Source of the DNA: Candidatus Niyogibacteria bacterium
GTDB taxonomy: Bacteria; Patescibacteriota; Minisyncoccia; HO2-45-28
Reading direction: 5' to 3'
Length of the DNA: 64,000 nucleotides
NCBI GenBank assembly: GCA_016181935.1
Contig: JACOYI010000005.1
Coordinates: 595-64,594 of the forward strand
Shown: positions 1-64,000 of the stretch, in pieces
How positions within the stretch are numbered: the first letter of the stretch is position 1
How the letters are laid out: every line of letters starts with the position of its first letter
Notes under the pieces: model-generated
Database searches by the model: none
What the model was told of the DNA's origin: nothing
The model's input: only the letters and a program-made list of their open reading frames with translations
Translations under genes and position numbers: made by a program

Positions 1-1
1 C

Positions 2-547
2 ATTGAAGCGCGCAAAGCCACGGCAGCGGCCGCCCAACTCGCAGGGCCGGTTTATTTGCGCTTCGCGCGGGAGAAAACGCCGGTTTTTACGACCGCGGAT
101 ACGCCGTTTGAAATCGGGAGAGCGGAAGTGTTTTGGAACGGTAGTCCCTCGCTACGCTCGGGACGACAATCGCTTGATGTAGCGATTGTCGCATGCGGCC
201 CGCTCGTCCATAATGCGCTCTTGGCGGCCTCCGTGCTCGAAGAAGAGGGGATCGCCGTTCGCGTTATCAACAATCACACGGTAAAACCGATGGATGAAAA
301 AACGATCCTATCTGCGGCAAAAGATGCCGGATGCATCGTGACCGCTGAGGAACATCAGGTGAACGGCGGTATGGGTTCGGCGGTTGCCGAAATTCTTGCA
401 CGTAATCATCCGGTGCCCATGGAATTCATCGGCGTTCAGAACCGGTTCGGCGAATCCGGCGAACCGCAGGAACTTATCCGGCATTTTGGCATGGCGCCCG
501 AGCACATTATAGAAGCGGTCCGGCGTGTCATAAAACGAAAGAAGTGA
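2..547 (+). CDS. Transketolase-family C-terminal subunit (TktB / E1-beta-like C-terminal domain), 5' end outside window
   Basis: Frame is open from base 2. The 163-aa listed ORF is its in-window part. The ...VINNHTVKPMDE...GGMGSAVAEIL... block is typical of transketolase C-terminal domains. TGA stop at 545-547. Confidence 0.7.
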   Translation: MEARKATAAAAQLAGPVYLRFAREKTPVFTTADTPFEIGRAEVFWNGSPSLRSGRQSLDVAIVACGPLVHNALLAASVLEEEGIAVRVINNHTVKPMDEKTILSAAKDAGCIVTAEEHQVNGGMGSAVAEILARNHPVPMEFIGVQNRFGESGEPQELIRHFGMAPEHIIEAVRRVIKRKK

Positions 548-671
548 ATTAAACAATTTGTGGACGGCCGTCCACAAATTGTTCAATCTTGAATAGTGCT
601 TGACGTTTTTGCTTGGTTGTTGTATACTTTTGTCAGGTCAGGAAGCAAAAATCAGAACCCAAGGAGGCATT

Positions 672-893
672 ATGAAGCGGAGCGTGAAGAAGAGGTGCGT
701 CCACTGCGGTTTCCCCGTTTCCGGCGGCGGGGACCGGCACGCGAAGAACGCGTGCCCTCCGTCCAAAAACATTGCGCATACCCAGCGGCAGCGCCGCTTG
801 CGCAGGAACGCGAAGCGCCATGCGCTCGCACTCGAAAAGCGCGGCGCTCCGGTGGTCGGCACCGGCCGTCCCAAGGGCGGTCAGAAAGCGTAG
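672..893 (+). CDS. Small basic Cys-containing protein (possible zinc-ribbon), unknown function
   Basis: Strong RBS AAGGAGG at 661-667, then ATG at 672. 73 aa with a CVHCGF...C pattern, Lys/Arg-rich. Followed by a hairpin/T-run terminator. Confidence 0.45.
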   Translation: MKRSVKKRCVHCGFPVSGGGDRHAKNACPPSKNIAHTQRQRRLRRNAKRHALALEKRGAPVVGTGRPKGGQKA

Positions 894-897
894 TGAA

Positions 898-935
898 AAT
901 CCCCTTGTCCCGTTTGCGGGACAAGGGTTTTTTCT
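898..935 (+). terminator. Rho-independent terminator (CCTTGTCCCGTTTGCGGGACAAGG + T-run)
   Basis: Perfect 10-bp stem followed by TTTTTTCTTTC. Confidence 0.55.
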
Positions 936-962
936 TTCAAACCGCGCGAGTATAATGAGTCC

Positions 963-1961
963 ATGCGGTTTGATGTGATCACGATCGGGTCGGCGACCCG
1001 CGATACGTTGGTGAAAAGTAAGGGATTCAAAATAATGGAATCCGGCGATTTTGCGACCGGCAAGGCATTGGCGGTCGAATTGGGGTCAAAAATCGGGGTT
1101 GACGAGGTTTTTTACGGGACGGGAGGCGCCGCCACGAATACGGCCACGACCTTCGCGCGGCAGGGATTCAAAACCGCGTTCATCGCGCGTGTAGGAGATG
1201 ACGTGCTCGGCCGCGCAGTCGCGGATGAAATGGAAAAAGAAGGCGTGGGCGTCGAGTGGCTCCTGCGCGACGCCGGAACGCCGACCGGCTATTCGGTAAT
1301 TTTAGAACATGAATCCGGCGAGCGGACCATTTTGGCATATCGCGGCGCAAATGAGAAATTGCGCCATGAGGACATTCCATGGGGCGACATTCCGTGCGCG
1401 TGGATATATTTGTCGTCGCTTTCGGGCGATCTCGGCATCGCGGAGGCGGCGCTTGAAGGCGCGGGGCGGTGTGGCGCTCGCGTGATCTGGAATCCGGGCG
1501 GGTCGGACCTCGCGCTTGGATTTAGCGCGCTCCAGCCATTTTTGAAGCGCGTGAATGTTTTTATCGTGAATCAGGAGGAGGCCTCAAAACTTTTGGATAT
1601 TCCGTATGATGATGTGAATGCGATCTTTAAAAAATTCGATGACGCGATCGACGGCATTGCGGTGATGACGCGGGGACCCGAAGGGGTGTACGCATCGGAT
1701 GGAACGACGCTTTGGAAAGCTGGTATTTTTCCTGAAAAAAAGGTTGCGGACCGCACGGGCGCAGGGGATGCATTTGGTTCCGGTTTTGTGGCGGGACTCG
1801 CGATTTCGAACGGCGATGTCGCGTATGCGTTGCGGCTTGGCTCCGCGAACGCCACATCCAAAGTCGAACATATGGGAGCAAAAGGCGGCCTGCTGACGCG
1901 ACAGGAATTCGAGGAGGATCCGCGCTGGAAGAATTTGGCGATCGAGGAAACCTCCTTATGA
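963..1961 (+). CDS. PfkB-family carbohydrate kinase (ribokinase/fructokinase/tagatose-6-P kinase-like)
   Basis: 332 aa. N-terminal GG motif region and C-terminal DTxGAGD anion hole (DRTGAGDAFGSGFVAG). Stop overlaps the next start (ATGA). Confidence 0.85.
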   Translation: MRFDVITIGSATRDTLVKSKGFKIMESGDFATGKALAVELGSKIGVDEVFYGTGGAATNTATTFARQGFKTAFIARVGDDVLGRAVADEMEKEGVGVEWLLRDAGTPTGYSVILEHESGERTILAYRGANEKLRHEDIPWGDIPCAWIYLSSLSGDLGIAEAALEGAGRCGARVIWNPGGSDLALGFSALQPFLKRVNVFIVNQEEASKLLDIPYDDVNAIFKKFDDAIDGIAVMTRGPEGVYASDGTTLWKAGIFPEKKVADRTGAGDAFGSGFVAGLAISNGDVAYALRLGSANATSKVEHMGAKGGLLTRQEFEEDPRWKNLAIEETSL

Positions 1962-3229
1962 GCGCCGATTCCGTCAAATATATTGCGCGTCTGTTGCGGA
2001 GCGATGCGGATACGGTGACGCGGCTTACGGAAAAAATGGCCGCGCGTTTCGGCAAGGACGGGGTTCTGGATGCGATCGCGGTCCAGAACCGGCTGCGCAT
2101 CGAAATGCTCTTGGAAAAACTCGGCGTCCACGACCGGAAAGCCCTCCCGATCTTCAATGCGCTCATTTCGAAAGTCGAGGAGGATGATGCCGCGCTCAAA
2201 AAAGCGTTCGGCATTTCGGGCAAGGACGGGATGGGGTACGGCGTGCTTGCCGAGCGGGCCCGCGAACTGGCGGGTCTCGGCAGCGGATTTTTTTTGAAAT
2301 GGTCCCGAGCCGAGGAATTGATCCATAAAAATCCTCCGCAGAAGATCCTGTCGTTCTTCGGCTATCGCGATACGAAAGAGCTTTTGGGGAAAGAGGATGT
2401 CCGGAAGGTTTTCGCCGCGCTCCGTTTTGTGGAAGATCGTGTATGGCTCAACACGGTCTTTTTTGCCGCCTATAAGGATCTCGAGGCGGCGGATTTCGAG
2501 AAGCGCCCGATCGAAATGCTGATACTCGAAAATAAATGGCTCCGAATGGCGGAGCATTTTGTCCAGAAAAAATATCATAACGTGAGCCATTTAAAGGAGC
2601 TCGGCGTCATTTTCGTCCTGCCTCAGGATCTGATGGTCGCCGGCGAAGCGCTGCGGCTCTTCACGCTGTTACTGCATTATCTGCACGAGATCCATTTTTA
2701 TTCCGAGCTTTTTGAGAAAAAGGCGCACGCATTTACGGATCCGTTGTGGACCGAGGGGCAGAGTTTTTCGGATTTTTTCACGGCGGCTCTTCGCGGTGAT
2801 ATCATCGACAAGCGCCCACCGGACGGCCGTGCGTTTCATTGGTTCATCATCCAGCGATATCTGGCGAAAGAGGACGAGAACGATTGGCGTCTGTTCGAGC
2901 CACATGTGAATCCGGAGGCGCTGCATTGGGATCGCGCAGAGGAGAACATCGCGCATATCGGCGAAAAGTTCCCGCGGCTTGATCTCAGTTTTTGGCATGA
3001 TCTGGGCTGGATCGGCGATTTTTACCCGACCGATACGGGTGTTGAAGTGCTCGTCAGCATGAATCTGGTGGATACGGTGATGGCGTTGGTGATGAAAAAA
3101 GAGCTGATAAAATATCTGTATCATCATCAGGAGGCGTTGTGGAACAAGATCTTCATGATGTATGCAGGCAAAGATGAGATCCGGCGGTTCGTTATCCAGA
3201 ATTTTTCCAAAGGATTCATTTCGTTATGA
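1958..3229 (+). CDS. Hypothetical protein (423 aa), translationally coupled between the pfkB kinase and class II aldolase
   Basis: Long ORF with protein-like composition. Start overlaps the pfkB stop and its stop overlaps the fba start (ATGA both sides). No family recognised. Confidence 0.7.
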   Translation: MSADSVKYIARLLRSDADTVTRLTEKMAARFGKDGVLDAIAVQNRLRIEMLLEKLGVHDRKALPIFNALISKVEEDDAALKKAFGISGKDGMGYGVLAERARELAGLGSGFFLKWSRAEELIHKNPPQKILSFFGYRDTKELLGKEDVRKVFAALRFVEDRVWLNTVFFAAYKDLEAADFEKRPIEMLILENKWLRMAEHFVQKKYHNVSHLKELGVIFVLPQDLMVAGEALRLFTLLLHYLHEIHFYSELFEKKAHAFTDPLWTEGQSFSDFFTAALRGDIIDKRPPDGRAFHWFIIQRYLAKEDENDWRLFEPHVNPEALHWDRAEENIAHIGEKFPRLDLSFWHDLGWIGDFYPTDTGVEVLVSMNLVDTVMALVMKKELIKYLYHHQEALWNKIFMMYAGKDEIRRFVIQNFSKGFISL

Positions 3230-4098
3230 ACGAAACACTCAATGACTGGCTGCGTCAGGCGGCAGAGGAGCGCTGGGCCGTCCCGCACTTCAACATTTCG
3301 AATTTCGTCCAATTAAAGGGAGTTCTCGCGGCGTGCATGGAGGCGCATACGCCCGTCATGATCGGCACATCCGAAGGCGAAGCGGATTTTATCGGGTTTC
3401 GCATGGCGCGCCACTGGATCGACGCCGCCGAAGAGGAGACCGGTCTCGCGGTTTTTTTGAACGCCGATCATTTTCATAGTTTTGAGAAGGTCGCGGCCGC
3501 GCTGGATGCGGGATACGATTCGGCGCTTATTGATCTGTCCAAAAAACGCGTCGAAGATAATAGCGCCGAGACGCGCCGCGTCGTGGATCATGCCCATGCG
3601 AAAGATCGTGCGATCAGCATCGAGGGGGAGTTGGGATATTTGGTGACAGAATCATCGAAGATCTACAAAGAAGCGGTCGAGATCCCGCCCGAGAGTTTGA
3701 CGGATCCCGATGCGGCGCGCGCATTCGTGGAGACGACAGGAGTGGACCGGTTCGCGCCGGCCGTCGGGAATCTTCACGGTATTGCCGCAAATATGCCGCA
3801 ATTGGATTTTGAGCGGATCGCCGCCATACGCGCGGCGGTGCCGGCGAATGTCGCATTGGTTTTGCATGGCGGGTCCGGCATTCCGGATGACCAGATGCGC
3901 CGCGCGATCGAACTGGGATTCAATAATATTCATGTTTCGACCGAAATTCGCGTGGCGTATACGGACGCATTGCGCGCGGCGCTTGCGGCTATGCCCGACG
4001 AAACGACACCGTATAAATTTTACAAACCGGTCGTTGAAGCGGTTCGCATAAAAGCCATGGAAAAACTCCAATTATTCGGGAGTATTAATCGGATATAA
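3226..4098 (+). CDS. fba: Class II fructose/tagatose-1,6-bisphosphate aldolase
   Basis: 290 aa. PHFNISN..., LNADH..., HGGSG motifs typical of class II (zinc) FBP/TBP aldolases. Confidence 0.85.
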   Translation: MNETLNDWLRQAAEERWAVPHFNISNFVQLKGVLAACMEAHTPVMIGTSEGEADFIGFRMARHWIDAAEEETGLAVFLNADHFHSFEKVAAALDAGYDSALIDLSKKRVEDNSAETRRVVDHAHAKDRAISIEGELGYLVTESSKIYKEAVEIPPESLTDPDAARAFVETTGVDRFAPAVGNLHGIAANMPQLDFERIAAIRAAVPANVALVLHGGSGIPDDQMRRAIELGFNNIHVSTEIRVAYTDALRAALAAMPDETTPYKFYKPVVEAVRIKAMEKLQLFGSINRI

Positions 4099-4258
4099 TT
4101 TCATGAATTCAGGAAATCATTTTCTGGAATACGCTTGAATTTCCAGCGAAATTCAAGCTCCATCCTCGGCGCTTTGTTTTTTGATTCAGCAGAAAGTGTA
4201 ATCAAAAAACACCCTGCAAAGCGCCTGTGGGGCTTCCAAAAATAATTTCCTGAATTTA
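4099..4258 (+). repeat. Structured palindromic intergenic element, family A, copy 1 (about 160 bp, MITE/structured-RNA-like)
   Basis: Terminal inverted repeats TGAATTCAGGAAATCATTTT / AAAATAATTTCCTGAATT. Internal hairpins GCTTGAATTT..AAATTCAAGC and GGCGCTTTG...CAAAGCGCC. Second copy at 52936-53097 with compensatory substitutions. Confidence 0.6.
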
Positions 4259-4270
4259 TTTTATAAAACT

Positions 4271-5248
4271 ATGCCAAAAATTTTCATCACGCGGCGGATT
4301 CCGGAAGCGGGAATTCAAAAATTACAGGCAAAAGGATATGAGGTCGTTATCAGTCCCGAAGACCGGGTGCTTCGGAAAGAGGAAGTGCTCGAAGCGCTCC
4401 AAGGCCAGAATTACGATGCGGTGCTCTGTTTGCTGACGGATAAGATCGACGGCGACATATTGGACGCGGCCGGAAAACAATGCAAGATTTTCGCGAATTT
4501 GGCGGTCGGGTTCGATAACGTCGATTTGAAGGCCGCCGAGGAGCGGAGGATCGCGATCACAAATACGCCCGGCGTACTCACGAATACCGTAGCGGAACAT
4601 ACATTTGCGCTGATGCTTGCCATTGCGCACCGCGTTTGCGAAGCGGACCGATTTACGCGCGGCGGGCATTATGAAGGATGGGCGCCGATGCTTCTTTTGG
4701 GGAACGATCTTTCGGGGAAGACCATCGGCATCGTCGGGTTGGGGCGCATCGGTTCGCGCGTCGCATATCACGCGGTCAAGGGATTCGATGCAAAAGTGAT
4801 CTATTATGATGTAGCGAGAAACGAAGAGTTCGAAAAAGAGTACGGCGCGATTTACAAAGCAAACGTAGAGGATGTGCTTCACGAAGCGGATTTTGTTTCG
4901 ATTCACGTGCCGTTGTTGGATTCCACGCGGCATTTGATGAATGCGGAGCGGTTCCGGATGATGAAGCCAACGGCGTATCTGGTCAATACCTCCCGAGGCC
5001 CGATCGTGGATGAAGCGGCGCTCGTGAAAGCGCTCAAATCAGGCGTCATCCGCGGCGCTGCGCTTGACGTGTTTGAAAATGAACCCGCGCTCGCGTCTGG
5101 GCTTGTAGAATGTGAGAATGTGATTTTAACCCCTCATATTGCGTCTGCCACCGAAGAGACGCGCTCTGCCATGGCCGAACTGGCGGCCGATAACATCATC
5201 GCGGCGCTCGAAGGCCAAGCCCCGCCAAATCTAGTGAAGAAGAAATGA
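4271..5248 (+). CDS. D-isomer-specific 2-hydroxyacid dehydrogenase (glyoxylate/hydroxypyruvate reductase-like)
   Basis: 325 aa. NAD-binding GxGxxG (GIVGLGRIGSRVA) and catalytic R/E/H region typical of the GyaR/PGDH family. Confidence 0.85.
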   Translation: MPKIFITRRIPEAGIQKLQAKGYEVVISPEDRVLRKEEVLEALQGQNYDAVLCLLTDKIDGDILDAAGKQCKIFANLAVGFDNVDLKAAEERRIAITNTPGVLTNTVAEHTFALMLAIAHRVCEADRFTRGGHYEGWAPMLLLGNDLSGKTIGIVGLGRIGSRVAYHAVKGFDAKVIYYDVARNEEFEKEYGAIYKANVEDVLHEADFVSIHVPLLDSTRHLMNAERFRMMKPTAYLVNTSRGPIVDEAALVKALKSGVIRGAALDVFENEPALASGLVECENVILTPHIASATEETRSAMAELAADNIIAALEGQAPPNLVKKK

Positions 5249-5261
5249 GCGCCGCGAAGAC

Positions 5262-5290
5262 AAAAAGCCGGCGGTTCGAAAACCGCCGGT
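5262..5290. terminator. Probable bidirectional terminator hairpin (GCCGGCGGTT..AACCGCCGGC)
   Basis: 10-bp stem between convergent genes. T-run on the minus-strand side (CTTTTTGTC). Confidence 0.45.
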
Positions 5291-5295
5291 GATCA

Positions 5296-5643
5296 TTACG
5301 TGCCGCCCTTTTTGGACCGCTTGAACAGCGTTCGTTCTTTCAAGAAGAGCCAGACAAGGGGTTTGTTTGCGAAAAGGATCACAAGACCGGCACCCATGGC
5401 GATCGCTGCGGTGATGAGGACCTTCTCGGGGCTTTGTTTCACGGAATAGGATACGATGCCGGGGGCGATCGCGAAAATTTTTTTGTAATCGGGAAAATGG
5501 GGCGCGACGAAGATCTCGAACATGCCGGCAAAAAGCCCGATGGCGATAAGGATCCAGCCGAAGAGCATAAGACGGATCGGCATGGATTCCCGTTCGATTT
5601 CCTCCTCGTGTTCCTCTCCGCGTTCTTCGTGATGGGACATCAC
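5296..5643 (-). CDS. Small membrane protein with acidic N-terminus, unknown function
   Basis: 115 aa. Two to three hydrophobic spans (LMLFGWILIAIGLFAGMF; ITAAIAMGAGLVILF). Confidence 0.5.
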   Translation of the reverse strand: MMSHHEERGEEHEEEIERESMPIRLMLFGWILIAIGLFAGMFEIFVAPHFPDYKKIFAIAPGIVSYSVKQSPEKVLITAAIAMGAGLVILFANKPLVWLFLKERTLFKRSKKGGT

Positions 5644-5760
5644 GTCTCCTTTTTGGGATGTTGGTCTTTTTTTTACTTAATCACCGAACCTATGCCCTGT
5701 CAATTTTTTGCCCATGGCCGTCCTTGATTTTTCTTTTCCGTCATGCTTCAATAGGCGGTA

Positions 5761-6420
5761 ATGATAGCGCTTACAGCAAAACCCCGTGAATTGACCGGAA
5801 AGCGGGCGGGCGCTCTGCGGACACAGGGCTTGGTTCCGGCTGTTGTCTATGGAGCAAAAATGCCGTCCGAACCGCTCACGGTTGATATGCGCGAGTTCGA
5901 AAAAGTATGGCGGGAAGCGGGGGAGGCGGGCCTTGTGGAACTCGCGGTCGGCGATTCCAAGAAAAACGTACTCATTAAGGACGTTCAGCGCGATCCGCTC
6001 AAGGATACGCCGGTGCATGTGGATTTTTATGCGGTTCAAATGGATAAACCGATCCGCGCAATGGTAAGCGTGAGATTTTCGGGTGATGCGCCCGCCGTAA
6101 AACAAGGGGCGATCCTAATGAAGATCATTCATGAGCTCGAAGTGGAAGCGCTTCCGGCGAATTTGCCGCGCGAACTCGAGGTGGATATTTCGAAACTGGC
6201 CGCGAGCGGCGAGCGCTTTTTGATCTCCGATTTAACATTGCCGGCCGGTGTCACCGTGATCGCCGATCCCGCCGATATCATTGCGCTCACGGAAGAGCCG
6301 AAGGCCGAGGAAGAGATTGCGGCTGAAGCGGCCCCCGGCATCTCGGATATCGAGGTGGTGGGCGAGAAAGGCAAGAAAGAGGAAGCAGTCACGGAGGAGG
6401 GAGCAGTCGAAAAAGAGTAA
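5761..6420 (+). CDS. rplY: 50S ribosomal protein L25 / general stress protein Ctc
   Basis: 219 aa. L25 fold residues (GxxP.VVYG, VHVDF) plus an acidic C-terminal tail as in the Ctc form. Confidence 0.85.
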   Translation: MIALTAKPRELTGKRAGALRTQGLVPAVVYGAKMPSEPLTVDMREFEKVWREAGEAGLVELAVGDSKKNVLIKDVQRDPLKDTPVHVDFYAVQMDKPIRAMVSVRFSGDAPAVKQGAILMKIIHELEVEALPANLPRELEVDISKLAASGERFLISDLTLPAGVTVIADPADIIALTEEPKAEEEIAAEAAPGISDIEVVGEKGKKEEAVTEEGAVEKE

Positions 6421-6439
6421 GCGTGATATACTGCCCCAT

Positions 6440-7756
6440 ATGCGTATTTTACCGATCATCGGTGTCGGTTTCGCAATGGGCTTTTTTATTTTTGCCGTTT
6501 TTGTCGCGCGGGCGCAAACCGTGGATCCGGCGCTGGTGGGCGAGCGCAAAGCCGCGCTCGAAAAAGAGCTTGCGGGATACGAAGTTCAGATCGACGCATT
6601 CCGGCAGCAGATCGACGCCAAACGATTGGAGGCCGCAAGTTTTGAGCGCGACATTGCGATCTTGAACGCCGAGATCAAGAAAGCGCAGCTTGCCATCAAG
6701 GCGCGGACCATCGCGATCGAGCAATTATCGGACACGATCGGGGAAAAATCCGATTTCGTGGACGAATTGCTCGTAAAGATCGATCGCGAAAAAAAATCGC
6801 TCGCGGAACTCCTGCGCCGCGTGGAAGAATTGGACCGCACATCATTTGCGGAAGCGTTTTTTTCGCGCGAATCCATCGCCGGATTTTTTAAGGAATTGGA
6901 TCATTATGACACGGTGCAGGCGGCGGTTCACACGTCATTTTTGGAGATCCGGAAAACCCGAGTAGCGACCGAGGAGGAGATCGATACGCTCGAAACCCGC
7001 AAATCGGAAGAGATCGAGCTTCGCGCGCTTCAAACACTCGAAAAAAAACGCGTTGAAGAAAAGGAATCCGAGAAAAAAAAGATCCTCGCGGTCACTAAAG
7101 GCGTTGAAGCCGAATATCAAAAATTGCTGAAGTCGCGCGAAAAAGATGCGGCGCTTATTCGAAGCCAGCTCTTTTTATTGCGCGGTTCGCCGGATATTCC
7201 GTTCGAAAAGGCGGTGGAGTATGCGAATGCCGCATTCAAAGCCACGGGGGTGCGCCCCGCGTTTTTACTCGGTGTGATCGCGGAAGAGTCGAATCTGGGT
7301 GCCAATGTCGGCACGGGGAACTGGAATATCGACATGGCGGATCGCCGGTGCGCATCGCAACGCACGGCATTTCAGGAGATCACCGCTGAACTGGGATTCG
7401 ATCCGAATCTGATGCCGGTTTCCAAAAAGGCGTGGTACGGCTATTGCGGGGGCGCCATGGGGCCCGCGCAATTCATGCCGACCACATGGAAGTTATACAA
7501 AAATTTGATCGCAAAGCATACCGGCCACAACCCGCCCAATCCTTGGGAGGCGCTCGATGCATTCGTGGCGTCGGCGCTTCTGTTGAAAGATAACGGCGCG
7601 GCGGAGGGGACCTATGCAGCTGAGCGCCGCGCGGCGCTCCGGTATTTGGCAGGCGCGAACTGGCAGAAGCGCTCATATGCTTTTTACGGCGACGATGTAA
7701 TGGCGCTTGCCGCCAAGTATCAGGACCAGATGAACATCATTCTGGCGGGGCAGTAG
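6440..7756 (+). CDS. Membrane-anchored coiled-coil protein with C-terminal lytic murein transglycosylase (MltB/Slt-like) domain
   Basis: ATG at 6440; the listed ORF start at 6281 overlaps rplY and is rejected. N-terminal TM, about 250-aa heptad-rich region, then AEESNLG ... [10 protein letters not shown] transglycosylase motifs. Confidence 0.7.
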
Positions 7757-8477
7757 TTTTTGAGAATGCTTTCACGATGGGGTCGAGATCGCCCGCCATG
7801 ATGCGTTCGATCGCGTGCCACGATTTTTTGATGCGGTGGTCGGTGACGCGATCCTGCGTAAAATTGTACGTGCGGATCTTTTCCGAACGGTCCTGCGTGC
7901 CGATCTGTTCCCGGCGCACGGCGGCGACGGAATCTACGGCTTTTTCCTGATGCGCCTCCATAAGTTTGGAGCGCAAGATATCAAGGGCGCGTTCGCGGTT
8001 CCGGGCTTGAGAGCGTTCGCTTTGGGAACGCACGACGAGGCCCGTGGGTTTATGTGTGATGCGCACGGCGGTTTCGACTTTATTGACGTTTTGTCCGCCC
8101 GCGCCGCCGGAGCGCGAAAAACTGACCTCAATATCCTGGGGCCGGATTTCGAGCGCTTGGGGCGGATAGATCGGGAGCACGGCCACCGATGCGGTCGACG
8201 TATGCACGCGGCCCGATTTTTCGGTATCCGGGATGCGCTGGACCCGGTGAACGCCCGCTTCTTGTTTTAATGTCGGGTACGCATCCGGATTCGCGACCTC
8301 GATCGTGATTTCCTTGTAACCGCCGAGGTCCGAGACCGACGAATCGATCGCGGTCGCTTTCCAGCCTTTGCGGCTCGCGTATTTCATATACATCGATGCG
8401 AGGTCGCGCGCAAAAAGCGACGCTTCGGCGCCGCCAGCGCCCGCGCGGATCTCAAGAAAAATGCTTTGCGGCTGCAT
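7737..8477 (-). CDS. prfA: Peptide chain release factor 1-like protein lacking N-terminal domain 1 (246 aa)
   Basis: Starts [16 protein letters not shown] immediately after the rpmE stop. Has the PxT-type codon-recognition loop (RIPDTE) and GGQ ([16 protein letters not shown]). There is no coding room for the usual first 100 or so residues. Confidence 0.7.
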
Positions 8478-8479
8478 TG

Positions 8480-8740
8480 TTATTTTTTGGATTTTTTGCC
8501 CTTGCCGCCTGTTCTGGCGCGCGGCTGTTTCAAAGACGCCGCCCGCGCCCGTTTCGCCTTGAATTTTTCAACGCGGCCCGCCGTATCAATGAGTTTTTCC
8601 TGCCCCGTGAAGAAAGGGTGGCAGGATGCGCAAATTTCAACCTCGATCTTTTCTTTTGTGGAGCCGACCGTATAGGTTTTGCCGCATGCGCACCGGATCG
8701 TCGCATGCGGATAGTAGACGGGATGGAGATCTTTTTTCAT
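8480..8740 (-). CDS. rpmE: 50S ribosomal protein L31
   Basis: [11 protein letters not shown]...CACG...[10 protein letters not shown] matches L31 with its Zn-binding Cys pairs. The listed 135-aa ORF start is an upstream extension and is rejected. Confidence 0.85.
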
Positions 8741-8998
8741 GGAGCATAGCGTAGCACGGAGAGGCGGTATTGACAAATGTTTTGGGTAAACACATTTGGC
8801 GGTTTTGAGCGGCTCGCCGTTTGCTTTTTCAAATCGGTCGTTCGTCCTGCCAGCGCAGGACGCCGACCTGCGCTCTCGGCGCGCCAACTCCGCCTTCAGC
8901 GGAGACCGTGCTTGTCGCGCCTGCGAGAGCTTTTCAAAACCAAACGCCTCGCCGCCTTTTCAAAACCGCCAAATGCGCCCGCATATTACCGATGCGCC

Positions 8999-9027
8999 TT
9001 GAATTTAGGGCCGGACTCCTGTAGAAT
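8999..9027 (+). promoter_or_regulatory. Sigma-70-like promoter TTGAAT-17-TAGAAT for rpsB, leaderless geometry
   Basis: -10 box ends 7 nt before the rpsB ATG at 9035. No room for an SD. Confidence 0.55.
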
Positions 9028-9034
9028 GGTCGCT

Positions 9035-9787
9035 ATGTCTGATGTATCAACCATGGAACCCGCAATTCCTTCCGAACCGTCGGCGGCGAGCGCGAGCGAG
9101 ACGGCGGATCCGGAACTCGAAGCGATGTTTTACGCCAAGGTTCATATCGGCTACTCACGGACACGGAGGCACCCGAAAATGAAGCCGTATATTTTCGGGT
9201 TGCGTAATACCGTGGAGATATTCGATTTGGAGCGCGTTCGCGATAAGATCCGCGAAGCCGAAGCGCTCGCGAAGGCATGGGGCGAGAAGCGCGCGGTTGT
9301 GCTTTGGGTCGCCACCAAACCGGCCCTTCGCACGATCATTGAAAAGGCCGCAGGAGATCTTGGTATGCCCTATGTCACGGGCCGGTGGGCCGGCGGATTG
9401 CTTACGAATTTTTCCGAGATCCGCAAACGGCTCGACTATTTCGAGGACCTGAAAGCGAAGCGGGCATCCGGCGAGCTTGCGCGGTATACCAAAAAAGAAC
9501 AACTGGTATTCGCGGATGAACTCATGCGGCTTGAGCAAAAATTCGGCGGTATTGTATCATTAAAGAAACTCCCCGACGCGGTCATCATTGTCGATCCGGA
9601 AGAAGAGATCACGGCCTCCCGAGAAGCGCGGAGTACAGGCGTCCTTTCGGTCGGGATCGCCAATGTGGACTCCAATCCGGAATTAGTAAATCATGTGATC
9701 CCGGCGAACGACAGCGCGGCATCGAGCGTGAGATATATCATCGAGCGCTTGGCCGCGGCTTACCAAGCCGGGACAGGAACGGAATAA
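9035..9787 (+). CDS. rpsB: 30S ribosomal protein S2
   Basis: MSDVS... start sits right after the promoter. Conserved S2 core (VHIGYSRTRRHPKMKPYIFG, VLWVATKP, IVDPEEE). Confidence 0.9.
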   Translation: MSDVSTMEPAIPSEPSAASASETADPELEAMFYAKVHIGYSRTRRHPKMKPYIFGLRNTVEIFDLERVRDKIREAEALAKAWGEKRAVVLWVATKPALRTIIEKAAGDLGMPYVTGRWAGGLLTNFSEIRKRLDYFEDLKAKRASGELARYTKKEQLVFADELMRLEQKFGGIVSLKKLPDAVIIVDPEEEITASREARSTGVLSVGIANVDSNPELVNHVIPANDSAASSVRYIIERLAAAYQAGTGTE

Positions 9788-9794
9788 ATCATCT

Positions 9795-10244
9795 ATGGCG
9801 GATTTTGATATGATTCGTGAGCTCCGGGCTCGGTGCGGCGCATCGATATCGCATTGCAAGAAGGCGCTTGAAGAAACCGGGGGCGATCGGGAAAAGGCGC
9901 TTGAAGTTTTGCGTAAAGAAGGAGCGGATATTGCCGCAAAAAAAGCATCCCGCGCGACGCATGCGGGCGTTGTTGACGCGTATGTGCATGCGGACCGGCG
10001 ATTGGCCGCTCTCGTAAAAGTAAAATGCGAAACGGATTTTGTCGCGCGCAACGACGAATTCCGCGCGTTCGCGCATGACCTTGCGATGCAGGCGGCGGCG
10101 ATGGGGGCGCGAACGTCTGAAGAATTGTTGGAACAGCCGTTCATTAAAGACCCCAAAAAAACCGTACGCGACCTTGTAAAAGAGATCATCGCAAAATTCG
10201 GCGAGAACGTGGAGGTTATTTCCGTGTCGCGCCTTGAGATTTAA
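9795..10244 (+). CDS. tsf: Elongation factor Ts (short form, 149 aa)
   Basis: Directly downstream of rpsB. N-terminal UBA-like ELRARCGASISHCKKALEETGGD and TDFVARN motif. Confidence 0.85.
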   Translation: MADFDMIRELRARCGASISHCKKALEETGGDREKALEVLRKEGADIAAKKASRATHAGVVDAYVHADRRLAALVKVKCETDFVARNDEFRAFAHDLAMQAAAMGARTSEELLEQPFIKDPKKTVRDLVKEIIAKFGENVEVISVSRLEI

Positions 10245-10681
10245 TGTTTATGGAGACGCTCTCTATGTATCTGGCGATCATGGGCGGGGGCATTTTGCTG
10301 GCCGCCGTTCTTGTGGGGCGCTATGTCCCGAGCGTCAAATCGTTATCGGTGCCGGATCAGCGAAAATGGCTGGATCGCCTGCCGCCGTTCCTCGAATTCG
10401 CCGCCGATTTTTGGCAGAACCGGATGCAGCCGCCATTCACGCGGTTTTGGATCCGATACATTCACCCGATCTTTTTGGGGGAAGGAGAAAAGTGGTCGCG
10501 CCGGTCCCGCATCGTGGCGCTCCGGATCGAGCGGATGTTTCACCGGTTGTCGGATTATTTTCGCGGCAAGCGCATCGCGATGCAAGGGAATGGCAGTTCG
10601 GTGGAGGCGGCACAGGGGAAGAATTCCCAGTTTTGGAGCGAGATCCAGCGGCTGAAATCATCGGATGAGAAAAAGAAATAG
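10244..10681 (+). CDS. Hypothetical membrane-anchored protein
   Basis: 145 aa. N-terminal TM (LSMYLAIMGGGILLAAVLVG). Start overlaps the tsf stop (TAATG). Confidence 0.5.
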   Translation: MFMETLSMYLAIMGGGILLAAVLVGRYVPSVKSLSVPDQRKWLDRLPPFLEFAADFWQNRMQPPFTRFWIRYIHPIFLGEGEKWSRRSRIVALRIERMFHRLSDYFRGKRIAMQGNGSSVEAAQGKNSQFWSEIQRLKSSDEKKK

Positions 10682-10686
10682 GAATT

Positions 10687-10882
10687 GCCGCCTTAGCTCA
10701 ATTGGCAGAGCAACACTTTTGCCCGCCCGCCTAAGACGCGCCGTCCTAGCTCAATTGGCAGAGCAACAGTTTTGTAAACTGTAGGTTCCGGGTTCGACCC
10801 CCGGGGACGGCTCAACAATCGGCGCTAAGGCGCGTCGGGCGCGGTAAAGTGAAGGTTCTCGGTTCGACTCCGAGAGGCGGCT
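10687..10882 (+). tRNA. Interrupted tRNA gene: 5' half about 10687-10722 and 3' half about 10843-10882, separated by an insert containing tRNA-Thr(UGU). Anticodon ambiguous (GGU-Thr or UGC-Ala depending on the junction)
   Basis: Acceptor GCCGCCT pairs 7/7 with AGGCGGC 190 nt away. D-arm, anticodon stem (ACACT/AGTGA) and T-arm (CTCGG-TTCGACT-CCGAG) are all present in the two halves. Confidence 0.5.
10740..10812 (+). tRNA. tRNA-Thr (anticodon UGU)
   Basis: Hand-folded cloverleaf: acceptor GCCGTCC/GGACGGC, D-stem GCTC/GAGC, anticodon stem ACAGT/ACTGT, loop TTTGTAA, T-arm CCGGG-TTCGACC-CCCGG. Confidence 0.85.
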
Positions 10883-10894
10883 CTCAAAAAGAAA

Positions 10895-10935
10895 ACCCGA
10901 GCAGTTATGCTCGGGCATTTTGTTCGGCGGTTTTT
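10895..10935 (+). terminator. Rho-independent terminator (CCCGAGCAGTTATGCTCGGG + T-rich)
   Basis: 8-bp stem followed by CATTTTGTTCGGCGGTTTTTTCG. Confidence 0.6.
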
Positions 10936-11043
10936 TCGTATCGCCTATACGCTTTGGAAATCAAGGCGTTCAAGGACACGAGGATGATATCCAGTGACAA
11001 GAGAATGATATGGTCTGCAAAATTTTAAGCGATTCGTGATAAA

Positions 11044-12279
11044 ATGAAGATAATGAAAAAGAAGCGCGTGGTCATCATCGGCGGGGGGTTTGCGGGCGTG
11101 CAGTGCGCGCTGGACCTCGCACGTCACCCCGTTGATCTCGATGTCATTCTCATCGACCGCGACGGATATCATACGTATCACGCCGATTTTTATAAACTCA
11201 TTACATCGGGCCATGGGCCGCTGCATATCCCGCGCGAGAAGTTCCGGCTCGCGTTCTCGACGGTCGCGCTCGAACTCGCCGAAATTTTTGAAGGAAAACC
11301 GAACGTGGAATTGGTGCGGGGGGATGTCGTCGCCGTTCATCCGAGCGCGAATGCGGTGGAATTGGCGGACGGAGAGCGCATCGCATACGATATTTTGGTC
11401 GTGGCCACGGGTTCGGTCACGAATTTTTCGGTTCCCGGACTCCGGACGCGTGCGTTCGAATTGAAATCGCCGGAAGATGCGCTCACTATCCGCAATGCCA
11501 TTGATGAGGTTTTTGCGCGCAAAGCGAAGCACGAAAAAATTTCCATCGTCATCGGCGGCGGCGGATTCTCGGGATGCGAGGCGGCAGGGGAGATCGCGGT
11601 GTGGTTGCCGAAACTCGCGCGTGAACACGGGCAGCCAGCCGGGAACGCCGAGGTGACCATTGTTGAGGGTGCGCCCCAGCTTTTAATGTCGGCGCCCGCG
11701 TGGTTTCGCAAAAAAACCGAGGCGCGGCTTCTGGCGCTCGGCGTGCGGATCATTTTTTCAAATTTTGTTGTCGGCGTCCGCGACGATGCTATTGATTTAA
11801 AAAGCGGGAACGCGGTCTTGTTCGATATTTTGATCTGGACCGCCGGGGTCAGGGCGCATCTCTTGGCCGAGAAAATCACCGGCGCCGCGCTTGCAAAAGG
11901 GAGTTGCATCGTGGTGGACCCGTATTTACGCGTCGGCAATTTCAAGAATATCTTCGCGGTCGGCGATATTGCGTTTTGCAAAGGATTCGGCGATAAACCC
12001 CTGCCGATGCTTGCACAAACGGCGATCTCGCAAGGGCGCTACGCGGCGTACGCGATCCATCGGTTATTTCACGACCGCAAGACATTTCCGTATCATCCGT
12101 ATCGTCCCCAGTTCATTATTCCGCTTGGCGGGCGGTACGCGCTCGCTTATGCAAGGGGGTTTTCATTGGAAGGATGGCTGCCGTGGGTTTTGAAGCGCGC
12201 GGTCGCGCTCAGGTATTTCATGAGTATTTTGCCGTTCGGGAAAGCGCTCCGCGTGTGGTTGCGCGGGGTGCGGATATAA
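11044..12279 (+). CDS. ndh: Type II NADH dehydrogenase (NDH-2) / FAD-dependent pyridine nucleotide-disulfide oxidoreductase
   Basis: 411 aa. Two Rossmann GxGxxG motifs (VVIIGGGFAG; IVIGGGGFSG) and a C-terminal membrane-association helix. Confidence 0.85.
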   Translation: MKIMKKKRVVIIGGGFAGVQCALDLARHPVDLDVILIDRDGYHTYHADFYKLITSGHGPLHIPREKFRLAFSTVALELAEIFEGKPNVELVRGDVVAVHPSANAVELADGERIAYDILVVATGSVTNFSVPGLRTRAFELKSPEDALTIRNAIDEVFARKAKHEKISIVIGGGGFSGCEAAGEIAVWLPKLAREHGQPAGNAEVTIVEGAPQLLMSAPAWFRKKTEARLLALGVRIIFSNFVVGVRDDAIDLKSGNAVLFDILIWTAGVRAHLLAEKITGAALAKGSCIVVDPYLRVGNFKNIFAVGDIAFCKGFGDKPLPMLAQTAISQGRYAAYAIHRLFHDRKTFPYHPYRPQFIIPLGGRYALAYARGFSLEGWLPWVLKRAVALRYFMSILPFGKALRVWLRGVRI

Positions 12280-12303
12280 AGAAAAAAGCCGCTCAAATGC
12301 GGC

Positions 12304-12840
12304 TTATGTGATGATTTCATGGGCAAGGCCGACTCTGACGGCCTCGTCGGCTGTGAAAATATAACATTCACGAGACCATCGGCGGACATCCTCCAGGGAA
12401 TGACGGCCTTCGGTTGCTTTCGAAACAATTACTTCATATCGCGCATCCTCCAGTTTGATCAGCATAAGATCTGCCTCCGCTTCGCGTCTCGAAAGATCGG
12501 ATCTCGTTTCACCGATGAAGTTGCCTTCGTGGAAATAAAAGAGGGTGTTCGGTGTGATCAGACGACGATTTCCGGCAAGAAAAATAACGATACCCATGGA
12601 TTTGATCTCTCCAAGCCCGATCGTGATGAGTTCAATGCGCGAAACAAAACGGATGTAATCGTAAAACGCAAAGCCGCTTCCCATATCGCCGCCGGAACTT
12701 GAAAGAATAAGCTGCGCCGGAACCTTTTTTTTTCCGCGCGGCGTCTCGAACGATTTGAATTGCTCGATCGCGCGTGCCGTATTTTCTTCATTAACATCAC
12801 CGATCCAACAAAATGCTCGGTCATCGCGAAACGGGATCAT
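12304..12840 (-). CDS. ClpP-family (S14) serine peptidase-like protein
   Basis: Start at the ATG preceded by GAGAGG. SSGGDMGSGFAFYD..IGLGEIKSMG resembles the ClpP core with active-site Ser context. Divergent. Confidence 0.65.
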   Translation of the reverse strand: MIPFRDDRAFCWIGDVNEENTARAIEQFKSFETPRGKKKVPAQLILSSSGGDMGSGFAFYDYIRFVSRIELITIGLGEIKSMGIVIFLAGNRRLITPNTLFYFHEGNFIGETRSDLSRREAEADLMLIKLEDARYEVIVSKATEGRHSLEDVRRWSRECYIFTADEAVRVGLAHEIIT

Positions 12841-12898
12841 AGTGCCTCTCAAGGAACGTTTTCTTTCATTATAGAACATTTATTGCTAGCGTGGGCGC

Positions 12899-13567
12899 AT
12901 GTTGGAAATTCGTGATTTGACCGTAAAAGCGAATGAGCGTCAAATTTTGCATACGGTCTCTTTGACGATCGCCAAAAGCGAGATTCACGCAATGAAAGGA
13001 TCCAACGGCTCCGGCAAGACGAGCTTGGCGCTTTCGATCGCCGGGCATCCGGATTATGCGGTCATGTCGGGTGATATCCGATGGAATGGCGGGAGCATTC
13101 TGGATAAAAAGCCACATGAACGAGCGCGTCTTGGGATTCATTGGATCGGGCAAAGCGTGCCGGCATTCGACGGGGTGGGGCTTTTGAGTGTGGCGCGCGG
13201 CGCGTGTAGCGCGAGAGGAAAGGCGCCCGATGTTTTTCATTTACGTTCCGAATTGGTCGCGGCGCTCAAACGGATGGGGCTTGGCGAGGATTTTTTGCTT
13301 CGGGCCCTGCACGGCGATTCATCGGGCGGGGAGAAGAAAAAAGTCGAGCTGGCATTGGCCGCGGTTTTGAAGCCGGAATGTCTGATACTGGATGAAGTAG
13401 ATGCGGGGCTTGATGCGACGGGAATCGAAGCCGCCGCTGGCGTTATCGCCGAACTCGCAGGAAACGCGGCGGTTCTGGTCATTTCCCATTCAGACGCATT
13501 CATTGAGCGGCTGGGCGCGAGTCGCTGTTATCGGATGGAATCGGGGAAACTTATTCATGAACACTGA
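12899..13567 (+). CDS. sufC: Fe-S cluster assembly ATPase SufC
   Basis: 222 aa ABC ATPase. Walker A GSNGSGKT, signature FSGGEKKK, Walker B LILDEVD. Adjacent to sufB. Confidence 0.85.
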   Translation: MLEIRDLTVKANERQILHTVSLTIAKSEIHAMKGSNGSGKTSLALSIAGHPDYAVMSGDIRWNGGSILDKKPHERARLGIHWIGQSVPAFDGVGLLSVARGACSARGKAPDVFHLRSELVAALKRMGLGEDFLLRALHGDSSGGEKKKVELALAAVLKPECLILDEVDAGLDATGIEAAAGVIAELAGNAAVLVISHSDAFIERLGASRCYRMESGKLIHEH

Positions 13568-14900
13568 CGAAATACGTATTCCAAGGGGGCTTACACGTTC
13601 GACCGTGGAGGCGATCTCACGGGAAAAAAGCGAATCCGCATGGATGCGTGATTTCCGTCTCCGCGCATTCGATATTTTTGAATCCAAGGCGATGCCGGCG
13701 TGGGGCGCGGATCTGTCGGATATCCGGTTCGATGATTTTTGGTATTTTATCCGTGCATCCGGACAGAGTCGCGATTGGAACGATGTGCCGGCGGAGATCC
13801 ATTCCACCTTCGAGCGGCTCGGCATTCCGCAGGCCGAGCGCGCATTTCTGGCCGGCGTGTCGGCGCAGTATGAATCCGAGGTTGTGTATCACAACTTAAA
13901 AGACGAATGGGTCAGGAAAGGAATTATTTTTTGCGACACCGATACCGCGCTTCGCGAACATCCGGAATTGGTGCGCGAGTATTTCGGAACGGTCGTTCCG
14001 GCGGCAGACAATAAATTTTCTGCGCTCAATTCCGCCGTATGGTCGGGCGGCAGTTTCGTATACGTACCCAAAGGCGTTAAAGCCGAAATTCCGTTGCAGG
14101 CGTATTTCCGGATACAGGCGCGCAGTATGGGGCAATTCGAGCGTACGCTCATCATCGCGGATGAGGGCGCGGAAGTGAGTTATATCGAAGGATGCACCGC
14201 GCCGCGCTATTCGGAAGCAGCGCTGCATTCGGCGGTCGTGGAGATCATCGCCAAGCCCCATTCGCGCGTCCGGTATACGACGGTCCAGAATTGGTCGAAA
14301 AATGTGTACAATTTGGTGACAAAGCGCGCATTTGCGGAGGAAGGGGCGGTGGTTGAATGGATCGACGGCAATTTGGGATCGAAAGCAACGATGAAATATC
14401 CCTCCGTATTTTTGCGTGGTAGAGGTGCGCGGGCGGACATTCTGTCGATCGCATACGCGGGCGCGGGCCAGCATCAGGATGCGGGCGGCAAGGTATTTCA
14501 TTTGGCGGCGGACACCCGTAGCCGTATCATTTCAAAATCGGTTTCTTCCGCCGGGGGTCGCGCGAGCTACCGCGGAATGGTGAAGATCATCGCCGGCGCC
14601 GAAAATGCGCGCTCGAAAGTTTTGTGCGATGCGCTGATGCTGGATGCCGATTCCCGTTCGGATACGTATCCCGTGATCCGCGTTAAAGAGCCGACAGCGA
14701 CCGTGGAGCACGAGGCGTCCGTATCGCGCGTGTCGGAGGAACAGATGCAGTATCTGGAAAGCCGCGGGCTTCGCGAGGCGGATGCGATAGGACTTCTGGT
14801 TTCCGGATTTTTTGATCCGCTTACGCGCGAATTGCCGCTTGAATATGCGGCGGAATTCAACGAGTTGATGCGGCTCGAAATGGAAAAAAGCGTCGGATGA
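13557..14900 (+). CDS. sufB: Fe-S cluster assembly protein SufB
   Basis: Start ATG 13557 (MNTDEIRIPRGL) overlaps the sufC end by 11 nt. Conserved SufB core (VYVPKGV, YIEGCTAP, QNWS...). Confidence 0.85.
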   Translation: MNTDEIRIPRGLTRSTVEAISREKSESAWMRDFRLRAFDIFESKAMPAWGADLSDIRFDDFWYFIRASGQSRDWNDVPAEIHSTFERLGIPQAERAFLAGVSAQYESEVVYHNLKDEWVRKGIIFCDTDTALREHPELVREYFGTVVPAADNKFSALNSAVWSGGSFVYVPKGVKAEIPLQAYFRIQARSMGQFERTLIIADEGAEVSYIEGCTAPRYSEAALHSAVVEIIAKPHSRVRYTTVQNWSKNVYNLVTKRAFAEEGAVVEWIDGNLGSKATMKYPSVFLRGRGARADILSIAYAGAGQHQDAGGKVFHLAADTRSRIISKSVSSAGGRASYRGMVKIIAGAENARSKVLCDALMLDADSRSDTYPVIRVKEPTATVEHEASVSRVSEEQMQYLESRGLREADAIGLLVSGFFDPLTRELPLEYAAEFNELMRLEMEKSVG

Positions 14901-14901
14901 T

Positions 14902-15486
14902 ATGGAAACGCTCATTGTAAAAGGAGCGGAAAATCATGTCTTCACGCTCGCGGCTGGTGAGGAGCGTTCTATCGTATGCGTGGCGGCGGAATCCGCTGAT
15001 ATTGATATCCGCGCGACACTTGCGTCGGGCGCGCGATTAAAGCTCATTTTCTTATTCGCGGGAAATAAGGATGATGCGGTCAGGGCGCGGCTCGCGGTGC
15101 GCCATGAGGGCGCGGATTCCGTGTCAGAGGTCATTGCGCGCGGCGTGCTCTATAATAGAAGCAGCGCGGCTGTGGATGGCAGTATTTATGTCTCGCCGGG
15201 AGCGCGGGGAGCATCCGCGCGATTCGAAGGGAAGGCGCTGCTCGAGGGGTCGGGTTCGGCGGAAATTCTGCCGACACTTGAAATCAAAGCATCCGATGCG
15301 CGCCAAGTCCGTCATGCGGCGGCAGTATCGCGGCTCACGCCGGAGGAGCGGATGTATCTCGAAAGCCGCGGGCTGGATGCGGAGGGATCCGTACGCTTGG
15401 CCGCGGAGGGATTTTTGAAGGCGCCGTTTTCCTGCGCGATCGAGATTCCGAAGGAGTTTGATTATTTACTTAAAAAAAATCGCTAA
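14902..15486 (+). CDS. sufD: SufD-like protein (short, C-terminal SufBD domain only)
   Basis: 194 aa. Shares the EERMYLESRGLD tail motif with SufB. Immediately after sufB. Confidence 0.7.
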   Translation: METLIVKGAENHVFTLAAGEERSIVCVAAESADIDIRATLASGARLKLIFLFAGNKDDAVRARLAVRHEGADSVSEVIARGVLYNRSSAAVDGSIYVSPGARGASARFEGKALLEGSGSAEILPTLEIKASDARQVRHAAAVSRLTPEERMYLESRGLDAEGSVRLAAEGFLKAPFSCAIEIPKEFDYLLKKNR

Positions 15487-15492
15487 GCAGGC

Positions 15493-15735
15493 TTAGCGAT
15501 GATACAGGTACTTGAACAATGGCTGCAAAAAGAGAAGCCAAATACCGACACTAATGGTGCTGATTCCGATTAGCGCTATGAGGAATAACAAAGCAAGAAT
15601 GCCTGTTTCTCCAGAACGAACTCCGAATCCAAAGATCGGCTGCGTTACTATGCTCAACCATTTGACGGGAAGGAAGATTATCGAAAGATCAAGAAGAAGT
15701 GCTATGAAAATGAATCGAGCTATATTAATGTTCAT
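15493..15735 (-). CDS. Small hydrophobic membrane protein (80 aa), unknown
   Basis: Two strongly hydrophobic helices. AT-richer than neighbours. Confidence 0.4.
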   Translation of the reverse strand: MNINIARFIFIALLLDLSIIFLPVKWLSIVTQPIFGFGVRSGETGILALLFLIALIGISTISVGIWLLFLQPLFKYLYHR

Positions 15736-15801
15736 AGAAGTCGCTCCTCAAAAAGACCTTCTATGGTTTAGATAGCATATTGAGGTTATTGCGTCAAGTT
15801 T

Positions 15802-17043
15802 ATGCGACATAACACTAAAAATACTCGTAGCGATTTCCCGATCTTAAAAATGCGCCAGTCCGCCGGTGGGCGGAGCACGCCGTTCATTTATTTCGACAAT
15901 GCGGCGACCACGCAAAAACCGCGCCAGATCGTCGAGAAATTGACCGAGCACTATGCGACCTCGCATGCCAACGTGCATCGCGGCGTGTATCGCGTGGCCG
16001 AGGAGGCGACGCGGCGGTTCGAAGAAGCGCGTGAAAAAGTTGCGCGGTTCATCGGCGCGCGAGCAAGCCGCGAAATTATTTTCACGCGCAATGCCACCGA
16101 AGCCATCAATTTAGTGGCAAGTGTAATGGCGCCGCGCATCAAAAAAAGCGATAGGATTTTAACGCTCCTATCAGAACATCATTCGAATTTCGTGCCGTGG
16201 ATGCGGCTCGCAGAAAAACAAGGCGCGCATTTTGATGTCATTGGTTTGACGCCCGAGCGGCGACTCGATTTTGCGGATTTTGAAAAGAAGCTGACACCGC
16301 GGACGAAAATCGTGGCGGTCGCGCATATTTCGAATGTATCGGGATATGTGTATCCGGTGGAGAAGATCATTCGGGCGGCGCATAAAGCCGGCGCATGGGT
16401 ATTGGTGGACGGCGCACAATCGGCGGGACATATGAGCGTGAATGTTGCCAAAATGAGATGCGACTTCTTTGCGCTCTCGGGACATAAAATGCTCGCGCCC
16501 TCGGGCATCGGCGCGCTTTACGGTCGGGAAGAATTATTGAATGAACTCGAACCGTTTTTATCGGGCGGCGAGATGATACGGGAAGTGACCACCGAATCGG
16601 CGAGCTGGAATGAGCTTCCGTGGAAATTCGAGGCGGGGACGCCGAATATCGAGGGCGCGATTTTGCTCGGCGAAGCCATCGACTATTTGCAAAAAGTCGG
16701 GATGAAAAACATCGCGGCGCACGAGGATGAATTATTGCGGCATGCGCTTGCCGCAATGAAAAAATTGAATTGCGTGGACCTGCTCGGGATGGAAAGTGCG
16801 AAAGACCGTGTCGGCGTGATTTCCTTCGCGCTTCGCGGCGTCCACCCGCATGACGTTGCAAGCATTCTCGACGAACACTACGGCATTGCGGTCCGTGCCG
16901 GCACGCATTGCGCCCAGCCCTTCATGCGGCATTTGGGCGTTCCCGCCACCACGCGCGCGAGCTTTTATTTTTACAATACGAAACCGGAGGTCGATGCATT
17001 CATCCGCGCGCTCGGAGAAATTTATGAGAAATTTTCTGTATGA
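15802..17043 (+). CDS. sufS: Cysteine desulfurase SufS (class V aminotransferase, group II)
   Basis: 413 aa. PLP-lysine context (ALSGHKMLAPSGIGALYG) and catalytic Cys loop (RAGTHCAQP). Confidence 0.85.
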   Translation: MRHNTKNTRSDFPILKMRQSAGGRSTPFIYFDNAATTQKPRQIVEKLTEHYATSHANVHRGVYRVAEEATRRFEEAREKVARFIGARASREIIFTRNATEAINLVASVMAPRIKKSDRILTLLSEHHSNFVPWMRLAEKQGAHFDVIGLTPERRLDFADFEKKLTPRTKIVAVAHISNVSGYVYPVEKIIRAAHKAGAWVLVDGAQSAGHMSVNVAKMRCDFFALSGHKMLAPSGIGALYGREELLNELEPFLSGGEMIREVTTESASWNELPWKFEAGTPNIEGAILLGEAIDYLQKVGMKNIAAHEDELLRHALAAMKKLNCVDLLGMESAKDRVGVISFALRGVHPHDVASILDEHYGIAVRAGTHCAQPFMRHLGVPATTRASFYFYNTKPEVDAFIRALGEIYEKFSV

Positions 17044-17076
17044 GAAAAAGCCGCTTGGTAGAACCAAACGGCGAGG

Positions 17077-17250
17077 TTAGCGCTTTTTGAATTTAGTCAT
17101 GATGTAGTAAAAAAGCAGGAACGAGAGCCATCCATCAATGTAACCCTCGAGAATAAAGATGAGGTTGCCACCCGAAAGGAGGCCTCCTATGATCGCGCCG
17201 GAAATAGCGGAAAAAAGAACAAGCAGCGATTTTTTCAGCTCGGTATCCAC
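17077..17250 (-). CDS. Possible 57-aa small membrane protein (GTG start)
   Basis: Hydrophobic frame VDTELKKSLLVLFSAISGAIIGGLLSGGNLIFILEGYIDGWLSFLLFYYIMTKFKKR, preceded by AAAAAGGAG. The listed ORF 17135..17347 is in another frame and looks non-coding. Confidence 0.25.
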   Translation of the reverse strand: MDTELKKSLLVLFSAISGAIIGGLLSGGNLIFILEGYIDGWLSFLLFYYIMTKFKKR

Positions 17251-17310
17251 GCATCTCCTTTTTAGTGAACGTTTGATGGCAGATTAGCACGCATTTAACA
17301 TTTGTCAAGC

Positions 17311-17682
17311 ATGGATATTTATCAGGAGCATATTCTGGATCACGCAAAATACCCGCGAAATGCGGGGGTGTTGGAAAGACCGACGCATCGCGGAAAGGCG
17401 CAGAATCCTTTGTGCGGCGATGAGGCCGAGATTTTTTTGGATGTAAAAAACGGGGCGCTCGCCGATATCAAATACGAAGTTCAGGGATGCATTTTGTCGA
17501 AAGCAGCGCTCTCTATTGTTTCCGAGCATGTAAAAGGGAAGAAAATTGCCGCTATTACAAAGCTCGGCGCGGGCGATGTTTTTAAGTTGTTAGGATTCAC
17601 GCCGACGCCATCGCGGACCAAGTGCGCGCTATTCGGATTCGAGGCGGTTCGTTCATTACTTGAAAAGAAAAAAGTCCGTTGA
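17311..17682 (+). CDS. sufU: SufU/IscU-like Fe-S scaffold / sulfur acceptor (NifU N-terminal domain family)
   Basis: ATG at 17311; the listed 17302 is a TTG. Conserved Cys ligands (NPLCGDE, VQGCILSKAA, RTKCALF). Confidence 0.8.
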   Translation: MDIYQEHILDHAKYPRNAGVLERPTHRGKAQNPLCGDEAEIFLDVKNGALADIKYEVQGCILSKAALSIVSEHVKGKKIAAITKLGAGDVFKLLGFTPTPSRTKCALFGFEAVRSLLEKKKVR

Positions 17683-17696
17683 GATTATCGCTGGAC

Positions 17697-17960
17697 TCAT
17701 GTTTTTCGATAGTAGAAAAATTGGGTGAGAAGGAGGAGAGAAAGAGCAGAGCCCGGCGTTTGGGAGATCATGAGAAAAATGTCCGGCTTTGTCCACCCGT
17801 AAAGTCCCCAAGATGTATAAGCGGAAAAAACGGTCAAGCTGAGCACAAACGAAACGCCCTCGCAGCTTTTTTTCTTGTAGATTTTATAGATTTGATGCGG
17901 CAGGCCGATCGTTGTCAATATGAGCGACATTATCATCGCAAGGATGCCGAATGTTGTCAT
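17697..17960 (-). CDS. SemiSWEET / PQ-loop family small sugar transporter
   Basis: 87 aa, 3 TM. PQ motif (GLPHQIYKIYKKKSCEGVS) at the expected position. Confidence 0.65.
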   Translation of the reverse strand: MTTFGILAMIMSLILTTIGLPHQIYKIYKKKSCEGVSFVLSLTVFSAYTSWGLYGWTKPDIFLMISQTPGSALSLLLLTQFFYYRKT

Positions 17961-18024
17961 GGCGATTTCTCCATATTATTCTTGAAGAGTACGGTTTAAG
18001 CTTAAATAGCATTTCCTAGTAAAA

Positions 18025-18258
18025 ATGTCAAGTCCCGAGCAAAAAATCGCAAAAATCGAGATCGACCGCGAGCTCTGCATCGGTGCGGCGACCTGTGTGG
18101 CGCTTGCGCCCGGCGTGTTTGCGCTCGACAAGGAAAACAAAGCGTATGTTGTGGACGAGAACGGCGCCGATCAGGAGATGATACGATTGGCCGCCGAATC
18201 GTGCCCGACCAAGGCCATTTCATTATTCGATAAAGAGGGAAAACAAATTTACCCATGA
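18025..18258 (+). CDS. Small ferredoxin ([4Fe-4S]/[3Fe-4S] single-cluster type)
   Basis: 77 aa. CIGAATCVALAP ... ESCP Cys pattern of Pyrococcus-type ferredoxins. Confidence 0.7.
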   Translation: MSSPEQKIAKIEIDRELCIGAATCVALAPGVFALDKENKAYVVDENGADQEMIRLAAESCPTKAISLFDKEGKQIYP

Positions 18259-18866
18259 AATTCGAATTGCCGAAATTACCGTATGCTTACGATGCGCTCG
18301 AGCCGCATATCGACGTGCGGACGATGGAGATCCATCACGGCAAGCATCATGCGGGGTACGTGGACAAGCTGAATGCGGTGCTCGATGGCCGTCCGGAATC
18401 ACAAAAATCCATTGATGAATTGATTCGTGATCTGAATACATTACCGGAGGATGTTCGGATCGCCGTGCGGAATTTCGGCGGCGGGCATCTGAACCATTCA
18501 ATTTTCTGGACCTCGATGAAGCCGCCATCAGAGGGCGGGGGCGGGGAGCCGGCAGGGCCGCTCCGTGAAATGCTCGAGCACGATTTCGGGGGATTCGTGA
18601 AATTCAAGGAAACATTCGATAAAGCGGCCGTGAGTTTATTTGGCAGCGGATATGCGTGGCTGGTGGCGGATGGCGAAGGAAAACTTTCTGTGATGATGAC
18701 GCAAAATCAGGATTGCCCGCTTACGCAGGGATTCATCCCGCTTTTCGTCATCGACGTGTGGGAGCATGCGTATTATTTGAAATACCAGAACCGGCGCAAT
18801 GAGTACGTCGCCGCGTGGTGGAATCTGGTGAATTGGGACGAGGTTGAGCGCCGGTTCAGGCCCTAA
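18255..18866 (+). CDS. sodA: Fe/Mn superoxide dismutase
   Basis: 203 aa. LPYAYDALEPHI, HHGKHH, DVWEHAYY metal-ligand motifs. Confidence 0.9.
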   Translation: MKFELPKLPYAYDALEPHIDVRTMEIHHGKHHAGYVDKLNAVLDGRPESQKSIDELIRDLNTLPEDVRIAVRNFGGGHLNHSIFWTSMKPPSEGGGGEPAGPLREMLEHDFGGFVKFKETFDKAAVSLFGSGYAWLVADGEGKLSVMMTQNQDCPLTQGFIPLFVIDVWEHAYYLKYQNRRNEYVAAWWNLVNWDEVERRFRP

Positions 18867-19062
18867 TGGCGCGCTTTTGCATGCTTCTTTCTCGACACGC
18901 TCGTTCCGCCCTGCGAGCGGAACTCCCTCTATCCTCGGCTCGCTCGTTTCGCGTATGGCGCTGCGCGCAATTATACGCGAAACACCGTGCTCACTCGCCT
19001 GCGGACGGTCTCGAAAAAAGCATGCATCAGCGCTTCAATCTAATCTTTTAACACCTTTAATC

Positions 19063-19287
19063 ATGTTCAACCAAGTCAAAGAAATCCTCGAGCGCGATAT
19101 CCGGCCGCTGTTGGCGATGCATGCGGGCGATGCGGAATTGATCGCGGTCGAGGACGGCGTTGTGAAATTGCGCTTGAAGGGGACATGCCACGGGTGTATG
19201 CTCTCCGAAGTCACGCTGAAAGCCGGTGTCGAGCAATTGCTGAAATCCAAGCTTGACGGTATCAAAAGCGTGGAAGCGGTGGAATGA
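19063..19287 (+). CDS. nfu: NifU-like C-terminal domain protein (Nfu-type Fe-S carrier)
   Basis: ATG at 19063. 74 aa with the CHGCMLS CxxC motif. The upstream part of the listed ORF is rejected as a low-complexity GC frame. Confidence 0.75.
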   Translation: MFNQVKEILERDIRPLLAMHAGDAELIAVEDGVVKLRLKGTCHGCMLSEVTLKAGVEQLLKSKLDGIKSVEAVE

Positions 19288-19322
19288 ATAGAACTCATTC
19301 CAAAACCATTGGCAGGAATGAG

Positions 19323-19416
19323 CGCATGTCGCGAGTAGGATTCTCGGAGCGCGACGGCGCGAGAGTAAGCCGATTCTTCAGCAGAAGAATACGGCGTGCC
19401 TACTCGCGGCATGCGC
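19323..19416 (+). promoter_or_regulatory. 94-nt imperfect palindrome / compound hairpin in the nfu-iscS spacer (candidate leader structure or operator)
   Basis: GCGCATGTCGCGAGTAGG ... CCTACTCGCGGCATGCGC (17 of 18 bp) enclosing an inner hairpin ATTCTTCAGCAGAAGAAT. Ends 16 nt before the iscS ATG. Confidence 0.4.
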
Positions 19417-19431
19417 GAGAGGGGTTTTGAA

Positions 19432-20667
19432 ATGAGTTCTAAAAAATTGATTTATCTGGATCACGCGGCGACCACCCCGGCGGACCCCGAGGTGGTTTTG
19501 GCGATGGAGCCGTATTGGCGCGATGTCGCTGCGAATCCGTCGTCCCTGCACCGGTGCGGACAGGCGGCCATCAAAGCCGTGGACGAAGCGCGGGAGGCCA
19601 TCGCAACATTCATGGGCGCCGCACACCCGCGCGAAATCATTTTTACGGGTTCGGCGACCGAAGCGAATAATCTTGCGATTCGCGGCATTGTCAAAAACTC
19701 GGTTTTTGACAAACCACATGTCGTTACGACCGCGATCGAACACGCGTCGGTTTTGGAAACGGTTCGTGCGCTTGCCCGCCAAAATTTTGCTTCGCAAAAC
19801 TTAGGCGGGCGAGAACAAACGGGCACGATCGAAGCGACGATCCTGCCGGTCGGTAGCGATGGCCGCGTATCGCCGGATGCGGTTCGAGCGGCCGTAAAAG
19901 AAAATACGGCGCTTGTCAGCATCGGCTATGCGAACAACGAGATCGGCACGCTCCAGCCGGTCGCCGAAATCGCGAAGGTGATTCGGGAGTTCCGAAAAAC
20001 CCAGTCTCCGCGCCTCCAGCCTCCAGCTTCTAGTCTCCAGCATCCAGTGTTTCATACCGACGCGGTTCAGGCGGCGCCGTGGCTGGATGTGGACGTAAAA
20101 AAACTCGGCGTCGATATGATGACCATTTCCGCGCACAAAATGTACGGCCCGAAGGGCGCGGGCGCGCTGTATGTAAAAGACGGAATACAGCTCGAGCCCG
20201 TTATCTACGGCGGAGGACAGGAATACGGATTGCGTTCCGGAACGGAAAATGTTCCGGCGATCGTTGGATTCGCAAAAGCCGCAGAAATGACGGGGGAATG
20301 GAAAAAAAGCGCGGCGAATATCGGCGTCATCGAAAAATTTCGCGACGATGCATGGAAAGAAGTACAGGCGATCGCACCGAATGCGGAATTGAACGGACCT
20401 GTCAAAAACCGTCTGCCGAACAATCTCAATATTTTTATTCCCGATGTCGATCCGGAAATTTTTCTGGTTGCACTTTCGGAAGACGGCATCTGTGTGTCGT
20501 CGGGCTCGGCGTGCGCCGCGCGCGCGCTCGGCGAATCGCATGTCATCACCGCGATCGGCAAGGGGGGTAACGATGGATGCCATTTGCGCATCACGTTTGG
20601 CCGGCAGACGACAGAGGACGATATCCGCGCGCTCGTCGCGGCAATGAAAAAGCGCCTCTCGGTTTGA
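19432..20667 (+). CDS. iscS: Cysteine desulfurase (IscS/NifS type) carrying an in-frame heptamer-repeat insertion
   Basis: MSSKKLIYLDHAATTP start with GAGAGGGG RBS. PLP Lys (SAHKMYGPKG) and catalytic Cys (SSGSACAA). Extra segment QSPRLQPPASSLQHP is encoded by (CTCCAGC)n at 20003-20049. Confidence 0.85.
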   Translation: MSSKKLIYLDHAATTPADPEVVLAMEPYWRDVAANPSSLHRCGQAAIKAVDEAREAIATFMGAAHPREIIFTGSATEANNLAIRGIVKNSVFDKPHVVTTAIEHASVLETVRALARQNFASQNLGGREQTGTIEATILPVGSDGRVSPDAVRAAVKENTALVSIGYANNEIGTLQPVAEIAKVIREFRKTQSPRLQPPASSLQHPVFHTDAVQAAPWLDVDVKKLGVDMMTISAHKMYGPKGAGALYVKDGIQLEPVIYGGGQEYGLRSGTENVPAIVGFAKAAEMTGEWKKSAANIGVIEKFRDDAWKEVQAIAPNAELNGPVKNRLPNNLNIFIPDVDPEIFLVALSEDGICVSSGSACAARALGESHVITAIGKGGNDGCHLRITFGRQTTEDDIRALVAAMKKRLSV

Positions 20668-20673
20668 GAGGCG

Positions 20674-21819
20674 CTACGATGCTTTGGGGTTTTTCCACAG
20701 AAAACGGAGTGTTTCGATATCTTCGCCGGGTTCGGCGCCGATATCGGGTTCCGATTTTATTTGTTCGATCAATTCACGAGTGGCGGAGTCCCGGATCATG
20801 TGTATATGCGTGAAATATGCGTGCTCCGGCGGCGGTTCCTTGCGTTCGATTCGTTCGAGTTTTTCCGGCTCGGATTCGATCGCCGGCGGGGCATCGATGG
20901 GGAACCATCGGGCCTCCCGCGTTTGAAGCGGTCCTTCGGGGGATCGCGCTTGTGTTTTCGGGTTGCCATGATTCATTGCAACGCAGAAAAAAATCGTCCG
21001 AAAATAGGGCCGGCTTTCCTCCTCGTTTTTTCTCATGAGTTCGGCTTTGATCTCATCCGGCGCCGGATCGTGACCGAGATATTCTTTCAATGGTTCGATG
21101 ATCGAGTGCCAACGCGCTAAAACATGAACTGCGGTTTCGCTCTGCTTTGCGAGCAAATCCCGATTGGTCTCGATCTCGTTGGCAGTCGGTTCGCGGCCGA
21201 GCTTTTGTTTCAGTAAATCGGTCGGATCTCGCCTTGCGCGCCAGTCCAGATTGGTCTCGATCTCGTTGGCAGTCGGTTCGCGGCCGAGCTTTTGTTTCAG
21301 CCGACCCGCCGATTTTATGATCCGGCTGATCTCCCGGTCCGGATTCAGGACAATGCCCTCTTTGCATTGCGTAAGGATCCGGATTTTTCTTTTGCTTCCG
21401 GGGATCGGAACGTCTTCGCACCACGCCAGAAATCTGATCCTAACCCTGAATTCTTCGAATGCCTCTCGGATCGCGGTGCATTCGGGCGGTTCGGTCCATT
21501 GATTGCCGGATCGTTCGAACAGTTTTTTATACTGACCGCGGATGGCCGGATCGAGATCCGCAATAAAGGCGGAAACATCAACGGCGCTGAACGATTCGGA
21601 GCGTCCGCCGATGAGCCCCCAACCCTCCGGTTTTCCGGCCGGATACGGCAGATTGTATACGCACGCCACGTTTTCAAAGGAAGAATTCACGATAAAGTCG
21701 ACAACGTGATGGTCTCCTCGTCTCACGGTCTTTTCGAAAAGATCCAGCCGTGCGTCTTCGATCGGGATCATTTCGTCCAATAGAGTGAGGGGGGAGGCCC
21801 CTCTGCTCACATACGGCAT
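20674..21819 (-). CDS. Hypothetical protein (381 aa) with a tandem 17-aa repeat containing a sigma-70 region-3-like LGREPT motif
   Basis: ATG 21819 with GAGGAGGG RBS. Perfect tandem DNA duplication around 21160-21300 encodes LKQKLGREPTANEIETN twice. Confidence 0.6.
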   Translation of the reverse strand: MPYVSRGASPLTLLDEMIPIEDARLDLFEKTVRRGDHHVVDFIVNSSFENVACVYNLPYPAGKPEGWGLIGGRSESFSAVDVSAFIADLDPAIRGQYKKLFERSGNQWTEPPECTAIREAFEEFRVRIRFLAWCEDVPIPGSKRKIRILTQCKEGIVLNPDREISRIIKSAGRLKQKLGREPTANEIETNLDWRARRDPTDLLKQKLGREPTANEIETNRDLLAKQSETAVHVLARWHSIIEPLKEYLGHDPAPDEIKAELMRKNEEESRPYFRTIFFCVAMNHGNPKTQARSPEGPLQTREARWFPIDAPPAIESEPEKLERIERKEPPPEHAYFTHIHMIRDSATRELIEQIKSEPDIGAEPGEDIETLRFLWKNPKAS

Positions 21820-21901
21820 GGGTCGGCCCTCCTCAGCTAGTTGACGAACAATACTCGTTTCGGCTATTATTATATGGATATAGAGATTTAATGTCAAGCC
21901 T

Positions 21902-23143
21902 ATGCGAATGGAAGAACTGACAAAGACCCAGCTGGTGCTTTTGGTGCTTCTCGTGAGCTTTGTGACATCGCTTGTCACGGGGATCGTTTCTGTTACGCTC
22001 GTGAATCAGGCGCCCGCGCAAGTGACGCAGACCATCAACCGCGTTTTCGAAAAAGTGGTTCAGGAAAAAGAAGTGGACCTGTCCAAACTTCAGGCGCTGG
22101 TATCGAACCCGGAGGATCTCGTGACAAAACTCGTGGACGCGACGCTTCCTGCGGTGGTTTCGGTCATTGCGACCAAAGATGTTCCGGTGTTCGAGCGGTA
22201 TTTTGTGAATCCATTCGGAAACGACGATATTTTCGGAGATTTTTTGATCCCGCAGTATCGTCAGAAAGGAACGGAGTCGCGTCAAATTTCATCCGGCACC
22301 GGCTTCTTTGTGTCGGAGGATGGGTTGCTGGTAACAAATAAGCACGTGGTTTCGGATGTGGCCGCCGAGTATTCGGTTGTCATGAATGACGGACGCAAGC
22401 TCGCGGCAAAAGTATTGGCGCGCGATCCGCTCCAGGATATCGCGATCTTGAAAGTTGACGGAACATTTACGTATATCGGGCTTGCGGATTCCGATACGAT
22501 CAAAGTCGGACAGACCGTTGTTGCGATCGGCAATGTGCTCGGAGAATTCCAAAATACGGTTTCTTTGGGCGTTGTTTCCGGTTTGCACCGCTCCATTATG
22601 GCCGGCGGTCCGGAAGGGGTAGAAACATTGTCCGAGGTCATCCAGACGGATGCCGCGATCAATAGGGGTAATTCCGGCGGGCCGCTCCTGAATCTTGCGG
22701 GGCGCGCCATCGGCATCAATACGGCGGTTGCGCAGGGCGCAGAGAATGTCGGCTTTGCGCTGCCTGCGAATTTCATCCGCAAGACGCTCGAAGATGTTCG
22801 TGAATTTGGAACAGTTCGGTACGGCTATGTGGGCGTGCGGTATGTCATTGTCACCCCCGATATTCAAACGGCGCGAAAATTATCGGTGGATCACGGGGCG
22901 CTCATCGAAAAAGGCGCGAATGGCGAGGTTGCGGTGCTCGCGGATTCCCCAGCGGCAAAAGCAGGGCTTCGCGAGGGCGATATCATTTTGTCGTTCGACG
23001 GGCGCGATATCACGAAAGACGATACGCTTGCCGCGATGATCAATAAAAAGCGGATCGGCGATGCCATCGAATTGACAATTCATCGCGATGGCGGCGTCGA
23101 GACGGTGACATTAACGCTCGAGGAACGACCCGCCAATTTGTAA
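21902..23143 (+). CDS. htrA: HtrA/DegP-family serine protease with PDZ domain
   Basis: 413 aa. N-terminal TM anchor. Catalytic triad contexts (TNKHVV; D; GNSGGPL) and a C-terminal PDZ. Confidence 0.85.
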   Translation: MRMEELTKTQLVLLVLLVSFVTSLVTGIVSVTLVNQAPAQVTQTINRVFEKVVQEKEVDLSKLQALVSNPEDLVTKLVDATLPAVVSVIATKDVPVFERYFVNPFGNDDIFGDFLIPQYRQKGTESRQISSGTGFFVSEDGLLVTNKHVVSDVAAEYSVVMNDGRKLAAKVLARDPLQDIAILKVDGTFTYIGLADSDTIKVGQTVVAIGNVLGEFQNTVSLGVVSGLHRSIMAGGPEGVETLSEVIQTDAAINRGNSGGPLLNLAGRAIGINTAVAQGAENVGFALPANFIRKTLEDVREFGTVRYGYVGVRYVIVTPDIQTARKLSVDHGALIEKGANGEVAVLADSPAAKAGLREGDIILSFDGRDITKDDTLAAMINKKRIGDAIELTIHRDGGVETVTLTLEERPANL

Positions 23144-23187
23144 TTTTTAGTTTTTAATTTTTATATTTTAAATTTTATATTGAAACC

Positions 23188-25863
23188 ATGCCCCCATTCG
23201 GAAATTTTACCGTAAAAGCCCAAGAAGCCGTGCGCCGCGCGCATGAGCTGGCGATCGAGCGCGGGCAAAACCAAGTGGATGCTCTGCATTTGCTCGCGGC
23301 GTTGGTTTTGCAGGATGACGGGATCGTGAGTGCGATCCTTGAAAAAATGGACACGGATCCGGATGAAGTGCTCGATTCCGTGATGGCATCCGTGGATTCC
23401 AAGAATCGGACGAATGTTTTGGAAGCGCGGGGCGCCTCGCAGATGTTTCTCTCGGTGGAATTCGGGAGGGTGCTGGAGGCGTCGTTCAAGATCGCGCAGG
23501 CAATGAAAGACGATTATATATCGACCGAACATTTGTTTTTGGCGCTGTTCGACGTTTCGTCGCGCGCAAAAAATATTTTGGCATCCGCGCGCATTGAACG
23601 GGCGCAGGTGGAGCGGGCGCTCGAAGAGGTGCGCGGATCGGGCCATGTGACCGATCTTGAACCCGAAACGAAAATGAAGGTGCTTGAGCGGTACGGCCGG
23701 AATCTGACGAAAATGGCGCGTGAGGATAAATTGGATCCGGTGATCGGCCGCGACGAGGAGATCCGCCGTATCATGCAGATCTTGTCGCGTCGGACGAAAA
23801 ATAATCCCATTGTGATCGGGGAAGCGGGCGTCGGAAAAACGGCGGTCGTCGAGGGGTTGGCGCGCAGGATCGCCGCGGCTGATGTTCCGGATACGCTGAA
23901 AGACCGCGAACTCATCGCGTTGGATCTCGCGTCCCTTGTCGCCGGCACCAAATACCGCGGCGAATTTGAGGAACGCCTCAAAGCCGTGATGCGGGAAGTC
24001 GAACGCTTGGAGGGCAAGGTCATTCTTTTCATTGATGAGCTGCATACGATCGTGGGGGCGGGCGCCGCCGAAGGGGCGATCGATGCCGCGAATATCCTGA
24101 AACCGGCGCTTGCGCGGGGGGAGCTCCATGCGATCGGCGCCACGACCCTTAAAGAATTTCAGCGTCATATCGAAAAGGACCCTGCGCTCACGCGCCGGTT
24201 CCAGCCCGTGTACGTTGAGGAGCCGTCCGCCGATGACGCGGTGGCGATCCTAAGAGGCATCAAAGAGCGCTATGAGATCCATCATGGCGTGCATATCACG
24301 GATGCGGCGATCGTTGCGGCGGTTGGACTGTCCGCGCGCTACATTACGGACCGTTTTTTGCCGGACAAGGCCGTTGATTTAATTGACGAAGCGGCCTCCG
24401 CCTTGCGGTTGGAACTCGATAGCATGCCGGGAGAACTTGAAAAATCGCGCCACCAGATCACGCGTCTTGAGATCGAAAAAGAGGCCCTGAAAAAAGAAAA
24501 GGGCAGCTCGTCTAAAACGAAGATCCGCAAAGCACAGCTCGAGATCGATGAACTTCGGGAAGAATCGTCCGGACTCGAATTGAAATGGAAAAACGAAAAA
24601 GAGGCGATCACGAACATCCGTCAGTTCAAAAAAGACCTCGATGGCTTGAAACTGGAGGCCGATCAGGCGGAGCGCGCCGGAGACCTGACGCGCGTTGCCG
24701 AGATCCGGTATGCGCGGATTCCCGGGATCCAGAAACAACTGGCCGTGGAAGAGGCGCGTCTTAAAAAATTGCAGACGGCGCGGAGCATTTTAAAAGAAAA
24801 AGTGGAGGCCGAGGACATCGCCGGGGTTGTTGCGCGCTGGACCGGCATTCCGGTGATGAATTTGCTCGAAGGCGAGGCCAAAAAACTTCTTCGCATGGAA
24901 GCGGACCTCGCGCGCCGCGTGGTGGGTCAGGACGATTCGATCTCAAAGATCGCGCATGCGGTCCGCCGCTCGCGCGCGGGCATCGGCGATCCCCTGCGTC
25001 CGATCGGTTCGTTCATGTTTTTGGGCCCGACGGGCGTGGGAAAGACGGAACTCGCGCGGCGTCTTGCCGAGTTTTTATTCAACGACGAGCGTGCGCTCGT
25101 GCGCGTGGATATGTCCGAGTTCATGGAAAAACATTCGGTGTCCAAATTCATCGGTTCGCCTCCCGGCTATGTCGGTTACGAAGAAGGGGGGCAGATCGCG
25201 GAATTGATCCGTCACCGGCCGTATGCCGTGGTGCTGTTCGATGAGATCGAAAAGGCGCATCCGGATGTGTTCAATATGATGCTTCAAATTTTGGATGACG
25301 GGCGTCTGACCGACGCGAAAGGCCGCAAGGTGAATTTTAAAAACGCGGTCATCATCATGACATCGAATGTCGGTTCGGAGTTCGCGCGGGAACTCGGCAA
25401 GCTCGGTTTTGAAACCGGGGAGACCGCAGAAGGGGCAGGCAGCAAACATCTGAAAGACCGGATAAAAGCGGCGCTTGTCGAGCGGTTCCGTCCGGAATTT
25501 TTGAATCGGCTGGACGAGGTCATCATTTTCAACGCGCTCGCGAGAACGGACATCGAGAAGATCGTGGATATTCAACTGGCCGACGTCCGGCGCCGGCTTG
25601 CGGAAAAAGGCATCGGCTTCTCGATCGCGGTCGGCGCAAAAGCGCGTCTGACGCAAGAAGGATATGACCCGAATTTCGGCGCACGTCCCCTGAAGCGTCT
25701 GATCCAGACGAAAATTTTGAATGCGGTGGCCGAACGAATGATCGCGGGCGCCGCCAAGGCCGGCGATCAGCTGATGGTGGACGAGAAGAGCGGCGAATTA
25801 GAGGTCAGCGTAAAGACGGAATCCCGCGCGGCAACTCGCAAAAAGAGGAAAATCGTGGTATAA
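23188..25863 (+). CDS. clpB: Chaperone ClpB (AAA+ disaggregase)
   Basis: 891 aa. Two Walker A motifs (GEAGVGKTA; GPTGVGKTE), a coiled-coil M-domain between NBD1 and NBD2, and the Clp N-domain. Confidence 0.95.
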
Positions 25864-25949
25864 CTCTGGAGAGCTGGAAACCGGATCGCTGGGAGCCAGA
25901 AAATTTAGTGTCCAGCAATCCAGTTTCCGGCGCCGAGTATTCTAGGGTT

Positions 25950-26034
25950 GCGTGGGTGACAGAGCGGTCAATTGTAACGGGCTGTAAACCCGTCGCCCTT
26001 ACGGGCTACGCAGGTTCGAATCCTGCCCCACGCA
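25950..26034 (+). tRNA. tRNA-Tyr (anticodon GUA), type II with long variable arm
   Basis: Acceptor GCGTGGG/CCCACGC, anticodon stem ACGGG/CCCGT with loop CTGTAAA, variable hairpin GCCC-TTAC-GGGC, T-arm GCAGG-TTCGAAT-CCTGC. Confidence 0.8.
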
Positions 26035-26044
26035 CCGAACATAT

Positions 26045-26115
26045 GCCCGAGTAGTTCAGTGGCAGAACAAATCCATGGTAAGGATTAAACGGGAATTCGA
26101 TTTTCCCCTCGGGCT
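26045..26115 (+). tRNA. tRNA-Thr (anticodon GGU)
   Basis: Acceptor GCCCGAG/CTCGGGC, D-stem GTTC/GAAC, anticodon stem AATCC/GGATT with loop ATGGTAA, T-arm GGGAA-TTCGATT-TTCCC. Confidence 0.8.
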
Positions 26116-26252
26116 CACAGATTGGTCGTCCCGCCGTTGGCGGGACCAATGGCTCATCAAAAATTTCGCACCAGAACGCGCCCTTGACGCGGCGCGGCTT
26201 TTCGTTTAATCTCCAAGTGGGTTTTGAACGTTAAAAAAAAGGAGGTTTTGCG

Positions 26253-26843
26253 ATGGAACCCAAGCGAGGTCTGTTGTGGGCCGGTATCGGCGCGCTCTCG
26301 CTCTCTGCGCTCGGCGCCATTTTCATTTTCCTTTTTGGGAAATTCGGAGAATTGGAAGTGCGGCTTCTTCTGACCGCGCTCACGATCGGATGGTACAGTA
26401 TGTGCGCGTCCGCGACATTCGGTTTTCACGAAAAAGATCTTGGATTCATCACTGTCATCGGCGTTGTGATCTCGGTTGTCGGCGCCTTTACGGCGCTTCA
26501 CGAGATTTGGTTCCCATCCTGGGACTTCTGGGGCGACGATCTAAGAGCCGTTTTTTTCTTCCTCGTAGTGTCGTTCTCGATCGCTCATTCGGCCTTGTTG
26601 CTGAAAATGCAGTTCGGGTCGGGCAGTCGATGGGTGAGCGGCATCAATATCACGACCATGGTCGTTGTTTGGTGTATTGCGGGAATGCTCACTTGGCTTA
26701 TCTTTTCGGATAATTGGCTTGATTTCTCGGAATTCTTTTTCCGGCTTCTTGCGTCGCTCGTGGTGCTTGATCTTTTGGGAACCATCCTTGCGCCGACAGT
26801 GAAAAAACTGACCGCGCAAACTTCGGGAGGGAACCATGCGTAA
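26253..26843 (+). CDS. Hypothetical polytopic membrane protein
   Basis: 196 aa, about 6 hydrophobic helices. Strong RBS AAGGAGG 8 nt upstream. Confidence 0.55.
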   Translation: MEPKRGLLWAGIGALSLSALGAIFIFLFGKFGELEVRLLLTALTIGWYSMCASATFGFHEKDLGFITVIGVVISVVGAFTALHEIWFPSWDFWGDDLRAVFFFLVVSFSIAHSALLLKMQFGSGSRWVSGINITTMVVVWCIAGMLTWLIFSDNWLDFSEFFFRLLASLVVLDLLGTILAPTVKKLTAQTSGGNHA

Positions 26844-27336
26844 AATTCTCGTCGCCGTTCTTTTGCTCGCCGGTTTCACGGCGCCTGCATTGGTAATTCA
26901 TAATTCGCCTGCGTTGGCGAATCATGAAAGCGCATCTGTTGTTACGAATATTCGTCTGATAGCAAATGATACGAGTCATCCGGATTCCAGCATTCCGTTT
27001 CAGGGCGGAGTATTCGTCGGTGCTGGTTGGGGGCTATTAGGAGTCGAGGCGGCCCGCTTTGAATCTTCAAGCAACGAGCCGTTTTCATTTATCGGATTGT
27101 CATCCCAGCCCGTTGTATTTCCGCTGGCCGGACCCAGCAGGACAATCATTCTGTTTCCAGTTCGATGGGTACTTTCCTTGGGCAGTTTGGACGGGACATT
27201 CGGCGGCCGGATCGGCCTCGATATCGTTCTACAATTCAGCGATTACGAGGTCTATAATGTTTTCGCGGGCGCGAGCCAATGGATGAATGTTGACGGTTTG
27301 CGCATCGCGACCTTCGAAATCGGATTCGGCTTCTAA
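26836..27336 (+). CDS. Hypothetical secreted protein (signal peptide, Gly/Ser-rich, beta-rich)
   Basis: MRKILVAVLLLAGFTAPALV signal peptide. Start overlaps the upstream stop (ATGCGTAA). Confidence 0.5.
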   Translation: MRKILVAVLLLAGFTAPALVIHNSPALANHESASVVTNIRLIANDTSHPDSSIPFQGGVFVGAGWGLLGVEAARFESSSNEPFSFIGLSSQPVVFPLAGPSRTIILFPVRWVLSLGSLDGTFGGRIGLDIVLQFSDYEVYNVFAGASQWMNVDGLRIATFEIGFGF

Positions 27337-27364
27337 GGCGCCAAAAGGCGCCTTTTTGTTTTCT

Positions 27365-27391
27365 TGCAATTTTCGCCCTTTTTTCGTATAC
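27365..27391 (+). promoter_or_regulatory. Promoter TTGCAA-17-TATACT for rpmG, leaderless geometry
   Basis: -10 box ends 7 nt before the rpmG ATG (27399). Confidence 0.5.
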
Positions 27392-27398
27392 TTTCCCT

Positions 27399-27557
27399 AT
27401 GCCTCAACCGAATTTGATCAAATTATCGTGCTCGGTCTGCAAGCGCGTCGGCTATTGGTCGCGCAAGAACAAGAAGAAAGTCGAGCGGAAGATCGAGATG
27501 AAAAAATATTGCCGGTGGTGCCGTAAGCACGCGATGCATAAAGAATCCAAGAAATAA
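27399..27557 (+). CDS. rpmG: 50S ribosomal protein L33 (52 aa; below the size cutoff of the ORF track)
   Basis: MPQPNLIKLSCSVCKRVGYWSRKNKKKVERKIEMKKYCRWCRKHAMHKESKK, with two CxxC pairs typical of L33. tRNA-Trp directly downstream, as in many bacteria. Confidence 0.8.
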   Translation: MPQPNLIKLSCSVCKRVGYWSRKNKKKVERKIEMKKYCRWCRKHAMHKESKK

Positions 27558-27574
27558 TTACGAGGTTCGGCCTC

Positions 27575-27645
27575 GTAAGATTCGGGGAGTTTAGGTAAGT
27601 GGTATACCTGCTGTCTCCAAAACAGCGATCGGAGGTTCGATTCCT
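27575..27645 (+). tRNA. tRNA-Trp (anticodon CCA)
   Basis: Acceptor GGGAGTT/AACTCCC, D-stem GGTA/TACC, anticodon stem GCTGT/ACAGC with loop CTCCAAA, T-arm GGAGG-TTCGATT-CCTCC, discriminator G. Confidence 0.75.
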
Positions 27646-27680
27646 CCAACTCCCGCCGAAAAAGGTGACGGACGATTCCC

Positions 27681-28667
27681 TCACGAACGGATGTAGTTGG
27701 CGGCCTCGCTCACTTGAAGCGCGGTCGTGGAATTGCCGGTGCGGATATAGAAAATTTCGCCGCGGTCAAAACGGACATAGGCGGGCTTTGCGGCGGGAAG
27801 AATTTGTACGATGCAGATAGGTTTATTGTCCGTTTTGGGGAATGACAATTTCACGAATCGGCGGAATTCGGCGCCGATCATTTCTTTGAATATGTTCGTA
27901 AAATGATTCTCGAATCCGTCCGGATTCGGTTTTTTGAGCGTCGCGTAATCGGGTGCCAACCCGCGGACCGCGCCCGCATCATCCACTCCGATCACCAGAT
28001 GCCCACCGCCCGAATTCAGGAGCGCGGCTGTTGTTTTCATGGCGGCGTGCTCCAGCTCGCGGTTCACCTTGTTCGCACCGAGGTCCCAGCGGAGCGTGGA
28101 TTTGAATTCCAGATTTTCGCGCTCCGGCGTTTTTAAGAGGTCGTCGAGCGAAACCGGCGCCCCCTCGGCGGGCTCCATAGATTCCTCTGCATGGCTTTGC
28201 ATCATTTCGGAAATGACGCGACTATAAAGATCGGGATTCGCGATATGCGTGAGCCGGATGGGTTTTTCCCGGCCCATGGTGCGGATGCCGAGCGTCCCGT
28301 AGGCGAAGATTTGCGATAAGGGCGCATATTCATAAAAAACGGAGACCGGATGCGCGACGGGAATGATCTCCCGCTTTTTGATGATGATGCCGCGTTCCTT
28401 GACGACGGCAGAGGGCCGGATGGTATAGACCGTGTAAAGCCAGCGCAAAAAAATGAATGCAAGAAGAAAAAATTCGGCGACCGCAATGAAGAAGAATTTT
28501 GCGACTTCGTAGGAGATGATATCGGAGACCGAAAGCGTATGGTATAACTCGCCGTAATTAGCGAGGACGGCCGCCAAAAAATAGGCGACCGTCAAAACCA
28601 ACTGCAAAAGAATGAGATCTTTGATGATGACGATGGGGCTTCTTCGGATGAGAATCGGCTCGGTCAT
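27681..28667 (-). CDS. Membrane protein with N-terminal bPH_2 (YdbS/YdbT-like) domain and C-terminal AlbA_2 (Schlafen-like putative nucleic-acid-binding) domain
   Basis: Two N-terminal TM helices plus a PH-like segment. C-terminal NLEFKSTLRWDL...GGGHLVIGVDDAG.VRGL pattern characteristic of AlbA_2/AAA-4 N-terminal modules. Confidence 0.65.
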   Translation of the reverse strand: MTEPILIRRSPIVIIKDLILLQLVLTVAYFLAAVLANYGELYHTLSVSDIISYEVAKFFFIAVAEFFLLAFIFLRWLYTVYTIRPSAVVKERGIIIKKREIIPVAHPVSVFYEYAPLSQIFAYGTLGIRTMGREKPIRLTHIANPDLYSRVISEMMQSHAEESMEPAEGAPVSLDDLLKTPERENLEFKSTLRWDLGANKVNRELEHAAMKTTAALLNSGGGHLVIGVDDAGAVRGLAPDYATLKKPNPDGFENHFTNIFKEMIGAEFRRFVKLSFPKTDNKPICIVQILPAAKPAYVRFDRGEIFYIRTGNSTTALQVSEAANYIRS

Positions 28668-28840
28668 CGTTGATTCACTGTAGGTTGTTTTATGCTGCTC
28701 GACAAGTTTTTATCGGCTTGCCAGAGCTGACATGCTCTGGTGTGCTTTCGAATTTCATATGTTTCCACTTTACCATCTTCGGAGTGTATTCCTACAATGG
28801 GTTAGAAATCGGCAGTGCGAACTTTGACAAGGATCGAATC

Positions 28841-31426
28841 ATGGACACTCCGAGACAGGCGAGAAAAAAGATCGCGCTTCGTAGGAGAATCCGGCAATTC
28901 AGAAAAGAGCCACGGTTCCTGCGAGAGCCGAAAGCGAAGCCGTTGGCGCAAAAGATCGCAACATCAGACCTTTCGCCATCCGAGATCACAGAGCTCGTCG
29001 GACGCCCCTATGGGTATTTTCATGAGGCGCTCCGGCATCACAGCATCAAAAAGCCGCGGCATTCTCCGCGCCATATCACGTGGTCGGATGATGCGCTTCG
29101 TTATATCGTGGAAGGTTTTCAGCTGAGCCAGAGTTATTTCCGCTACAAGGCCGAAGATCGCGCGAATATCCAAAATCTCAAAGAAACAGTGATCAATATG
29201 GTCGCCCGTATTCAGAAAAAAACAGGTGAGCGCGGGAAGGTCACATGGGATGCCATTCGGCTTGCCGCAGGCCGCCTGAATGCGGACGATCTGAAGCGTA
29301 TCGGACGCGAAAAAGCGCCGCTTCCGCTCGTGTGGACGAATCTGAAAAAGCCGGAAAAAGAAAAAGCGCCGTTCTCGCCGCCTCCGGTGCCGGTGCGGCG
29401 GTGGTCGGAACCGGAAGAACTTGTGATGGATGCGGCGCAATTTGCGAAAGCAGGATTTCGCATCGGCTTCGCTTCGCGCATCGACTGGCGTTCCGCCGGA
29501 TTTCGCGCGGCCGAGCTGTTGCGCGGCGCAGAAATTTTCTGCAGCGAGGGATGCCAATTTTTCGTCATCAATGCGGGGCTGGTCCACAAGCAGTGGGCCA
29601 AAGGATTCATCAGCGAACACTTCGCCGGCCTCTCGAGGGACCGGCGCGAAGGCGCGCTGGATGTGGCGTTGGACGAGATCGCGCGCGGGCTTGCATTCGC
29701 GATCCCGCGAGTTCCGCATCCGACCGAAAAAGGGAAATTCATCAAGTGGTACATCATTCCGAGCACCCAGCACGACGGCCCGTTCGGGGAACGCATCGCG
29801 CAAAAACTGCAGGCGCTGCGGTCGGAAGATATCCGTGTTCATGATCCGCGGAGAGGGCCCTTGATCGTGAAAGCGATCAACAAGCGCATCGGCATCGTGA
29901 ATGCGCATCGGAATCGCTTGCCGTCGGAGTATCATTCGAACGCCGCTGAGCGCGACATCAAGGATTTTGAAACGCTGACGGCGCGGGACGACTACGATAT
30001 TTATGCGGTGGGCGGCCATGCGTCGAGCATCCATAATCCCCGCGGCGGCGAGCGCAAGACCCCGTATTTTACGATCCCCGCTCTGCATCGCCTCCAGGGC
30101 GACAAGGTCGCGGAAAATCAGGAGGGCGTTACCATTCTCGAATGGTCGCCGGATGGCTCCATCTATTCGTTGCGGGTGTTTCCGCTTCGGGATTGGAGCC
30201 GTGACGAGCGGATGTGCATCACCGGCACCAAGGAAGGCGCAAAGCGTATTCACCACCGGATCGTGGACGTCATCAAACGTACGGGTGCGGTCACGATCGG
30301 CATGCTGGAGGACGCGCTCGATATTTCACGCGATGTCTTGGAACGGGAGATCCAGTTTTTGGTCGAGCCGAAACCGCTGCCGCGTAAGACGTGGCCGGGT
30401 TTGCGGTACGATCCCGCGTCGCAGACCTACGATTTTTGGCTGGAATGGATCCAGGAAACCCTGCGGTACCCGAAATTGCAGAAAACCTGGGATGAGCACC
30501 GGATGCTCATGTTCGGTTGTCTCCATGCGGGGTACTGTACGACGGATTACGAATATTTCGTGAAAAAGTATCCCGAGATCATTCTGGCCCGCGGCGTCCA
30601 AACGCTCTTCGGCATCGGCGATTTCATCGCGGGTCTCCATCACGATTTTCTCTGCACCGGCGAAGTGTTCGGCGGGCTGAACAACGACGAACAGGAAACA
30701 TTCGCCGCAGAACTCACGGCGACCGTGATGCTCGCGGTATTCCGTGTCCGGTTCAGGGATATCATAGATGCGGTGCGTCCGTCGGACGCCGCGGGTATCG
30801 CATCCTGCGTCAGCCGGGCGCTTTTGGATTTTATTTACACCATCGGAAATCACGACGAGTGGCAGAGGCGCGACGGTTCGACCCCGCTCGAAACATTCCG
30901 GAGCAAATTGTGTACGGTCCTTACCGATCACATCGGGAAGATCGCCGATGGCGCCGAGGCGGTTGATATCGCCGGTATCGTGCGTTCGAAGATCACGCTC
31001 GTGCCGCAACACCGGCCGCACTATCGGTTTTCGTCGGGATCGGTGATGGGTTTGCACCATCCGTTCATGGCGAGGGCGAAGACGTCATCGCTCCGCGCGC
31101 AGGAACTGCTGAAATTTTTGCGCGAATGCCATCTGGTGGGCGCTGCGAATTTCCATACGTCGATCTTCGCGAATAGCTGGGAACCGTCGCTCGGCCAGCG
31201 ACTTGTGGCGCAGGTCGGGACGATGGTCATCGGCACGACCTTTGAAATGGGCAAAATGAAGCGCGTGGATTTCGGCCCGTTGTATGTGCGCGTCCGCGAG
31301 CAAAACGGGCGCATCATCATGACCGAAACCATGGCGTTTCCGGACCCGATCTTGCGTGACCCGATCCCGAAGGGGACGGATCCCGAAGAGTTGAAAGCGC
31401 GCCTCGGTCTGTTGCGGGCGCGATAG
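28841..31426 (+). CDS. Large hypothetical protein (861 aa) with weak metallophosphoesterase-like motifs in its C-terminal half
   Basis: ATG 28841; the upstream part of the listed ORF lacks coding character. No confident domain. GIGDFIAGLHHD ... IGNHDEW are reminiscent of calcineurin-like phosphoesterase motifs II/III (low confidence). Ends 85 nt before lon. Confidence 0.65.
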   Translation: MDTPRQARKKIALRRRIRQFRKEPRFLREPKAKPLAQKIATSDLSPSEITELVGRPYGYFHEALRHHSIKKPRHSPRHITWSDDALRYIVEGFQLSQSYFRYKAEDRANIQNLKETVINMVARIQKKTGERGKVTWDAIRLAAGRLNADDLKRIGREKAPLPLVWTNLKKPEKEKAPFSPPPVPVRRWSEPEELVMDAAQFAKAGFRIGFASRIDWRSAGFRAAELLRGAEIFCSEGCQFFVINAGLVHKQWAKGFISEHFAGLSRDRREGALDVALDEIARGLAFAIPRVPHPTEKGKFIKWYIIPSTQHDGPFGERIAQKLQALRSEDIRVHDPRRGPLIVKAINKRIGIVNAHRNRLPSEYHSNAAERDIKDFETLTARDDYDIYAVGGHASSIHNPRGGERKTPYFTIPALHRLQGDKVAENQEGVTILEWSPDGSIYSLRVFPLRDWSRDERMCITGTKEGAKRIHHRIVDVIKRTGAVTIGMLEDALDISRDVLEREIQFLVEPKPLPRKTWPGLRYDPASQTYDFWLEWIQETLRYPKLQKTWDEHRMLMFGCLHAGYCTTDYEYFVKKYPEIILARGVQTLFGIGDFIAGLHHDFLCTGEVFGGLNNDEQETFAAELTATVMLAVFRVRFRDIIDAVRPSDAAGIASCVSRALLDFIYTIGNHDEWQRRDGSTPLETFRSKLCTVLTDHIGKIADGAEAVDIAGIVRSKITLVPQHRPHYRFSSGSVMGLHHPFMARAKTSSLRAQELLKFLRECHLVGAANFHTSIFANSWEPSLGQRLVAQVGTMVIGTTFEMGKMKRVDFGPLYVRVREQNGRIIMTETMAFPDPILRDPIPKGTDPEELKARLGLLRAR

Positions 31427-31513
31427 AAAGCGATGAGCCCTGTTCCTTGCGAGGAATGGGGCTTTTTCTTTGGTATACTGGAAGCAAATCGCTTTTTGAC
31501 AACAGGAGAACCC

Positions 31514-33967
31514 ATGGCACACGATGCTGAAACGAAATTTCCTTCCGTGGTTCCGCTCTTTTGGTCGGATGTAACGATATTTCCGGGTCCGTGCGTGCGG
31601 CGGCTCAGTTTTCCGGTTGATCAAGATACGGTCCGCAATTTACAGGAGGCGACCAAGGGCGGATATTGCTTTGTGACATCCGCACCGAATGTCGAGGAAT
31701 TGCCCGGCGGGTCGCTGTGCAAAATTACGAAATTCCGTCCATTCGTTGGGCGTGAGATCGTTTTCATTCAGTATGTGGCGCTCGCGCGGGGGCACGTTAC
31801 ACAGATGCAGGAACCGCGGTCGGATTACGCGTTTGTCGAATGGAAACAGATCGACGATGTGCTGCCGCTTGAGGCACAGTTGGATGCGATGCTCCCGGCG
31901 GTCATAGAATTGCGTTCGTTGTTTGCGGAATTCGTCCGAATACTGGAGCTTCAAAGCACTCCGCGCATTGTTGTGGATCATACGCTGGGCGAAGGAATTG
32001 CCGCGCGCGCTCTCCGGCATCTGCAGGGACCGACGATCCAGAATATTTCGGAGATGATCGACGACGTGATGAACTTGGTAAGCGCAATGCCTCTTACGAA
32101 CGACGAACTTATCTCCGTGGTTCATGCGTATTTGCGTTCGATTCTTTGCGATGAGAGCGTTGAGGGGCGCATTGTGAAAGCGAACGAACTATTTCGTCTT
32201 ATTTTGCCCAAGAAAGAACTCGAACCCGCTTTTCATGGAGCGGCGGGCATCGGTAAAGGCGGGAAGAACAAAGTAGAGGATTATCGCAAACGGTTCGAGG
32301 AGATCAAACAGTACATTCCGAAGGAAAAATGGCCGCAGATCGAACGGGAAATTGTTTATGCGCAGGGCGATGATTCGAACGCCCGAGTATCGCGCAATTA
32401 CGTCGATTGTATGCTATCGATGCCGTGGGGCGTTTACACGGAGGATACGAAAGATCTGGTGCGTGTCCAGCAGGTTTTGGATGAGGATCATGACGGGCTG
32501 AAGAAAGTAAAAGAGCAGATCCTGAAATTCGTGGCGATCCGCCAATTGAATCCGTCCGCAAAAGGGCCGATTTTGTGTTTGGTCGGTCCGCCCGGCGTCG
32601 GCAAAACATCCATCGGCAAATCCATTGCGCGCTCTCTCGGACGAAAATTCGCGCGCATGGCGCTCGGCGGTGTGCGGGATGAGGCGGAACTCCGCGGTCA
32701 TCGCCGGACATACGTCGGCGCCATTCTGGGGAAGATCGCCACTATGATCCGCGATAGCGGAAGCTTCAATCCGCTGATCGTGCTCGATGAAGTGGACAAG
32801 GTGGGTCTGCATTTCGGGCATGATGACGTGGCGTCGGCGTTGCTTGAAGTTTTGGATCCCGAGCAGAATTCTTCTTTTGATGAGTATTATTTGGATATCC
32901 CACTCGATCTTTCACATAGTTTTTTTCTGACAACGGCGAATCTTGCGGAACCTATCATGCCGGCGCTCCGCGACCGGATGAAGATCATCCATCTCCCCGG
33001 TTATACGCCGCAGGAAAAAGTCGCGATCGCGGCCAATCATTTGATCCCGAAGCAGAAAAAAGAATGTGGGATCCCCATCGATCGCGATGGAAAAAAGGTG
33101 GATGCCGTGATCGCCCGCGAAACTCTTTCCGATATCATTCAGCGCTATACCTATGAGGCCGGCGTTCGCAATCTTGAGCAAATGATCTACGGGATTTTTG
33201 GGGAAGTGGATGTGGATTTTTTGAAGAAACCGGCGGAATACGGGCCAGATACCGTGATAACCGTCACTTCGGAGAATCTTTCTCGGTGGTGCGGTAAGCC
33301 GTTGCGGCACGACCATCCGATACCCAAGCATTTTCCAGCCGGTGTCGTGCCGGCACTGGGAGTGACGGACGCGGGCGGGCACGTATTTCTATTCGAAATT
33401 TCGCTCGGCGATCAATATCAGGAACGGAAGATCAAGTTGACCGGCGTTCGCGCTCCGCACGATCCGAAGGAGTCGGTGAATAAGATCGAAGAGTCGCTGC
33501 AGATCGCATTCGGTTATTTTTCATCGCGGACCGGACTTTTGTGCGAACGCATTCGGAAACTCGAAGCAGAGCACCCGTTGTATGTGCAGGGGAATCTGAC
33601 GGATGACGCGCCGAAGGATGGGCCGTCGGCGGGTGTTGCTGCCGCTGTCGCTTTGTATGGCGCGTTGACGGAAACGCCGGTTTCTGTGTTGCTTGCGGCA
33701 ACCGGCGCGATCTCGCTTTCGGGCGCAGTGGCGGCGGTCGGCGGCATTCGGGATAAGGTTCTGGCGGCGCATCGCGCCGGCATTCACAATGTTATTCTTC
33801 CGAAGGTGAACGAGTCGGATATCGAAGAAATTCCGGATGATGTCCGCTCGGAAATGCAGATCTTTCCGGTCTCGACGATTTTGGAAGCGCTCGAGGTCGC
33901 GTTTCCGAACGATCCGAGAATTCCGGCATTCATTGCGTCCTGCAATGCAGAGCGGAGCTCATCATGA
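31514..33967 (+). CDS. lon: ATP-dependent Lon protease (LonA)
   Basis: ATG 31514 with AGGAGA RBS. Lon N-domain, Walker A GPPGVGKTS, S16 catalytic DGPSAG and Lys. Confidence 0.9.
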   Translation: MAHDAETKFPSVVPLFWSDVTIFPGPCVRRLSFPVDQDTVRNLQEATKGGYCFVTSAPNVEELPGGSLCKITKFRPFVGREIVFIQYVALARGHVTQMQEPRSDYAFVEWKQIDDVLPLEAQLDAMLPAVIELRSLFAEFVRILELQSTPRIVVDHTLGEGIAARALRHLQGPTIQNISEMIDDVMNLVSAMPLTNDELISVVHAYLRSILCDESVEGRIVKANELFRLILPKKELEPAFHGAAGIGKGGKNKVEDYRKRFEEIKQYIPKEKWPQIEREIVYAQGDDSNARVSRNYVDCMLSMPWGVYTEDTKDLVRVQQVLDEDHDGLKKVKEQILKFVAIRQLNPSAKGPILCLVGPPGVGKTSIGKSIARSLGRKFARMALGGVRDEAELRGHRRTYVGAILGKIATMIRDSGSFNPLIVLDEVDKVGLHFGHDDVASALLEVLDPEQNSSFDEYYLDIPLDLSHSFFLTTANLAEPIMPALRDRMKIIHLPGYTPQEKVAIAANHLIPKQKKECGIPIDRDGKKVDAVIARETLSDIIQRYTYEAGVRNLEQMIYGIFGEVDVDFLKKPAEYGPDTVITVTSENLSRWCGKPLRHDHPIPKHFPAGVVPALGVTDAGGHVFLFEISLGDQYQERKIKLTGVRAPHDPKESVNKIEESLQIAFGYFSSRTGLLCERIRKLEAEHPLYVQGNLTDDAPKDGPSAGVAAAVALYGALTETPVSVLLAATGAISLSGAVAAVGGIRDKVLAAHRAGIHNVILPKVNESDIEEIPDDVRSEMQIFPVSTILEALEVAFPNDPRIPAFIASCNAERSSS

Positions 33968-33980
33968 GCTCCGTTTTTTT
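33946..33980 (+). terminator. Rho-independent terminator overlapping the lon stop (GGAGCTCATCATGAGCTCC + T8)
   Basis: 9-bp perfect stem followed by TTTTTTTT. Confidence 0.55.
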
Positions 33981-33986
33981 TGCTCG

Positions 33987-34054
33987 CCCCGTTAGAAATT
34001 CGAGGAAGTCTATAAGGATAATTTTTTGCGAATTGAGTACAATTTCTAATGGGG
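33987..34054 (+). repeat. 68-bp MITE-like element, family B, copy 1 (14-bp perfect TIRs CCCCGTTAGAAATT)
   Basis: TIRs at 33987-34000 and 34041-34054. 40-nt core is about 70% identical to the reverse complement of the core of the copy at 45603-45670. Confidence 0.55.
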
Positions 34055-34066
34055 TTATGATGGGGA

Positions 34067-34711
34067 ATGATTTCGAACGCTCCCGATCTCGCGGATCATC
34101 TCGAACGCATCGGTGTCCTGAAGATGCCCGCGTTGAAAAAAGCGTTCGAAGCGGTCGATCGCGCGGATTTTGTGCCCGAATCACAAAAGGAAAACGCCTA
34201 TGCGGATGAACCGCTGCCGATCGGCGAAGGACAGACGATCTCCCAGCCGTATACGGTCGCATTTATGCTCGAGCAGTTGCAGCCGCTTGAGGGCGAGCGG
34301 ATCTTGGATATCGGCGCAGGATCCGGCTGGCAAGCGGCGCTTCTTGCGCATATCGTAGGCGGGAAAGGACGGGTGGTCGCGATCGAGCGGATCAGGACGC
34401 TTTGCGATTTTGGCAGGAGGAACGTTTCAAAATATAATTTCATCCAGAAGGGGATCGTGGATTGGCGATGCGGCGACGCATCGCTCGGGGCCCCCGATGA
34501 GGAGCCGTTCGACGGCATCATCGCGGCCGCCGCATTAGAGAACGACAGAATTCCTGCCGTATGGCTCGATGGATTGCGTATCGGCGGAAGGCTTCTTTTT
34601 CCGATCTCGGGATCGCTCTGGAAATGGACCAAGCGTGCAGGTGAATTATTCGATAAAGAGGAGTTTCCCGGATTTGCATTCGTGCCGTTCGTAAAAAACC
34701 ATGACCGATAA
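34067..34711 (+). CDS. pcm: Protein-L-isoaspartate O-methyltransferase
   Basis: 214 aa. SQPYTVA, ILDIGAGSGWQAA (SAM motif I) and VVAIERI motifs. Confidence 0.85.
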   Translation: MISNAPDLADHLERIGVLKMPALKKAFEAVDRADFVPESQKENAYADEPLPIGEGQTISQPYTVAFMLEQLQPLEGERILDIGAGSGWQAALLAHIVGGKGRVVAIERIRTLCDFGRRNVSKYNFIQKGIVDWRCGDASLGAPDEEPFDGIIAAAALENDRIPAVWLDGLRIGGRLLFPISGSLWKWTKRAGELFDKEEFPGFAFVPFVKNHDR

Positions 34712-35660
34712 ATCCGCCCGAAAATGGGCAATGGTGCTGGGCGCGGGGCTTTTTGTTCTCGCGGTCATTTCCTATTTTCTCCTTTCGTACCCCCGGGAAT
34801 TTCCTGTTGGAACCGTCGTTCGGATCGAACGGGGGGCGCATTTGGATGCGGTCGCGCGACAATTTACCGAACAGCAGATCATCCGATATCCTTCGCTTTT
34901 TAAATTCATCGCATGGCTGACGACCGGCGATGCAAGCGTCAAGGCGGGGGGTTATTATTTTGAAAAGCCGCTCGGGGTCGCAGGGGTGTGGTATCGGGTG
35001 ACGCGCGGCAAATATGGCACCGAAGCCTTCAAAATCACGATCCCGGAAGGATGGACGGTGCGCCAGATGGGGGTGGAATTCGAGAAGCGCGGCCTTTTTC
35101 CGCGCATGGAATGGGAGGCGCACGCCGCGCCGTTCGAGGGGTATCTTTTTCCGGATACGTATTTTTTCCCGCTCGATGCGGCGCCGGAAACGGCGGCATC
35201 CATGATGCGGAATACCTTCAATCAAATGATGACGCTCGAACTTCAGGCGGAGATCATGCGTCAGAAAAAAACATTGCGCGAGATCGTGATCATGGCATCG
35301 CTCATTGAAAAGGAAGCGAACGGCGGTTCAACGGATGCGCCGGTCATTGCCGGTATTTTATGGAAACGCCTAGGCGAAAATATCGGCTTGCAGGTGGATG
35401 CGGCGCTCACCTATGTGACCGGCCGGCCGTCGCTCGAGCTCCGTCAGTCCGATCTCGCGCTCGACTCGCGCTACAATACCTACAAATACCGCGGATTGCC
35501 GCCGACGCCCATTTCGAATCCCGGACTCGATGCCCTTACGGCCGCGATCTATCCGCAATCCTCCCCGTATCTTTTTTATCTGCACGGGGCGGACGGCCGC
35601 GCGCATTATGCGCGCACGTTCGAGGAGCATATCCTGAACAAAGAGAGGTATTTGCGGTAG
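34701..35660 (+). CDS. mltG: Endolytic murein transglycosylase MltG (YceG-like)
   Basis: 319 aa. N-terminal TM and conserved YceG motifs (MASLIEKEA, LQVDAALTYV, YNTYKYRGLPPTPI). Confidence 0.85.
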   Translation: MTDKSARKWAMVLGAGLFVLAVISYFLLSYPREFPVGTVVRIERGAHLDAVARQFTEQQIIRYPSLFKFIAWLTTGDASVKAGGYYFEKPLGVAGVWYRVTRGKYGTEAFKITIPEGWTVRQMGVEFEKRGLFPRMEWEAHAAPFEGYLFPDTYFFPLDAAPETAASMMRNTFNQMMTLELQAEIMRQKKTLREIVIMASLIEKEANGGSTDAPVIAGILWKRLGENIGLQVDAALTYVTGRPSLELRQSDLALDSRYNTYKYRGLPPTPISNPGLDALTAAIYPQSSPYLFYLHGADGRAHYARTFEEHILNKERYLR

Positions 35661-35664
35661 CTAT

Positions 35665-35693
35665 TGACAATAGGCCAATAATATAGTATAATA
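35665..35693 (+). promoter_or_regulatory. Consensus sigma-70 promoter TTGACA-17-TATAAT upstream of the 3D-domain gene
   Basis: Perfect hexamers with 17-nt spacer. A 43-nt leader follows, containing an inverted repeat TCTAACCT..AGGTTAGA. Confidence 0.6.
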
Positions 35694-35736
35694 CTTGTCT
35701 AACCTGAAAAGGGGTTATACTCCCTAAGGTTAGACT

Positions 35737-36150
35737 ATGGTCATTAACTTATTGGTGCTTGCGAGCTTGATTTCGGGTCTCTTCCCGTACTCAGCCGCAG
35801 CTTTGGGGAAGGTCGTTTCAACCGCAGAACCCATTGAGGTTCAGCCGGTCGAGACGGTTCGCGAAGTCCGTGAGGTCTGGGTGACTGCCTATTCGAGCAC
35901 TCCGGAAGAAACGGATGATACGCCGCTCATTGCCGCGTCGGGTAAAACCGTCTCCGCAGGATTTATGGCCGCGAACTTTCTTGATTTCGGTACGCGGGTA
36001 AAAATCCCCGAGCATTTCGGCGAGCAGGTATTCGTGGTTGAGGACCGTATGGCTCGTCGCAAGACCGAATTCGTCGATATCTGGATGCCGACGAAACAGG
36101 ATGCATTGAATTTCGGTATTCATCGCGCAAAAATCATTATATTAAATTAG
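35737..36150 (+). CDS. 3D-domain (MltA-like double-psi beta-barrel) cell-wall protein with signal anchor
   Basis: 137 aa. N-terminal hydrophobic segment. VWVTAYSS...DTP..ASG...A.......GT.V.I...G...VVEDR pattern of 3D domains. Confidence 0.7.
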   Translation: MVINLLVLASLISGLFPYSAAALGKVVSTAEPIEVQPVETVREVREVWVTAYSSTPEETDDTPLIAASGKTVSAGFMAANFLDFGTRVKIPEHFGEQVFVVEDRMARRKTEFVDIWMPTKQDALNFGIHRAKIIILN

Positions 36151-36193
36151 CGCGTATGGATGCCGGAGGCATTGCTCCTGGGCATCAGAACCC

Positions 36194-36232
36194 AGCCCCT
36201 TCTTAGGAAGGGGCTGGGTGTTTTTTCTTGAT
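36194..36232 (+). terminator. Rho-independent terminator (CCCAGCCCCTTCTTAGGAAGGGGCTGGG + T-run)
   Basis: 11-bp stem followed by TGTTTTTTCTTGATTTTTT. Confidence 0.6.
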
Positions 36233-36283
36233 TTTTTCATCATTTCTAGTACAATTTTTTTAAATGTTCTTTGAGAGGAAGCG

Positions 36284-36772
36284 ATGCAGAAGCAAAAATT
36301 CCGGCAATTCGAAGTACGGCAAGGTGCATACCAAAAATACACGAACATCACGGAAGACGTGCAAAAGGTCATTGACGAGTGGGATATCGCCAACGGTCAT
36401 GTGCATGTGATGGTCATGCATACGACCTGCACATTGCTCATTCAGGAGGCCGAGTCATGGATGATCAACGCTGATCTGTTCCGAGTGCTTGAAGAACTTG
36501 CTTCGGCAGAAGGGCATTATCGCCATGACGATCTCAGTGTTCGCACGGAAAATCTGGATCCGAACCGGCAGGAGCGCAAAAACGGTTTTGCGCATGTGCG
36601 GGCGATGCTCGTTGGGAAGCCGGAATATACGATTCCGGTGCAGGACGGGAAACTATTTCTGGGCCGATGGCAGCGGATCTTGCTTTTGGATTTTGACACG
36701 CGCGAGCGCATCCAGTCGCGGACCGTCACAGTTTCGATGATTGAAAATCCAAAATTCACAGGAGAGGGGTGA
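36284..36772 (+). CDS. YjbQ/UPF0047-family protein (secondary thiamine-phosphate synthase-like)
   Basis: 162 aa. HVMVMHTTCTLLIQE... pattern of UPF0047. Confidence 0.7.
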   Translation: MQKQKFRQFEVRQGAYQKYTNITEDVQKVIDEWDIANGHVHVMVMHTTCTLLIQEAESWMINADLFRVLEELASAEGHYRHDDLSVRTENLDPNRQERKNGFAHVRAMLVGKPEYTIPVQDGKLFLGRWQRILLLDFDTRERIQSRTVTVSMIENPKFTGEG

Positions 36773-36825
36773 AGTCCGTTTCGGCGGACTTTTTTATTTC
36801 GTCCGATTGTGGCACTATAATTTTG

Positions 36826-37935
36826 ATGAAAAGTCAAGATGTGCCGAAAGTATTCGTCGCCCTGTCGGGTGGCGTGGATAGCTCCGTGGCGGCCGCTCTG
36901 TTGCGAGAGCGGGGATTTGATGTGGTCGGCGCGCATATGAAGTGCTGGATTCCGGGAGCCGAAAACTGGGGGCTGGAAGCTGGAAATTGTGGAGCGGAAC
37001 GTGATGCGGAGGATGCGCGCCGTGTCGCCGAGGCGCTCGATATCCCGTTTTATGTATTCGATTTGGAGAAGGAATACCGCGAGCGCGTGTTTGATTATAT
37101 GCTCCGCGAATATGGAGCGGGCCGTACGCCGAATCCCGATGTGCTTTGCAATAGCGAGATCAAATTCGGCGTTTTTTTGGAGAAAGCGCTCTCGCTTGGC
37201 GCGGACTATATTGCGACGGGGCATTACGCTAGAAAAAAGCTGGAAGCTGGAAGCTGGAAGCTGGAAATTGCAAAAGATTTAAACAAAGATCAATCCTATT
37301 TTCTGTGGCGTCTTACGCAGGATCAGTTAAGCCGTACGATATTTCCCATCGGTGAATATACCAAACCCGAGGTGCGGGAACTTGCGCGAAAATACCATTT
37401 GCCGACCGCGGAAAAAAGGGATTCGCAGGGGCTTTGCTTTGTGGGGCATCTCGATTTTCACGATTATTTGCGAAGCGTATTGCCCAAGAAAACGGGCGAC
37501 GTGGTGACGACCTCCGGCAAAAAAGTGGGGGAGCATGACGGCGCGCATTTTTATACCATTGGCCAGCGGCATGGGCTCGGCATCGGCGGCGGGACGCCGT
37601 ATTATGTGGCGGCAAAAAACCTCGAAGCGAACACGCTGACGGTTGCGGAAGGCATCCATGATCCCGAATTATATGTAAAAGAAATTCATGTTGTGGATGT
37701 GAATTGGCTCTCCGGCACTGCACCTTCCAGCCTCCAGTCCCCAGCCTCCGACCTCCAGTATGACGCTCGCATCCGCTACCGCCAGCCGCTTCAAAGGTGC
37801 CACATCCAATCACTTGGAAACTCGGTTTCCAAGTTGCGGGTTGTGTTTGATGCGCCTCAGCGCGCGGCGACATCCGGCCAGTCCGCGGTGTTTTACAAAG
37901 GCGGCGAACTTTTGGGCGGGGGAATCATCGCTTGA
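36826..37935 (+). CDS. mnmA: tRNA-specific 2-thiouridylase MnmA, with three in-frame heptamer-repeat insertions
   Basis: PP-loop SGGVDSS, catalytic Cys contexts. (AGCTGGA)n / (CYTCCAG)n tracts at 36970-36987, 37238-37268 and 37723-37758 encode extra LEAG../SSLQSPAS.. segments. Confidence 0.85.
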   Translation: MKSQDVPKVFVALSGGVDSSVAAALLRERGFDVVGAHMKCWIPGAENWGLEAGNCGAERDAEDARRVAEALDIPFYVFDLEKEYRERVFDYMLREYGAGRTPNPDVLCNSEIKFGVFLEKALSLGADYIATGHYARKKLEAGSWKLEIAKDLNKDQSYFLWRLTQDQLSRTIFPIGEYTKPEVRELARKYHLPTAEKRDSQGLCFVGHLDFHDYLRSVLPKKTGDVVTTSGKKVGEHDGAHFYTIGQRHGLGIGGGTPYYVAAKNLEANTLTVAEGIHDPELYVKEIHVVDVNWLSGTAPSSLQSPASDLQYDARIRYRQPLQRCHIQSLGNSVSKLRVVFDAPQRAATSGQSAVFYKGGELLGGGIIA

Positions 37936-38004
37936 CATCGTTGAGATTTCGTCATACGATTTCTTCAGTTTTCCGAACCTTCACAACCCTCACAGGAGAA
38001 AGCC

Positions 38005-38606
38005 ATGCGCATGGCACGATGGTTTGCTCTCGCCGCAGTTGCCGCGTTTTCGGGCTTCATCGTCAACGGGTGTTCGGTTTCAAAGCCGGAAAAGCCGCGG
38101 GCACCACAAGCGATGGAATACGGCTATCTCCCGCCGATTACCATGCGAAGCCGATTTATGAGCAGGTACAAACTCTGTATCGTTTTTTCCCGGAACTTGA
38201 TACGAATCAAGGGTTCATGCCCTATGCGTACAAGATTCCCGAGGGCGCCGAAGGGCTTTTCGCCATCCCGCAATGGCAAGCAATTGCCCCAACCTACAAT
38301 GAAGCGGTGGAGAAGGTATTCGCCGCTCTTGCGAGCCAGAGGACGTTCCACAATTGGCTCGAAGGCCGCCTCAGTTCCGAATATCTGCGAAGAACACAGC
38401 GCACGATCGACATGTGGGAGAAGCTCGAAAAGGAACAGCGGGTGCACGACATTGTGCTCGTTCCCGCCCAATTCGGGTTCCGCCATCGCGGAAAATCCGT
38501 CCTGCAAGCCCGCGCCTCGTTCGCCGAGAACGAGTTCGGCCTTGGCGCTTACGAAATCGGCATCATGCTCCTGACACATCCGGAGCGACTTCAGGGCTCT
38601 AGTTAT
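38005..38606 (+). pseudogene. Lipoprotein gene, 5' part: frameshifted around 38100-38150 and truncated by transposon insertion at 38607
   Basis: Lipobox signal MRMARWFALAAVAAFSGFIVNGC in frame 1. Convincing protein continues in frame 0 (DGIRLSPADYHAKPIYEQ...GSSY). The reading frame resumes after the transposon at 41552. Confidence 0.5.
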
Positions 38607-38631
38607 GGCGACTATACCTTGAGAGCAGAAT

Positions 38632-39231
38632 CTAGTAAATATAGGTTGTAATGCTTGCTTCTGCAATTTCTTTCATGTGCTCAAAAAGTTCATTTTCCTG
38701 CCATGCGTTTTCTCTGAAAAACATTGATACGGGAGCGTATCCTTCTTTCTTGTGTATAAAAATACGATTCAATGGATAAAATTCATTCATCGTGATAACT
38801 CGATCTCGAATGGATGAACCCTCTGCAAAATCATCGCCCCATCCGAAGCAAACGAATGGCGTGATTTTTTCATATTGAAGTGTGGCTCGGATACCGATAA
38901 GATTTTTTCCCAATCGTTCAATCGCATTTCCTTGCGATTGCTTTTTTAAGCCCTCGGCGATTCGCTTCTTGTTCGTGCCCTGATGTTTCATCTCAACCGC
39001 AAGTGCGATTCTTCGATAGTTTTCATCGTCTTTTTTTCGTAATACCAAAATGCCGCCGTCCGGTTTTATGTAAGAGTCCTCTTTTGAGAGCGGAGAAAAC
39101 TCCGCCCGCTTGTCATATCCTTTGATAATTCCGATCAGTTCCGACAATTTGATGGATTTTACATATTCGAGATAGTAGCCAAGATTCGCAAGGTTAAAAC
39201 GGGTATTGAGATGCTCAATGACCCTTTTCAT
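38632..39231 (-). CDS. Putative Type II restriction endonuclease (PD-(D/E)xK)
   Basis: IKPDGGILVL...EMKHQG fits PD...ExK. Immediately downstream of, and co-directional with, the methyltransferase. Start taken at the internal ATG (MKRVIEHLN). Confidence 0.5.
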   Translation of the reverse strand: MKRVIEHLNTRFNLANLGYYLEYVKSIKLSELIGIIKGYDKRAEFSPLSKEDSYIKPDGGILVLRKKDDENYRRIALAVEMKHQGTNKKRIAEGLKKQSQGNAIERLGKNLIGIRATLQYEKITPFVCFGWGDDFAEGSSIRDRVITMNEFYPLNRIFIHKKEGYAPVSMFFRENAWQENELFEHMKEIAEASITTYIY

Positions 39232-39274
39232 CACCGCCGAAACCTTTTTGTCATCGCCCTTGGAAAGGACGTTT

Positions 39275-39952
39275 TTAGGCAAATGCTGGCTTTTGTTTCG
39301 GCGCAAGAAGTCGCTGTTGCTCATTATGGATATTTTTTACGAAATAATGGCCGCCCAGTTTTGGGATGTTGAAAATCAATACCTCGCTATGAAAGAGGAT
39401 GTTTTCAAAAACATCTTTTGGAAGCGATACGATGCTCGTAATGGGCGGATATTCTTCGTTGATAAATTTCACCCAGCGTTTGCTGTTTTCCGTCTGATTG
39501 AGGCGGAAGCCGTAAGGCGTGAACATCACGATGGGGACTTCACTGCCAAACAATTTCACTGCCTTTGCGAACCACACTTCGGGGAGCAAAGGACGACCGC
39601 CATAATGCTCTTTGATATACTGCTTTGTTTTCGAGTCAATGTTAAAAGGCGGATTCATAATGACGAGCGATATTTTTTCTTTTATCTCGTCCTTTTGAAT
39701 TTCCAAATAATTTTTAACTTTCGTGTTTGGAAAACCCTGATGTTCAATATCAATGCCCATTACTGCATAGCCGTCTTTTTTCCACGGCTTCAAAAGAGAA
39801 CCTTCTCCCACGCACGGATCAATGACGATTCCATCCGATTTTTTGATGTGCGGATGAATCAGATCGTAAAGAAATTCGCTTACATAATCGGGAGTGAAAA
39901 TCGTTGCTTTTTTCTCGTTTTTATAGAAATTGTTCCGATCTACCCGATACAT
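39275..39952 (-). CDS. N6-adenine DNA methyltransferase (gamma-class, NPPF motif)
   Basis: ATG 39952 (MYRVDRNNF); the listed start 39979 is a TTG. Motif I VIDPCVGEGSLL and motif IV VIMNPPFN. Confidence 0.8.
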   Translation of the reverse strand: MYRVDRNNFYKNEKKATIFTPDYVSEFLYDLIHPHIKKSDGIVIDPCVGEGSLLKPWKKDGYAVMGIDIEHQGFPNTKVKNYLEIQKDEIKEKISLVIMNPPFNIDSKTKQYIKEHYGGRPLLPEVWFAKAVKLFGSEVPIVMFTPYGFRLNQTENSKRWVKFINEEYPPITSIVSLPKDVFENILFHSEVLIFNIPKLGGHYFVKNIHNEQQRLLAPKQKPAFA

Positions 39953-40068
39953 AACTAAATAATGACATAGAAAGGGCAACCTGAATACTCGCCCTCAAAG
40001 GAGATGGGGATAAGTCAAAAAAGATGCTATTGTTGAGATAATGCAACGCAAGGACTTCCAATCCATCA

Positions 40069-40944
40069 TCAAACGGGCATCACAGCCCGTCCGAGAATGG
40101 AAGAAAACATCGGGCGCGAAACCAGACGCTGATTCCAGCGATACACGAATTCGTCCACATAACGCTGGAGATACTTCGGGGATACGGCATGGTGCGTCCC
40201 GTCCAGCGACCGCTTGAGTTGCGACCAAAAGCCCTCGATGGTGTTTGTATGTATTTTGCCACGCACATACTCCTTGATGCCGTGTTGGATGGTCTCGTGG
40301 CTGTATCCGTTTGAGCCGACCCGATTGTAGGATTTGAACTCGTCTGTAAAGATTATGCTTTGTTTGCGGACGGATTGCTGGATGATGGGCATGATGGTTT
40401 TACTTTTTACATTCTCAACAACTCGCGCTTTCACATTTCCTTTGCGGGATGCGATACCGAATACGGGCGTTTTGTGTTCTGCCCCGCGTCCGCGCTTGTT
40501 GTGCTTGCCCTTACCGCCGACATAGGTTTCATCCGCTTCCACCTCGCCGTAAAATTTGATGTTATTCTGCTCAAAGAGAAGCCGGATTTGCTGACCCATC
40601 CGCCACGCGCATTTATAGGTCATGCCGAGTTGCCGTTCCAATTCTTTCGCCGCGACACCATTCCGGCTTGAAGCGAACAAGAAGATAGCCCAGAACCAAT
40701 CTTTTAAGGATGTGTCCGATTTGTGGAAGATTGTGCCCGCGAGCGGATGGACGCTAAATCCGCATTGGCAATCGTATCGCTTGCGTCCGGCAATCCGGTG
40801 GAACTTTCCGCGCTTCTTGCACGATGGACAGGCATACCGCTTGCCATAGCGATTCAAAAAGATAGAATGAAGGCAGGCCTCATTGGTCGGGTAATCCCTT
40901 TCGAAATCCTTGCGCGTGTATTTTTTCATACCCCATCCTATCAA
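40069..40944 (-). CDS. IS1595-family (ISXO2-like) DDE transposase
   Basis: 291 aa. N-terminal zinc ribbon (CPSCKK..C), then a DDE core with DETYVGG, TDEFKSY and a C-terminal ISXO2-type region (VNRF). Confidence 0.85.
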   Translation of the reverse strand: MIGWGMKKYTRKDFERDYPTNEACLHSIFLNRYGKRYACPSCKKRGKFHRIAGRKRYDCQCGFSVHPLAGTIFHKSDTSLKDWFWAIFLFASSRNGVAAKELERQLGMTYKCAWRMGQQIRLLFEQNNIKFYGEVEADETYVGGKGKHNKRGRGAEHKTPVFGIASRKGNVKARVVENVKSKTIMPIIQQSVRKQSIIFTDEFKSYNRVGSNGYSHETIQHGIKEYVRGKIHTNTIEGFWSQLKRSLDGTHHAVSPKYLQRYVDEFVYRWNQRLVSRPMFSSILGRAVMPV

Positions 40945-41007
40945 AAGGAATACCTGCTGTCAAGGGATAAAATTATCAAGCAATAGATAGTAGTTTCTGT
41001 CAAAAGT

Positions 41008-41241
41008 ATGGTAGACGAGACAAATCCACAAGAAGATCAATTCGAACTAATTTTCAAAAATGGTGCTCTTGCTAACCTAAAAAAATTGGCGGGGAAATTA
41101 AACATTTCTGAAGAAAATTTAGGAGAAGCAGTAAATAAGAGTATTAAGATACTCTCGATCATAAAAAATGTTCGCACAAAAACCATTACTTTAGAAACCG
41201 AAGACAAGCAACGCTTTGTGCTGGATGCCGATGAGATATGA
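41008..41241 (+). CDS. Hypothetical small protein (77 aa) on the transposon
   Basis: AT-rich ORF, translationally coupled (ATGA) to the next ORF. Confidence 0.35.
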   Translation: MVDETNPQEDQFELIFKNGALANLKKLAGKLNISEENLGEAVNKSIKILSIIKNVRTKTITLETEDKQRFVLDADEI

Positions 41242-41519
41242 ACAAGAAATCTACGCAGACGCTCGAACTCGCTCCGGATACAAATTTACCGCCAGCAGAG
41301 GGCAGAGCAAATAAAAGAGAGGGAACGAGAAGTCAAATTGCGCTGTATTATGTTTTAGGATTTTTGATTCTTATATTACTCGCCCTAATCCTTTCTTTCG
41401 CATATAGATTAACGATCAATGATTTAAGAGATACGCTTCTCGCATTATCTGGTATCCTTTCCGGTCCGCTCGGTTTTATCATCGGTTATTATTTCAAATC
41501 ATATTCCGATCGAGAGTAA
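41238..41519 (+). CDS. Hypothetical small membrane protein (93 aa) on the transposon
   Basis: Two hydrophobic helices (ALYYVLGFLILILLALILSFAY; GILSGPLGFIIGYYF). Confidence 0.35.
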   Translation: MNKKSTQTLELAPDTNLPPAEGRANKREGTRSQIALYYVLGFLILILLALILSFAYRLTINDLRDTLLALSGILSGPLGFIIGYYFKSYSDRE

Positions 41520-41551
41520 TTCTGCCTTCAAGGTATAGTCGCCCTAGTTAT

Positions 41552-41750
41552 TTCACAATCAATGCCGCGGGCGATGAATACTCGTCTAACGCCGATGGCG
41601 ACTTCTCGCACGCGCCGCTCTTCCGCTTCGTCGACGGCAAGGTCGAGTTCAACGCCCACTGGTACGACATTGCCAACGGGCACTATGGCTCCGCGTCCGC
41701 CTTCTTCCCCGAACTTCACGGTTTTTCGAATCCCTGATTTCTGAGTCCGT
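41552..41750 (+). pseudogene. 3' remnant of the transposon-disrupted lipoprotein gene
   Basis: No start codon. Frame continues ...SSY|FTINAAGDEYSSNADGDFSHAPLFRFVDGKVEFNAHWYDIANGHYGSASAFFPELHGFSNP* exactly from the target-site duplication. Confidence 0.5.
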
Positions 41751-41948
41751 TTTTCCGCCAATTTCTATTGGCGGATTCTTTCTTTTCGCCATTCTCACGC
41801 ATACGTTAAACTTATGCTATAGCAGATGTTTAACGTATGGTGTGATTCTAAACGATAAAGAGCATTGTTCCGCTATTTTCAAATATTTTTCAAACAGAGA
41901 AAGGAATGAATGATAAGATAGGAAGCCCCACCAACAAAAGTGGTGGGG

Positions 41949-42512
41949 CTAGAAGATACCGCGTATAAGCCGGTAGGGCGTTTTTTCGCAATAGCAGTGC
42001 CAGCGTTCGGAAAATGCTTGGGCAAGAAGTTTTTCTTCCCGCCGGATTTGAATCAGAGCAAGAATAATGCCCGCGAGAAGAAAAACGAGCAAAGGGCTCC
42101 ACAGCGCGAGTTCAAATCCGGCGGCCGCGAACAGCATGCCGCTGTAAATAGGATGCCGGAGCGTCCGGTAAGGGCCGCTTGTGACGAGATGCGCCGGGGA
42201 TTCTGTTCCCAGAAGCGGGCGGTAATTCTTTCCGAGTTCCAAGCGCGCCCGAAAAGAGAGCAGGATGCCGCATCCGAAAAAAAGCAGTCCGACGGCTTGG
42301 GCGCCGATCGGCGGATCCGGAAATCGGGCGAATCCGTGTTCGAGCTGAAGATAGGCGATGGAAAAAATCAGCGCGAATTCCACAACAAGCTGGAACGCCA
42401 TGAGCCCCGCATTTTTGCGGCTTGCGCATCGTATGATGTTCGAGACAAGAAGACCTTTGGCGTACAGGTAAATGACGAGGCCGCCGACGAGGATCACCGG
42501 AATCGTGTCCAC
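41949..42512 (-). CDS. Isoprenylcysteine carboxyl methyltransferase (ICMT)/phospholipid methyltransferase-family membrane protein
   Basis: GTG start at 42512 preceded by GGAGG (6-nt spacing); the listed TTG extension is rejected. C-terminal RHPIYSG...EE..L motifs of the ICMT/PEMT family. Multiple TM helices. Confidence 0.65.
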   Translation of the reverse strand: MDTIPVILVGGLVIYLYAKGLLVSNIIRCASRKNAGLMAFQLVVEFALIFSIAYLQLEHGFARFPDPPIGAQAVGLLFFGCGILLSFRARLELGKNYRPLLGTESPAHLVTSGPYRTLRHPIYSGMLFAAAGFELALWSPLLVFLLAGIILALIQIRREEKLLAQAFSERWHCYCEKTPYRLIRGIF

Positions 42513-42672
42513 GGGTTTCCTCCGATGAGAAGAGCGCTGTCCGCATTTTAGGAAGTTTTTCGCATAAGTCAAGAGTCGCCCTTATCAAGGCGCCCGTTTT
42601 TGATTACGATGGAAACATGACATCGGATTTATCTCGCTCGCCTCGATTCGGCGAAGCGGGCCGTAATAGAAC

Positions 42673-44436
42673 ATGAAGGCGGACGAGCTTCGGCTGAAAT
42701 TTCTCGAATTTTTCAAGAATCGGGGGCACGCCGTCGTGCCGTCGAGTCCGCTCGTACCCGATGATCCGTCGGTGCTTCTGACCACGGCGGGGATGCAGCA
42801 ATTCAAGCCGTACTACACGGGCGATGCCGACCCGATGAAGGACTTCGGTGCGAAAAACACAGCATCGGTCCAGAAGTGTTTCCGCGCCTCGGATATCGAT
42901 GAAGTGGGCGATGCAAGCCATCTGACATTTTTTGAAATGCTCGGCAATTTCAGTTTTGGCGGGTATTTCAAGGAAGACGCCATCCGCTGGGCGCACCAGT
43001 TCGTGACCAAGGAACTCGGCCTGAAGATCGACTATGTGACGGTTTTTGGCGGCACCGACACCGCGGGGCAGGCGATTCCGTCTGACACCGAGTCCGAACG
43101 GCTTTGGAAAGAAATGGACCCGGCGCTCGACGTGCATGTGCGGGGAATGGATGAGAATTTCTGGGGACCGACGGGCAAAGAAGGTCCCTGCGGGCCAACC
43201 ACGGAAATTTACGTGGGCGGTGTCGAGATTTGGAATATCGTATTCAACGAGTTTTTTTATCACGGGACGCGCGAGGAATTGCTCGCAGGCGCCGCAGGGA
43301 AGACATTGAAGCCGCTTAAAACCCCCGGGGTGGATACAGGCGCGGGGTTCGAGCGCATTGCGGTTGCGGTCCAAAAAAAAGAGCATGTTTTCCAAACGGA
43401 CCTGTTCGCGTCCGTAACGGCGCTTTTACCGCGCGATTTAGAAGAGCGCGCGCGCCGCATTATCGCGGACCATTTGCGCGCGAGCGCGTTTTTACTGGCC
43501 GACGGGGTACGGCCGTCCAACAAAGAAGCAGGATACGTCTTGCGGCGCATTCTTCGCCGCGCGCTGGCGTTCGAGCATATGCACGAAATGCCGGCCGGTA
43601 TTTTTGAAGATATTTTGACGGCCGTCATCCGGCAGTACGGCGGCTTTTATCCGGAACTGGAGCGCGAACGCGACGCGATGCTCGACGCGTATCGGGTGGA
43701 ACGCGAACGATTCGCGCATACGCTTTCCGCGGGTATCAAGGAATTGAATCGGCAGGGCGGCACGATCGACGCGAAAGGAGGTTTTCATTTGTATGAAAGT
43801 TACGGACTCCCGTACGAGGTCATCCGCGAGGTCGGCGGCGAGCGGGCGCGCGGTCTCACGCGCGACGCGTTCGATGCCGAATTCAAAAAACATCAAGACA
43901 AGTCGCGCGAGGGCGCCGAAAAAAAATTCGGCGGGCACGGATTGATCCTCGATACGGGCGAGCTGAAAGCCGCGACCGAGGAAGAGGTCAAAAAAGTGAC
44001 CCGTCTTCATACGGCAACGCATTTATTGCAATCGGCGCTCCGGAAGATCTTGGATCCGGATGTCCGGCAAATGGGTTCGGATATCACGTACATGCGAACA
44101 CGATTTGATTTTTCGTTTGCACGAAAACTCACGCCGGAGGAATTGAAGCGCGTCGAGGATGAGGTCAACGATATTATCCGCGCGGACCACCCTGTTACAA
44201 TGAAAGAAATGGACTATGAAGATGCCGTCGCATCGGGTGCGCTTTATTTTTTCCGCGAAAAATATCCCAAGCGCGTGAAAGTGTATACGGTGGGAACGGA
44301 CGACGTATTCTTCTCGCGCGAATTTTGCGGAGGGCCGCATGTGTCGCGCACGGGGGAGATCGGCGAGTTCCGGATTAAAAAAGAGGAGGCGGTCGCGTCG
44401 GGGGTCCGGCGGATTCGCGCCGTTGTCGAGCCCTAA
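42673..44436 (+). CDS. alaS: Alanyl-tRNA synthetase, short form (catalytic + tRNA-binding + editing domains, no C-Ala/DHHA1 domain)
   Basis: 587 aa. Class II motifs (FFEMLGNFSFGGYFKEDAI), editing-domain HTATHLL ... CGGPHV. Ends right after the editing domain. Confidence 0.85.
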   Translation: MKADELRLKFLEFFKNRGHAVVPSSPLVPDDPSVLLTTAGMQQFKPYYTGDADPMKDFGAKNTASVQKCFRASDIDEVGDASHLTFFEMLGNFSFGGYFKEDAIRWAHQFVTKELGLKIDYVTVFGGTDTAGQAIPSDTESERLWKEMDPALDVHVRGMDENFWGPTGKEGPCGPTTEIYVGGVEIWNIVFNEFFYHGTREELLAGAAGKTLKPLKTPGVDTGAGFERIAVAVQKKEHVFQTDLFASVTALLPRDLEERARRIIADHLRASAFLLADGVRPSNKEAGYVLRRILRRALAFEHMHEMPAGIFEDILTAVIRQYGGFYPELERERDAMLDAYRVERERFAHTLSAGIKELNRQGGTIDAKGGFHLYESYGLPYEVIREVGGERARGLTRDAFDAEFKKHQDKSREGAEKKFGGHGLILDTGELKAATEEEVKKVTRLHTATHLLQSALRKILDPDVRQMGSDITYMRTRFDFSFARKLTPEELKRVEDEVNDIIRADHPVTMKEMDYEDAVASGALYFFREKYPKRVKVYTVGTDDVFFSREFCGGPHVSRTGEIGEFRIKKEEAVASGVRRIRAVVEP

Positions 44437-45602
44437 TGGCGAAATTTTCGTCATCGCGGCCGCTTTTGGTTCTGGATGTCGGGAGTTCGGGCGTACACGC
44501 GGCCGTTGCCACACGAAACGCAAAGGGAGTTATTGATATCGAGCGGGTCGCACGCTCTCATCCGTTGGTTTTGCCGGAGGTGAATCTTAAAAAATTGTGG
44601 AAGAAGCTCCATGCGATGGCGGCGGACGTCGTCGGCGACCTGCGCAAAAGCGGGTCCCGGCCGCATTCGGCGGTCGTGATCTTCTCATCGCCGTGGTATT
44701 TTTCCGAAGTGCGGAGATTTACGCATGTGTCGGAAACGGCCGTGGAGATCACCGGAAAACTTCTGGATACGTTCATGGCGGAGGAGGAGGAGCGGTTTCG
44801 CGTCGGCGCGCTTGAACGGTTCCATGTGGCGGCGGACGAAGTGCTGATTTTGGAGCCCGTGCGCATGCGCGCGCTTTTGAACGGCTATCCGGCGGACTCT
44901 ATTGTCGGAAAGCGCGCCCAAGCGATCGAGGCCTTTATCTATTTATCCGCCGTATTCGGCCGTGCAAAGAGCGATATAAAAACCCTCCTGGCCGATAACG
45001 GCATCCGGCTCGCCGGCGTCCAGACGTCGCCGATGGCGCTGTATCGGACCGCCCAAGCGCTTGGCATTGCGGACGAAGGCAGGGTCGTTATCGATATCGG
45101 CGGGGAGATCACCGAGGTTTCTCTCATTAAAAACGGGATTCTTCATGACAGCGTTTCCTATGCCCGAGGCCTGAATTTTGCGGCGCGGCGCGTGGCTGAA
45201 GCGTTATCATTCGACGCAGAGGCGGCGATCGTGTATTTGCAGAATTATGGCGCGAGGGCGCTCGAAAACGGCAAAGCGGCCCGCGCAAAAAAAATCGTGC
45301 GCGATGCGGTTGACGAATGGAAGGCGCTTCTGGAAGATGCGTTCGAGCATCTGTCAGGGAAGGGGTTGTTGCCGGAAATAGCGCTTCTTGCGGGACCGGG
45401 CGGAATCCTTGCGGAATTCGCGACGGCGCTCGGTGTCGATGAATTCCGGCGTTTTACGATCTTCGGACGCCCGTTCACCGTTGAACAACTGACGCTCGAT
45501 CGCTTTGCGGATCGGTTCACGCATATCCCGTCCGTTTTTTCGAATGCGGAGCTCACGAATCTTTTGGTCGATATTTTGTACAGCTTTACGCGGAATCCAT
45601 GA
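44436..45602 (+). CDS. Actin-fold ATPase-like protein (FtsA/PilM-like), hypothetical
   Basis: 388 aa. LVLDVGSSGVHAA and VIDIGGEITEVSL resemble phosphate-1/phosphate-2 loops of FtsA/PilM/MreB-type ATPases. Weak. Confidence 0.5.
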   Translation: MAKFSSSRPLLVLDVGSSGVHAAVATRNAKGVIDIERVARSHPLVLPEVNLKKLWKKLHAMAADVVGDLRKSGSRPHSAVVIFSSPWYFSEVRRFTHVSETAVEITGKLLDTFMAEEEERFRVGALERFHVAADEVLILEPVRMRALLNGYPADSIVGKRAQAIEAFIYLSAVFGRAKSDIKTLLADNGIRLAGVQTSPMALYRTAQALGIADEGRVVIDIGGEITEVSLIKNGILHDSVSYARGLNFAARRVAEALSFDAEAAIVYLQNYGARALENGKAARAKKIVRDAVDEWKALLEDAFEHLSGKGLLPEIALLAGPGGILAEFATALGVDEFRRFTIFGRPFTVEQLTLDRFADRFTHIPSVFSNAELTNLLVDILYSFTRNP

Positions 45603-45670
45603 CCCCGTTAGAAATTGTACTCAATGCGTAAACGGTTGATTGTATGGACTTCATCGAATTTCTAACGGGG
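45603..45670 (-). repeat. 68-bp MITE-like element, family B, copy 2 (inverted relative to copy 1)
   Basis: TIRs CCCCGTTAGAAATT at 45603-45616 and AATTTCTAACGGGG at 45657-45670. Core matches the reverse complement of the 33987-34054 core. Confidence 0.55.
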
Positions 45671-45698
45671 CGTGGTAGAATAAAAAGAACATAACGCC

Positions 45699-47045
45699 AT
45701 GGAATCGCCGAATGAAAAAAAAGTTCCGGTCCGCGATATCATGCCCAATGTCTCCGCAAATGTGCGGAGCGATCACTCTGTGGAATCTTCCGGATCCGCC
45801 TCTGAATTGCCTCGGCGGGCGCGTGCGTCAAGGGCGGAGTTTTTCGCGCGAAAACCCGAACGTCTGCCTGCTTCAGATATGCTAGAAACCCCTCGCCGAT
45901 GGGGCTGGATGGGGGGATTCCGCTTTCCGTGGAAGATCACGGCCGCAAGCATCGGATTTCTTGCGGCGGCGGGGCTTGCGGTCAGCGCTTTTTCAAAGAC
46001 CGTGGTCATCATTACGCCGCGTGCCGAACAGGTCGCTGTCGTCATGACAGTATCGGTCGGCGGATCCGCGGGCCTTGCCGCTCAAGTAGCGAGCGCGGAG
46101 GAAACTCTCAGCATGCGCGCCAAATCGAGCGGAATGGAGGATATTTCGGAACGCGCCACCGGCCGCATTCTTATCTATAACGCGTATAGCGCCCTACCTC
46201 AGGCGCTTGTCCGCCGGACGCGGTTTGAAACTGCGGATGGCAAGGTGTATCGCCTCACCGAGGCCGTTACCGTTCCGGGCGCAACGGTCCTCGATGGGAA
46301 GATCGAACCGAGTTTTGTGGAAGCCGCCGTCGCCGCCGATCTGGCGGGCGAGGCCTCGAACATCGGGATCACGGATTTTACGATCCCCGGATTCAAAGGG
46401 GGCGCAAAATACGAAAAATTTTATGCGCATTCCAAAACGCCGATGACCGGCGGTTTTGCGGGAAGAACCGCCGTTATTCGGGAAGAAGATGTCCAGAACG
46501 CAAAACAATCGCTTGAGCGCGATCTGAAAAATACACTGACAACGCGTTTGAATGAGCGTTTGGGGCAGGGGTTGATCATTCCGGCGGATGCGGCCACCTA
46601 TACGATCGCCGTTTCTTCCGTGGAACCTGCGATCGGAGAACGCGGCGATGCCTTTGATATCCGCGTCACCGGCCAGGCGGCGGCGCTGGCGGTCCGGCGG
46701 CAAGATTTGGAAAAACAATTGCTGGAGCGGTACGGAAAAACCGCACTCCTGTCTCATCCGGAGATCCGCAACTTCGGCGACCTTGCGGTCCGCGCAACAG
46801 CGTCCGACCCCGTAAAAAAGGCGATGACGCTTTCCGTGACGGGCGATATGCAGTTGGTGTGGGGCGTGTCCATGGATGAATTAAAGAAAGGACTCCTGTC
46901 TGCGGCGGGCGTTGCGGGGCGCAACGCGGTTTTCGCTTCCTATCCCCAGATCGAGCGGGTCCGCGTTTCCTACCGGCCGAGCTGGTGGCGGATTTTTCCC
47001 CGATCCGAAGATAAGATCGTCGTGGAGGAGGATCTGGAACTCTAG
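45699..47045 (+). CDS. Hypothetical membrane-anchored protein (448 aa)
   Basis: Single TM (ITAASIGFLAAAGLAVSAF) after a charged N-terminus. Large extracytoplasmic domain with no recognised motifs. Confidence 0.55.
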   Translation: MESPNEKKVPVRDIMPNVSANVRSDHSVESSGSASELPRRARASRAEFFARKPERLPASDMLETPRRWGWMGGFRFPWKITAASIGFLAAAGLAVSAFSKTVVIITPRAEQVAVVMTVSVGGSAGLAAQVASAEETLSMRAKSSGMEDISERATGRILIYNAYSALPQALVRRTRFETADGKVYRLTEAVTVPGATVLDGKIEPSFVEAAVAADLAGEASNIGITDFTIPGFKGGAKYEKFYAHSKTPMTGGFAGRTAVIREEDVQNAKQSLERDLKNTLTTRLNERLGQGLIIPADAATYTIAVSSVEPAIGERGDAFDIRVTGQAAALAVRRQDLEKQLLERYGKTALLSHPEIRNFGDLAVRATASDPVKKAMTLSVTGDMQLVWGVSMDELKKGLLSAAGVAGRNAVFASYPQIERVRVSYRPSWWRIFPRSEDKIVVEEDLEL

Positions 47046-47125
47046 AAGCTGGGAAACTAGAAAGCTAGAACCTGGAAAATCCAGTCCCCAATATCCAGAA
47101 ATCTAGTTTCCAGAGTTCCAGATTC
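47040..47125. repeat. Array of TCCAG/CTGGA pentamer repeats in the spacer upstream of the infA promoter
   Basis: At least 7 TCCAG/CTGGA units at 7-10-nt spacing (…CCTGGAAAATCCAGTCCCCAATATCCAGAAATCTAGTTTCCAGAGTTCCAGATTCCAGG…). Confidence 0.45.
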
Positions 47126-47133
47126 CAGGGGGT

Positions 47134-47162
47134 TGACGTTCGAACCCGTTTGGGATAAGATT
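47134..47162 (+). promoter_or_regulatory. Candidate promoter TTGACG-17-TAAGAT upstream of infA
   Basis: Hexamers with 17-nt spacing, 14 nt before the infA ATG. No obvious SD in between. Confidence 0.4.
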
Positions 47163-47176
47163 GATTTTGTTATTTA

Positions 47177-47398
47177 ATGGCTGCGAAGCACGATGCGAAG
47201 GAAACGAAAGTCGGAACGGTGATCGAAGCATTGCCGGATACGATGTTTCGCGTACAGCTTGACGAAGGTCAAGCCATTTTAACGTATCTTGGCGGCAAGA
47301 TGCGCCACTTCCGGATCACGGTTTTGGTGGGGGATCGGGTCAAAGTCGAAATGAACCCGTATGACCCCGCGCGAGGGCGGATCATTCAGCGTTTATAA
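47177..47398 (+). CDS. infA: Translation initiation factor IF-1
   Basis: 73 aa, S1-like. [19 protein letters not shown]...GKMR...VGDRVKVE. Confidence 0.9.
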
Positions 47399-47402
47399 AC
47401 CA

Positions 47403-47516
47403 ATGAAAGTCCGAGCATCCGTCAAAAAAATCTGCCAAAAGTGCAAGATCATCCGTCGGCGAGGCCGCGTATGCGTTATTTGCGCAAATCCGAAGCATAA
47501 ACAGCGTCAAGGGTAA
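47403..47516 (+). CDS. rpmJ: 50S ribosomal protein L36 (37 aa; below the ORF-track cutoff)
   Basis: [37 protein letters not shown], with the C-x2-C-x12-C-x4-H zinc ribbon of L36. Sits between infA and rpsM as usual. Confidence 0.85.
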
Positions 47517-47528
47517 CAATTTTGATTT

Positions 47529-47915
47529 ATGGCCCGTATTGCCGGCATCGTTATTCCGGATAAAAAGCGCATCGAGTTTGCGCTTCCTTATATTTACGGG
47601 ATCGGACACCGGGCGGCTCAGAGGATCTTGGGAGAAGCGAAGATCGATTTTGGAAAACGCGCAAGTGAGCTCACAGCGGATGAAGTGAATCGCATCCGCG
47701 CCGTTATCGAGTCGCGCTACGCGATCGAGGGCGAATTGCGCAGGCGCGTGGCCGCAAATATCAAGCGGTTGCGCGAGATCAAATCCTATCGCGGCCTGCG
47801 GCATATGAAGGGATTGCCGGCGCGGGGACAACGGACAAAATCCAATTCAAGAACGCGGAGAGGTAATGTGCGCCGGACGATGATGTCGGGTAAACGTAAG
47901 CTGGAAAAGACATAA
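47529..47915 (+). CDS. rpsM: 30S ribosomal protein S13
   Basis: MARIAGIVIPDKKRIEFALPYIYGIG... canonical S13. Confidence 0.9.
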   Translation: MARIAGIVIPDKKRIEFALPYIYGIGHRAAQRILGEAKIDFGKRASELTADEVNRIRAVIESRYAIEGELRRRVAANIKRLREIKSYRGLRHMKGLPARGQRTKSNSRTRRGNVRRTMMSGKRKLEKT

Positions 47916-47919
47916 CCCT

Positions 47920-48354
47920 ATGGGTAAAAAACGCATCATCAAAAAAGCACCGTCCGGCGTCAACCAAGATATGCGCGCGCGTACATTGGCGCGCCTTCCC
48001 AAGATCAAATTGGAGAAAGGCATTTTGCATATTCAGTCGACCTACAATAATACGATCCTGACGCTTTGCGATCCGAAAGGAAACGCCGTGATATCGGCAT
48101 CCGCCGGCGCTTTGGGTTTTAAGGGCGCGCGCAAAGGCACGCCATACGCCGCGTCCAAAGTCGCGGAGGTTTTGGCGGAGAAGGCGAAACTCGTCGGCCT
48201 TAAGAGCGTGGATATCCATGTGAAAGGCGTAGGGGCGGGCCGGGAGTCGGCGGTCCGTTCTTTTTTGGCGAGTGACTTGATATTGGATACGATCCGCGAT
48301 GTGACGCCGATCCCGCATAACGGTCCGAAAGCGCGTAAACCGCGCCGCGTGTAA
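47920..48354 (+). CDS. rpsK: 30S ribosomal protein S11
   Basis: 144 aa. GILHIQSTYNNTILTLCDPKGNAV...GPKARKPRRV. Confidence 0.9.
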   Translation: MGKKRIIKKAPSGVNQDMRARTLARLPKIKLEKGILHIQSTYNNTILTLCDPKGNAVISASAGALGFKGARKGTPYAASKVAEVLAEKAKLVGLKSVDIHVKGVGAGRESAVRSFLASDLILDTIRDVTPIPHNGPKARKPRRV

Positions 48355-48367
48355 TCAAAAAATTTTT

Positions 48368-48982
48368 ATGGTTCGCGTATCCTGCAAAGTATGCCGTCGG
48401 TTGGGATTCTCGGTCTGTGGCCGGGAAAAATGCGCATTTCGGAAAAAACCGTATGCGCCCGGCGTCCATGGCAAAGGATTGAAGCGGTCCCGGCCGTCGA
48501 GTTCCGAATACGGGGCGCAGCTCAAAGAAAAGCAAAAGATCAAATTTTTATACGGTCTCCGCGAGCGGCAATTCAGGAATATCGTGAAAACCGCAACGGC
48601 TACGAAAGGCGTTGAAAATACGCGCCGCATCATGGAGCTTTTGGAGGGACGGCTCGACAATGTGGTGTATCGGTTGGGTTTTGCCCCGACCCGCGCGGCG
48701 GGCCGCCAGCTCGTCGGGCACGGCCACATTATGGTGAACGGCCGCAAGGTAACGATCCCGTCGTTTGAGGTCCGGGTGGGGGACCGCATTGCGATCCGTC
48801 CGCAAAGCGCGGTGAAGGCGGTATTCGGCAATTTGGACATCCTGCTTAAAAAATACGAAGCGCCATCCTGGATCGAATTGGATAAGGGAAAGAAAGAAGG
48901 GGTCATTGCGTCAAAACCGAATGTTACGGATGCCGACCTCGGCGTCAATTCGGGCGTTGTTGTCGAATTTTATTCTCGCTAA
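48368..48982 (+). CDS. rpsD: 30S ribosomal protein S4
   Basis: 204 aa. N-terminal Zn-ribbon-like CKVCRRLG..C and an S4 RNA-binding domain (LDNVVYRLGFA.TR..ARQLV.HGHI.VNG). Confidence 0.9.
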   Translation: MVRVSCKVCRRLGFSVCGREKCAFRKKPYAPGVHGKGLKRSRPSSSEYGAQLKEKQKIKFLYGLRERQFRNIVKTATATKGVENTRRIMELLEGRLDNVVYRLGFAPTRAAGRQLVGHGHIMVNGRKVTIPSFEVRVGDRIAIRPQSAVKAVFGNLDILLKKYEAPSWIELDKGKKEGVIASKPNVTDADLGVNSGVVVEFYSR

Positions 48983-48992
48983 TTATTTTTTT

Positions 48993-49961
48993 ATGGACAC
49001 GAAAATTATTTTGCCAAGTCAGCCGCGCGTGGTTTCGGAAGAAGGCGACAAGGGCGTCTACGAGATCGACGGGCTGTATCCGGGATACGGACCGACGCTC
49101 GGCAACAGTTTGCGCCGGATCCTGTTGTCGTCGCTTCCGGGCGCGGCGGTGACGCGCGTGCGGATCGAAGGCGTTGCCCACGAGTTCTCGACCCTTCCGG
49201 GCGTCAAAGAAGACGTCATTGCCATTCTTTTGAATATCAAAAAATTGCGTTTTCGCATGGTGAGCGATGCCCCGCAAACCGTATCGCTCAAAGCGAAGGG
49301 TTCAAAGATTTTCAAAGCAAAGGATTTGAACGTGCCGGGGCAGATCGAAGTCGCAAATCCCGATCAGGTGATCGTGACGCTCACCGAAAAAGACGCGGCG
49401 CTCGCGATCGATTTTACCGTGGAACGGGGATTGGGCTATGTGTCCCGTTCCGCGCTTTCCCGCGAAAAAGCGGCGATCGGTGAGATCATCCTCGACGCAT
49501 TTTTTACGCCGGTCCGTCGCGTGAATTACGAAGTGGAGGATATGCGTATCGGCGACCGCACCGATTTCAACCGGTTGCGTCTGACGATACAAACGGACGA
49601 CACGATCACGCCGCATGAGGCGCTGGAGGGGGCGATCCGCATCATGATCGAGCAATTGAAAGCGATCGTCGGATTCCAAGAACCCGAAGCGGAGGTCGTC
49701 GTGACAGCGCCCGAAAGCGTGGAAAGCCAAGTTGGGGAAGCGGCCAGCGCGGACGCGGAAGATAAAAACAAGATCCGCGTGGAAGAGTTGGATATTCCGG
49801 CGCGTGTCGCCAATGCGCTTTCGGAGGCCTCCATTCGCACGGTCGGGGGACTCATCCGCCGGTCGAGTGACGATTTGAAAGCGATCGAAGGGATCGGCGA
49901 AAAAGCGGTGGATGAGATTAATAAAGCACTCGAAAAATTGGGCCTGTCTTTAAAGAGTTAA
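48993..49961 (+). CDS. rpoA: DNA-directed RNA polymerase alpha subunit
   Basis: ATG 48993 (MDTKIILPSQP); the listed upstream extension overlaps rpsD and is rejected. N-terminal dimerisation domain and C-terminal alpha-CTD (VEELDIPARVANAL). Confidence 0.9.
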   Translation: MDTKIILPSQPRVVSEEGDKGVYEIDGLYPGYGPTLGNSLRRILLSSLPGAAVTRVRIEGVAHEFSTLPGVKEDVIAILLNIKKLRFRMVSDAPQTVSLKAKGSKIFKAKDLNVPGQIEVANPDQVIVTLTEKDAALAIDFTVERGLGYVSRSALSREKAAIGEIILDAFFTPVRRVNYEVEDMRIGDRTDFNRLRLTIQTDDTITPHEALEGAIRIMIEQLKAIVGFQEPEAEVVVTAPESVESQVGEAASADAEDKNKIRVEELDIPARVANALSEASIRTVGGLIRRSSDDLKAIEGIGEKAVDEINKALEKLGLSLKS

Positions 49962-50007
49962 AAATGAAAACTTTTTCTATTTTAGATTTTAAATTTTAAT
50001 TTGAAAC

Positions 50008-50355
50008 ATGCGGCATAAAAAAATCGGTCGGAAATTCGGGCGGGAGCGCAACATCCGCAAGGCCTTTTTGAAGGGGCTGGTGCGTTCATTTGTTTTACAC
50101 GGCCGGATCGAGACGACCCTGCCGCGCGCCAAAGAAACCCAGCGTCTGGCCGAGCGACTGATGACGGCCGCGCGAAAAGGGACGCTCGATGCGCGGCGCC
50201 GCACTGCGCGCGTATTGGGGCCCGAGGAGACGAAGAAACTTTTTGACATGGCGCCCAAATACGCCGTGCGTCCCGGCGGTTATACGCGCATCACCAAGGT
50301 CCGGACGCGTAACCACGACAGCGCGACCATGGCCGTGCTCGAATTCGTCGACTAA
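50008..50355 (+). CDS. rplQ: 50S ribosomal protein L17
   Basis: MRHKKIGRKFGRERNIRKA...TTLPRAKE. Confidence 0.9.
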   Translation: MRHKKIGRKFGRERNIRKAFLKGLVRSFVLHGRIETTLPRAKETQRLAERLMTAARKGTLDARRRTARVLGPEETKKLFDMAPKYAVRPGGYTRITKVRTRNHDSATMAVLEFVD

Positions 50356-50356
50356 C

Positions 50357-50725
50357 ATGCCCGAACATATTTTAAAATCACAGGAAAAAGTTTCGGTGGA
50401 TGTCGCGGGTCTTGCCGTGGGACGGGCGGCGACCGCCATTGCGACGAAGCTCCGCGGCAAAAACCGCGCGTCGTTCGAGCGGCATCTGGCGCCTTCGATC
50501 ACGGTGGAGGTGAAGAACGCGGACAAAATGAAGATCGCTGAGGGCAAAAAGGCCGGCAAAGTATACACGCGCTACACGGGATATCCGGGTGGCTTGAAAA
50601 AGGAACGCTTGGGCGAGGTGTTCGCGAAAGATCCGCGGGAGGTATTGCGGCGGGCCGTGTGGGGCATGCTTCCCAAAAATAAATTGCGCCGTATTTTTAT
50701 CAAGCATTTGGTTTTTGTTAAATAG
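50357..50725 (+). CDS. rplM: 50S ribosomal protein L13
   Basis: ATG 50357 (MPEHILKSQEKVSVDVAG..GRAA); the listed 50189 start is an out-of-gene extension. GYPGGLK motif. Confidence 0.9.
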   Translation: MPEHILKSQEKVSVDVAGLAVGRAATAIATKLRGKNRASFERHLAPSITVEVKNADKMKIAEGKKAGKVYTRYTGYPGGLKKERLGEVFAKDPREVLRRAVWGMLPKNKLRRIFIKHLVFVK

Positions 50726-50727
50726 AT

Positions 50728-51282
50728 ATGGCCGCCACGAAAAAAATAAAGGAAAAAAAAGTGAAGCCGCTGGAAACCATCGCTGCAGAGATACCTGTTG
50801 CGGTTGCGGCCGTGGAGGCGCCGGTGGGGGTAGTCCCGACCGATCCCTCGGAGATACTCGGGATAAAAAAGGATCCGGCGGTTTCGGTGCGTTCGTTCGA
50901 GGGGTATGTGGGCGCGATCGGGCGGCGCAAAACATCGCGCGCGTCCGCGCGCATCGCGACCGGCAAGGGAATAACAGTAAACCGCAAGGACTATAAAGAA
51001 TATTTCCCGACCGAGGAGTTGCAACTGCATGTGGAGGCGCCGTTCAAGGCGTTAAAACTCACCGATAAGTTTTCGGTTTCCATTCTTGTCGAAGGCGGCG
51101 GCATCCATTCACAAGCGGAAGCGGTGCGGCATGCTATTTCGCGAGCGCTCGTGCGCCACGAACCGGAATTGCGCAAGACGTTGAAACGGCTCGGCTTTTT
51201 GAAGCGCGACCCGCGCGCCAAAGAGCGCCGCAAGTTCGGCCTGAAAAAGGCCCGCAAGGCCCCACAGTGGGCAAAGAGGTAA
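50728..51282 (+). CDS. rpsI: 30S ribosomal protein S9 (with N-terminal extension)
   Basis: C-terminal GGGIHSQAEAVRHAISRAL...KRDPRAKERRKFGLKKARKAPQWAKR is canonical S9. About 50 extra N-terminal residues. Confidence 0.9.
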   Translation: MAATKKIKEKKVKPLETIAAEIPVAVAAVEAPVGVVPTDPSEILGIKKDPAVSVRSFEGYVGAIGRRKTSRASARIATGKGITVNRKDYKEYFPTEELQLHVEAPFKALKLTDKFSVSILVEGGGIHSQAEAVRHAISRALVRHEPELRKTLKRLGFLKRDPRAKERRKFGLKKARKAPQWAKR

Positions 51283-51297
51283 TACAGAAAAGAAAAC

Positions 51298-51335
51298 CCG
51301 CCACACCCCTGTGTGGCGGTTCGCGTTTGGTTAGT
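51298..51335 (+). terminator. Rho-independent terminator ending the ribosomal operon (CCGCCACACCCCTGTGTGGCGG + T-rich)
   Basis: 9-bp stem followed by TTCGCGTTTGGTT. Confidence 0.55.
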
Positions 51336-51346
51336 GCGGTGAGAGC

Positions 51347-51601
51347 TTAGTGCGCCGATTTGAGCCATTTCCAGAATTTCCGGACTGGAAATGCGATGCC
51401 TGCGATAGCGATGAGAAGGCCGCAAAAGTACAAGAACGCGTCCATACCCTGGCCTATGTAGTGCGACTCACCATAGGCACTCAATAAAATGAAAAAGAAG
51501 CCAAAATATACAGAAAAATAAAGCGAAACGCCAAACATTAGAACCAGGAAACAAACTGAAGAGAACCTTTTGGTGGCTTCTTCTTTAGTCATCCTTTTCA
51601 T
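51347..51601 (-). CDS. Small membrane protein (84 aa), unknown
   Basis: Two hydrophobic helices. Convergent with the ribosomal operon. Confidence 0.4.
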   Translation of the reverse strand: MKRMTKEEATKRFSSVCFLVLMFGVSLYFSVYFGFFFILLSAYGESHYIGQGMDAFLYFCGLLIAIAGIAFPVRKFWKWLKSAH

Positions 51602-51673
51602 CGTTTTTCTCTCGGTTGAAGTAACAAATCCGGTTCATTAAACCAAGGATATTTTGAAAAGACAAGCCCTAAT

Positions 51674-51700
51674 TTAGCACTCTTGACACGAGAGTGCTAA
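51674..51700 (+). promoter_or_regulatory. CIRCE operator (TTAGCACTC-N9-GAGTGCTAA) overlapping the hrcA promoter
   Basis: Perfect match to the CIRCE consensus. The 9-nt spacer contains TTGACA. A TATAAT sits 16 nt downstream and ends 8 nt before the hrcA ATG. Confidence 0.85.
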
Positions 51701-51718
51701 TTTTTATAATGGAAGTAT

Positions 51719-52354
51719 ATGATGCTCGAGGCACTCGAACCGCGGGAGGAAAAGATCCTCGATTATATCGTCCGGTTGTATGTCCGGCGGGCGGAGCCGG
51801 TGGCATCGTCCGATGTCCGCAAGGGCCTGCGGCTCAAGGAAAGTCCGGCGACGGTCCGCAATATCTTGGCGGAGTTGGATGAGGACGGGTATCTCGACCA
51901 GCCGTACACATCGGCAGGGCGCATTCCGACGGATCAGGCGTACCGGTATTTTGTGGATTATCTGATGGCGAGCGACATCCGCCGCCGAGCTAGCGCGGAT
52001 ATCCGGTCCATGGCAGATGCGCTGGGAATGCTTGCGATCGCTATGGACGACGACGATACGGATGCCTACGGTCTTTCGTATTTGCTGTCCCAGCCGGAGT
52101 TTCGTGAGCAGTCCGCAGTACAGCGCATCGCGCATTTGGTGGATCATGCGGAGGAGATTTTCGGCGCGTATCGCGATACCGGAGGGCGTGTATTCATCGG
52201 ACAGGAAAATCCGGTGCGCGAGGCGGAGGATTGCAGTGTATTTTACATATCCGATGGGCGGGGCGGCGCTCGGCACGAAGTGTTGTTGGTGGGCCCGACC
52301 CGCGTGAATTATGAGGAAGTGTCCGCGTTTATCCGTAATTTTTTCAAACCATGA
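51719..52354 (+). CDS. hrcA: Heat-inducible transcription repressor HrcA (short, 211 aa)
   Basis: N-terminal wHTH (ATVRNILAELDEDGYLDQPYTSAGRIPTDQAYRYFVD) typical of HrcA. CIRCE upstream and grpE-dnaK downstream. Confidence 0.75.
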   Translation: MMLEALEPREEKILDYIVRLYVRRAEPVASSDVRKGLRLKESPATVRNILAELDEDGYLDQPYTSAGRIPTDQAYRYFVDYLMASDIRRRASADIRSMADALGMLAIAMDDDDTDAYGLSYLLSQPEFREQSAVQRIAHLVDHAEEIFGAYRDTGGRVFIGQENPVREAEDCSVFYISDGRGGARHEVLLVGPTRVNYEEVSAFIRNFFKP

Positions 52355-52935
52355 GGACCGATTCTGATTTGGACGCTGATTTGGACGTCTCACGTCCAAG
52401 TAAAAAAATGGGGGAGGAGGAGTTGGAAGTGGTGGAAACGGGGGATGGCGAGGATTTTGGAACGCGGGACGTGGCGGCCGCATTGAAAAAAGCAAAGCAC
52501 GAATTGAGCGAATGCCGGAAAAAAGCGGAGGAATATCTCGACGGCTGGCAGAGAGCGAAAGCGGATTTCATCAATCGCAGAAAAGACGAGGAGAAGGAGC
52601 GCGAAGCGATGGCGAAGTTTGCGAACGAAAAACTTGTGAAGGATGTCCTGAATATTCTTGACAGCTTGGAAATGGCGGCAAGGGCAGGGGATTCCGGAGT
52701 CGCGAATATCCATCGCCAGTTGGCACAGATCCTGAAGGGATACGGAGTGGAAGAACTATCGGCTGTCGGCGCCGCGTTCAACCCCGCAGAGCACGAAGCG
52801 ATGCTGGAGGAAGCGGTGGAGGATGAATCGAAAGACGGAATGGTGCTCGAGGAATTGCAGAAGGGCTACCGGATGCGGGACAAAGTGATTCGCGCGGCAA
52901 AAGTGAAAGTCGGGGTTTATCAAAAATCAAAATAA
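52351..52935 (+). CDS. grpE: Nucleotide exchange factor GrpE
   Basis: 194 aa. Coiled-coil N-terminus and conserved C-terminal beta-domain (GYRMRDKVIRAAKV.V). Start overlaps the hrcA stop. Confidence 0.85.
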   Translation: MRTDSDLDADLDVSRPSKKMGEEELEVVETGDGEDFGTRDVAAALKKAKHELSECRKKAEEYLDGWQRAKADFINRRKDEEKEREAMAKFANEKLVKDVLNILDSLEMAARAGDSGVANIHRQLAQILKGYGVEELSAVGAAFNPAEHEAMLEEAVEDESKDGMVLEELQKGYRMRDKVIRAAKVKVGVYQKSK

Positions 52936-53097
52936 ATTCATGAATTACGAAATCCATTTTAGAGTACGCTTGAACGCCCAGCGGCATTCAAGCTCCGTCC
53001 TCGGCGCTTTGCTTTTTGGCTCGCTTCGCGAAATTTTAGCCAAAAAGCACCATGCAAAGCGCCTGCGGGGCCTCTAAATGGACTTCGTAATTCATTC
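52936..53097 (+). repeat. Structured palindromic intergenic element, family A, copy 2
   Basis: Same architecture as 4099-4258: TIRs TGAATTACGAAATCCATTTT / AAATGGACTTCGTAATTCA, conserved GGCGCTTTG...CAAAGCGCC stem, inner hairpins with compensatory changes. Occupies the grpE-dnaK spacer. Confidence 0.6.
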
Positions 53098-53115
53098 ATT
53101 AACTAACGAAATATT

Positions 53116-55026
53116 ATGGCAAAAATATTAGGCATTGATTTGGGAACGACGAACTCGGCGATGGCGGTCGTGGAGGGCGGCGAGTCGCGCATCATCGAGA
53201 ACCGCGAGGGCGTGCGCACCACGCCGTCCATTATCGCGGTCTCCAAAGCGGGCGACCGGCTGGTGGGACTCTTGGCCAAGCGCCAAGCGGTGACGAATCC
53301 GAAGAATACGATTTACTCGGTCAAGCGGCTCATCGGTCGGCGATTTGACGACGAGATGGTCCAGCGCGACAAAAAATTGTTGCCGTATGAGATCCGCAAG
53401 GCGGACAACGGCGGCGTGGAGGTCAAAGTGGGTGACACATGGCTCCGCCCCGAGGAAATTTCGGCGATGGTGCTCCAGAAATTGAAGGAAGACGCCGAGG
53501 CGAAATTGGGTGAGAAAATCACGGAAGCCATCATCACGGTGCCCGCATATTTTGATGACGCCCAGCGGCAAGCGACCAAGGCGGCGGGCGAGATCGCGGG
53601 GCTCACGGTGAAGCGCATCATCAACGAGCCGACGGCGGCCGCACTCGCGTACGGACTCAATAAAAAGAAAAACGAGAAAATTGTCGTCTACGATTTCGGT
53701 GGCGGCACGTTCGACGTGTCGGTGCTTGAAATTGGCGATGATGTCATCGAGGTGAAAGCCACCGACGGTGATACGCATTTGGGCGGTGATGATTTTGACC
53801 AGAAAATTATCCAGTGGGCTATTGGCGAATTCAAAAAAGAATCGGGAATCGATGTGTCAAAAGACACATTGGCACTTCAGCGATTGAAAGAAGCGGCGGA
53901 GCGCGCCAAGCACGAATTGTCGGGCGCATCCGAGACCGAAGTGAACATCCCGTATTTGTCGTCCGACGAATCGGGTCCGCGGCATTTCCTGAAAAAAATG
54001 ACGCGCACCGACCTCGAAAAACTGGTGGGCGAATATATCGAGCGCTCCATCGAAATCACCCAGCGCGCGGTGAAGGCGGCGGGATTTGCGCTCACGGATA
54101 TGAACGAAGTGATTTTGGTCGGCGGCCAGACGCGCATGCCCGCGATGCAGGACGCGGTCAAGAAATTGTTCGGCAAGGAACCGAACAAGTCCATCAATCC
54201 GGACGAGGTGGTGGCAGACGGCGCGGCGGTGCAGGGCGGCATCATGATGGGCGATGTGAAGGATGTGCTTTTGCTTGATGTGACGCCGCTCTCACTCGGT
54301 ATCGAGACGCTCGGTGGCGTGTCCACCAAAATCATCGAGAAAAATACGACGGTTCCGGTATCGCGGACACAGGTGTTTTCGACCGCGGCTGACAATCAGC
54401 CGCAAGTGGAAATCCATATTTTGCAGGGCGAGCGCGAAATGGCGAAGGATAATAAAACCCTCGGGAAATTCGTTTTGGATGGCATTCCGCCCTCCCCGCG
54501 CGGCTTGCCGCAGATCGAGGTGTCATTCGACATTGATGCGAACGGCATTCTGTCGGTAAAAGCGAAGGACAAGGGAACACAAAAGGAGCAATCGGTGCGC
54601 ATCGAGGCGTCGAGCGGACTTTCGAAGGATGATATCGAGAAAATGAAGCGCGATGCGGATGCGCATGCGGAGGAGGATAAAAAGGCGCGCGCATTGATAG
54701 ACGCGAAAAACACGGCGGATAGCATGATTTACGCCGCGGAAAAGGCGTTGCGGGACGCGGGCGACAAAGCGCCGGCCGATGTGAAAAAAGCGGTGGAGGA
54801 GGAATTGGCGAAGCTGAAGGAAGTAAAGGAAAAAAGTACGGACGCGGCGGAGATCGAAAAAGCGGCCGCGGCATTGTCGCAGAACCTCTCAAAAATCGGC
54901 GAGGCGATTTACAACGCTGGAAAGCAGGAGGCTGGAGGGCCGGATGCTAGAAAGACGGAAGACAGCCAGTCCAGTCAAGATGAGCCAAAGGACGTTAAAA
55001 GCGAGGATGTGGATGGAAAGAAATAG
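53116..55026 (+). CDS. dnaK: Chaperone DnaK (Hsp70)
   Basis: 636 aa. [19 protein letters not shown]-terminal acidic tail. Confidence 0.95.
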
Positions 55027-55226
55027 CGCTTTCGCATAACCACTTTTTCAACACTGCTCCGATGCTTGAAAATGATAGTCGTTTTGCGCGCGAAATCTTA
55101 ACGCGGTTCCCGTTCCTCCCTTCGGGATTTTCCGACCGCTAATTTCGCTTCAAAACTCCTTCATTTTCAAAGCATCTCCGCAAAGTTTCAAAAGTGGCTA
55201 TGCTTCAGCTCTTGGGAGATAAAAAT

Positions 55227-55547
55227 ATGGCAATAACACTGAATAAGCACGATAAAAAAATTGTTGATAGAGTAAGGGCGACCATTGAAGCTGCTTATAA
55301 ATCAGCAAATTTTCCATCCGCAGTGGCAAAAAGCATTGCGAGTAGGGCGACCTATTTTAGAAACAAAGGTCGTTCGCAAGCGATACGACGGCATCCATTT
55401 GAAGGCATTTGCGAAGCACACAAGAAACCATTGAAGAGGATAGATGCGCATTTGGATGAGATGGGTCCATTGGGATACGATGGACCAGTTAGATGGATTT
55501 GTCCGCTTGCGAATAATAGCGGTAAGAGATCTTGTGGAGAATTTTAA
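55227..55547 (+). CDS. Hypothetical protein on the AT-rich dnaK-dnaJ insert
   Basis: ATG 55227 preceded by GGGAGA. Basic, Cys-containing C-terminus (WICPLANNSGKRSCGEF). Low confidence. Confidence 0.3.
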   Translation: MAITLNKHDKKIVDRVRATIEAAYKSANFPSAVAKSIASRATYFRNKGRSQAIRRHPFEGICEAHKKPLKRIDAHLDEMGPLGYDGPVRWICPLANNSGKRSCGEF

Positions 55548-55548
55548 A

Positions 55549-55600
55549 TGAAAGATTACTACAAAATTTTGGGGGTAGGGGGATTGATTCAAAGTTTATC
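55549..55600 (+). other. Duplicated, truncated dnaJ 5' end (MKDYYKILGVGGLIQSLS*)
   Basis: ATGAAAGATTACTACAAAATTTTGGGGG is 23/25 identical to the true dnaJ start at 56087-56114. Marks the left junction of an insertion. Confidence 0.5.
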
Positions 55601-55620
55601 TTAAGGTAAACTTAGAACAT

Positions 55621-55845
55621 ATGAAAAACATCGTAGGATTGAAGGAATTGCGGGGGAATATCGAGAACTATATTTCCGAGGTGAAGAAGGGAAAGTCGTT
55701 CATCGTAGTGCGCCGGTCAAAGCCGGTGCTTAGGATTTCCTCGCCGGACGAGGATGAATCCATGTGGGAGACCGTGATTGATTTTACGAAGATCCGGAAG
55801 GGCGGTATTCCGGTGGATGAATTGCTGAAACGTTTGAGGGCATGA
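55621..55845 (+). CDS. Type II antitoxin, Phd/YefM-like
   Basis: 74 aa. Overlaps the downstream toxin by 4 nt. LRGNIENYISEVKKGKSFIVVRRSKPV pattern of Phd/YefM antitoxins. Confidence 0.55.
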   Translation: MKNIVGLKELRGNIENYISEVKKGKSFIVVRRSKPVLRISSPDEDESMWETVIDFTKIRKGGIPVDELLKRLRA

Positions 55846-56084
55846 TGGATTCGATTGATAAGGAGTTTGCCCGATTGACTGAAAAGGAGAAAAAGCACGT
55901 CAGGGCAATTTTTGTCCAGCTGAAGGAGGGCGATCAGAGGGGATTGAATGTTAAAAAAATAAAAGGCCGTGAGGATGTGTTTCGTGTGCGGAAGGGCAAG
56001 CTAAGGGTTATTTATCAATTACAGGACAAAACGGTTCATATTTTAGCGATTCGATATCGGCGAGAAGATACCTATAAATTTTAA
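55842..56084 (+). CDS. Type II toxin, RelE/ParE family
   Basis: 80 aa. VFRVRKGKLRVIYQLQDKTVHILAIRYRREDTY matches the RelE/ParE C-terminal signature. Confidence 0.7.
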   Translation: MMDSIDKEFARLTEKEKKHVRAIFVQLKEGDQRGLNVKKIKGREDVFRVRKGKLRVIYQLQDKTVHILAIRYRREDTYKF

Positions 56085-56086
56085 CT

Positions 56087-57157
56087 GTGAAAGACTACTA
56101 CAAAATTTTAGGGGTGGAGAAAGGGGCGGGGAAGGAGGAGGTCAAAAGGGCCTACCGGAAATTGGCGCACCAACATCATCCCGATAAAAAAGGAGGGGAT
56201 GAGGCCAAGTTCAAGGAAATCAACGAGGCCTACTATGTGTTGGGTGATGATTCGCGCAGAGCGCAATACGACCAGACCGGCCGCACATCGTTTGGCGGCG
56301 GAGGCGGGCCGCAGAGCGGGTTTGATTTCGAGGACATCTGGCGCCAATTCGGCGGCGCCCAAGGAGGCGCACGGGGCGGTGATTTTGCCGACATCTTCGG
56401 CGATATTTTTGGGTTTGGGGGCGGAGGCCAGCGCCAGAAACGCGGCGCGGATATCGCGGTGGATATCGAGCTTCCGTTCGCGGAAGCGGCATTCGGGACG
56501 AATCGCAAAATTTCACTTCGCAAAACCAATGCCTGCAAAGAGTGCGATGGGAGCGGGGCAAAATCCGGCACCGGAACGGTGCGCTGTGAGATTTGCAATG
56601 GGTCGGGTACGGTGCGCGAGAATCGCCGCTCGATGTTTGGTTCGTTCACGGCGCTCTCCGAGTGTTCCCGCTGTCACGGAAAAGGGGAGATGCCGAAGGA
56701 GCCCTGTCCGCAGTGCCGCGGCGAGGGGATCATGCGAAGCGAGGAAACTATCGAAATCGCGGTTCCCGCGGGCATCGATAACGGCGAGATGATTCGCGTG
56801 ACGGGCGCGGGCGAAGCGGTGGCGGGCGGACGCGCGGGCGACCTGTATGTGCGCATCCATGTGCGGCCCGACCCGCGATTCCATCGCGAGGGAATGAATT
56901 TGATATCGGACGTGGAAATCCCGTTCACGGATGCCGCGCTCGGAACCGAAAAAGTATTGGAGACGCTCGACGGAAAGGTTAAGATGGAAATACCCGCAGG
57001 AACGAATTCGGGCGATATGCTCCGGATCCGTGCTCGCGGCATCCCGAAGGCGCATGGACGCGGGGATCTCTTGATCCGCGTCACGGTCAGGACGCCCAAA
57101 AAATTATCGCGCAAGGCGCGCGAACTGATGGACGAACTGCGCCGAGAGGGGATTTAA
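56087..57157 (+). CDS. dnaJ: Chaperone DnaJ
   Basis: GTG start (the ancestral ATG version survives as the fragment at 55549). J-domain HPD, G/F region, four CxxCxGxG zinc-finger repeats. Confidence 0.9.
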   Translation: MKDYYKILGVEKGAGKEEVKRAYRKLAHQHHPDKKGGDEAKFKEINEAYYVLGDDSRRAQYDQTGRTSFGGGGGPQSGFDFEDIWRQFGGAQGGARGGDFADIFGDIFGFGGGGQRQKRGADIAVDIELPFAEAAFGTNRKISLRKTNACKECDGSGAKSGTGTVRCEICNGSGTVRENRRSMFGSFTALSECSRCHGKGEMPKEPCPQCRGEGIMRSEETIEIAVPAGIDNGEMIRVTGAGEAVAGGRAGDLYVRIHVRPDPRFHREGMNLISDVEIPFTDAALGTEKVLETLDGKVKMEIPAGTNSGDMLRIRARGIPKAHGRGDLLIRVTVRTPKKLSRKARELMDELRREGI

Positions 57158-57705
57158 TGAACTTTTCTTCAATAGCTCAATCACTGCCGATACCGACGCA
57201 ACTGGGGTCGGTCACATCGCTCATGTCGAATCCGTCATGGGATGTGATGGCGCTTGCGATTTTCGTGGCGCTCGGATTTATGTATGGCGTGTGGGGCGGG
57301 CGGGGGCGGCTGGTGGCCGTCCTGTTTGCTTTGTACGCTTCCAAATTAGTGTTCGATAGCGCGTGGTTTCTGGAGCGCTTCATCGGCGGTTTTGCGGCCT
57401 CCCAGCTTTTCTTCGCGCGCGCCGGCGTTTTCGCGGTGCTCGTTGCCGCGCTTTCCATCGTATTTGCCAAAAGTTTTTCCGGCCGCGTGATGGTGGGCGA
57501 GCGGTGGTGGCAGATGTTTTTGCTGTCGTTTCTCGAGGTTGGCATCGCGGCGAGCATTTTGTTCAGCATTTTGCCCTCGCGCGAACTTTATACTTTTTCG
57601 CCGCTCGTTGAACTCCTGTTCGCCTCGCCCAATGCGCTTTTCTGGTGGCTTCTCGCTCCCGTGCCCGCGCTCTACTTCGCCATCAACCCCGCCGCGCGCA
57701 AATAA
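57157..57705 (+). CDS. CvpA-like polytopic membrane protein (hypothetical)
   Basis: 182 aa, 4-5 TM. Start overlaps the dnaJ stop. Confidence 0.45.
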   Translation: MNFSSIAQSLPIPTQLGSVTSLMSNPSWDVMALAIFVALGFMYGVWGGRGRLVAVLFALYASKLVFDSAWFLERFIGGFAASQLFFARAGVFAVLVAALSIVFAKSFSGRVMVGERWWQMFLLSFLEVGIAASILFSILPSRELYTFSPLVELLFASPNALFWWLLAPVPALYFAINPAARK

Positions 57706-57778
57706 AAAATCCCGCCGAGAGCGGGATCAGGGAATGATTTACAGTGCGAAGACCATATATGCGTAATACAGCGATTCA

Positions 57779-58375
57779 TTAGAAACGCGCAAGAACGATA
57801 CCAATCGATTCTGTTTGAATGACGACATTGCCGAGGCCGCCAATGTTCATATCGATTTGCCGGTATGAGAAAATAATAGGTTTAACTTGGATTCCTATGC
57901 GGAAACCGTGAGCATTTCCGCTTGTCACACAGCCTTCTTCTTGATGCGCGACACCGCAAGCAGATGCCCAAATACCGCCGAGAAGCAATCCGACCGCGCT
58001 ATTAGGGCCGCCCACGATCCAGCGGATTCCTCCTTCAATGCCATTGATACTTGCAGATTTCCATTTTCGACCATCAGGCGTTGTCAGATCATTTTCAAAC
58101 CGGACGCCCATACCGATATAACCGATCGTGATTGCTAGACGATCATCGACAAAAGGCGGGGATGAAAATCCAAGCGCAACTCCTTCCGGCTCCGTGCCGC
58201 TTTTTCCATGGCCTTCCTGTCGGGTTTGGCTCGATGCGAAAAACTCGAGAGCCATGAAACCGTTGTCTGTTTTTTCAGTTGCCATTACGGGAAACGTAAA
58301 AAAGAAAAAATAGACGCCCACCACAAGAAGCATGAGCGATTTTTTCATGGAATTCCCCAGGATCGCATTTTTCAT
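57779..58375 (-). CDS. Secreted Gly-rich beta-barrel-like protein (hypothetical)
   Basis: Signal peptide MKKSLMLLVVGVYFFFFTFPVMA. C-terminal aromatic residue (…LARF). Terminator hairpin ATCCCGCTCTCGGCGGGAT + T-run after the stop. Confidence 0.5.
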   Translation of the reverse strand: MKNAILGNSMKKSLMLLVVGVYFFFFTFPVMATEKTDNGFMALEFFASSQTRQEGHGKSGTEPEGVALGFSSPPFVDDRLAITIGYIGMGVRFENDLTTPDGRKWKSASINGIEGGIRWIVGGPNSAVGLLLGGIWASACGVAHQEEGCVTSGNAHGFRIGIQVKPIIFSYRQIDMNIGGLGNVVIQTESIGIVLARF

Positions 58376-58442
58376 CCGAAGCTCCTTTTGAGAAGTTTTT
58401 TCAAGGTCGGTCTAAAGGTTCTATAGCACCTGCATTCCGCCT

Positions 58443-58469
58443 TGTCAAGCGCGCAGTAAAAACGTATAC
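58443..58469 (+). promoter_or_regulatory. Promoter TTGTCA-17-TATACT for tRNA-Lys
   Basis: Good hexamers, 9 nt upstream of the mature tRNA 5' end. Confidence 0.45.
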
Positions 58470-58478
58470 TGATTCCGA

Positions 58479-58551
58479 CCGCCCATAGCTCAAGTGGTAG
58501 AGCAGCTGCCTTTTAAGCAGTTGGTTGTAGGTTCGAGTCCTACTGGGCGGA
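58479..58551 (+). tRNA. tRNA-Lys (anticodon UUU)
   Basis: Acceptor CCGCCCA/TGGGCGG, D-stem GCTC/GAGC, anticodon stem GCTGC/GCAGT with loop CTTTTAA, T-arm GTAGG-TTCGAGT-CCTAC. Confidence 0.85.
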
Positions 58552-58733
58552 CTGGTTGATTTATCAATTAAGTTTTTCACCAGGACTCGAACCTTTGGGG
58601 TGGGGTCGGGAGGGAACGGTAGCGCCCTCCCGTGGAGGAAAACAGCGACGCCGAGCTTATCGAGACGGAGCGCAAGAAACCGAGGGTTTCTTGGGAGCGC
58701 GAAGCGCGACAGGTTCTAGGAGCGAAGCGACGG

Positions 58734-58750
58734 AGTCCTACTGGGCGGAC
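58734..58750 (+). repeat. 17-bp direct repeat of the tRNA-Lys 3' end (AGTCCTACTGGGCGGAC): att-like integration scar
   Basis: Identical to 58536-58552. An inverted T-arm fragment (GGACTCGAACC) also lies at 58573-58588. Confidence 0.6.
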
Positions 58751-58751
58751 C

Positions 58752-60515
58752 ATGCAACAGTGCCAAAATTGCAAAACTGATTTCGGGATAGAGCCGGAGG
58801 ATTTTGAATTTTACGAAAAAATGAACGTTCCGCCGCCGACGTGGTGTCCGGAGTGCCGGATGGTGCGGCGGTTTTTGTTTCGCAACGAACGCGCGTTTTA
58901 TAAACGTACGTGCGGTTCATGCAAGAAAGACGTCGTTTCCGTTTTTGCTCCGGATGCAAAGCGCAACGTGTATTGCCACACCTGTTACCGGTCCGACACG
59001 CGAGACCCGTTTCGCTACGGCAAAGAGTTCGACTTTTCAAAGCCGTTTTTTGAGCAATTGCGGCAATTATGGGAGGACATTCCGGTTCCCGCGGTTTTTA
59101 CGGAAAATTGCGTTGACTCACCGTACACAAATCATACGCACGATAGCAAAAACAGCTATCTCATTTTTGGCGCTTCGGCCGTGGAGGATTCCGCGTATGG
59201 CGCCCGCCTTGCCAATATTCGGGATTCATTCGACGTGACCGCCGGAGGCAAACTTGAGCAATGTTATGAGGACATTTCATGCAACGAGTCGCAGAAACTT
59301 TTTTTGAGCGTCCGGAGCGAGAACTGTCTCAATTCCTATTTTCTGGAGGATTGCCGGAATGTGAGCGACAGTTTCGGGTGCGTGAATTTGCGGAATAAGC
59401 AATATCACATTTTCAACAAGCCGTATACGAAGGAGGATTACGAAAAAACGCTAGCGCAAATGAATATCGGGAGCCGCGCCGCGCTCGCCGAATTGCGGAG
59501 GAAGGTCAAAGAGTTTTCCCTGCGATTCCCGCGGTGGTTCGCGCATGTGGTGGGTAGCCAATCGGTGACGGGGGATAACATCGTCAATTCCAAGAATTGC
59601 CGGTTTTGCTTCAATGTGTACGGGAATCTGGAGGATTGCGCGTTTGCGATCAATGCCCTTGATTTGAAGGACGGGTACGATGGGTATGGATTTGGCGCCG
59701 GAGCCGAACTTTTGTATGAGGGGGCGGATTCCGGCGTGAACGCGGGGAACATGGCATTCACTCTTTTCGTACACAGTTCGCACCATGTCCGGTATTGTTT
59801 CAATTGTCACGGATCGTCGGATCTCTTCGGGTGTGTCGGGTTGCGTAGCCAGAAATACTGCATTTTGAACCGGCAATACACACAGGAACAGTATGACGAG
59901 CTTGTCGGAAAGATCGTCCAGCAGATGAATGAGCATCCATACACGGATGCGCAAGGGCGGATATTCCGGTACGGCGAATTTTTCCCGCCGGATTTCTCGA
60001 CCTTTGCCTACAACGAATCAGCCGCGCAGGAATATTTTCCGCTGACGCCAGAAGAGGCGCGCCGGAAAGGGTTTCGCTGGCGCGACCCAGCGGAAAAGAC
60101 GCATGCCATTACCATTCAGCCGGAAACGATACCGGACGCAATACGCGGGGTCCCGGATTCGATTCTGAAGGAAACACTTGGTTGTGCGCATCGGGGAACC
60201 TGCAACGACCAATGCACAAACGCGTTCCGCATCATCCCGATGGAGCTCGCATTTTACAAAAAAATGGATCTTCCTCTGCCGGATCTCTGCCCGAATTGCC
60301 GTCATTATCGGCGGCTCGCGCATCAAAATCCGTATCGATTATGGCATCGAAAATGCCACTGCGCGGGCGCGCATTCCTCGAACAGCGTCTATCAAAATCA
60401 AAGCGCTCATTTTCACGCCAGTGCGCCCTGTCCGAATGAGTTCGAAACCACCCATGTGCCCGAGCGTCCCGAGATCGTTTATTGCGAGCAGTGTTATCAG
60501 GCAGAGGTGGCGTAG
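58752..60515 (+). CDS. Large Cys-rich protein with duplicated N-/C-terminal zinc-ribbon modules and two internal ~110-aa repeats; no recognised family
   Basis: ATG 58752 abuts the tRNA-derived repeat; an alternative GTG at 58632 would add 40 aa. N- and C-terminal modules share C..C...F.I..E..FY.KM..P.P..CP.CR..RR. Internal repeats share SKN...ED.A...LFGCV.LR...Y.I.N..YT.E.Y. Confidence 0.6.
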   Translation: MQQCQNCKTDFGIEPEDFEFYEKMNVPPPTWCPECRMVRRFLFRNERAFYKRTCGSCKKDVVSVFAPDAKRNVYCHTCYRSDTRDPFRYGKEFDFSKPFFEQLRQLWEDIPVPAVFTENCVDSPYTNHTHDSKNSYLIFGASAVEDSAYGARLANIRDSFDVTAGGKLEQCYEDISCNESQKLFLSVRSENCLNSYFLEDCRNVSDSFGCVNLRNKQYHIFNKPYTKEDYEKTLAQMNIGSRAALAELRRKVKEFSLRFPRWFAHVVGSQSVTGDNIVNSKNCRFCFNVYGNLEDCAFAINALDLKDGYDGYGFGAGAELLYEGADSGVNAGNMAFTLFVHSSHHVRYCFNCHGSSDLFGCVGLRSQKYCILNRQYTQEQYDELVGKIVQQMNEHPYTDAQGRIFRYGEFFPPDFSTFAYNESAAQEYFPLTPEEARRKGFRWRDPAEKTHAITIQPETIPDAIRGVPDSILKETLGCAHRGTCNDQCTNAFRIIPMELAFYKKMDLPLPDLCPNCRHYRRLAHQNPYRLWHRKCHCAGAHSSNSVYQNQSAHFHASAPCPNEFETTHVPERPEIVYCEQCYQAEVA

Positions 60516-60566
60516 TTGGTGAGAATAAAAAAGAGCCCTAACGTATGTCGGGGCTCGTTCGCTTTT

Positions 60567-60806
60567 TTACCGCCAGTAGCAATGGTCTTCCAGCCATTCG
60601 CGACTTTCTTCATTCCACATATCATTGCCGTCCGCGGTTTCGTTGAATGCATCCTCGCCGCTTTCAGAGTCGTCAGTGTATTGCTCGCTGTACCCTTCCT
60701 GCGGATTCATAACGGGCGCGTAGCAGGGCGGAAGCCGGCTGGACGGCGACCGGGCTGCGCATGCCGACAGAAAAAAAAGAACGAAAAACGCGGCGAATAT
60801 TTTCAT
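60567..60806 (-). CDS. Small lipoprotein (79 aa), acidic
   Basis: MKIFAAFFVLFFLSAC lipobox, then a Glu/Asp-rich mature region. GGAGA RBS. Confidence 0.45.
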   Translation of the reverse strand: MKIFAAFFVLFFLSACAARSPSSRLPPCYAPVMNPQEGYSEQYTDDSESGEDAFNETADGNDMWNEESREWLEDHCYWR

Positions 60807-60930
60807 GGCATCTCCCGCGAATACGAGTTCCATTTCCAGCATACGCGATGCAGTGTTATAAGCAGAGGTGACCTAGCAATAATTGTGGTTTGTGCTATTG
60901 TATGGCAAGATTTTTGACAGGAGAAACCGA

Positions 60931-61329
60931 ATGTACGCCAAGCCCGTTTCGGACGCAGTTTCCCGAATTGAGAATGCCCTGAAAAGATTTTTGGAGTCAA
61001 AAACTGTGGGCGCAATCGCGGAATCATGGAGGCATGATATGCCGGAAGTTTCCGCGCGCTGGAAAGGAGAGGACGGCATTGAGCGGAACATCGTATTTTT
61101 AGTGCACGCGGAAACTGTTGAACTCGAAGTTAACGCTTGGAAAGACGATCAAATCAACCGGAAACGGCATTGGGGAAATTTCCGCGTTGCGATTCTCACG
61201 CATCAATGTGATAACGCGAATTTTGATACCGCGCTCGCCGCCTTACTGGAATTCGCGTACAAAACGATTTCTACGGTTTCGATCGATCAATTAACGAAGG
61301 TCAGCGATCTTCCCTTGGCTACGAATTGA
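60931..61329 (+). CDS. Hypothetical cytoplasmic protein (132 aa)
   Basis: ATG 60931 preceded by AGGAGAAACC. No recognisable motifs. Confidence 0.45.
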   Translation: MYAKPVSDAVSRIENALKRFLESKTVGAIAESWRHDMPEVSARWKGEDGIERNIVFLVHAETVELEVNAWKDDQINRKRHWGNFRVAILTHQCDNANFDTALAALLEFAYKTISTVSIDQLTKVSDLPLATN

Positions 61330-61359
61330 ACGACCATCCAATGCGGTGGTTGTTTTTTT

Positions 61360-61399
61360 GTACTATAAAACTTTGACGGCCGTCAAAGTTTTATAGTAC
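61360..61399. repeat. Perfect 40-bp AT-rich palindrome (GTACTATAAAACTTTGACGG|CCGTCAAAGTTTTATAGTAC)
   Basis: 20+20 bp perfect inverted repeat, preceded by a T7 run. Lies between the 60931 ORF and the fabH-like gene. Confidence 0.55.
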
Positions 61400-61522
61400 T
61401 TAGTTTCGAAAAGTGGAATTCCTATTCCAGCACAGGATAATTTGACAGAATAATAAAATTGTGCTATTTTGGATGATAACAAACCATCGTTTTTTGACAG
61501 CTTACTTCCGAAAGGAGACCCG

Positions 61523-62611
61523 ATGAATCCGCTTTCGATTTTGGGAACCGGAGCGTACGATGCGTTGCCGGTCATTGATAACGGGCCCCTCCTTGATGTG
61601 TTGGGGGTTCCGCTGGAAAAGCACGGCTGGCTTCCCGATGCAACGGGCATTACGGGACACCGGCTGAATTTTTGCTGTGCGACGGCTTCCAAATTGACGC
61701 GCGAAACGTCGTGGGATTACGCATTTGAGGCGGCGCGCCAGGCCCTGCAAAGCTCCGGCGTTTCTCCAAAAGAGATCGATCAAATCTGTTTGGCGACCTG
61801 CACTCCGCGCGTTCCGCATTTTACTGCGGATACGATCGCGCTTTGCGGGGCGCTCAAGCTCCGGCCGGATGTCGTGTGGAGCCAGTGGGACGGCGGTTGC
61901 GCGGCGCTCGCGAACGTTTTCCGCGAGGTCAAGGCGTACGCGAACGGGAATCCGAACTGGACGGCGCTGATCGTGGCGACCAACGATGTCAGCTCCTTTT
62001 TGGAGCGTAATCTGGAATTGTACCGGTATCGGCCCGCGCGCAAAGGAGAAAAAGATTGGGCGCGCGACGCGTGGAAATCGCCCGCGATCTTCGCGGATGG
62101 CGCTGCGGCGGCTGTTTTGGGGCCGGCAGACGATCGGCACTTTTTGACGACGACGCATTGCGCGCAGGATGGCGGCGAAACTCCGCTTGTCGCGCACGAC
62201 GGCGGCGGCGCCCTCTATCCGTCATGCGCAGAAACGCAGAGCCGCCACATCTATCTCATGTACACACGCGATATCGCGTTGCAGTTTCCGATCGCGATGG
62301 GCCGCGTTTTGTCCAACCTTTTTCACGCGCACAATCTTCCGCCGACGGAAGTCGGCCAACTTTTTCTGCATCAGGCCAACTTCCGGTTCGTTGAATCGTT
62401 CGCGGACGCACAGCAGATCCCGATGGCGCGGGTTCCCCATAGTGTCGACAAGATCGGCAATCTGGTGAGCGCGTCGACCTTGGATCTTTTAAATCGCGAA
62501 TTTCGGAGCGAAGAAGGGTTGCCGACGGACAAGCCGATCGCATTTGCGGTTGTCGGCGCCGGAATGGTGTGGGGCGGCGCGTTTTTCATGCCCGCCTCGG
62601 CTTCGCCTTAG
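61523..62611 (+). CDS. 3-oxoacyl-ACP synthase III (FabH/KAS III)-like thiolase-fold enzyme
   Basis: ATG 61523 with AAAGGAGA RBS. Catalytic Cys (WDGGCAALA), His (FLHQANFRF) and Asn (IGNLVSAST) in KAS III order. Confidence 0.7.
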   Translation: MNPLSILGTGAYDALPVIDNGPLLDVLGVPLEKHGWLPDATGITGHRLNFCCATASKLTRETSWDYAFEAARQALQSSGVSPKEIDQICLATCTPRVPHFTADTIALCGALKLRPDVVWSQWDGGCAALANVFREVKAYANGNPNWTALIVATNDVSSFLERNLELYRYRPARKGEKDWARDAWKSPAIFADGAAAAVLGPADDRHFLTTTHCAQDGGETPLVAHDGGGALYPSCAETQSRHIYLMYTRDIALQFPIAMGRVLSNLFHAHNLPPTEVGQLFLHQANFRFVESFADAQQIPMARVPHSVDKIGNLVSASTLDLLNREFRSEEGLPTDKPIAFAVVGAGMVWGGAFFMPASASP

Positions 62612-62726
62612 CGAGACGGGCCCCTCGCCTAAATTCGGCGAGGCGTGGCCTCAATAATTCTTTGTCCGTTCAATGCGCCCGATGGTACGATACAAGTATC
62701 TCGGGCGTTTTTCTTTTTCATTCATT

Positions 62727-64000
62727 ATGGCCATTCAAGATCTTATTTTGCTCACGGTCGCGATGATGAATATCGTGCTGGGGTGGCTCGTGTTTTGGAA
62801 TAACCACCGCACCCCCGTGACGCGGTGGTTCGCGGTTTTTGCGTGGTCCTTGGCGCTGTGGGCGATGACGCTTGTTGGATTCCGGACAATTCCCGATGTC
62901 CGGCTCGCCGAAATTTTTCTGAAACTCGCGTACGCATCCGCTGTCGGAATTGCGGCATCTATAACGGCATTCGCGCATTATTTTCCGGACCGCAGCGCGC
63001 TCGGCCGGTTCAAGCGATGGCTTTTTATCGGGACCACCGCCGCGATCGCTGTGATCGCTCTTTTGCCGAATGTATTGATCACGCGCATCATCGAGGTCGG
63101 GCAGGTCCGCATCGGCGTTCAGGAATACATCGGCTACTCCGTATTCAGCATTTATTTTCTGGTTTACTTTTTCGGCGCGCTTTATTTTTTGTATCGTCGG
63201 TTCACGGGTGCGACGGGGGAAACGCGAACGAACATCGGTTACATTATCTGGAGTATTCTTACCGCCGGCGTTTTCGGCGTTATTTTTAATTTGATCCTGC
63301 CGTCGCCGTGGATCCAGGAATGGCGGTATACATGGATGGGGCCGCCGTTCACGGCGATCATTGTTGTTGCGGTCGCCTACGCGATTGCGAAGTATCGCCT
63401 GATGGATGTGCGGATTTTGGCCGCCGAACTTCTCACTATTACGATCGTTTTCCTGCTTTTCATCCAGAGTATTTTTTCGAGCGATGCGCGCGAGTTTTTC
63501 ACACGCATTATTTTCTTTTTGCTCGCCACGCTTTTCGGGGCGTTTCTCGTCCGGAGCGTTCGTCGCGAAGCCGAGCAAAAAGAGCGGCTCGAGCAATTGA
63601 CCAAAGAATTAGAAAGCGCGAATACGGAATTGAAAAAACTCGACCAATTAAAATCCGATTTTCTATCGTTCGCATCCCACCAGTTGCGCGGGCCGCTATC
63701 CGCCGTCAAGGGGTACGTTTCTATGATAACGGAGGGGACGTACGGCGCGATCACGCCGAAGATCGCGGACGTGCTGGGCCGCATCTACAAATCCAACGAG
63801 CAACTGATTCGGCTCGTGGATGATTTTTTGAATCTGGCGCGCATTGAGGAGGGGCGCATTGAGTATGCGTTCGCGCCCGTTTCTTTGGATGAATTGGTGG
63901 ACGACGTGGTGAGATCGCTCGCGGATAATGCCTTCAAAAAAGGCCTTGAATTGCGATGGGAACACCCGTCGCCGCCGTTGCCCGTTATCGTGGCGGACGC
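62727..64000 (+). CDS. Sensor histidine kinase with multi-TM N-terminal domain (3' end outside window)
   Basis: Not in the ORF track because no stop falls inside the window. About 6 TM helices, then HisKA H-box FLSFASHQLRGPLSAVKGYVSMI. Confidence 0.75.
   Translation, partial: MAIQDLILLTVAMMNIVLGWLVFWNNHRTPVTRWFAVFAWSLALWAMTLVGFRTIPDVRLAEIFLKLAYASAVGIAASITAFAHYFPDRSALGRFKRWLFIGTTAAIAVIALLPNVLITRIIEVGQVRIGVQEYIGYSVFSIYFLVYFFGALYFLYRRFTGATGETRTNIGYIIWSILTAGVFGVIFNLILPSPWIQEWRYTWMGPPFTAIIVVAVAYAIAKYRLMDVRILAAELLTITIVFLLFIQSIFSSDAREFFTRIIFFLLATLFGAFLVRSVRREAEQKERLEQLTKELESANTELKKLDQLKSDFLSFASHQLRGPLSAVKGYVSMITEGTYGAITPKIADVLGRIYKSNEQLIRLVDDFLNLARIEEGRIEYAFAPVSLDELVDDVVRSLADNAFKKGLELRWEHPSPPLPVIVAD

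Follow-up and report, generated by a model that had tools for sequence, protein, structure and literature searches.

A 64-kb stretch of DNA from a MAG of Candidatus Niyogibacteria (Patescibacteria/CPR), which we refer to as the window, contains four copies of a structured intergenic repeat, family A. This family is non-coding, its members are 155–170 bp long, and ten copies have been found in three genomes. The family has several copies per genome, its presence at orthologous sites varies between relatives, it comprises several deeply diverged subfamilies, and its fold has been kept by compensatory changes. From this sample of ten copies and three genomes, we think it probable, with room for doubt, that family A is a new group of mobile repeats in Candidatus Niyogibacteria that are non-autonomous and depend on their structure. 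Most likely, it is a selfish mobile repeat that requires its fold in order to spread, rather than a gene regulator.

The original prediction described two structured intergenic copies of about 160 bp. Both were found where it had placed them, with 83% identity over their alignment and folding energies far below those of shuffled sequences. Its count of two was too low, since the window also holds two strongly diverged copies (Table 1). These were found by a search with a covariance model. The model, which was built from five family A copies, gave 156 bits for copy 1 (E 3e-33), 180 bits for copy 2, 36.8 bits for copy 3, which was not among the copies used to build it, and 30.6 bits for copy 4. 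Logan short-read contigs from the source samples break within copy 1 on both sides, which is expected for a repeat or a long palindrome.

Table 1. Positions of the family A copies in the window, of the helices of the two canonical copies, and of the family B copies.
Feature	Sequence	Position	Strand	Remarks
Family A copy 1, canonical	window	4100–4262	+	fba stop (4098) to 2-hydroxyacid dehydrogenase ATG (4271); flanking genes by Pfam
Copy 1, closing stem P1	window	4103–4132 with 4231–4259	+	
Copy 1, hairpin 1	window	4133–4158	+	loop CAGC 4144–4147
Copy 1, short helix P3	window	4160–4163 with 4227–4230	+	
Copy 1, long arm P4–P5	window	4168–4225	+	conserved 3′ bulge ACCCTGC 4211–4217
Family A copy 2, canonical	window	52936–53099	+	grpE stop (52935) to dnaK ATG (53116)
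Copy 2, closing stem P1	window	52940–52964 with 53072–53095	+	
Copy 2, hairpin 1	window	52968–52993	+	
Copy 2, long arm	window	52997–53071	+	bulge ACCATGC 53049–53055
Family A copy 3, diverged subfamily	window	18867–19037	+	GC 0.59; immediately 3′ of the Fe/Mn superoxide dismutase stop (18866)
Family A copy 4, diverged subfamily	window	8805–8959	+	GC 0.63; outer palindrome reaches 8793–8975
Family B	window	19289–19443	-	
Family B	L008	1483–1632	+	
Family B	L014	6671–6823	+	

All the copies have a common fold in which a closing stem of about 25 bp leads to a three-way junction bearing a short hairpin and a long bulged arm. The long closing stem and the two inner hairpins that had been predicted were found in the folds of both canonical copies. 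The GGCGCTTTG...CAAAGCGCC stem is as described, as is the change in hairpin 2 from TTTTTTGATT/AATCAAAAAA to CTTTTTGGCT/AGCCAAAAAG. The change in hairpin 1 needs correction: TTT/AAA was said to become CGC/GCG, and two pairs are indeed compensated, but the actual sequence is CGC/GCA, which makes the third pair C.A. Relative to dinucleotide shuffles, the folding energies of copies 1 and 2 have z values of -8.1 and -9.3 on the + strand and of -6.9 and -9.3 on the - strand, with none of 200 shuffles equally stable; folded as single-stranded DNA, copy 2 has a z of -9 on each strand. The folding z values of copies 3 and 4 are -5.9 and -4.0, respectively.

The diverged copies have wholly different stem sequences and a higher G+C content, with the architecture retained. 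Several unpaired motifs have been kept across the subfamilies: hairpin 1 is preceded by ACG and has the 6-nt loop C-CNGC-G, the junction has CTC and TCYTC, and the 3′ side has the invariant 7-nt bulge ACCNYGC. Copy 3, for example, combines the common architecture with the motif ACG, the loop CCTGCGA, TCCTCGGC, the bulge ACCGTGC, and CGCCTGCGG, while copy 4 carries the loop CCAGCG on an entirely different hairpin 1 stem (GTCCTG/CAGGAC) along with the bulge ACCGTGC. The most conserved part of family A is its core, and the least conserved part is its ends (TGAATT / GCGAATC / GGGAATC / GTGGGTT / GGCGCGC / CATTTGGCGG).

The selection on secondary structure that the original prediction proposed is borne out by covariation. 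RNAalifold, run on a MAFFT alignment of five copies, gave 59 pairs, 22 of which had changed on both sides in a compensatory manner. When all ten copies were aligned to the model, both-side changes occurred in 46 of the 59 pairs, compared with 20 at most in slid controls, and none of 500 shuffles reached this level; paired cells made up 91.1% of the total, compared with 70% after shuffling and 49% at most when the partners were slid. These covariation figures are somewhat inflated by the fitting of the ten-copy alignment to the model. Nevertheless, the effect size and the independent MAFFT result make the structure secure, and sequence comparison supports selection preserving it; chance or artefact is excluded as the cause of family A. 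A small ORF running through the element was ruled out because the stems of the diverged copies are completely changed. A pseudoknot between the hairpin 1 loop and the bulge was likewise rejected, since the two have no complementarity and their variable positions do not covary.

Outside the window, one genome per species was scanned for an exact pattern. This yielded four copies in the MAG JACOVJ01, also from Niyogibacteria (L002, L008, L012, and L014), plus a fifth match, L009, that a later screen showed to be genuine. A second covariance model then revealed a diverged copy in L009 beside the canonical one and in the opposite orientation, so that both copies of the MAG CAZNNT01 are in L009. 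This contig (CAZNNT010000012.1) is titled ‘Candidatus Saccharibacteria’. However, its uracil-DNA glycosylase (UDG) shares 96% identity with the one encoded in the complete Niyogibacteria genome CP066691, and the surrounding gene order is identical. The Saccharibacteria label is therefore probably wrong, it can be dismissed as a sign of inter-phylum transfer, and family A is so far known from Niyogibacteria only. No family A copies were found in about 140 kb of other Niyogibacteria DNA. A scan of metagenome contigs with the core pattern gave five matches, all due to chance and located in GC-rich coding DNA; in viral contigs, a strict pattern gave no matches and a loose pattern gave 120, again all due to chance, and blastn against plasmids and phages gave no family A match. 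At the gathering threshold of Rfam 15, the window yields only tRNAs. At E values of up to 10, copy 1 has only chance-level matches, the best being the snoRNA sR4 (19 bits against a cut-off of 50), and at E values of up to 1 nothing was found for copies 3 and 4 or for family B (see below). Nothing relevant was found in the literature on CPR repeats or structured RNAs.

Every orthologous site that could be examined in relatives is empty. The grpE-dnaK spacer, which contains copy 2 in the window, is 14 and 23 nt long in relatives with a DnaK that is 86% identical, and 56 and 21 nt long in more distant relatives; with such short spacers in all four, copy 2 is an insertion. The rpmE-rpsB spacer, which contains copy 4, is 81 nt long in L154 (from JACOVJ01 itself), 69 nt in L155, and about 100 nt in L156/157, and the sod-nifU spacer, which contains copy 3, is 55 nt long in the relative L156. 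Similarly, the infC-rpmI spacer that carries the L008 copy is 1 nt long in CP066691, which also lacks both L009 copies between polX and UDG. The short spacers in relatives rule out the idea that copies 3 and 4 are ancient, positionally conserved regulators. The diverged copies, too, are insertions specific to their lineage; several subfamilies have therefore been mobile, each keeping the fold, which is what one expects if propagation needs the fold.

A different insertion exists in the polX-UDG spacer of CP066691 (L158, about 9702–9955). It is an unrelated, structured sequence of 254 nt with a GGATAA direct repeat at its bounds, it is missing from the near-identical L009 spacer, and it opens with a hairpin that has a 27-bp stem (AACCCTCACACCCACTTTTCAA...). 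A similar hairpin (GACCCCCACACC...) is located at 3420–3500 of CP066691, and the two look like a further family of structured insertions in Niyogibacteria.

An important question is whether family A acts on the genes around it. The neighbours are unrelated to one another: fba/2-hydroxyacid dehydrogenase, grpE/dnaK, sod/nifU, rpmE/rpsB, CIRCE/groES, infC/rpmI, an unknown gene/pilB, and polX/UDG. The original prediction had both copies in the same orientation directly after a stop codon, and this is so for window copies 1 to 3 (the end of copy 3 is 26 nt from a NifU-like ORF with its ATG at 19063) but is not a rule of the family. Copy 4 is in the divergent spacer between rpmE/prfB on the - strand and rpsB (ATG 9035), upstream of a promoter-like sequence, TTGAAT-17-TAGAAT, that ends 7 nt before the rpsB ATG and that is conserved in the relative L154; copy 4 is thus predicted to be outside the rpsB transcript. 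The L014 copy, which occupies its entire spacer, runs antisense to the genes on either side, and in L009 a divergent spacer carries two copies that face each other. Where independent copies are sited between co-directional genes, five of six are in the sense orientation, and the same strand is on the G-rich side in eight of the ten copies. Family A lacks the pattern of a cis-regulatory leader, which would be in the 5′ UTR of genes with related functions and always in the sense orientation, and neither a sigma-70-type promoter nor an intrinsic terminator consensus was found in or beside copies 1 and 2.

In a structured functional RNA, G.U pairs would be tolerated on the transcribed strand only. 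Over the 59 pairs, in a small set of copies that are partly dependent on one another, G.U and A.C cells number 21 each, so there is no sense-strand G.U excess. In the same limited set of partly dependent copies, the count outside P3 is 4 G.U against 15 A.C; these mismatches are therefore of the kind tolerated by the opposite strand. P3 itself carries two almost invariant U.G pairs and is the only place with sense-strand U.G. In seven of nine copies, the complement folds better than the sense strand.

The main alternative is a host-serving, cis-acting RNA module, that is, an RNase III-type processing site, an mRNA stabiliser, or a translation-start insulator that has spread because it is useful. 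RNase III cuts duplexes of the kind formed by a perfect stem of about 25 bp, like the closing stem here. Moreover, six sense copies are within or ahead of highly expressed operons (grpE-dnaK, CIRCE-groES, infC-rpmI, sod-nifU, and fba-2HADH), the L002 element is part of the groES transcript, since the CIRCE operator is upstream of it, and the unpaired motifs are invariant across the subfamilies. There is also the comparison of the orthologous groES loci L002 and L012 in JACOVJ01, where the core has a single difference in 116 positions, while the closing-stem arm, the spacer, and the first 60 nt of groES together have 11 differences in 102 positions. This much better conservation of the core suggests either selection in place or homogenisation by gene conversion. 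However, such a module would not be expected upstream of the rpsB promoter (copy 4), antisense to both its neighbours (L014), or as two copies facing each other in a divergent spacer (L009), and the equal mismatch counts, the usually more stable complement, the lack of promoter and terminator consensus, and the absence of the element from every site examined in close relatives also count against it. We consider this alternative unlikely, though worth keeping in mind. The original prediction had set a structured non-coding RNA or attenuator beside a MITE-like repeat: the unrelated neighbours, copy 4, the antisense L014 copy, and the missing sense-strand G.U excess all weaken the attenuator, and the MITE-like option gains from the empty sites. 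The points in favour of a functional RNA are compatible with mobility, since a mobile element can also act on host transcripts.

There are two other possibilities. One, which we rate as distinctly improbable, is that the copies are mobile small non-coding RNA genes or a putative self-processing (ribozyme-like) RNA, in which the junction, loop, and bulge would form the active or protein-binding core and the closing stem would merely have to be paired. A closing stem that covaries freely around a conserved core is characteristic of functional RNA folds such as small ribozymes and aptamers, and family A has a three-way junction with a 6-nt loop and a 7-nt bulge that does not vary; it is also multi-copy and patchy, as are several small ribozyme classes. 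Yet no Rfam match appears even at E < 10, the element is without a promoter or terminator of its own, copy 1 starts 5 nt past a stop codon, and the strand test clearly favours neither transcript, with sense U.G confined to P3 and the complement tolerating the other mismatches. The other possibility is a DNA-level host site such as an attC-type recombination site, a protein operator, or a replication-related single-strand signal. This would fit the structure being kept on both strands as single-stranded DNA, a closing stem that conserves structure more than sequence, as in attC, and the several copies directly 3′ of an ORF. Against this, the R″/R′ boxes of integron attC sites (RYYYAAC / GTTRRRY) are missing from the stem base in the copies inspected, the copies are 10–34 kb apart among housekeeping genes with no cassette array, the same sites are without copies in close relatives, and no integrase was seen in the DNA examined; a DNA-level host site is the least probable of the explanations.

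If family A is a selfish mobile repeat, as we prefer to think, a copy may fold as single-stranded DNA, or as RNA when it is co-transcribed, and a trans-acting mobilising enzyme would recognise the fold together with the unpaired motifs. Such recognition would explain why the core is conserved and the ends are variable. A structure-specific single-strand enzyme (HUH/RAYT-like) would be a closer fit to this pattern than a DDE transposase, for which the terminal inverted repeats are the binding sites. The insertions would then persist in the very short intergenic spacers of a compact genome, and an element within an operon would be passively carried in the mRNA, with any effects on the neighbours (processing, stability, or start-codon access) being secondary. 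A more specific proposal, which we put forward only tentatively, is that of a structure-defined mobile module in CPR bacteria whose functional unit would be the conserved three-way-junction core and not the ends; this core could be either the substrate of a putative structure-specific single-strand transposase or recombinase, or an RNA, copied into many transcripts, that would itself be active in self-processing or in recruiting proteins.

No mobilising enzyme for family A was identified in the DNA examined. The sole transposase in the window is an IS1595-family DDE transposase (40069–40944, - strand), which was rejected as the mobiliser because its flanks are unrelated to the ends of the element and are without clear inverted repeats of their own. 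This gene adjoins an EcoRI-like restriction endonuclease (38632–39324, - strand) and an N6 DNA methylase fragment (39275–39979, - strand) in a G+C dip at 36–44 kb, and the region from 38632 to 40944 probably represents a small mobile island. Copy 2 lies between direct repeats of ATTCAT and copy 3 between direct repeats of CTAAT, and copy 1 has TTTCA/TTTTA at best; nothing comparable was seen at copy 4 or at the L008 and L014 copies, and no target-site duplication consistent across family A was found.

Comparisons with known systems go only part of the way. Like a classical MITE, family A is short, non-coding, multi-copy, and present or absent at orthologous sites. A classical MITE, however, has conserved terminal inverted repeats that it shares with an autonomous IS, while the ends of family A are its most variable part. 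The MITE-like option of the original prediction gains from the empty orthologous sites, but a classical MITE would also have a target-site duplication of fixed length and a matching transposase, and neither a consistent duplication nor such an enzyme was found. The Correia/NEMIS elements of Neisseria and the TIR-type MITEs resemble family A in being 100–170 bp long, intergenic, and co-transcribed, with a long stem that is potentially a target of RNase III and with insertion polymorphism; they differ from it in having conserved terminal inverted repeats and a TA duplication, instead of variable ends without a consistent duplication.

The ERIC/IRU elements of Enterobacteria are imperfect palindromes of about 127 bp that are intergenic, co-transcribed, present or absent at orthologous sites, and without a known transposase, and their hairpin is maintained by paired changes. 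Family A is likewise a long intergenic palindrome that is present or absent at orthologous sites and whose hairpin is kept by paired changes. It has no sequence similarity to ERIC, from which it also differs in its branched three-way-junction core, its invariant unpaired motifs, its deeply diverged subfamilies, and its hosts, which are CPR bacteria with genomes of about 0.8 Mb.

The REPIN/RAYT system also offers a likeness in that its short, non-autonomous extragenic repeats form hairpins as single-stranded DNA or RNA, and in that structure and short motifs are recognised rather than terminal inverted repeats. Compensatory changes on both sides are common and documented in selfish REPIN hairpins (PMC3116915). 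In a REPIN, two inverted REP units form a symmetric pair, whereas family A is asymmetric, with a one-sided bulge and with inner hairpins that differ in sequence, length, and shape; because of this asymmetry and of the difference between its two inner hairpins, family A is not a REPIN. Moreover, the GTAG-type REP motif is absent from family A, and no RAYT (Y1/HUH) gene was found among the ORFs scanned (64 kb of this genome and pieces of about 8–20 kb of others). As for the palindrome-associated elements (PATEs) derived from IS200/IS605, mobility as single-stranded DNA, hairpin recognition, and a strand-specific orientation are conceivable for family A too. However, the IS200/IS605 ends are two similar subterminal hairpins with no closing stem, while family A has two unrelated hairpins enclosed by a 25-bp stem; neither tnpA nor tnpB was found, and the IS605-related RNA motifs of Rfam do not match family A. 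By analogy, the lifestyle of family A appears comparable to those of ERIC, REPIN, and Correia elements, and its combination of a conserved core with variable ends appears unusual.

Family A is not the only structured palindromic repeat in these genomes, and the company of other mobile structured repeats, family B and the 254-nt insertion in CP066691, is in keeping with its being mobile. The copies of family B are 77–87% identical between genomes and occupy different loci (Table 1). Family B bears inverted repeats at its termini (GAACTCATTTCAAAA...TTTTGAAATGAGTTC) with a TA on either side (TA/AA in L008), such that its ends read TA, GAACTCAT...ATGAGTTC, TA, and from its sequence it looks like a classical TA-targeting, TIR-bearing MITE. 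Its rplT-ZIP site is empty in CP066691. The inner part of family B (ACGC, a hairpin loop CTGCTGA, and a second small hairpin) obtains about 22 bits with the family A models. An ATG in the terminal repeat (ATGAGTTC, then TA, then AA...), at 19433 in the window and at 6814 in L014, is in frame with the downstream ORFs, which are a NifS-like cysteine desulfurase (MSSKKLIYLD...) in the window and an unrelated ORF (MSSKTKTLVILD...) in L014. This ATG is likely to be the start codon of these ORFs, and the repeat may donate start codons.

Several smaller features of the window were also observed. Perfect 40-bp palindromes at 548–587 and 61360–61399, and another in L154 (9671–9716), have a common centre, GACGGCCGTC, and different arms; a Logan contig starts within the one at 548–587, and these palindromes may serve as bidirectional terminators or form one more small family of repeats. 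At 10687–10721, 53 nt upstream of the intact tRNA-Thr(TGT) gene (10740–10813), a stretch of 35 nt copies the 5′ half of this tRNA (91%) without being called as a tRNA; it may have been left behind by an integration or a duplication there. TATAAT-like boxes end 5–8 nt before several start codons (9000–9037, 950–965, 6425–6440, and 36810–36826), and of 55 crude ORF calls only 18 have an SD-like 4-mer upstream; leaderless or short-leadered mRNAs may be common in this organism. There are also two repeats within ORFs: a 70-nt direct repeat at 21144–21300 (93% identical, 87 nt apart) within the ORF at 20674–21978 (- strand), and a tandem array of the heptamer GCTGGAA at 37223–37273 within a tRNA methyltransferase-like ORF (36769–37935).

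The genomes of CPR/Patescibacteria are tiny and tightly packed, and selfish repeats are therefore expected to be rare in them; the non-coding RNA content of these bacteria is almost unexplored. Family A has 59 base pairs, most of which covary, it is absent from Rfam, it turns over between genomes with proteins that are 96% identical, and it is located inside the core operons hrcA-grpE-dnaK, groES, and infC-rpmI. A purely selfish family A would show that reduced genomes allow structure-dependent mobile DNA to thrive, and it would serve both to follow strain-level dynamics and to account for breaks in assemblies. If, instead, its conserved core has an activity of its own, family A would represent a new functional class of RNA or single-stranded DNA.

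Follow-up and report, generated by a model that had tools for sequence, protein, structure and literature searches.

A release factor 1 without domain 1 in Candidatus Niyogibacteria and related Parcubacteria

The 64,000-nucleotide stretch of DNA analysed here (the window) stems from a Candidatus Niyogibacteria MAG within the Parcubacteria and encodes, directly behind the gene for ribosomal protein L31 (rpmE), a short homologue of peptide chain release factor 1 (RF1; Table 1). The protein begins with [16 protein letters not shown], and an exact database look-up returned no identical record for it. Exactly two nucleotides (CA) lie between the rpmE TAA and the ATG of the short RF1, and both genes are probably co-transcribed and translationally coupled; the same gene order was seen again in several related loci (L001, L005, L007 and many others). 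Upstream of the start, the frame of the short RF1 stays open for 30 codons, and this stretch contains no ATG, GTG or TTG and overlaps the rpmE coding sequence. Therefore, the N-terminal domain of approximately 105 aa cannot be encoded here, which agrees with a preliminary description of this DNA that saw no upstream room for domain 1. Likewise, its statements that this is the sole release factor gene of the window and that TGA serves as a stop codon held: tblastn with the short RF1 as query found no second release factor gene in the window, and 13 of the 34 Pfam-supported genes end in TGA, the short-RF1 gene among them.

Table 1. Positions of the short RF1 gene, its functional motifs and the adjacent rpmE in the window.
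Feature	Position	Strand	Description
prfA orthologue, 246-aa RF1	7737..8477	minus	ORF; domains 2, 3 and 4 only, domain 1 absent; TGA stop
ATG start of the short RF1	8475..8477	minus	First ATG/GTG/TTG past the in-frame stop; 2 nt downstream of the rpmE stop
rpmE (ribosomal protein L31)	8480..8743	minus	PF01197, 94.8 bits, also NCBIfam match; TAA at 8482-8480
G15-G16-A17-E18 codons, tip of helix alpha-5	8424..8435	minus	101-residue offset to T. thermophilus RF1 (PDB alignment)
P83-D84-T85, RF1-type PxT 'tripeptide anticodon'	8223..8231	minus	Reverse complement CCG GAT ACC
G127-G128-Q129, catalytic GGQ motif	8091..8099	minus	Reverse complement GGC GGA CAA

Profile searches place the protein within the RF1 family and locate the missing part at its N-terminus. 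The RF-1 domain (PF00472) is complete (132.3 bits, positions 5-116 of 116), and PF03462 (PCRF) is matched with 145.6 bits at profile positions 100-194 of 194 only. Alignments to the NCBIfam RF1 models begin at profile positions 104 of 347 and 112 of 361, and the match to positions 104-340 of 347 reaches 352.6 bits (E = 2e-105) and is therefore not a chance result. In alignments with PDB structures, residues 4-240 correspond to 105-341 of T. thermophilus RF1 and residues 4-237 to 109-343 of E. coli RF1, in agreement with the preliminary description, which had placed the start of the 246-aa protein at about residue 108. The RF1 model (352.6 bits) is clearly ahead of the RF2 (236.3 bits) and PrfH models (76.2 bits), and the margin of RF1 over RF2 exceeds 100 bits both here and in eight relatives. 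The PCRF domain with an inserted GGQ domain, the decoding residues, the GGQ motif, the preference for RF1 over RF2 and the positional orthology to prfA are all present, and domain 1, the partner of RF3 and of the L11 stalk, is absent. The protein stays below the equivalog cut-offs of NF001859 and TIGR00019 (352.6 vs 400 and 338.8 vs 423.25 bits, respectively), a shortfall of about the size expected from roughly 100 missing residues, and even a full-length Parcubacteria RF1 (P0048) scores just 395.8.

The PxT loop, described earlier as RF1-type, and the GGQ motif, described as intact, can both be read on the reverse strand (Table 1). The alpha-5 tip (G15-E18) corresponds to G116-E119 of T. thermophilus RF1, residues that reportedly read U1 of the stop codon (Laurberg 2008 structure). 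Across 73 short RF1 sequences, 69 columns are invariant and mean column identity amounts to 68%. G15, G16, E18, Q80, P83, T85, H92, T93 and G127-G128-Q129 are identical in 73 of 73, and D84 is the only listed residue of the decoding set that varies among these short homologues. Compensating substitutions specific to the short clade were not found, as the differences from other phyla are common to Parcubacteria RF1s with a domain 1 of about 74 aa as well. The AF2 model of the 246-aa protein (pLDDT 81.3) superimposes on ribosome-bound RF1 of T. thermophilus and E. coli with TM scores of 0.86-0.87 and an rmsd of 2.6-2.7 Å over 241 columns; the RF1 chains of such PDB ribosome complexes comprise 242-259 residues, with domain 1 often unmodelled.

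The short form is widespread among relatives: 98 of the best 120 database matches have a length of 231-255 aa, and rpmE followed by a short RF1 was found in five independent assemblies, i.e. the complete 837-kb Niyogibacteria genome CP066691.1, two Logan assemblies, a 524-kb JGI contig and an ENA contig. We checked 27 related domain-1-less loci for upstream coding room: 26 have an in-frame stop 0-42 codons before the start, and the lone exception, L121, has an open stretch of 77 codons that overlaps rpmE. Depending on the lineage, rpmE and prfA are -1 to 436 nt apart and stand in any of the three relative frames, yet the start point of the protein is constant. In a neighbor-joining tree of the shared core, built without support values from approximately 240 well-conserved positions, the 23 distinct sequences sampled that carry ≤3 aa ahead of the core all fall inside one clade of 26, and the sister group of this clade consists of full-length genes. 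The comparison with relatives proposed in the preliminary description thus points to a lineage-wide truncation in a single clade. A search of 50%-identity cluster representatives did not resolve the truncated group, because RF1 is too conserved for such clusters to be informative. Moreover, the neighbourhood of the short RF1 matches that of the full-length P0048 (344 aa), where tsf and rpsB lie on one side of rpmE-prfA and SLT_2 and L25 genes follow on the other; therefore, the short form is the orthologue of prfA.

Shortening of domain 1 extends beyond this clade. All non-Patescibacteria loci with a complete and unambiguous start encode 99-136 aa ahead of the core, mostly 103-113, while domain 1 of most other Parcubacteria is reduced to about 74 aa, i.e. 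about 30 aa less than in other phyla, and some lineages keep intermediate N-terminal remnants of 15-47 aa. The 74-aa class represents the intermediate state of the same reduction, and the loss of domain 1 appears lineage-wide and monophyletic.

We regard it as most likely that the gene is the ordinary prfA of this organism with domain 1 deleted, encoding a functioning UAA/UAG release factor without RF3 coupling. Two readings had been offered at the outset, and the genuinely minimal RF1 is the one favoured, while a domain 1 encoded elsewhere was not found in our searches. The N-terminal three-helix domain would have been removed from prfA in a single deletion event in the ancestor of a clade including Niyogi-, Ryan-, Jorgensen- and Liptonbacteria, as the end point of the wider trend towards a shorter domain 1 in Parcubacteria. 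The superdomain reading the stop codon (domains 2 and 4) and the GGQ domain 3 would have been retained; since these are complete, binding to the A site at UAA/UAG and hydrolysis of peptidyl-tRNA are to be expected. On the other hand, the contacts of domain 1 with the L11/L7-L12 stalk region and the class-II factor RF3 would have been lost, and as they are no longer possible, exit from the ribosome might be spontaneous or driven by recycling factors. Catalytic activity as an RF1 and independence from RF3 are predicted, and synteny and phylogeny suggest that this is the only RF1 of the genome. Domain 1, thought to be standard in bacterial RF1, would then be dispensable in nature. A point against this view is that E. 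coli RF1 needs RF3 to leave the ribosome (Adio 2018); an RF1 unable to use RF3 would require altered kinetics of some kind.

The preliminary description deduced that a separate RF2 must exist, which is reasonable with TGA at the end of 13 of 34 genes; UGA would then be the task of this second factor. No RF2 gene was detected by tblastn with an approximate E. coli RF2 query in the Parcubacteria/Patescibacteria loci among 2.1 Mb of fetched loci (0.85 Mb in a first round), and the only additional match, in L088, was an RF2 fragment from outside the CPR. When the database was searched with an RF2-hallmark peptide, which seems to favour lengths near that of the query, fragments of 99-160 aa were the only matches, and two of them on long contigs were error-fragmented RF2 genes of non-CPR bacteria. 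The gene for L11, sought near RF1 as a check for co-evolution, was absent from the fetched Patescibacteria loci. A more far-reaching reading, which we put forward tentatively and consider possible rather than probable, is a clade-wide rewiring of termination without RF3 and possibly with a truncated RF2 too, where the deletion lets RF1 leave the ribosome unaided. The deletion itself might be the adaptation that permits this, since E. coli RF1 relies on RF3 to dissociate from the ribosome (Adio 2018). If this holds, the series from ~105 to ~74, 15-47 and finally 0 aa would reflect a stepwise dismantling of RF3-coupled recycling in a free-standing lineage of bacteria.

The strongest competitor to an ordinary prfA, though an improbable one, is a specialised paralogue, either RF-H-like or of the rescue type, with a regular full-length prfA at another place in the genome. 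RF-H likewise lacks domain 1 (PMC1586002; PMC6514570), and the case against a second, full-length prfA is one of synteny and phylogeny. However, an RF-H-like copy, the first of two scenarios named in the preliminary description as refuting a minimal RF1, did not withstand the membership tests: the PrfH model TIGR03072 yields 76.2 bits at a cut-off of 166.65, the PrfH structure 9mor 58 bits compared to about 257 for RF1, and the annotated neighbourhoods contain no RtcB gene, the upstream gene being rpmE. Unlike the altered decoding region of RF-H (PMC1586002), the decoding residues and the RF1 PxT are invariant in the short clade, and the gene occupies the syntenic slot of full-length prfA in sister lineages. 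As a minor point, no genome occurs twice among the 80 loci listed in our genome scan.

Even less credible is a split gene, with domain 1 as a separate small protein encoded elsewhere that associates with the short RF1, as the preliminary description had offered as an alternative. Domain 1 diverges fast, so a stand-alone copy would be hard to detect, and the power of both searches was limited. Nevertheless, an HMM built from 57 Parcubacteria N-domains found no stand-alone domain 1 in six-frame ORFs of the window and 30 short-RF1 loci (433 kb), its lone match being the residual N-terminal tail of the RF1 gene of L043 itself. A domain-1 alignment retrieved 31 short proteins from the database. Ten of the sequences were read, eight of them picked for their position on longer contigs, and each proved to be the 5' part of an ordinary RF1 gene: nine continue into the core sequence EVRAGAGG, and the tenth (P0398) loses similarity close to its end, as a frameshifted copy would. 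The context was inspected at two loci, where the RF1 gene is split by a frameshift (L170) or cut off by the end of the contig (L171). Moreover, the remnants of 15-47 aa in some lineages suggest decay, not relocation.

That the short gene is an artefact of mis-assembly or of a frameshift where it adjoins rpmE, or a pseudogene in decay, has next to no credibility. Admittedly, the source is a MAG and the related contig L170 does hold a frameshift-split RF1, but more than 25 distinct lineages share the short architecture, the reading frame is uninterrupted and the sequence strongly conserved, and the protein starts at a fixed point despite varying spacing and frame relative to rpmE; the arrangement shared between the five independent assemblies speaks against mis-assembly at the rpmE junction, the second refuting scenario. 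An equally implausible L31-RF1 fusion by -1 frameshifting in the A-rich terminal part of rpmE, so that L31 replaces domain 1, was suggested by the -1 frame of RF1 relative to rpmE, open for 30 codons upstream, and by two AAAAAA runs at the rpmE 3' end, but was rejected because neither spacing nor frame relation is conserved across the clade; further, no X XXY YYZ slippery heptamer occurs in the correct phase, and rpmE is not directly upstream in many clade members.

Canonical bacterial RF1 and RF2 are taken to include domain 1 as standard, and the only factors without it in a broad 2019 survey of release factor architectures are RF-H and the ArfB type (PMC6514570). We found no earlier description of a clade of domain-1-less RF1 in the literature searched, nor anything relevant on RF1 or RF3 in CPR/Patescibacteria. 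A large, conserved clade with a housekeeping RF1 of this type would be a natural counterpart to deletion experiments in E. coli and support the idea that domain 1 was added late, as a dispensable aid to RF3-assisted recycling. The clade might also allow RF3-independent termination and a minimal bacterial termination machinery to be studied in a natural setting, alongside the known ribosome reductions of CPR. These short proteins are named 'PCRF domain-containing protein' at NCBI, and as they score below curated thresholds, automated pipelines may call prfA absent. TIGR00019 is, we believe, included in marker-gene sets, so prfA may count as missing there too.

Compared with canonical RF1 (PrfA; TIGR00019 / NF001859), the window protein shares domains 2, 3 and 4 from end to end, with 45-48% identity to RF1 of T. 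thermophilus and E. coli in the structural alignment, as well as PxT, alpha-5 tip, GGQ, the switch-loop region, the rpmE-prfA linkage and the predicted fold. It differs in the absence of the N-terminal helical domain of ~105 aa and in scores below the equivalog cut-offs. PrfH / RF-H has no domain 1 either and combines a codon-recognition-like domain with GGQ (PMC1586002; PMC6514570), but it is an RF2 derivative with an altered decoding region and always accompanied by an upstream gene of the RtcB family. The window protein keeps the RF1 decoding residues, scores far below the PrfH cut-off and has no RtcB gene next to it. ArfB / ICT1 / mtRF-R share the GGQ domain and the absence of domain 1, but these factors, of which the ArfB type carries a basic C-terminal tail, are devoid of the codon-recognition domain that is complete here, and the ArfB model covers only residues 107-141 of the window protein (51 bits vs a cut-off of 100). 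The Parcubacteria RF1s with a domain 1 of ~74 aa (P0086; locus L109 of RAAC4_OD1_1) belong to the same family, with rpmE-prfA linkage and 57-66% identity; some two thirds of domain 1 remain in them, with the profile matched from around position 40 on, whereas the window protein keeps none. The same architecture, limited to domains 2-4, is known from engineered E. coli RF1 and RF2 without domain 1, as outlined in PMC1586002 and PMC6514570. According to these sources, such an RF1 is functional in vivo and brings about peptide release in vitro (PMC1586002 citing Mora et al. 2003 and another study), the corresponding RF2 also releases peptides in vitro (Mora et al. 2003 via PMC1586002, PMC6514570), and domain 1 is required to stimulate nucleotide exchange on RF3 (PMC1586002, Baranov et al. 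2006). However, those deletions were made in the laboratory in an organism that has RF3, while the deletion in Parcubacteria appears natural, fixed and conserved throughout a clade.

The short RF1, a 246-aa protein encoded directly after rpmE, begins at the start of domain 2, as Pfam, NCBIfam and solved-structure alignments place it. Pfam PCRF is matched only at positions 100-194 of 194 and the RF-1 domain is complete; NCBIfam RF1 models are entered at position 104 of 347 (352.6 bits) and 112 of 361 (338.8 bits). Residues 4-240 correspond to T. thermophilus RF1 105-341 without net gaps; in E. coli RF1 the counterpart of residues 4-237 is 109-343, close to the start near residue 108 proposed in the preliminary description. 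The rpmE stop (TAA, 8482-8480) is followed by CA and the prfA ATG (8477-8475). Upstream in this frame, the first stop lies 30 codons off, in a stretch that offers no possible start and overlaps the rpmE coding sequence, thus the ~105-residue N-terminal domain cannot be encoded there. This lack of coding room 2 nt past the rpmE stop had been claimed in the preliminary description, which proved accurate in all checkable particulars, including the intact GGQ, the RF1-type PxT motif and the absence of another RF gene from the window (tblastn with the short RF1 gave no second).

Coordinates of features in the window and, in the last row, in a relative's locus
Feature	Coordinates	Strand	Remarks
short prfA	7737-8477	-	ORF, 246 aa; first residues [16 protein letters not shown]; TGA stop
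rpmE (L31)	8480-8743	-	PF01197, 94.8 bits; directly upstream of short prfA
short prfA/SLT_2 gene overlap	7737-7756		20 nt shared by 3' ends of short prfA and a convergent SLT_2-domain (lytic transglycosylase-like) gene
EF-Ts	9795-10244	+	149 aa; one PF00889 match
ORF without Pfam match	28670-31426	+	918 aa
EcoRI-like restriction endonuclease	38632-39324	-	near IS1595-family transposase
IS1595-family transposase	40069-40944	-
alanyl-tRNA synthetase	42673-44436	+	587 aa; catalytic domain and tRNA_SAD, without usual C-terminal region
ORF without Pfam match	44436-45602	+	388 aa
ORF without Pfam match	45699-47045	+	448 aa
split RF1, L170 (JGI Ga0247842_10001166)	5001-5985		74-aa-class RF1 split inside GAGG motif; overlapping 89-aa and 252-aa ORFs

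A frameshift or mis-assembly at the rpmE junction had been considered as well, against which stands the same arrangement in several independent assemblies: the complete genome CP066691.1 (836,981 bp; 246 aa, TAATG start/stop overlap), two Logan assemblies, a 524-kb JGI contig and an ENA contig of a Ryanbacteria relative. Frame extension upstream of the conserved core was measured in the 80 metagenome and 80 species-representative genome loci listed. Of 27 related domain-1-less loci checked, 26 have an in-frame stop 0-42 codons 5' of the start; the other, L121, has an open stretch of 77 codons that overlaps rpmE. Across domain-1-less loci the distance from rpmE to short prfA ranges from -1 to 436 nt, in all three frames, and many have no rpmE upstream; the protein start point is nonetheless constant. 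This combination of variable spacing and frame with a fixed start rules out mis-assembly, a local frameshift and an L31-RF1 fusion. In Cyanobacteria (L138, L146, L148, L157, L162), rpmE also lies just 5' of prfA, hence the linkage is ancient and not peculiar to the truncated RF1.

Domain 1 might instead be encoded elsewhere, as the preliminary description allowed. An HMM of 57 Parcubacteria N-domains, run on six-frame ORFs of the window and 30 domain-1-less loci (433 kb), found no stand-alone domain 1, its sole match being the residual tail of the RF1 gene of locus L043. When a database was queried with 25 aligned N-domains, 31 short proteins came back, and the sequences of ten were inspected (eight picked for longer contigs). 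Nine continue into the EVRAGAGG core and are therefore 5' fragments of ordinary RF1 genes; P0398, the exception, becomes divergent close to its end, as a frameshifted copy would. The genomic contexts of two matches revealed a gene cut at a contig end (L171) and a frameshift-split gene (L170), the latter, seen on one contig only, probably reflecting faulty assembly and not a genuine gene split. A separately encoded domain 1 thus appears unlikely, within the limited sensitivity that its fast evolution imposes on both searches.

Sequence conservation and predicted fold point to a functional RF1. The alignment of 73 domain-1-less RF1s has a mean column identity of 68% and 69 invariant columns, among them G15, E18, Q80, P83, T85, H92, T93 and the GGQ motif, G127-G128-Q129. 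With the offset of 101 from the structure alignment, we take G15 and E18 to be T. thermophilus G116 and E119 at the alpha-5 tip, Q80 to be Q181, P83 and T85 to be P184 and T186 of the PxT motif, and H92 and T93 to be H193 and T194, all presumably stop-codon readers. Residues reported as stop-codon readers in the 2008 Laurberg structure all fall in invariant columns. Conservation also covers much of [14 protein letters not shown], the switch-loop segment. The AlphaFold model (mean pLDDT 81.3, pTM 0.68) superposes on RF1 in its ribosome-bound state, whether from T. thermophilus or from E. coli (TM 0.86-0.87, rmsd 2.6-2.7 Å, 241 columns), versus TM ~0.60 for the closed crystal forms.

The neighbourhood of P0048, a full-length 344-aa Parcubacteria RF1, is that of the window and CP066691.1: divergent tsf and rpsB flank rpmE-prfA on one side, and convergent SLT_2-domain and L25 genes flank it on the other. 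Judged by gene order, short prfA is the orthologue of full-length prfA and not a paralogue. In a neighbour-joining tree of the shared RF1 core (152 distinct sequences), the 23 with N-terminal extensions of at most 3 aa all fall within one clade of 26, whose other three members carry tails of 16-21 aa that are not domain 1; its sister group is full-length (100 and 104 aa ahead of the core). The clade spans Niyogi-, Ryan-, Jorgensen- and Liptonbacteria and further Patescibacteria, including the complete 829-kb chromosome OY970354.1, and 98 of the 120 best protein-database matches to the short RF1 are 231-255 aa long. A single loss of domain 1 is the best reading of this tree, not a proven one, since it carries no support values. 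The minimal RF1 suggested in the preliminary description is thus borne out as a lineage-wide form, and sequence comparison supports a real, conserved, natural deletion of domain 1.

The commonest Parcubacteria form, with ~72-90 aa ahead of the core, belongs to a second clade (49 sequences) and is seen in most RF1s among loci L012-L134 (e.g. L109 RAAC4_OD1_1, L102) and in P0086, a protein matching the RF1 profile from ~position 40 only. Five members of this clade (L043, L038, L104, L013, L110) have been shortened further, each independently, to 15-47 aa. All non-Patescibacteria loci with a complete, unambiguous start, including Cyanobacteria, Bacteroidota and Ignavibacteria, have 99-136 aa ahead of the core, mostly 103-113. 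Within the domain-1-less RF1s, a subgroup of 276-279 aa (P0030, P0036, P0049, P0063) shares a conserved ~30-aa N-terminal peptide, MSDxxNQPYDWxQWQxYxxPK, unrelated to domain 1.

The window (G+C 53.6%) carries genes typical of Parcubacteria/CPR, such as glycolytic enzymes, a Suf cluster, chaperones and several short housekeeping proteins. EF-Ts has the same length in L001 and L004, loci from Niyogibacteria and Ryanbacteria, and its shortened form appears lineage-wide. The EcoRI-like endonuclease and IS1595 pair may be a mobile insertion amid housekeeping genes. The 34 Pfam-supported genes end in TAA (16), TGA (13, including short prfA, in line with the TGA stops noted earlier) or TAG (5); the standard code is therefore used and a UGA-reading activity of some kind must exist. 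Within 2.1 Mb of fetched loci, those of Parcubacteria/Patescibacteria gave no RF2 in tblastn with E. coli RF2 as query, and an RF2-directed protein-database search gave fragments only.

The passages of Baranov et al. 2006 (PMC1586002) on domain 1, citing Mora et al. 2003 and another study, state that peptide release in vitro and codon recognition do not need this domain, that truncated RF1 works in vivo, and that stimulation of RF3 nucleotide exchange requires it; RF3 itself is described there as non-essential and absent from small genomes. In E. coli, RF1 dissociation requires RF3 and RF2 departs spontaneously (Adio et al. 2018). The best-supported prediction is that the short RF1 would terminate at UAA and UAG as RF1 does, without stalk or RF3 contacts, and would leave the ribosome spontaneously or at recycling. 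An attractive, putative extension is that removal of domain 1 would lower affinity enough to make RF3 dispensable, and that these lineages would be without prfC. The loss would gain interest if tied to RF3 loss or a matching RF2 truncation.

Sub-cut-off NCBIfam RF1 scores explain why proteins of the whole group are called "PCRF domain-containing protein", the name under which an identical protein from a Candidatus Niyogibacteria MAG (79.7-kb contig) is deposited at NCBI, and may make marker-based analyses record prfA as missing. Among P0048, P0086 and P0037, which were scored, even full-length P0048 reaches 395.8, just under the equivalog cut-off of 400. A 2019 release-factor survey (PMC6514570) names RF-H and ArfB/ICT1/MRPS35-type versions as lacking domain 1, and the literature searched on CPR and release factors (most subscription journals outside scope) held no description of a domain-1-less housekeeping RF1. 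The short RF1 is not an ArfB-type factor (score 51), from which it differs by its complete codon-recognition domain. The RF-H-like identity entertained in the preliminary description also fails: the PrfH score (76.2) is below cut-off, the RtcB partner is absent and the RF1 decoding residues are kept. The RF2 model scores 236.3. Compared with RF1 itself, the protein lacks domain 1 and scores under the equivalog cut-offs, but it is an RF1 orthologue that is predicted to work in an RF1-like manner.

What the first reader, a model, noticed from the sequence alone, without database searches (positions are those of the whole stretch)
10687..10882. A tRNA gene split in its anticodon loop by a ~120-bp insert that carries a complete tRNA-Thr(UGU)
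The 5' half (GCCGCCT-TA-GCTC-AATTGGCA-GAGC-A-ACACT-TTTGCCC, 10687-10724) and the 3' half (GCGGTAA-AGTGA-AGGTT-CTCGG-TTCGACT-CCGAG-AGGCGGC-T, 10841-10882) lie 120 bp apart, yet the acceptor stem pairs 7/7 across that distance. Anticodon stem and T-arm are intact. Between them sits a canonical tRNA-Thr(UGU) (10740-10812) that is a close paralogue of the outer gene. The two differ by compensatory substitutions in the acceptor, anticodon and T stems, so both appear to be under structural selection. The insert flanks (GCCCGCCCGCCTAAGACGC and GGCGCTAAGGCGCGTCGGGCGCG) are partly complementary and could clamp the halves together. The insert is far too short for a bacterial group I intron, and bacteria lack the archaeal BHB splicing endonuclease. 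Possible readings: a nested/split tRNA matured by RNase P/RNase Z release of the inner tRNA, a novel intron type, or a tRNA pseudogene created by insertion of a duplicated tRNA. The outer anticodon would be GGU (Thr) if the junction is TT|GGTAA, or UGC (Ala) if the 5' exon runs to TTTGCC.
Basis: seen in the sequence. Interest (0 to 1): 0.85.

Follow-up and report, generated by a model that had tools for sequence, protein, structure and literature searches.

The report
tRNA cassette inserted inside cognate tRNA
A 123-base hairpin-flanked cassette carrying its own threonine tRNA sits exactly inside the anticodon of the resident threonine tRNA gene, and similar cassettes recur, sometimes stacked three deep, in many uncultivated bacteria, which points to an undescribed way of replacing tRNA genes.

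Summary
Window 10687-10721 and 10845-10882 are the two halves of a tRNA-Thr(UGU) gene. Joined, they are 73/73 identical to the uninterrupted tRNA at the same syntenic site in a related Ca. Niyogibacteria genome (L258). The 123 nt between them (10722-10844) are therefore an insertion between G35 and U36, with no target duplication. The insert is a GC-rich arm (CCCGCCCGCC...), a canonical tRNA-Thr(UGU) (10740-10812), and a partly complementary arm (...GGGCGCGG).

It is not unique. I found about 25 nested loci, mostly in CPR/Patescibacteria. Many share the same termini, CCCGCCYGCC...GGCGGGCAGG. The inner tRNA always has the anticodon of the gene it splits (Thr, Trp, Gly, Ala, Val, Ile, Lys, His). 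Five of seven lineages at this syntenic site are uninterrupted, and two carry different cassettes. Three loci are three-level "Russian dolls" whose outer shells are progressively decayed.

It is not a group I intron, has no bulge-helix-bulge (BHB) motif, matches no Rfam family, and has no linked protein gene.

Best reading: a non-autonomous mobile tRNA cassette that inactivates and functionally replaces the resident cognate tRNA. Splicing of the outer gene is not excluded. The insertion machinery is unknown. I found no description of it in the searchable literature.

The parts
10687..10721 (+). 5' half of the resident (outer) tRNA-Thr(UGU): acceptor 5' strand, D arm, anticodon-stem 5' strand, and loop nucleotides 32-35 (UUUG)
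   Evidence: Identical to nucleotides 1-35 of the intact orthologous tRNA in L258. Sequence.
10722..10739 (+). 5' arm (x) of the cassette: CCCGCCCGCCTAAGACGC, made of tandem CCYG units followed by GCCTAAG
   Evidence: Absent from the intact orthologue. The same start, CCCGCC(Y)GCC, is seen in L061, L105, L107, L210, L237, L091 and L155. It pairs with 10813-10844 in the MFE fold.
10740..10812 (+). Inner (cargo) tRNA-Thr(UGU), canonical, with no encoded CCA
   Evidence: ARAGORN. Rfam RF00005 scores 67.2 bits. It is 84% identical to the resident tRNA.
10813..10844 (+). 3' arm (y) of the cassette: CAACAATCGGCGCTAAGGCGCGTCGGGCGCGG
   Evidence: Absent from the intact orthologue. It pairs with x. It is the family counterpart of ...GGCGGGCAGG.
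10845..10882 (+). 3' half of the resident (outer) tRNA-Thr(UGU): U36 A37 A38, anticodon-stem 3' strand, variable loop, T arm, acceptor 3' strand, and discriminator
   Evidence: Identical to nucleotides 36-73 of the intact orthologous tRNA in L258.
10896..10927 (+). Intrinsic-terminator-like hairpin and T run that closes the transcription unit
   Evidence: No promoter-like site lies inside the cassette. L258 has a terminator at the equivalent position.

Best explanation
Window 10722-10844 is a small, non-autonomous, hairpin-flanked tRNA cassette of the form x arm - tRNA - y arm. It has been inserted precisely between nucleotides 35 and 36 of the resident tRNA-Thr(UGU) gene.

Proposed mechanism (inferred):
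1. The whole unit is transcribed from the resident gene's promoter to the terminator at about 10896-10927.
2. The x and y arms zip up and extend the outer anticodon stem into a rod. This presents the inner tRNA as an independent cloverleaf.
3. RNase P and a 3' processing nuclease release the inner tRNA, and CCA is added.
4. The inner tRNA then serves as the cell's tRNA-Thr(UGU).
5. The split resident gene is not rejoined. It is a pseudogene in waiting that decays over time.

Because the insertion destroys a normally single-copy essential tRNA, only cassettes whose cargo has the same anticodon survive. The cargo then becomes indispensable. The new inner tRNA again offers an intact target, so later cassettes insert into it and produce nested 'Russian dolls'.

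Shown: the insertion, the family, the cognate rule, decay of outer copies, and serial nesting.

Inferred: the RNA processing, the lack of splicing, and mobility as a discrete element. The enzyme that inserts the cassette is unknown.
For: 1. Empty versus filled site. The joined halves equal the intact tRNA at the syntenic locus of L258, 73/73. The site is also uninterrupted in L261, L270, L271 and L272. It carries a different cassette in L262-L264, where the outer copy belongs to the resident lineage of L270/L271 and has lost about 11 nt.

2. Recurrent family with shared termini. CCCGCCYGCC...GGCGGGCAGG occurs in L061, L105, L107, L210, L237, L091 and L155, with variants in L064, L055, L098, L104, L031 and L119. 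There is no target duplication, only 0-1 nt of ambiguity.

3. Cognate rule without exception. This holds for Thr, Trp, Gly, Ala, Val, Ile, Lys and His. It also holds for the hits to the second search pattern, which placed no requirement on the cargo.

4. Empty shells. They are seen only in dead tRNA fragments or intergenic DNA: L081, L082, L084 and L220.

5. Outer copies decay in older nests. Examples are L262, L064, L055, L103, L115/L117, L049 and L031.

6. Three-level nests. L237, L055 and L104 show an outermost copy that is the most decayed and an innermost copy that is the only one scored by Rfam.

7. Expression and autonomy. There is no promoter inside the cassette and a terminator follows the outer 3' half. 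No protein gene is shared next to the loci beyond synteny.

8. Independent assemblies. Three separate assemblies give the identical nested locus, L262-L264.
Against: - No transposase, recombinase or nuclease could be tied to the cassettes, and no two identical cassettes were found in different hosts. Mobility is therefore inferred from phylogenetic distribution only.
- The window's outer halves, and those of L061, L105, L107, L210, L237 (level 2) and L091, are perfectly intact. Intactness is also what a spliced, functional gene would show.
- The strong preference for the anticodon loop, and the conserved stem that brings the two halves together, are typical of introns.
- In some loci the inner and outer tRNAs are nearly identical (L091 96%, L099, L092). 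This fits local duplication or gene conversion better than import of a foreign cargo.
- There are no RNA data.
Confidence: 0.55

Rival explanations
1. A new kind of bacterial tRNA intron. The x-tRNA-y segment is excised at the base of the rod by an unknown protein or ribozyme activity, and the exons are ligated. One transcript would then yield two functional tRNA-Thr(UGU) molecules.
For: - The insertion lies precisely in the anticodon loop at 34/35, 35/36 or 37/38, as for known tRNA introns.
- In-silico splicing gives canonical 73-nt tRNAs that ARAGORN accepts.
- Seven family members have fully intact outer stems, 7/7 in the acceptor, while non-cognate half pairings average 4.1/7.
- The first and last intron nucleotides pair, so both junctions sit at the base of one helix.
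- Patescibacteria are already known to be rich in tRNA introns, including some at 35/36 (PMC13011429).
Against: - No group I core or other ribozyme was detected, and there is no BHB geometry.
- The cargo is always cognate, and empty shells occur only in dead fragments. Neither is expected if splicing restored the host gene.
- Outer genes decay in many lineages and in the outer layers of three-level nests.
- The outer and inner tRNAs are redundant in anticodon.
- No splicing endonuclease or RtcB was found among the roughly 50 window ORFs scanned. This covers only 64 kb of the genome.
Confidence: 0.17
2. There is no dedicated element. The nests are by-products of recombination, repair or gene conversion between tRNA paralogues or incoming homologous DNA in naturally competent, recombination-prone CPR genomes. 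The GC-rich palindromes are generic small repeats that accumulate in neutral DNA.
For: - Inner tRNAs do not form a clade of their own. They look like ordinary resident tRNAs of the same group.
- The L091 inner tRNA is 96% identical to its outer copy and 91% identical to a Bacteroidota tRNA, L085.
- In the Ile(UAU) loci the inner and outer copies differ only in the acceptor stem.
- L099 carries tandem identical 5' halves.
- Nests with unrelated shells and other breakpoints exist: L025, L030, L042, L081 and L082.
- Empty palindromes occur on their own.
Against: - The same 10 + 10-nt termini and the extended x motif (CCYGCCYGCC..GCCTAAG) recur across hosts, tRNA types and even phyla.
- The breakpoints are exact, with no loss or duplication of host nucleotides.
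- Serial nesting always goes into the intact innermost anticodon.
- The window's inner tRNA differs from the resident at 12 positions, while the resident is unchanged.
Confidence: 0.2
3. Assembly artefact: a chimeric join of two strain variants of the tRNA-Thr locus in a metagenome-assembled genome.
For: The window comes from a MAG, and read-level support could not be checked.
Against: - The arm sequences belong to neither tRNA allele and recur in many independent assemblies built with different assemblers.
- Three separate assemblies give the identical nested locus L262-L264.
- The junctions are exact to the nucleotide relative to the intact orthologue.
Confidence: 0.02

Closest known systems
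Group I introns at position 35/36 (and 33/34, 36/37) of Patescibacteria tRNA genes (Nakagawa et al. 2026, PMC13011429; Williams 2020, bioRxiv 10.1101/2020.01.27.920355)
   Same: Same host group, and the same unusual insertion point inside the anticodon (35/36). Standard tRNA finders miss the interrupted gene. There is no target duplication.
   Different: Those introns are 184-894 nt long, have a ribozyme core that covariance models detect, follow a U(-1)/G(omega) rule, and self-splice in vitro. The insert here is 123 nt with no core. In CGU hosts the -1 nucleotide is G35 or C34. About 60% of the insert is a complete cognate tRNA.
Integrative elements (phages, ICEs, islands) that integrate into tRNA genes and carry a replacement copy of the displaced tRNA segment (own knowledge: Williams 2002, NAR 30:866)
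   Same: The logic is the same. A mobile DNA targets a tRNA gene, often at the anticodon loop, and brings the sequence needed to keep tRNA function.
   Different: Those elements are kilobases long and encode an integrase. They replace only the 3' part and leave a direct repeat of that part at the far end. Here the element is about 100-130 bp and carries a whole tRNA. There is no repeat and no integrase.
Archaeal BHB introns, split and tri-split tRNA genes, and tRNA-intron transposition in Thermoproteales (own knowledge: Randau 2005; Fujishima 2009, 2010)
   Same: tRNA halves are brought together by complementary flanking sequence. Related intervening sequences appear in different tRNAs.
   Different: These need a bulge-helix-bulge motif and the archaeal splicing endonuclease. 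Neither the motif nor the domain of life fits. No archaeal intron is known to hold a complete cognate tRNA.
Palindromic miniature insertion elements that land inside functional genes (Rickettsia palindromic elements, REP/BIME and IS200/IS605-derived PATEs) (own knowledge)
   Same: They are small, non-coding and hairpin-forming, and are mobilised in trans. REPs and PATEs have a conserved tetranucleotide next to a hairpin and make no target duplication. This resembles the CCCG + stem arrangement seen here.
   Different: None is known to carry a tRNA gene, to target the anticodon of the cognate tRNA, or to nest serially. No Y1/RAYT transposase was found here (searches cover only part of one genome).

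Membership tests
Group I intron | Conserved catalytic core (P3-P9) detectable by RF00028; length of about 180 nt or more | tested here: not met
   No RF00028 match at the gathering threshold or at E<=10 over 10640-10930. The insert is 123 nt, of which 73 are a tRNA. RF00028 does detect a real intron elsewhere in a family locus (L237 2529-2952), so the model works in these genomes.
Group I intron | U (rarely C) at -1 forming a U.G pair in P1; G at the intron 3' end | tested here: inconclusive
   The last nucleotide is G in all members. The -1 nucleotide is G35, or with the 1-nt shift U34 in UGU hosts and C34 in CGU hosts. No P1 pairing with an internal guide is evident.
Archaeal/eukaryal BHB tRNA intron | Two 3-nt bulges separated by a 4-bp helix that carry the two splice sites | tested here: not met
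   In the folds, both junctions lie at the base of one continuous helix (x1 pairs with the last y nucleotide). They are flanked by a 4 x 3-nt internal loop.
Archaeal/eukaryal BHB tRNA intron | Genome encodes an EndA-type splicing endonuclease and an RNA ligase (RtcB) | tested here: inconclusive
   Neither was found among about 50 window ORFs scanned against Pfam. The window is only 64 kb of the genome.
tRNA-targeting integrative element (tyrosine integrase) | Integrase gene plus a direct repeat of the tRNA segment (attL/attR) flanking kilobases of cargo | tested here: not met
   The insert is 123 nt with no ORF. No host nucleotide is duplicated or lost relative to the intact orthologue. No shared neighbouring gene was found.
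MITE / DDE-transposon derivative | Terminal inverted repeats | tested here: met
   x1-10 and the last 10 nt of y are complementary at 8-9 of 10 positions in L061, L107, L237 and L091. The match is weaker in the window.
MITE / DDE-transposon derivative | Target-site duplication of fixed length | tested here: not met
   Comparison of the empty site (L258) with the filled site (window) shows 0 nt duplicated, with 1 nt ambiguous. The same holds in the other class-A members.
MITE / DDE-transposon derivative | Many copies per genome and a cognate transposase | tested here: inconclusive
   There is one copy in the 64-kb window. The only transposase seen is IS1595-type, at 40069-40944, and its ends are unrelated.
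REP / IS200-IS605 PATE | Conserved tetranucleotide next to an imperfect hairpin, no target duplication, Y1 (HUH) transposase in trans | tested here: inconclusive
   CCCG followed by a co-varying stem and no duplication are seen. No Y1 or RAYT gene was found in the window. In real PATEs the two ends do not pair with each other.
tRNA pseudogene created by insertion | An uninterrupted orthologue exists, and interrupted copies accumulate defects | tested here: met
   Five lineages carry an intact orthologue. Decay is seen in L262, L064, L055, L103, L115 and L117, and in the outer layers of L237, L055 and L104. The window copy itself shows no defect yet.
Bacterial Y RNA (tRNA-like module on a stem) | Match to RF01053 or related models at the gathering score | tested here: not met
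   The score is 15.1 bits against a gathering score of 80, with E = 3.9.

The most novel reading that the evidence does not exclude
A previously unrecognised class of mobile genetic element. It is a roughly 100-130-bp hairpin-shelled cassette that carries a tRNA gene. It inserts without target duplication into the middle of the anticodon of the cognate resident tRNA gene, kills that gene, and makes itself indispensable. It is then overwritten by the next cassette, which leaves Russian-doll tRNA fossils. Insertion would depend on an unknown structure-specific activity that recognises tDNA or tRNA anticodon stem-loops. A variant of this reading is that the shell is a new protein-dependent bacterial tRNA intron.
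Probability: 0.5. Interest if true: 0.9.

Novelty: categorically new. Interest (0 to 1): 0.82.

Why it matters
If correct, this is a new way for a selfish element to persist. It replaces an essential single-copy gene with its own copy instead of carrying a toxin or a transposase. It would also be a new route of tRNA gene turnover and horizontal replacement in the most genome-reduced bacteria.

It implies an enzyme activity that cuts and joins nucleic acid in the middle of an anticodon loop. That activity has not been identified and could be useful as a tool.

There are practical consequences too. The outer genes are invisible to tRNAscan, ARAGORN and Rfam, and the decayed layers mimic tRNA fragments, so tRNA counts and completeness estimates for CPR genomes are affected.

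The finding also makes a long-standing question testable in bacteria: how intervening sequences enter tRNA anticodon loops, and whether non-ribozyme tRNA introns exist outside archaea and eukaryotes.

Tried and rejected
- Rfam at E<=10 gave only the inner tRNA plus noise. That noise included a non-significant Deinococcus Y RNA match spanning the insert.
- The metagenome scan with TTGGYAGAGCN{10,11}CCGCCYG returned mostly chance matches in coding DNA. Only L155, L210, L220 and L237 were useful.
- Three IMG/VR scans found shell-like GC hairpins at about the chance rate, and none lay next to a tRNA. There is therefore no phage link.
- Four pattern calls failed on syntax.
- An exact-protein look-up of the upstream ORF found nothing.
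- All-against-all BLASTP of ORFs within 4 kb of 19 loci found only syntenic housekeeping genes.
- The HNH gene next to the intact orthologue has no homologue near any other locus.
- No near-identical cassette was found in two different hosts.
- The Pfam scan of the window found no RtcB, EndA, Y1 transposase, RAYT or TnpB.
- The ends of the IS1595 copy are unrelated to the shell.
- BHB, RNase III-type staggered cuts, RNase P/Z cleavage at the exon junctions, tyrosine- or serine-recombinase crossover, and Helitron, IS91 or IS605 target rules were each compared with the junction geometry. None fits.
- Eight literature searches, including the shell sequence itself, found no description of nested tRNA genes.
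- Most non-CPR hits from the first genome scan are 3'-truncated tRNA copies or scaffolding duplications. They are a different phenomenon.

Full report
**The observation**

The region reads: GCCGCCT TA GCTC AATTGGCA GAGC A ACACT TTTG | CCCGCCCGCCTAAGACGC | inner tRNA | CAACAATCGGCGCTAAGGCGCGTCGGGCGCGG | TAA AGTGA AGGTT CTCGG TTCGACT CCGAG AGGCGGC T.

- ARAGORN and Rfam see only the inner tRNA-Thr(UGU), at 10740-10812 with 67 bits.
- ARAGORN does not call the outer gene even when introns are allowed.
- The outer halves pair 7/7 in the acceptor stem, 5/5 in the T stem and 4/5 in the anticodon stem.
- The 196-nt RNA folds into two nested cloverleaves joined by a rod. The energy is -87.6 kcal/mol, z = -3.98, and no shuffle out of 200 folds as well.

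**Organism and context**

The downstream gene (11044-12279) is 100% identical to a protein of a Candidatus Niyogibacteria MAG, which belongs to Parcubacteria (CPR). The neighbourhood is prfA - rpmE - rpsB - a short tsf - a hypothetical ORF - this tRNA locus - an ndh-like gene - clpP - sufCBD.

**Empty site versus filled site**

Synteny is conserved in seven related lineages that I fetched through homologues of the ndh-like protein.

- The closest lineage is L258 (82% amino-acid identity). It has an uninterrupted tRNA-Thr(UGU) at that position, and its sequence is 73/73 identical to window 10687-10721 + 10845-10882.
- The 123 nt at 10722-10844 are therefore an insertion between G35 and U36. One G is ambiguous. 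No host nucleotide was duplicated or lost.
- The outer anticodon is UGU. The A27xA43 mismatch is native to this tRNA.
- L261, L270, L271 and L272 also have uninterrupted genes.
- L262, L263 and L264 come from three independent assemblies of one species. They carry a different cassette at the same place. Its outer 3' half belongs to the resident lineage seen intact in L270 and L271. Its outer 5' half has lost about 11 nt.
- Gain by insertion, at least twice at this one locus, is the parsimonious reading.

**A family**

I scanned one genome per species for two identical D arms spaced too closely to belong to tandem genes. I then scanned for a D arm followed at the right distance by CCGCCYG. Together these gave about 25 nested loci.

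*Class A* shares these termini: exon ...N34 N35 | CCCGCCYGCC ... [tRNA] ... GGCGGGCAGG | N36 ...

| tRNA type | Loci |
|---|---|
| Thr(CGU) | L061, L105, L107, L210; decayed: L064, L055 |
| Thr(UGU) | window, L237, L262, L099, L119 |
| Trp | L091 (insertion at 34/35) |
| Gly(CCC) | L155 |
| Ala | L098, L104 |
| Val | L031 |

- The x arm is built of tandem CCYG units and y of CRGG units.
- In several members x continues with GCCTAAG (window, L237 twice, L061), which suggests common descent.
- The first and last nucleotides of the insert pair with each other. In the main group the 10-bp terminal helix has a conserved CxA mismatch and a U.G pair.
- In other members the stem sequence is different but still complementary (L055 15 bp, L064 12 bp, L042).
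- Nests with other shells and breakpoints also exist: L025, L030, L049, L081, L082 and the Ile(UAU) loci L002, L103, L092, L115 and L117.
- Most hosts are labelled Patescibacteria or Saccharibacteria.
- L091 sits next to secE-nusG-rplKAJ on a contig of an Ignavibacteriales MAG, and its tRNA resembles a Bacteroidota tRNA.

**Rules that emerge**

- *The inner tRNA always has the anticodon of the gene it interrupts.* This also holds for the hits to the second pattern, which put no condition on the cargo.
- *Shells without a tRNA occur only in already dead fragments or between genes.* Examples are L081 5167-5186, L082 6625-6643, L084 and L220.
- *Outer genes range from perfect to badly decayed.* Perfect: window, L061, L105, L107, L210, L237 level 2, L091. 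Decayed: L262, L064, L055, L103, L115, L117, L049, L031.
- *Three loci have three levels: L237, L055 and L104.* The outermost copy retains little more than the anticodon arm next to its shell. The middle copy is split by a second shell. Only the innermost is a tRNA by Rfam.
- *Inner tRNAs do not form a lineage of their own.* The tRNA type that is outer in one genome can be inner in another.

**What it is not**

- No Rfam family other than tRNA matches the cassettes.
- There is no group I core. The same model does find a real group I intron elsewhere in L237.
- There is no BHB. Both junctions sit at the base of one helix with a 4 x 3 internal loop.
- There is no ORF, integrase, att duplication or target-site duplication.
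- No gene is shared among the loci beyond synteny.
- No phage association was found.
- No relevant enzyme was found in the part of the window proteome I scanned.
- It is not an assembly artefact. The arms belong to neither tRNA, the same architecture appears in many assemblies, and L262-L264 are identical.

**Interpretation**

The cognate rule, the absence of empty or non-cognate shells in live genes, the decay of outer copies and the serial nesting are all expected under one model. In that model the insertion inactivates the host gene and the cargo takes over its function. None of them is expected if the intervening sequence were efficiently spliced.

I therefore favour a non-autonomous mobile tRNA cassette that replaces the resident gene (confidence 0.55). 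Expression would come from the resident promoter, since there is no promoter inside the cassette and a terminator lies at 10896-10927. The inner tRNA would be released by RNase P and 3' processing. These steps are inferred.

Three arguments keep the intron reading alive (0.17): the exact anticodon-loop position, the conserved clamp that juxtaposes the halves, and the pristine outer genes in about half of the class-A loci.

A third reading has no dedicated element, only recombination or gene conversion plus generic palindromes (0.20). Loci where inner and outer are nearly identical support it (L091, L099, L092). The shared termini across tRNA types and phyla, and the nucleotide-exact junctions, argue against it.

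How the cassette is inserted is unknown. I compared the junctions with the rules of tyrosine and serine recombinases, IS200/IS605, IS91, Helitrons, DDE transposons, RNase III and RNase P/Z, and none fits. The closest formal resemblance is to REP/PATE-like elements, which have a conserved tetranucleotide plus a hairpin and make no duplication.

**Literature**

The searchable library describes group I introns in Patescibacteria tRNAs, including at 35/36. [quoted passage not shown] Eight searches found nothing on tRNA genes nested in tRNA genes.

**Verdict**

The feature is real and recurrent, and as far as I can tell undescribed. Its biology (mobile replacement cassette versus novel intron) can be decided by a single small-RNA experiment.

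Noticed in passing
L258 2440-2868 (orthologous locus of the relative GCA_016177385.1): A free-standing 142-aa HNH endonuclease gene ends 5 nt upstream of the intact tRNA-Thr(UGU). It is absent from the window and from all other fetched loci. A second, different mobile-type insertion at the same tRNA suggests the locus is a hot spot, or that tRNA-directed homing endonucleases play a part in this system.
   Followed up: partly
L237 6820-7070 (- strand); L055 4640-4900 (- strand); L104 about 1500-1800 (- strand): Three-level nested tRNA genes. The outermost copy is decayed, the middle copy is split, and the innermost is functional. Each level is bounded by a GC-rich shell.
   Followed up: yes
L081 5167-5186; L082 6625-6643: Stand-alone 19-20-nt 'empty shells' (CCCGCCTGCCGGCGGGCAGG). 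One lies inside the T stem of a dead tRNA fragment. The other lies just downstream of a nested tRNA pair.
   Followed up: partly
window 27681-28667 (-): An ORF with Schlafen AlbA_2 and bacterial PH domains lies immediately downstream of tRNA-Trp (27585-27657).
   Followed up: no
window 40069-40944 (-) and 38632-39324 (-): An IS1595-family DDE transposase gene and an EcoRI-like restriction endonuclease fragment. The ends of the IS are unrelated to the cassette arms.
   Followed up: partly
L237 3744-6386 and 2529-2952: The 16S rRNA gene spans 2643 nt against a 1533-nt model, so it carries large insertions. A group I intron (RF00028, 73.5 bits) lies nearby. Both are typical CPR features, next to the nested tRNA.
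   Followed up: no
L020 1112-1778; L063 6979-7185 (Chitinophagaceae): Tandem arrays of 67-nt truncated pseudo-tRNA units lie directly upstream of a complete tRNA. This repeat phenomenon differs from the nested cassettes.
   Followed up: no
L004, L012, L013, L033, L046, L069, L074, L097 and other non-CPR loci: A 3'-truncated tRNA copy (broken in or after the T arm) is followed by a full copy. Several contain N runs, which suggests scaffolding duplications or integrase scars. They are not part of the family.
   Followed up: partly
L254 8115-8274 (IMG/VR contig): A tRNA-like gene has an insert of about 85 nt in the anticodon region and no inner tRNA. Its nature was not determined.
   Followed up: no
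window 9795-10244: EF-Ts is only 149 aa, the short form seen across the syntenic CPR relatives (138-149 aa).
   Followed up: no
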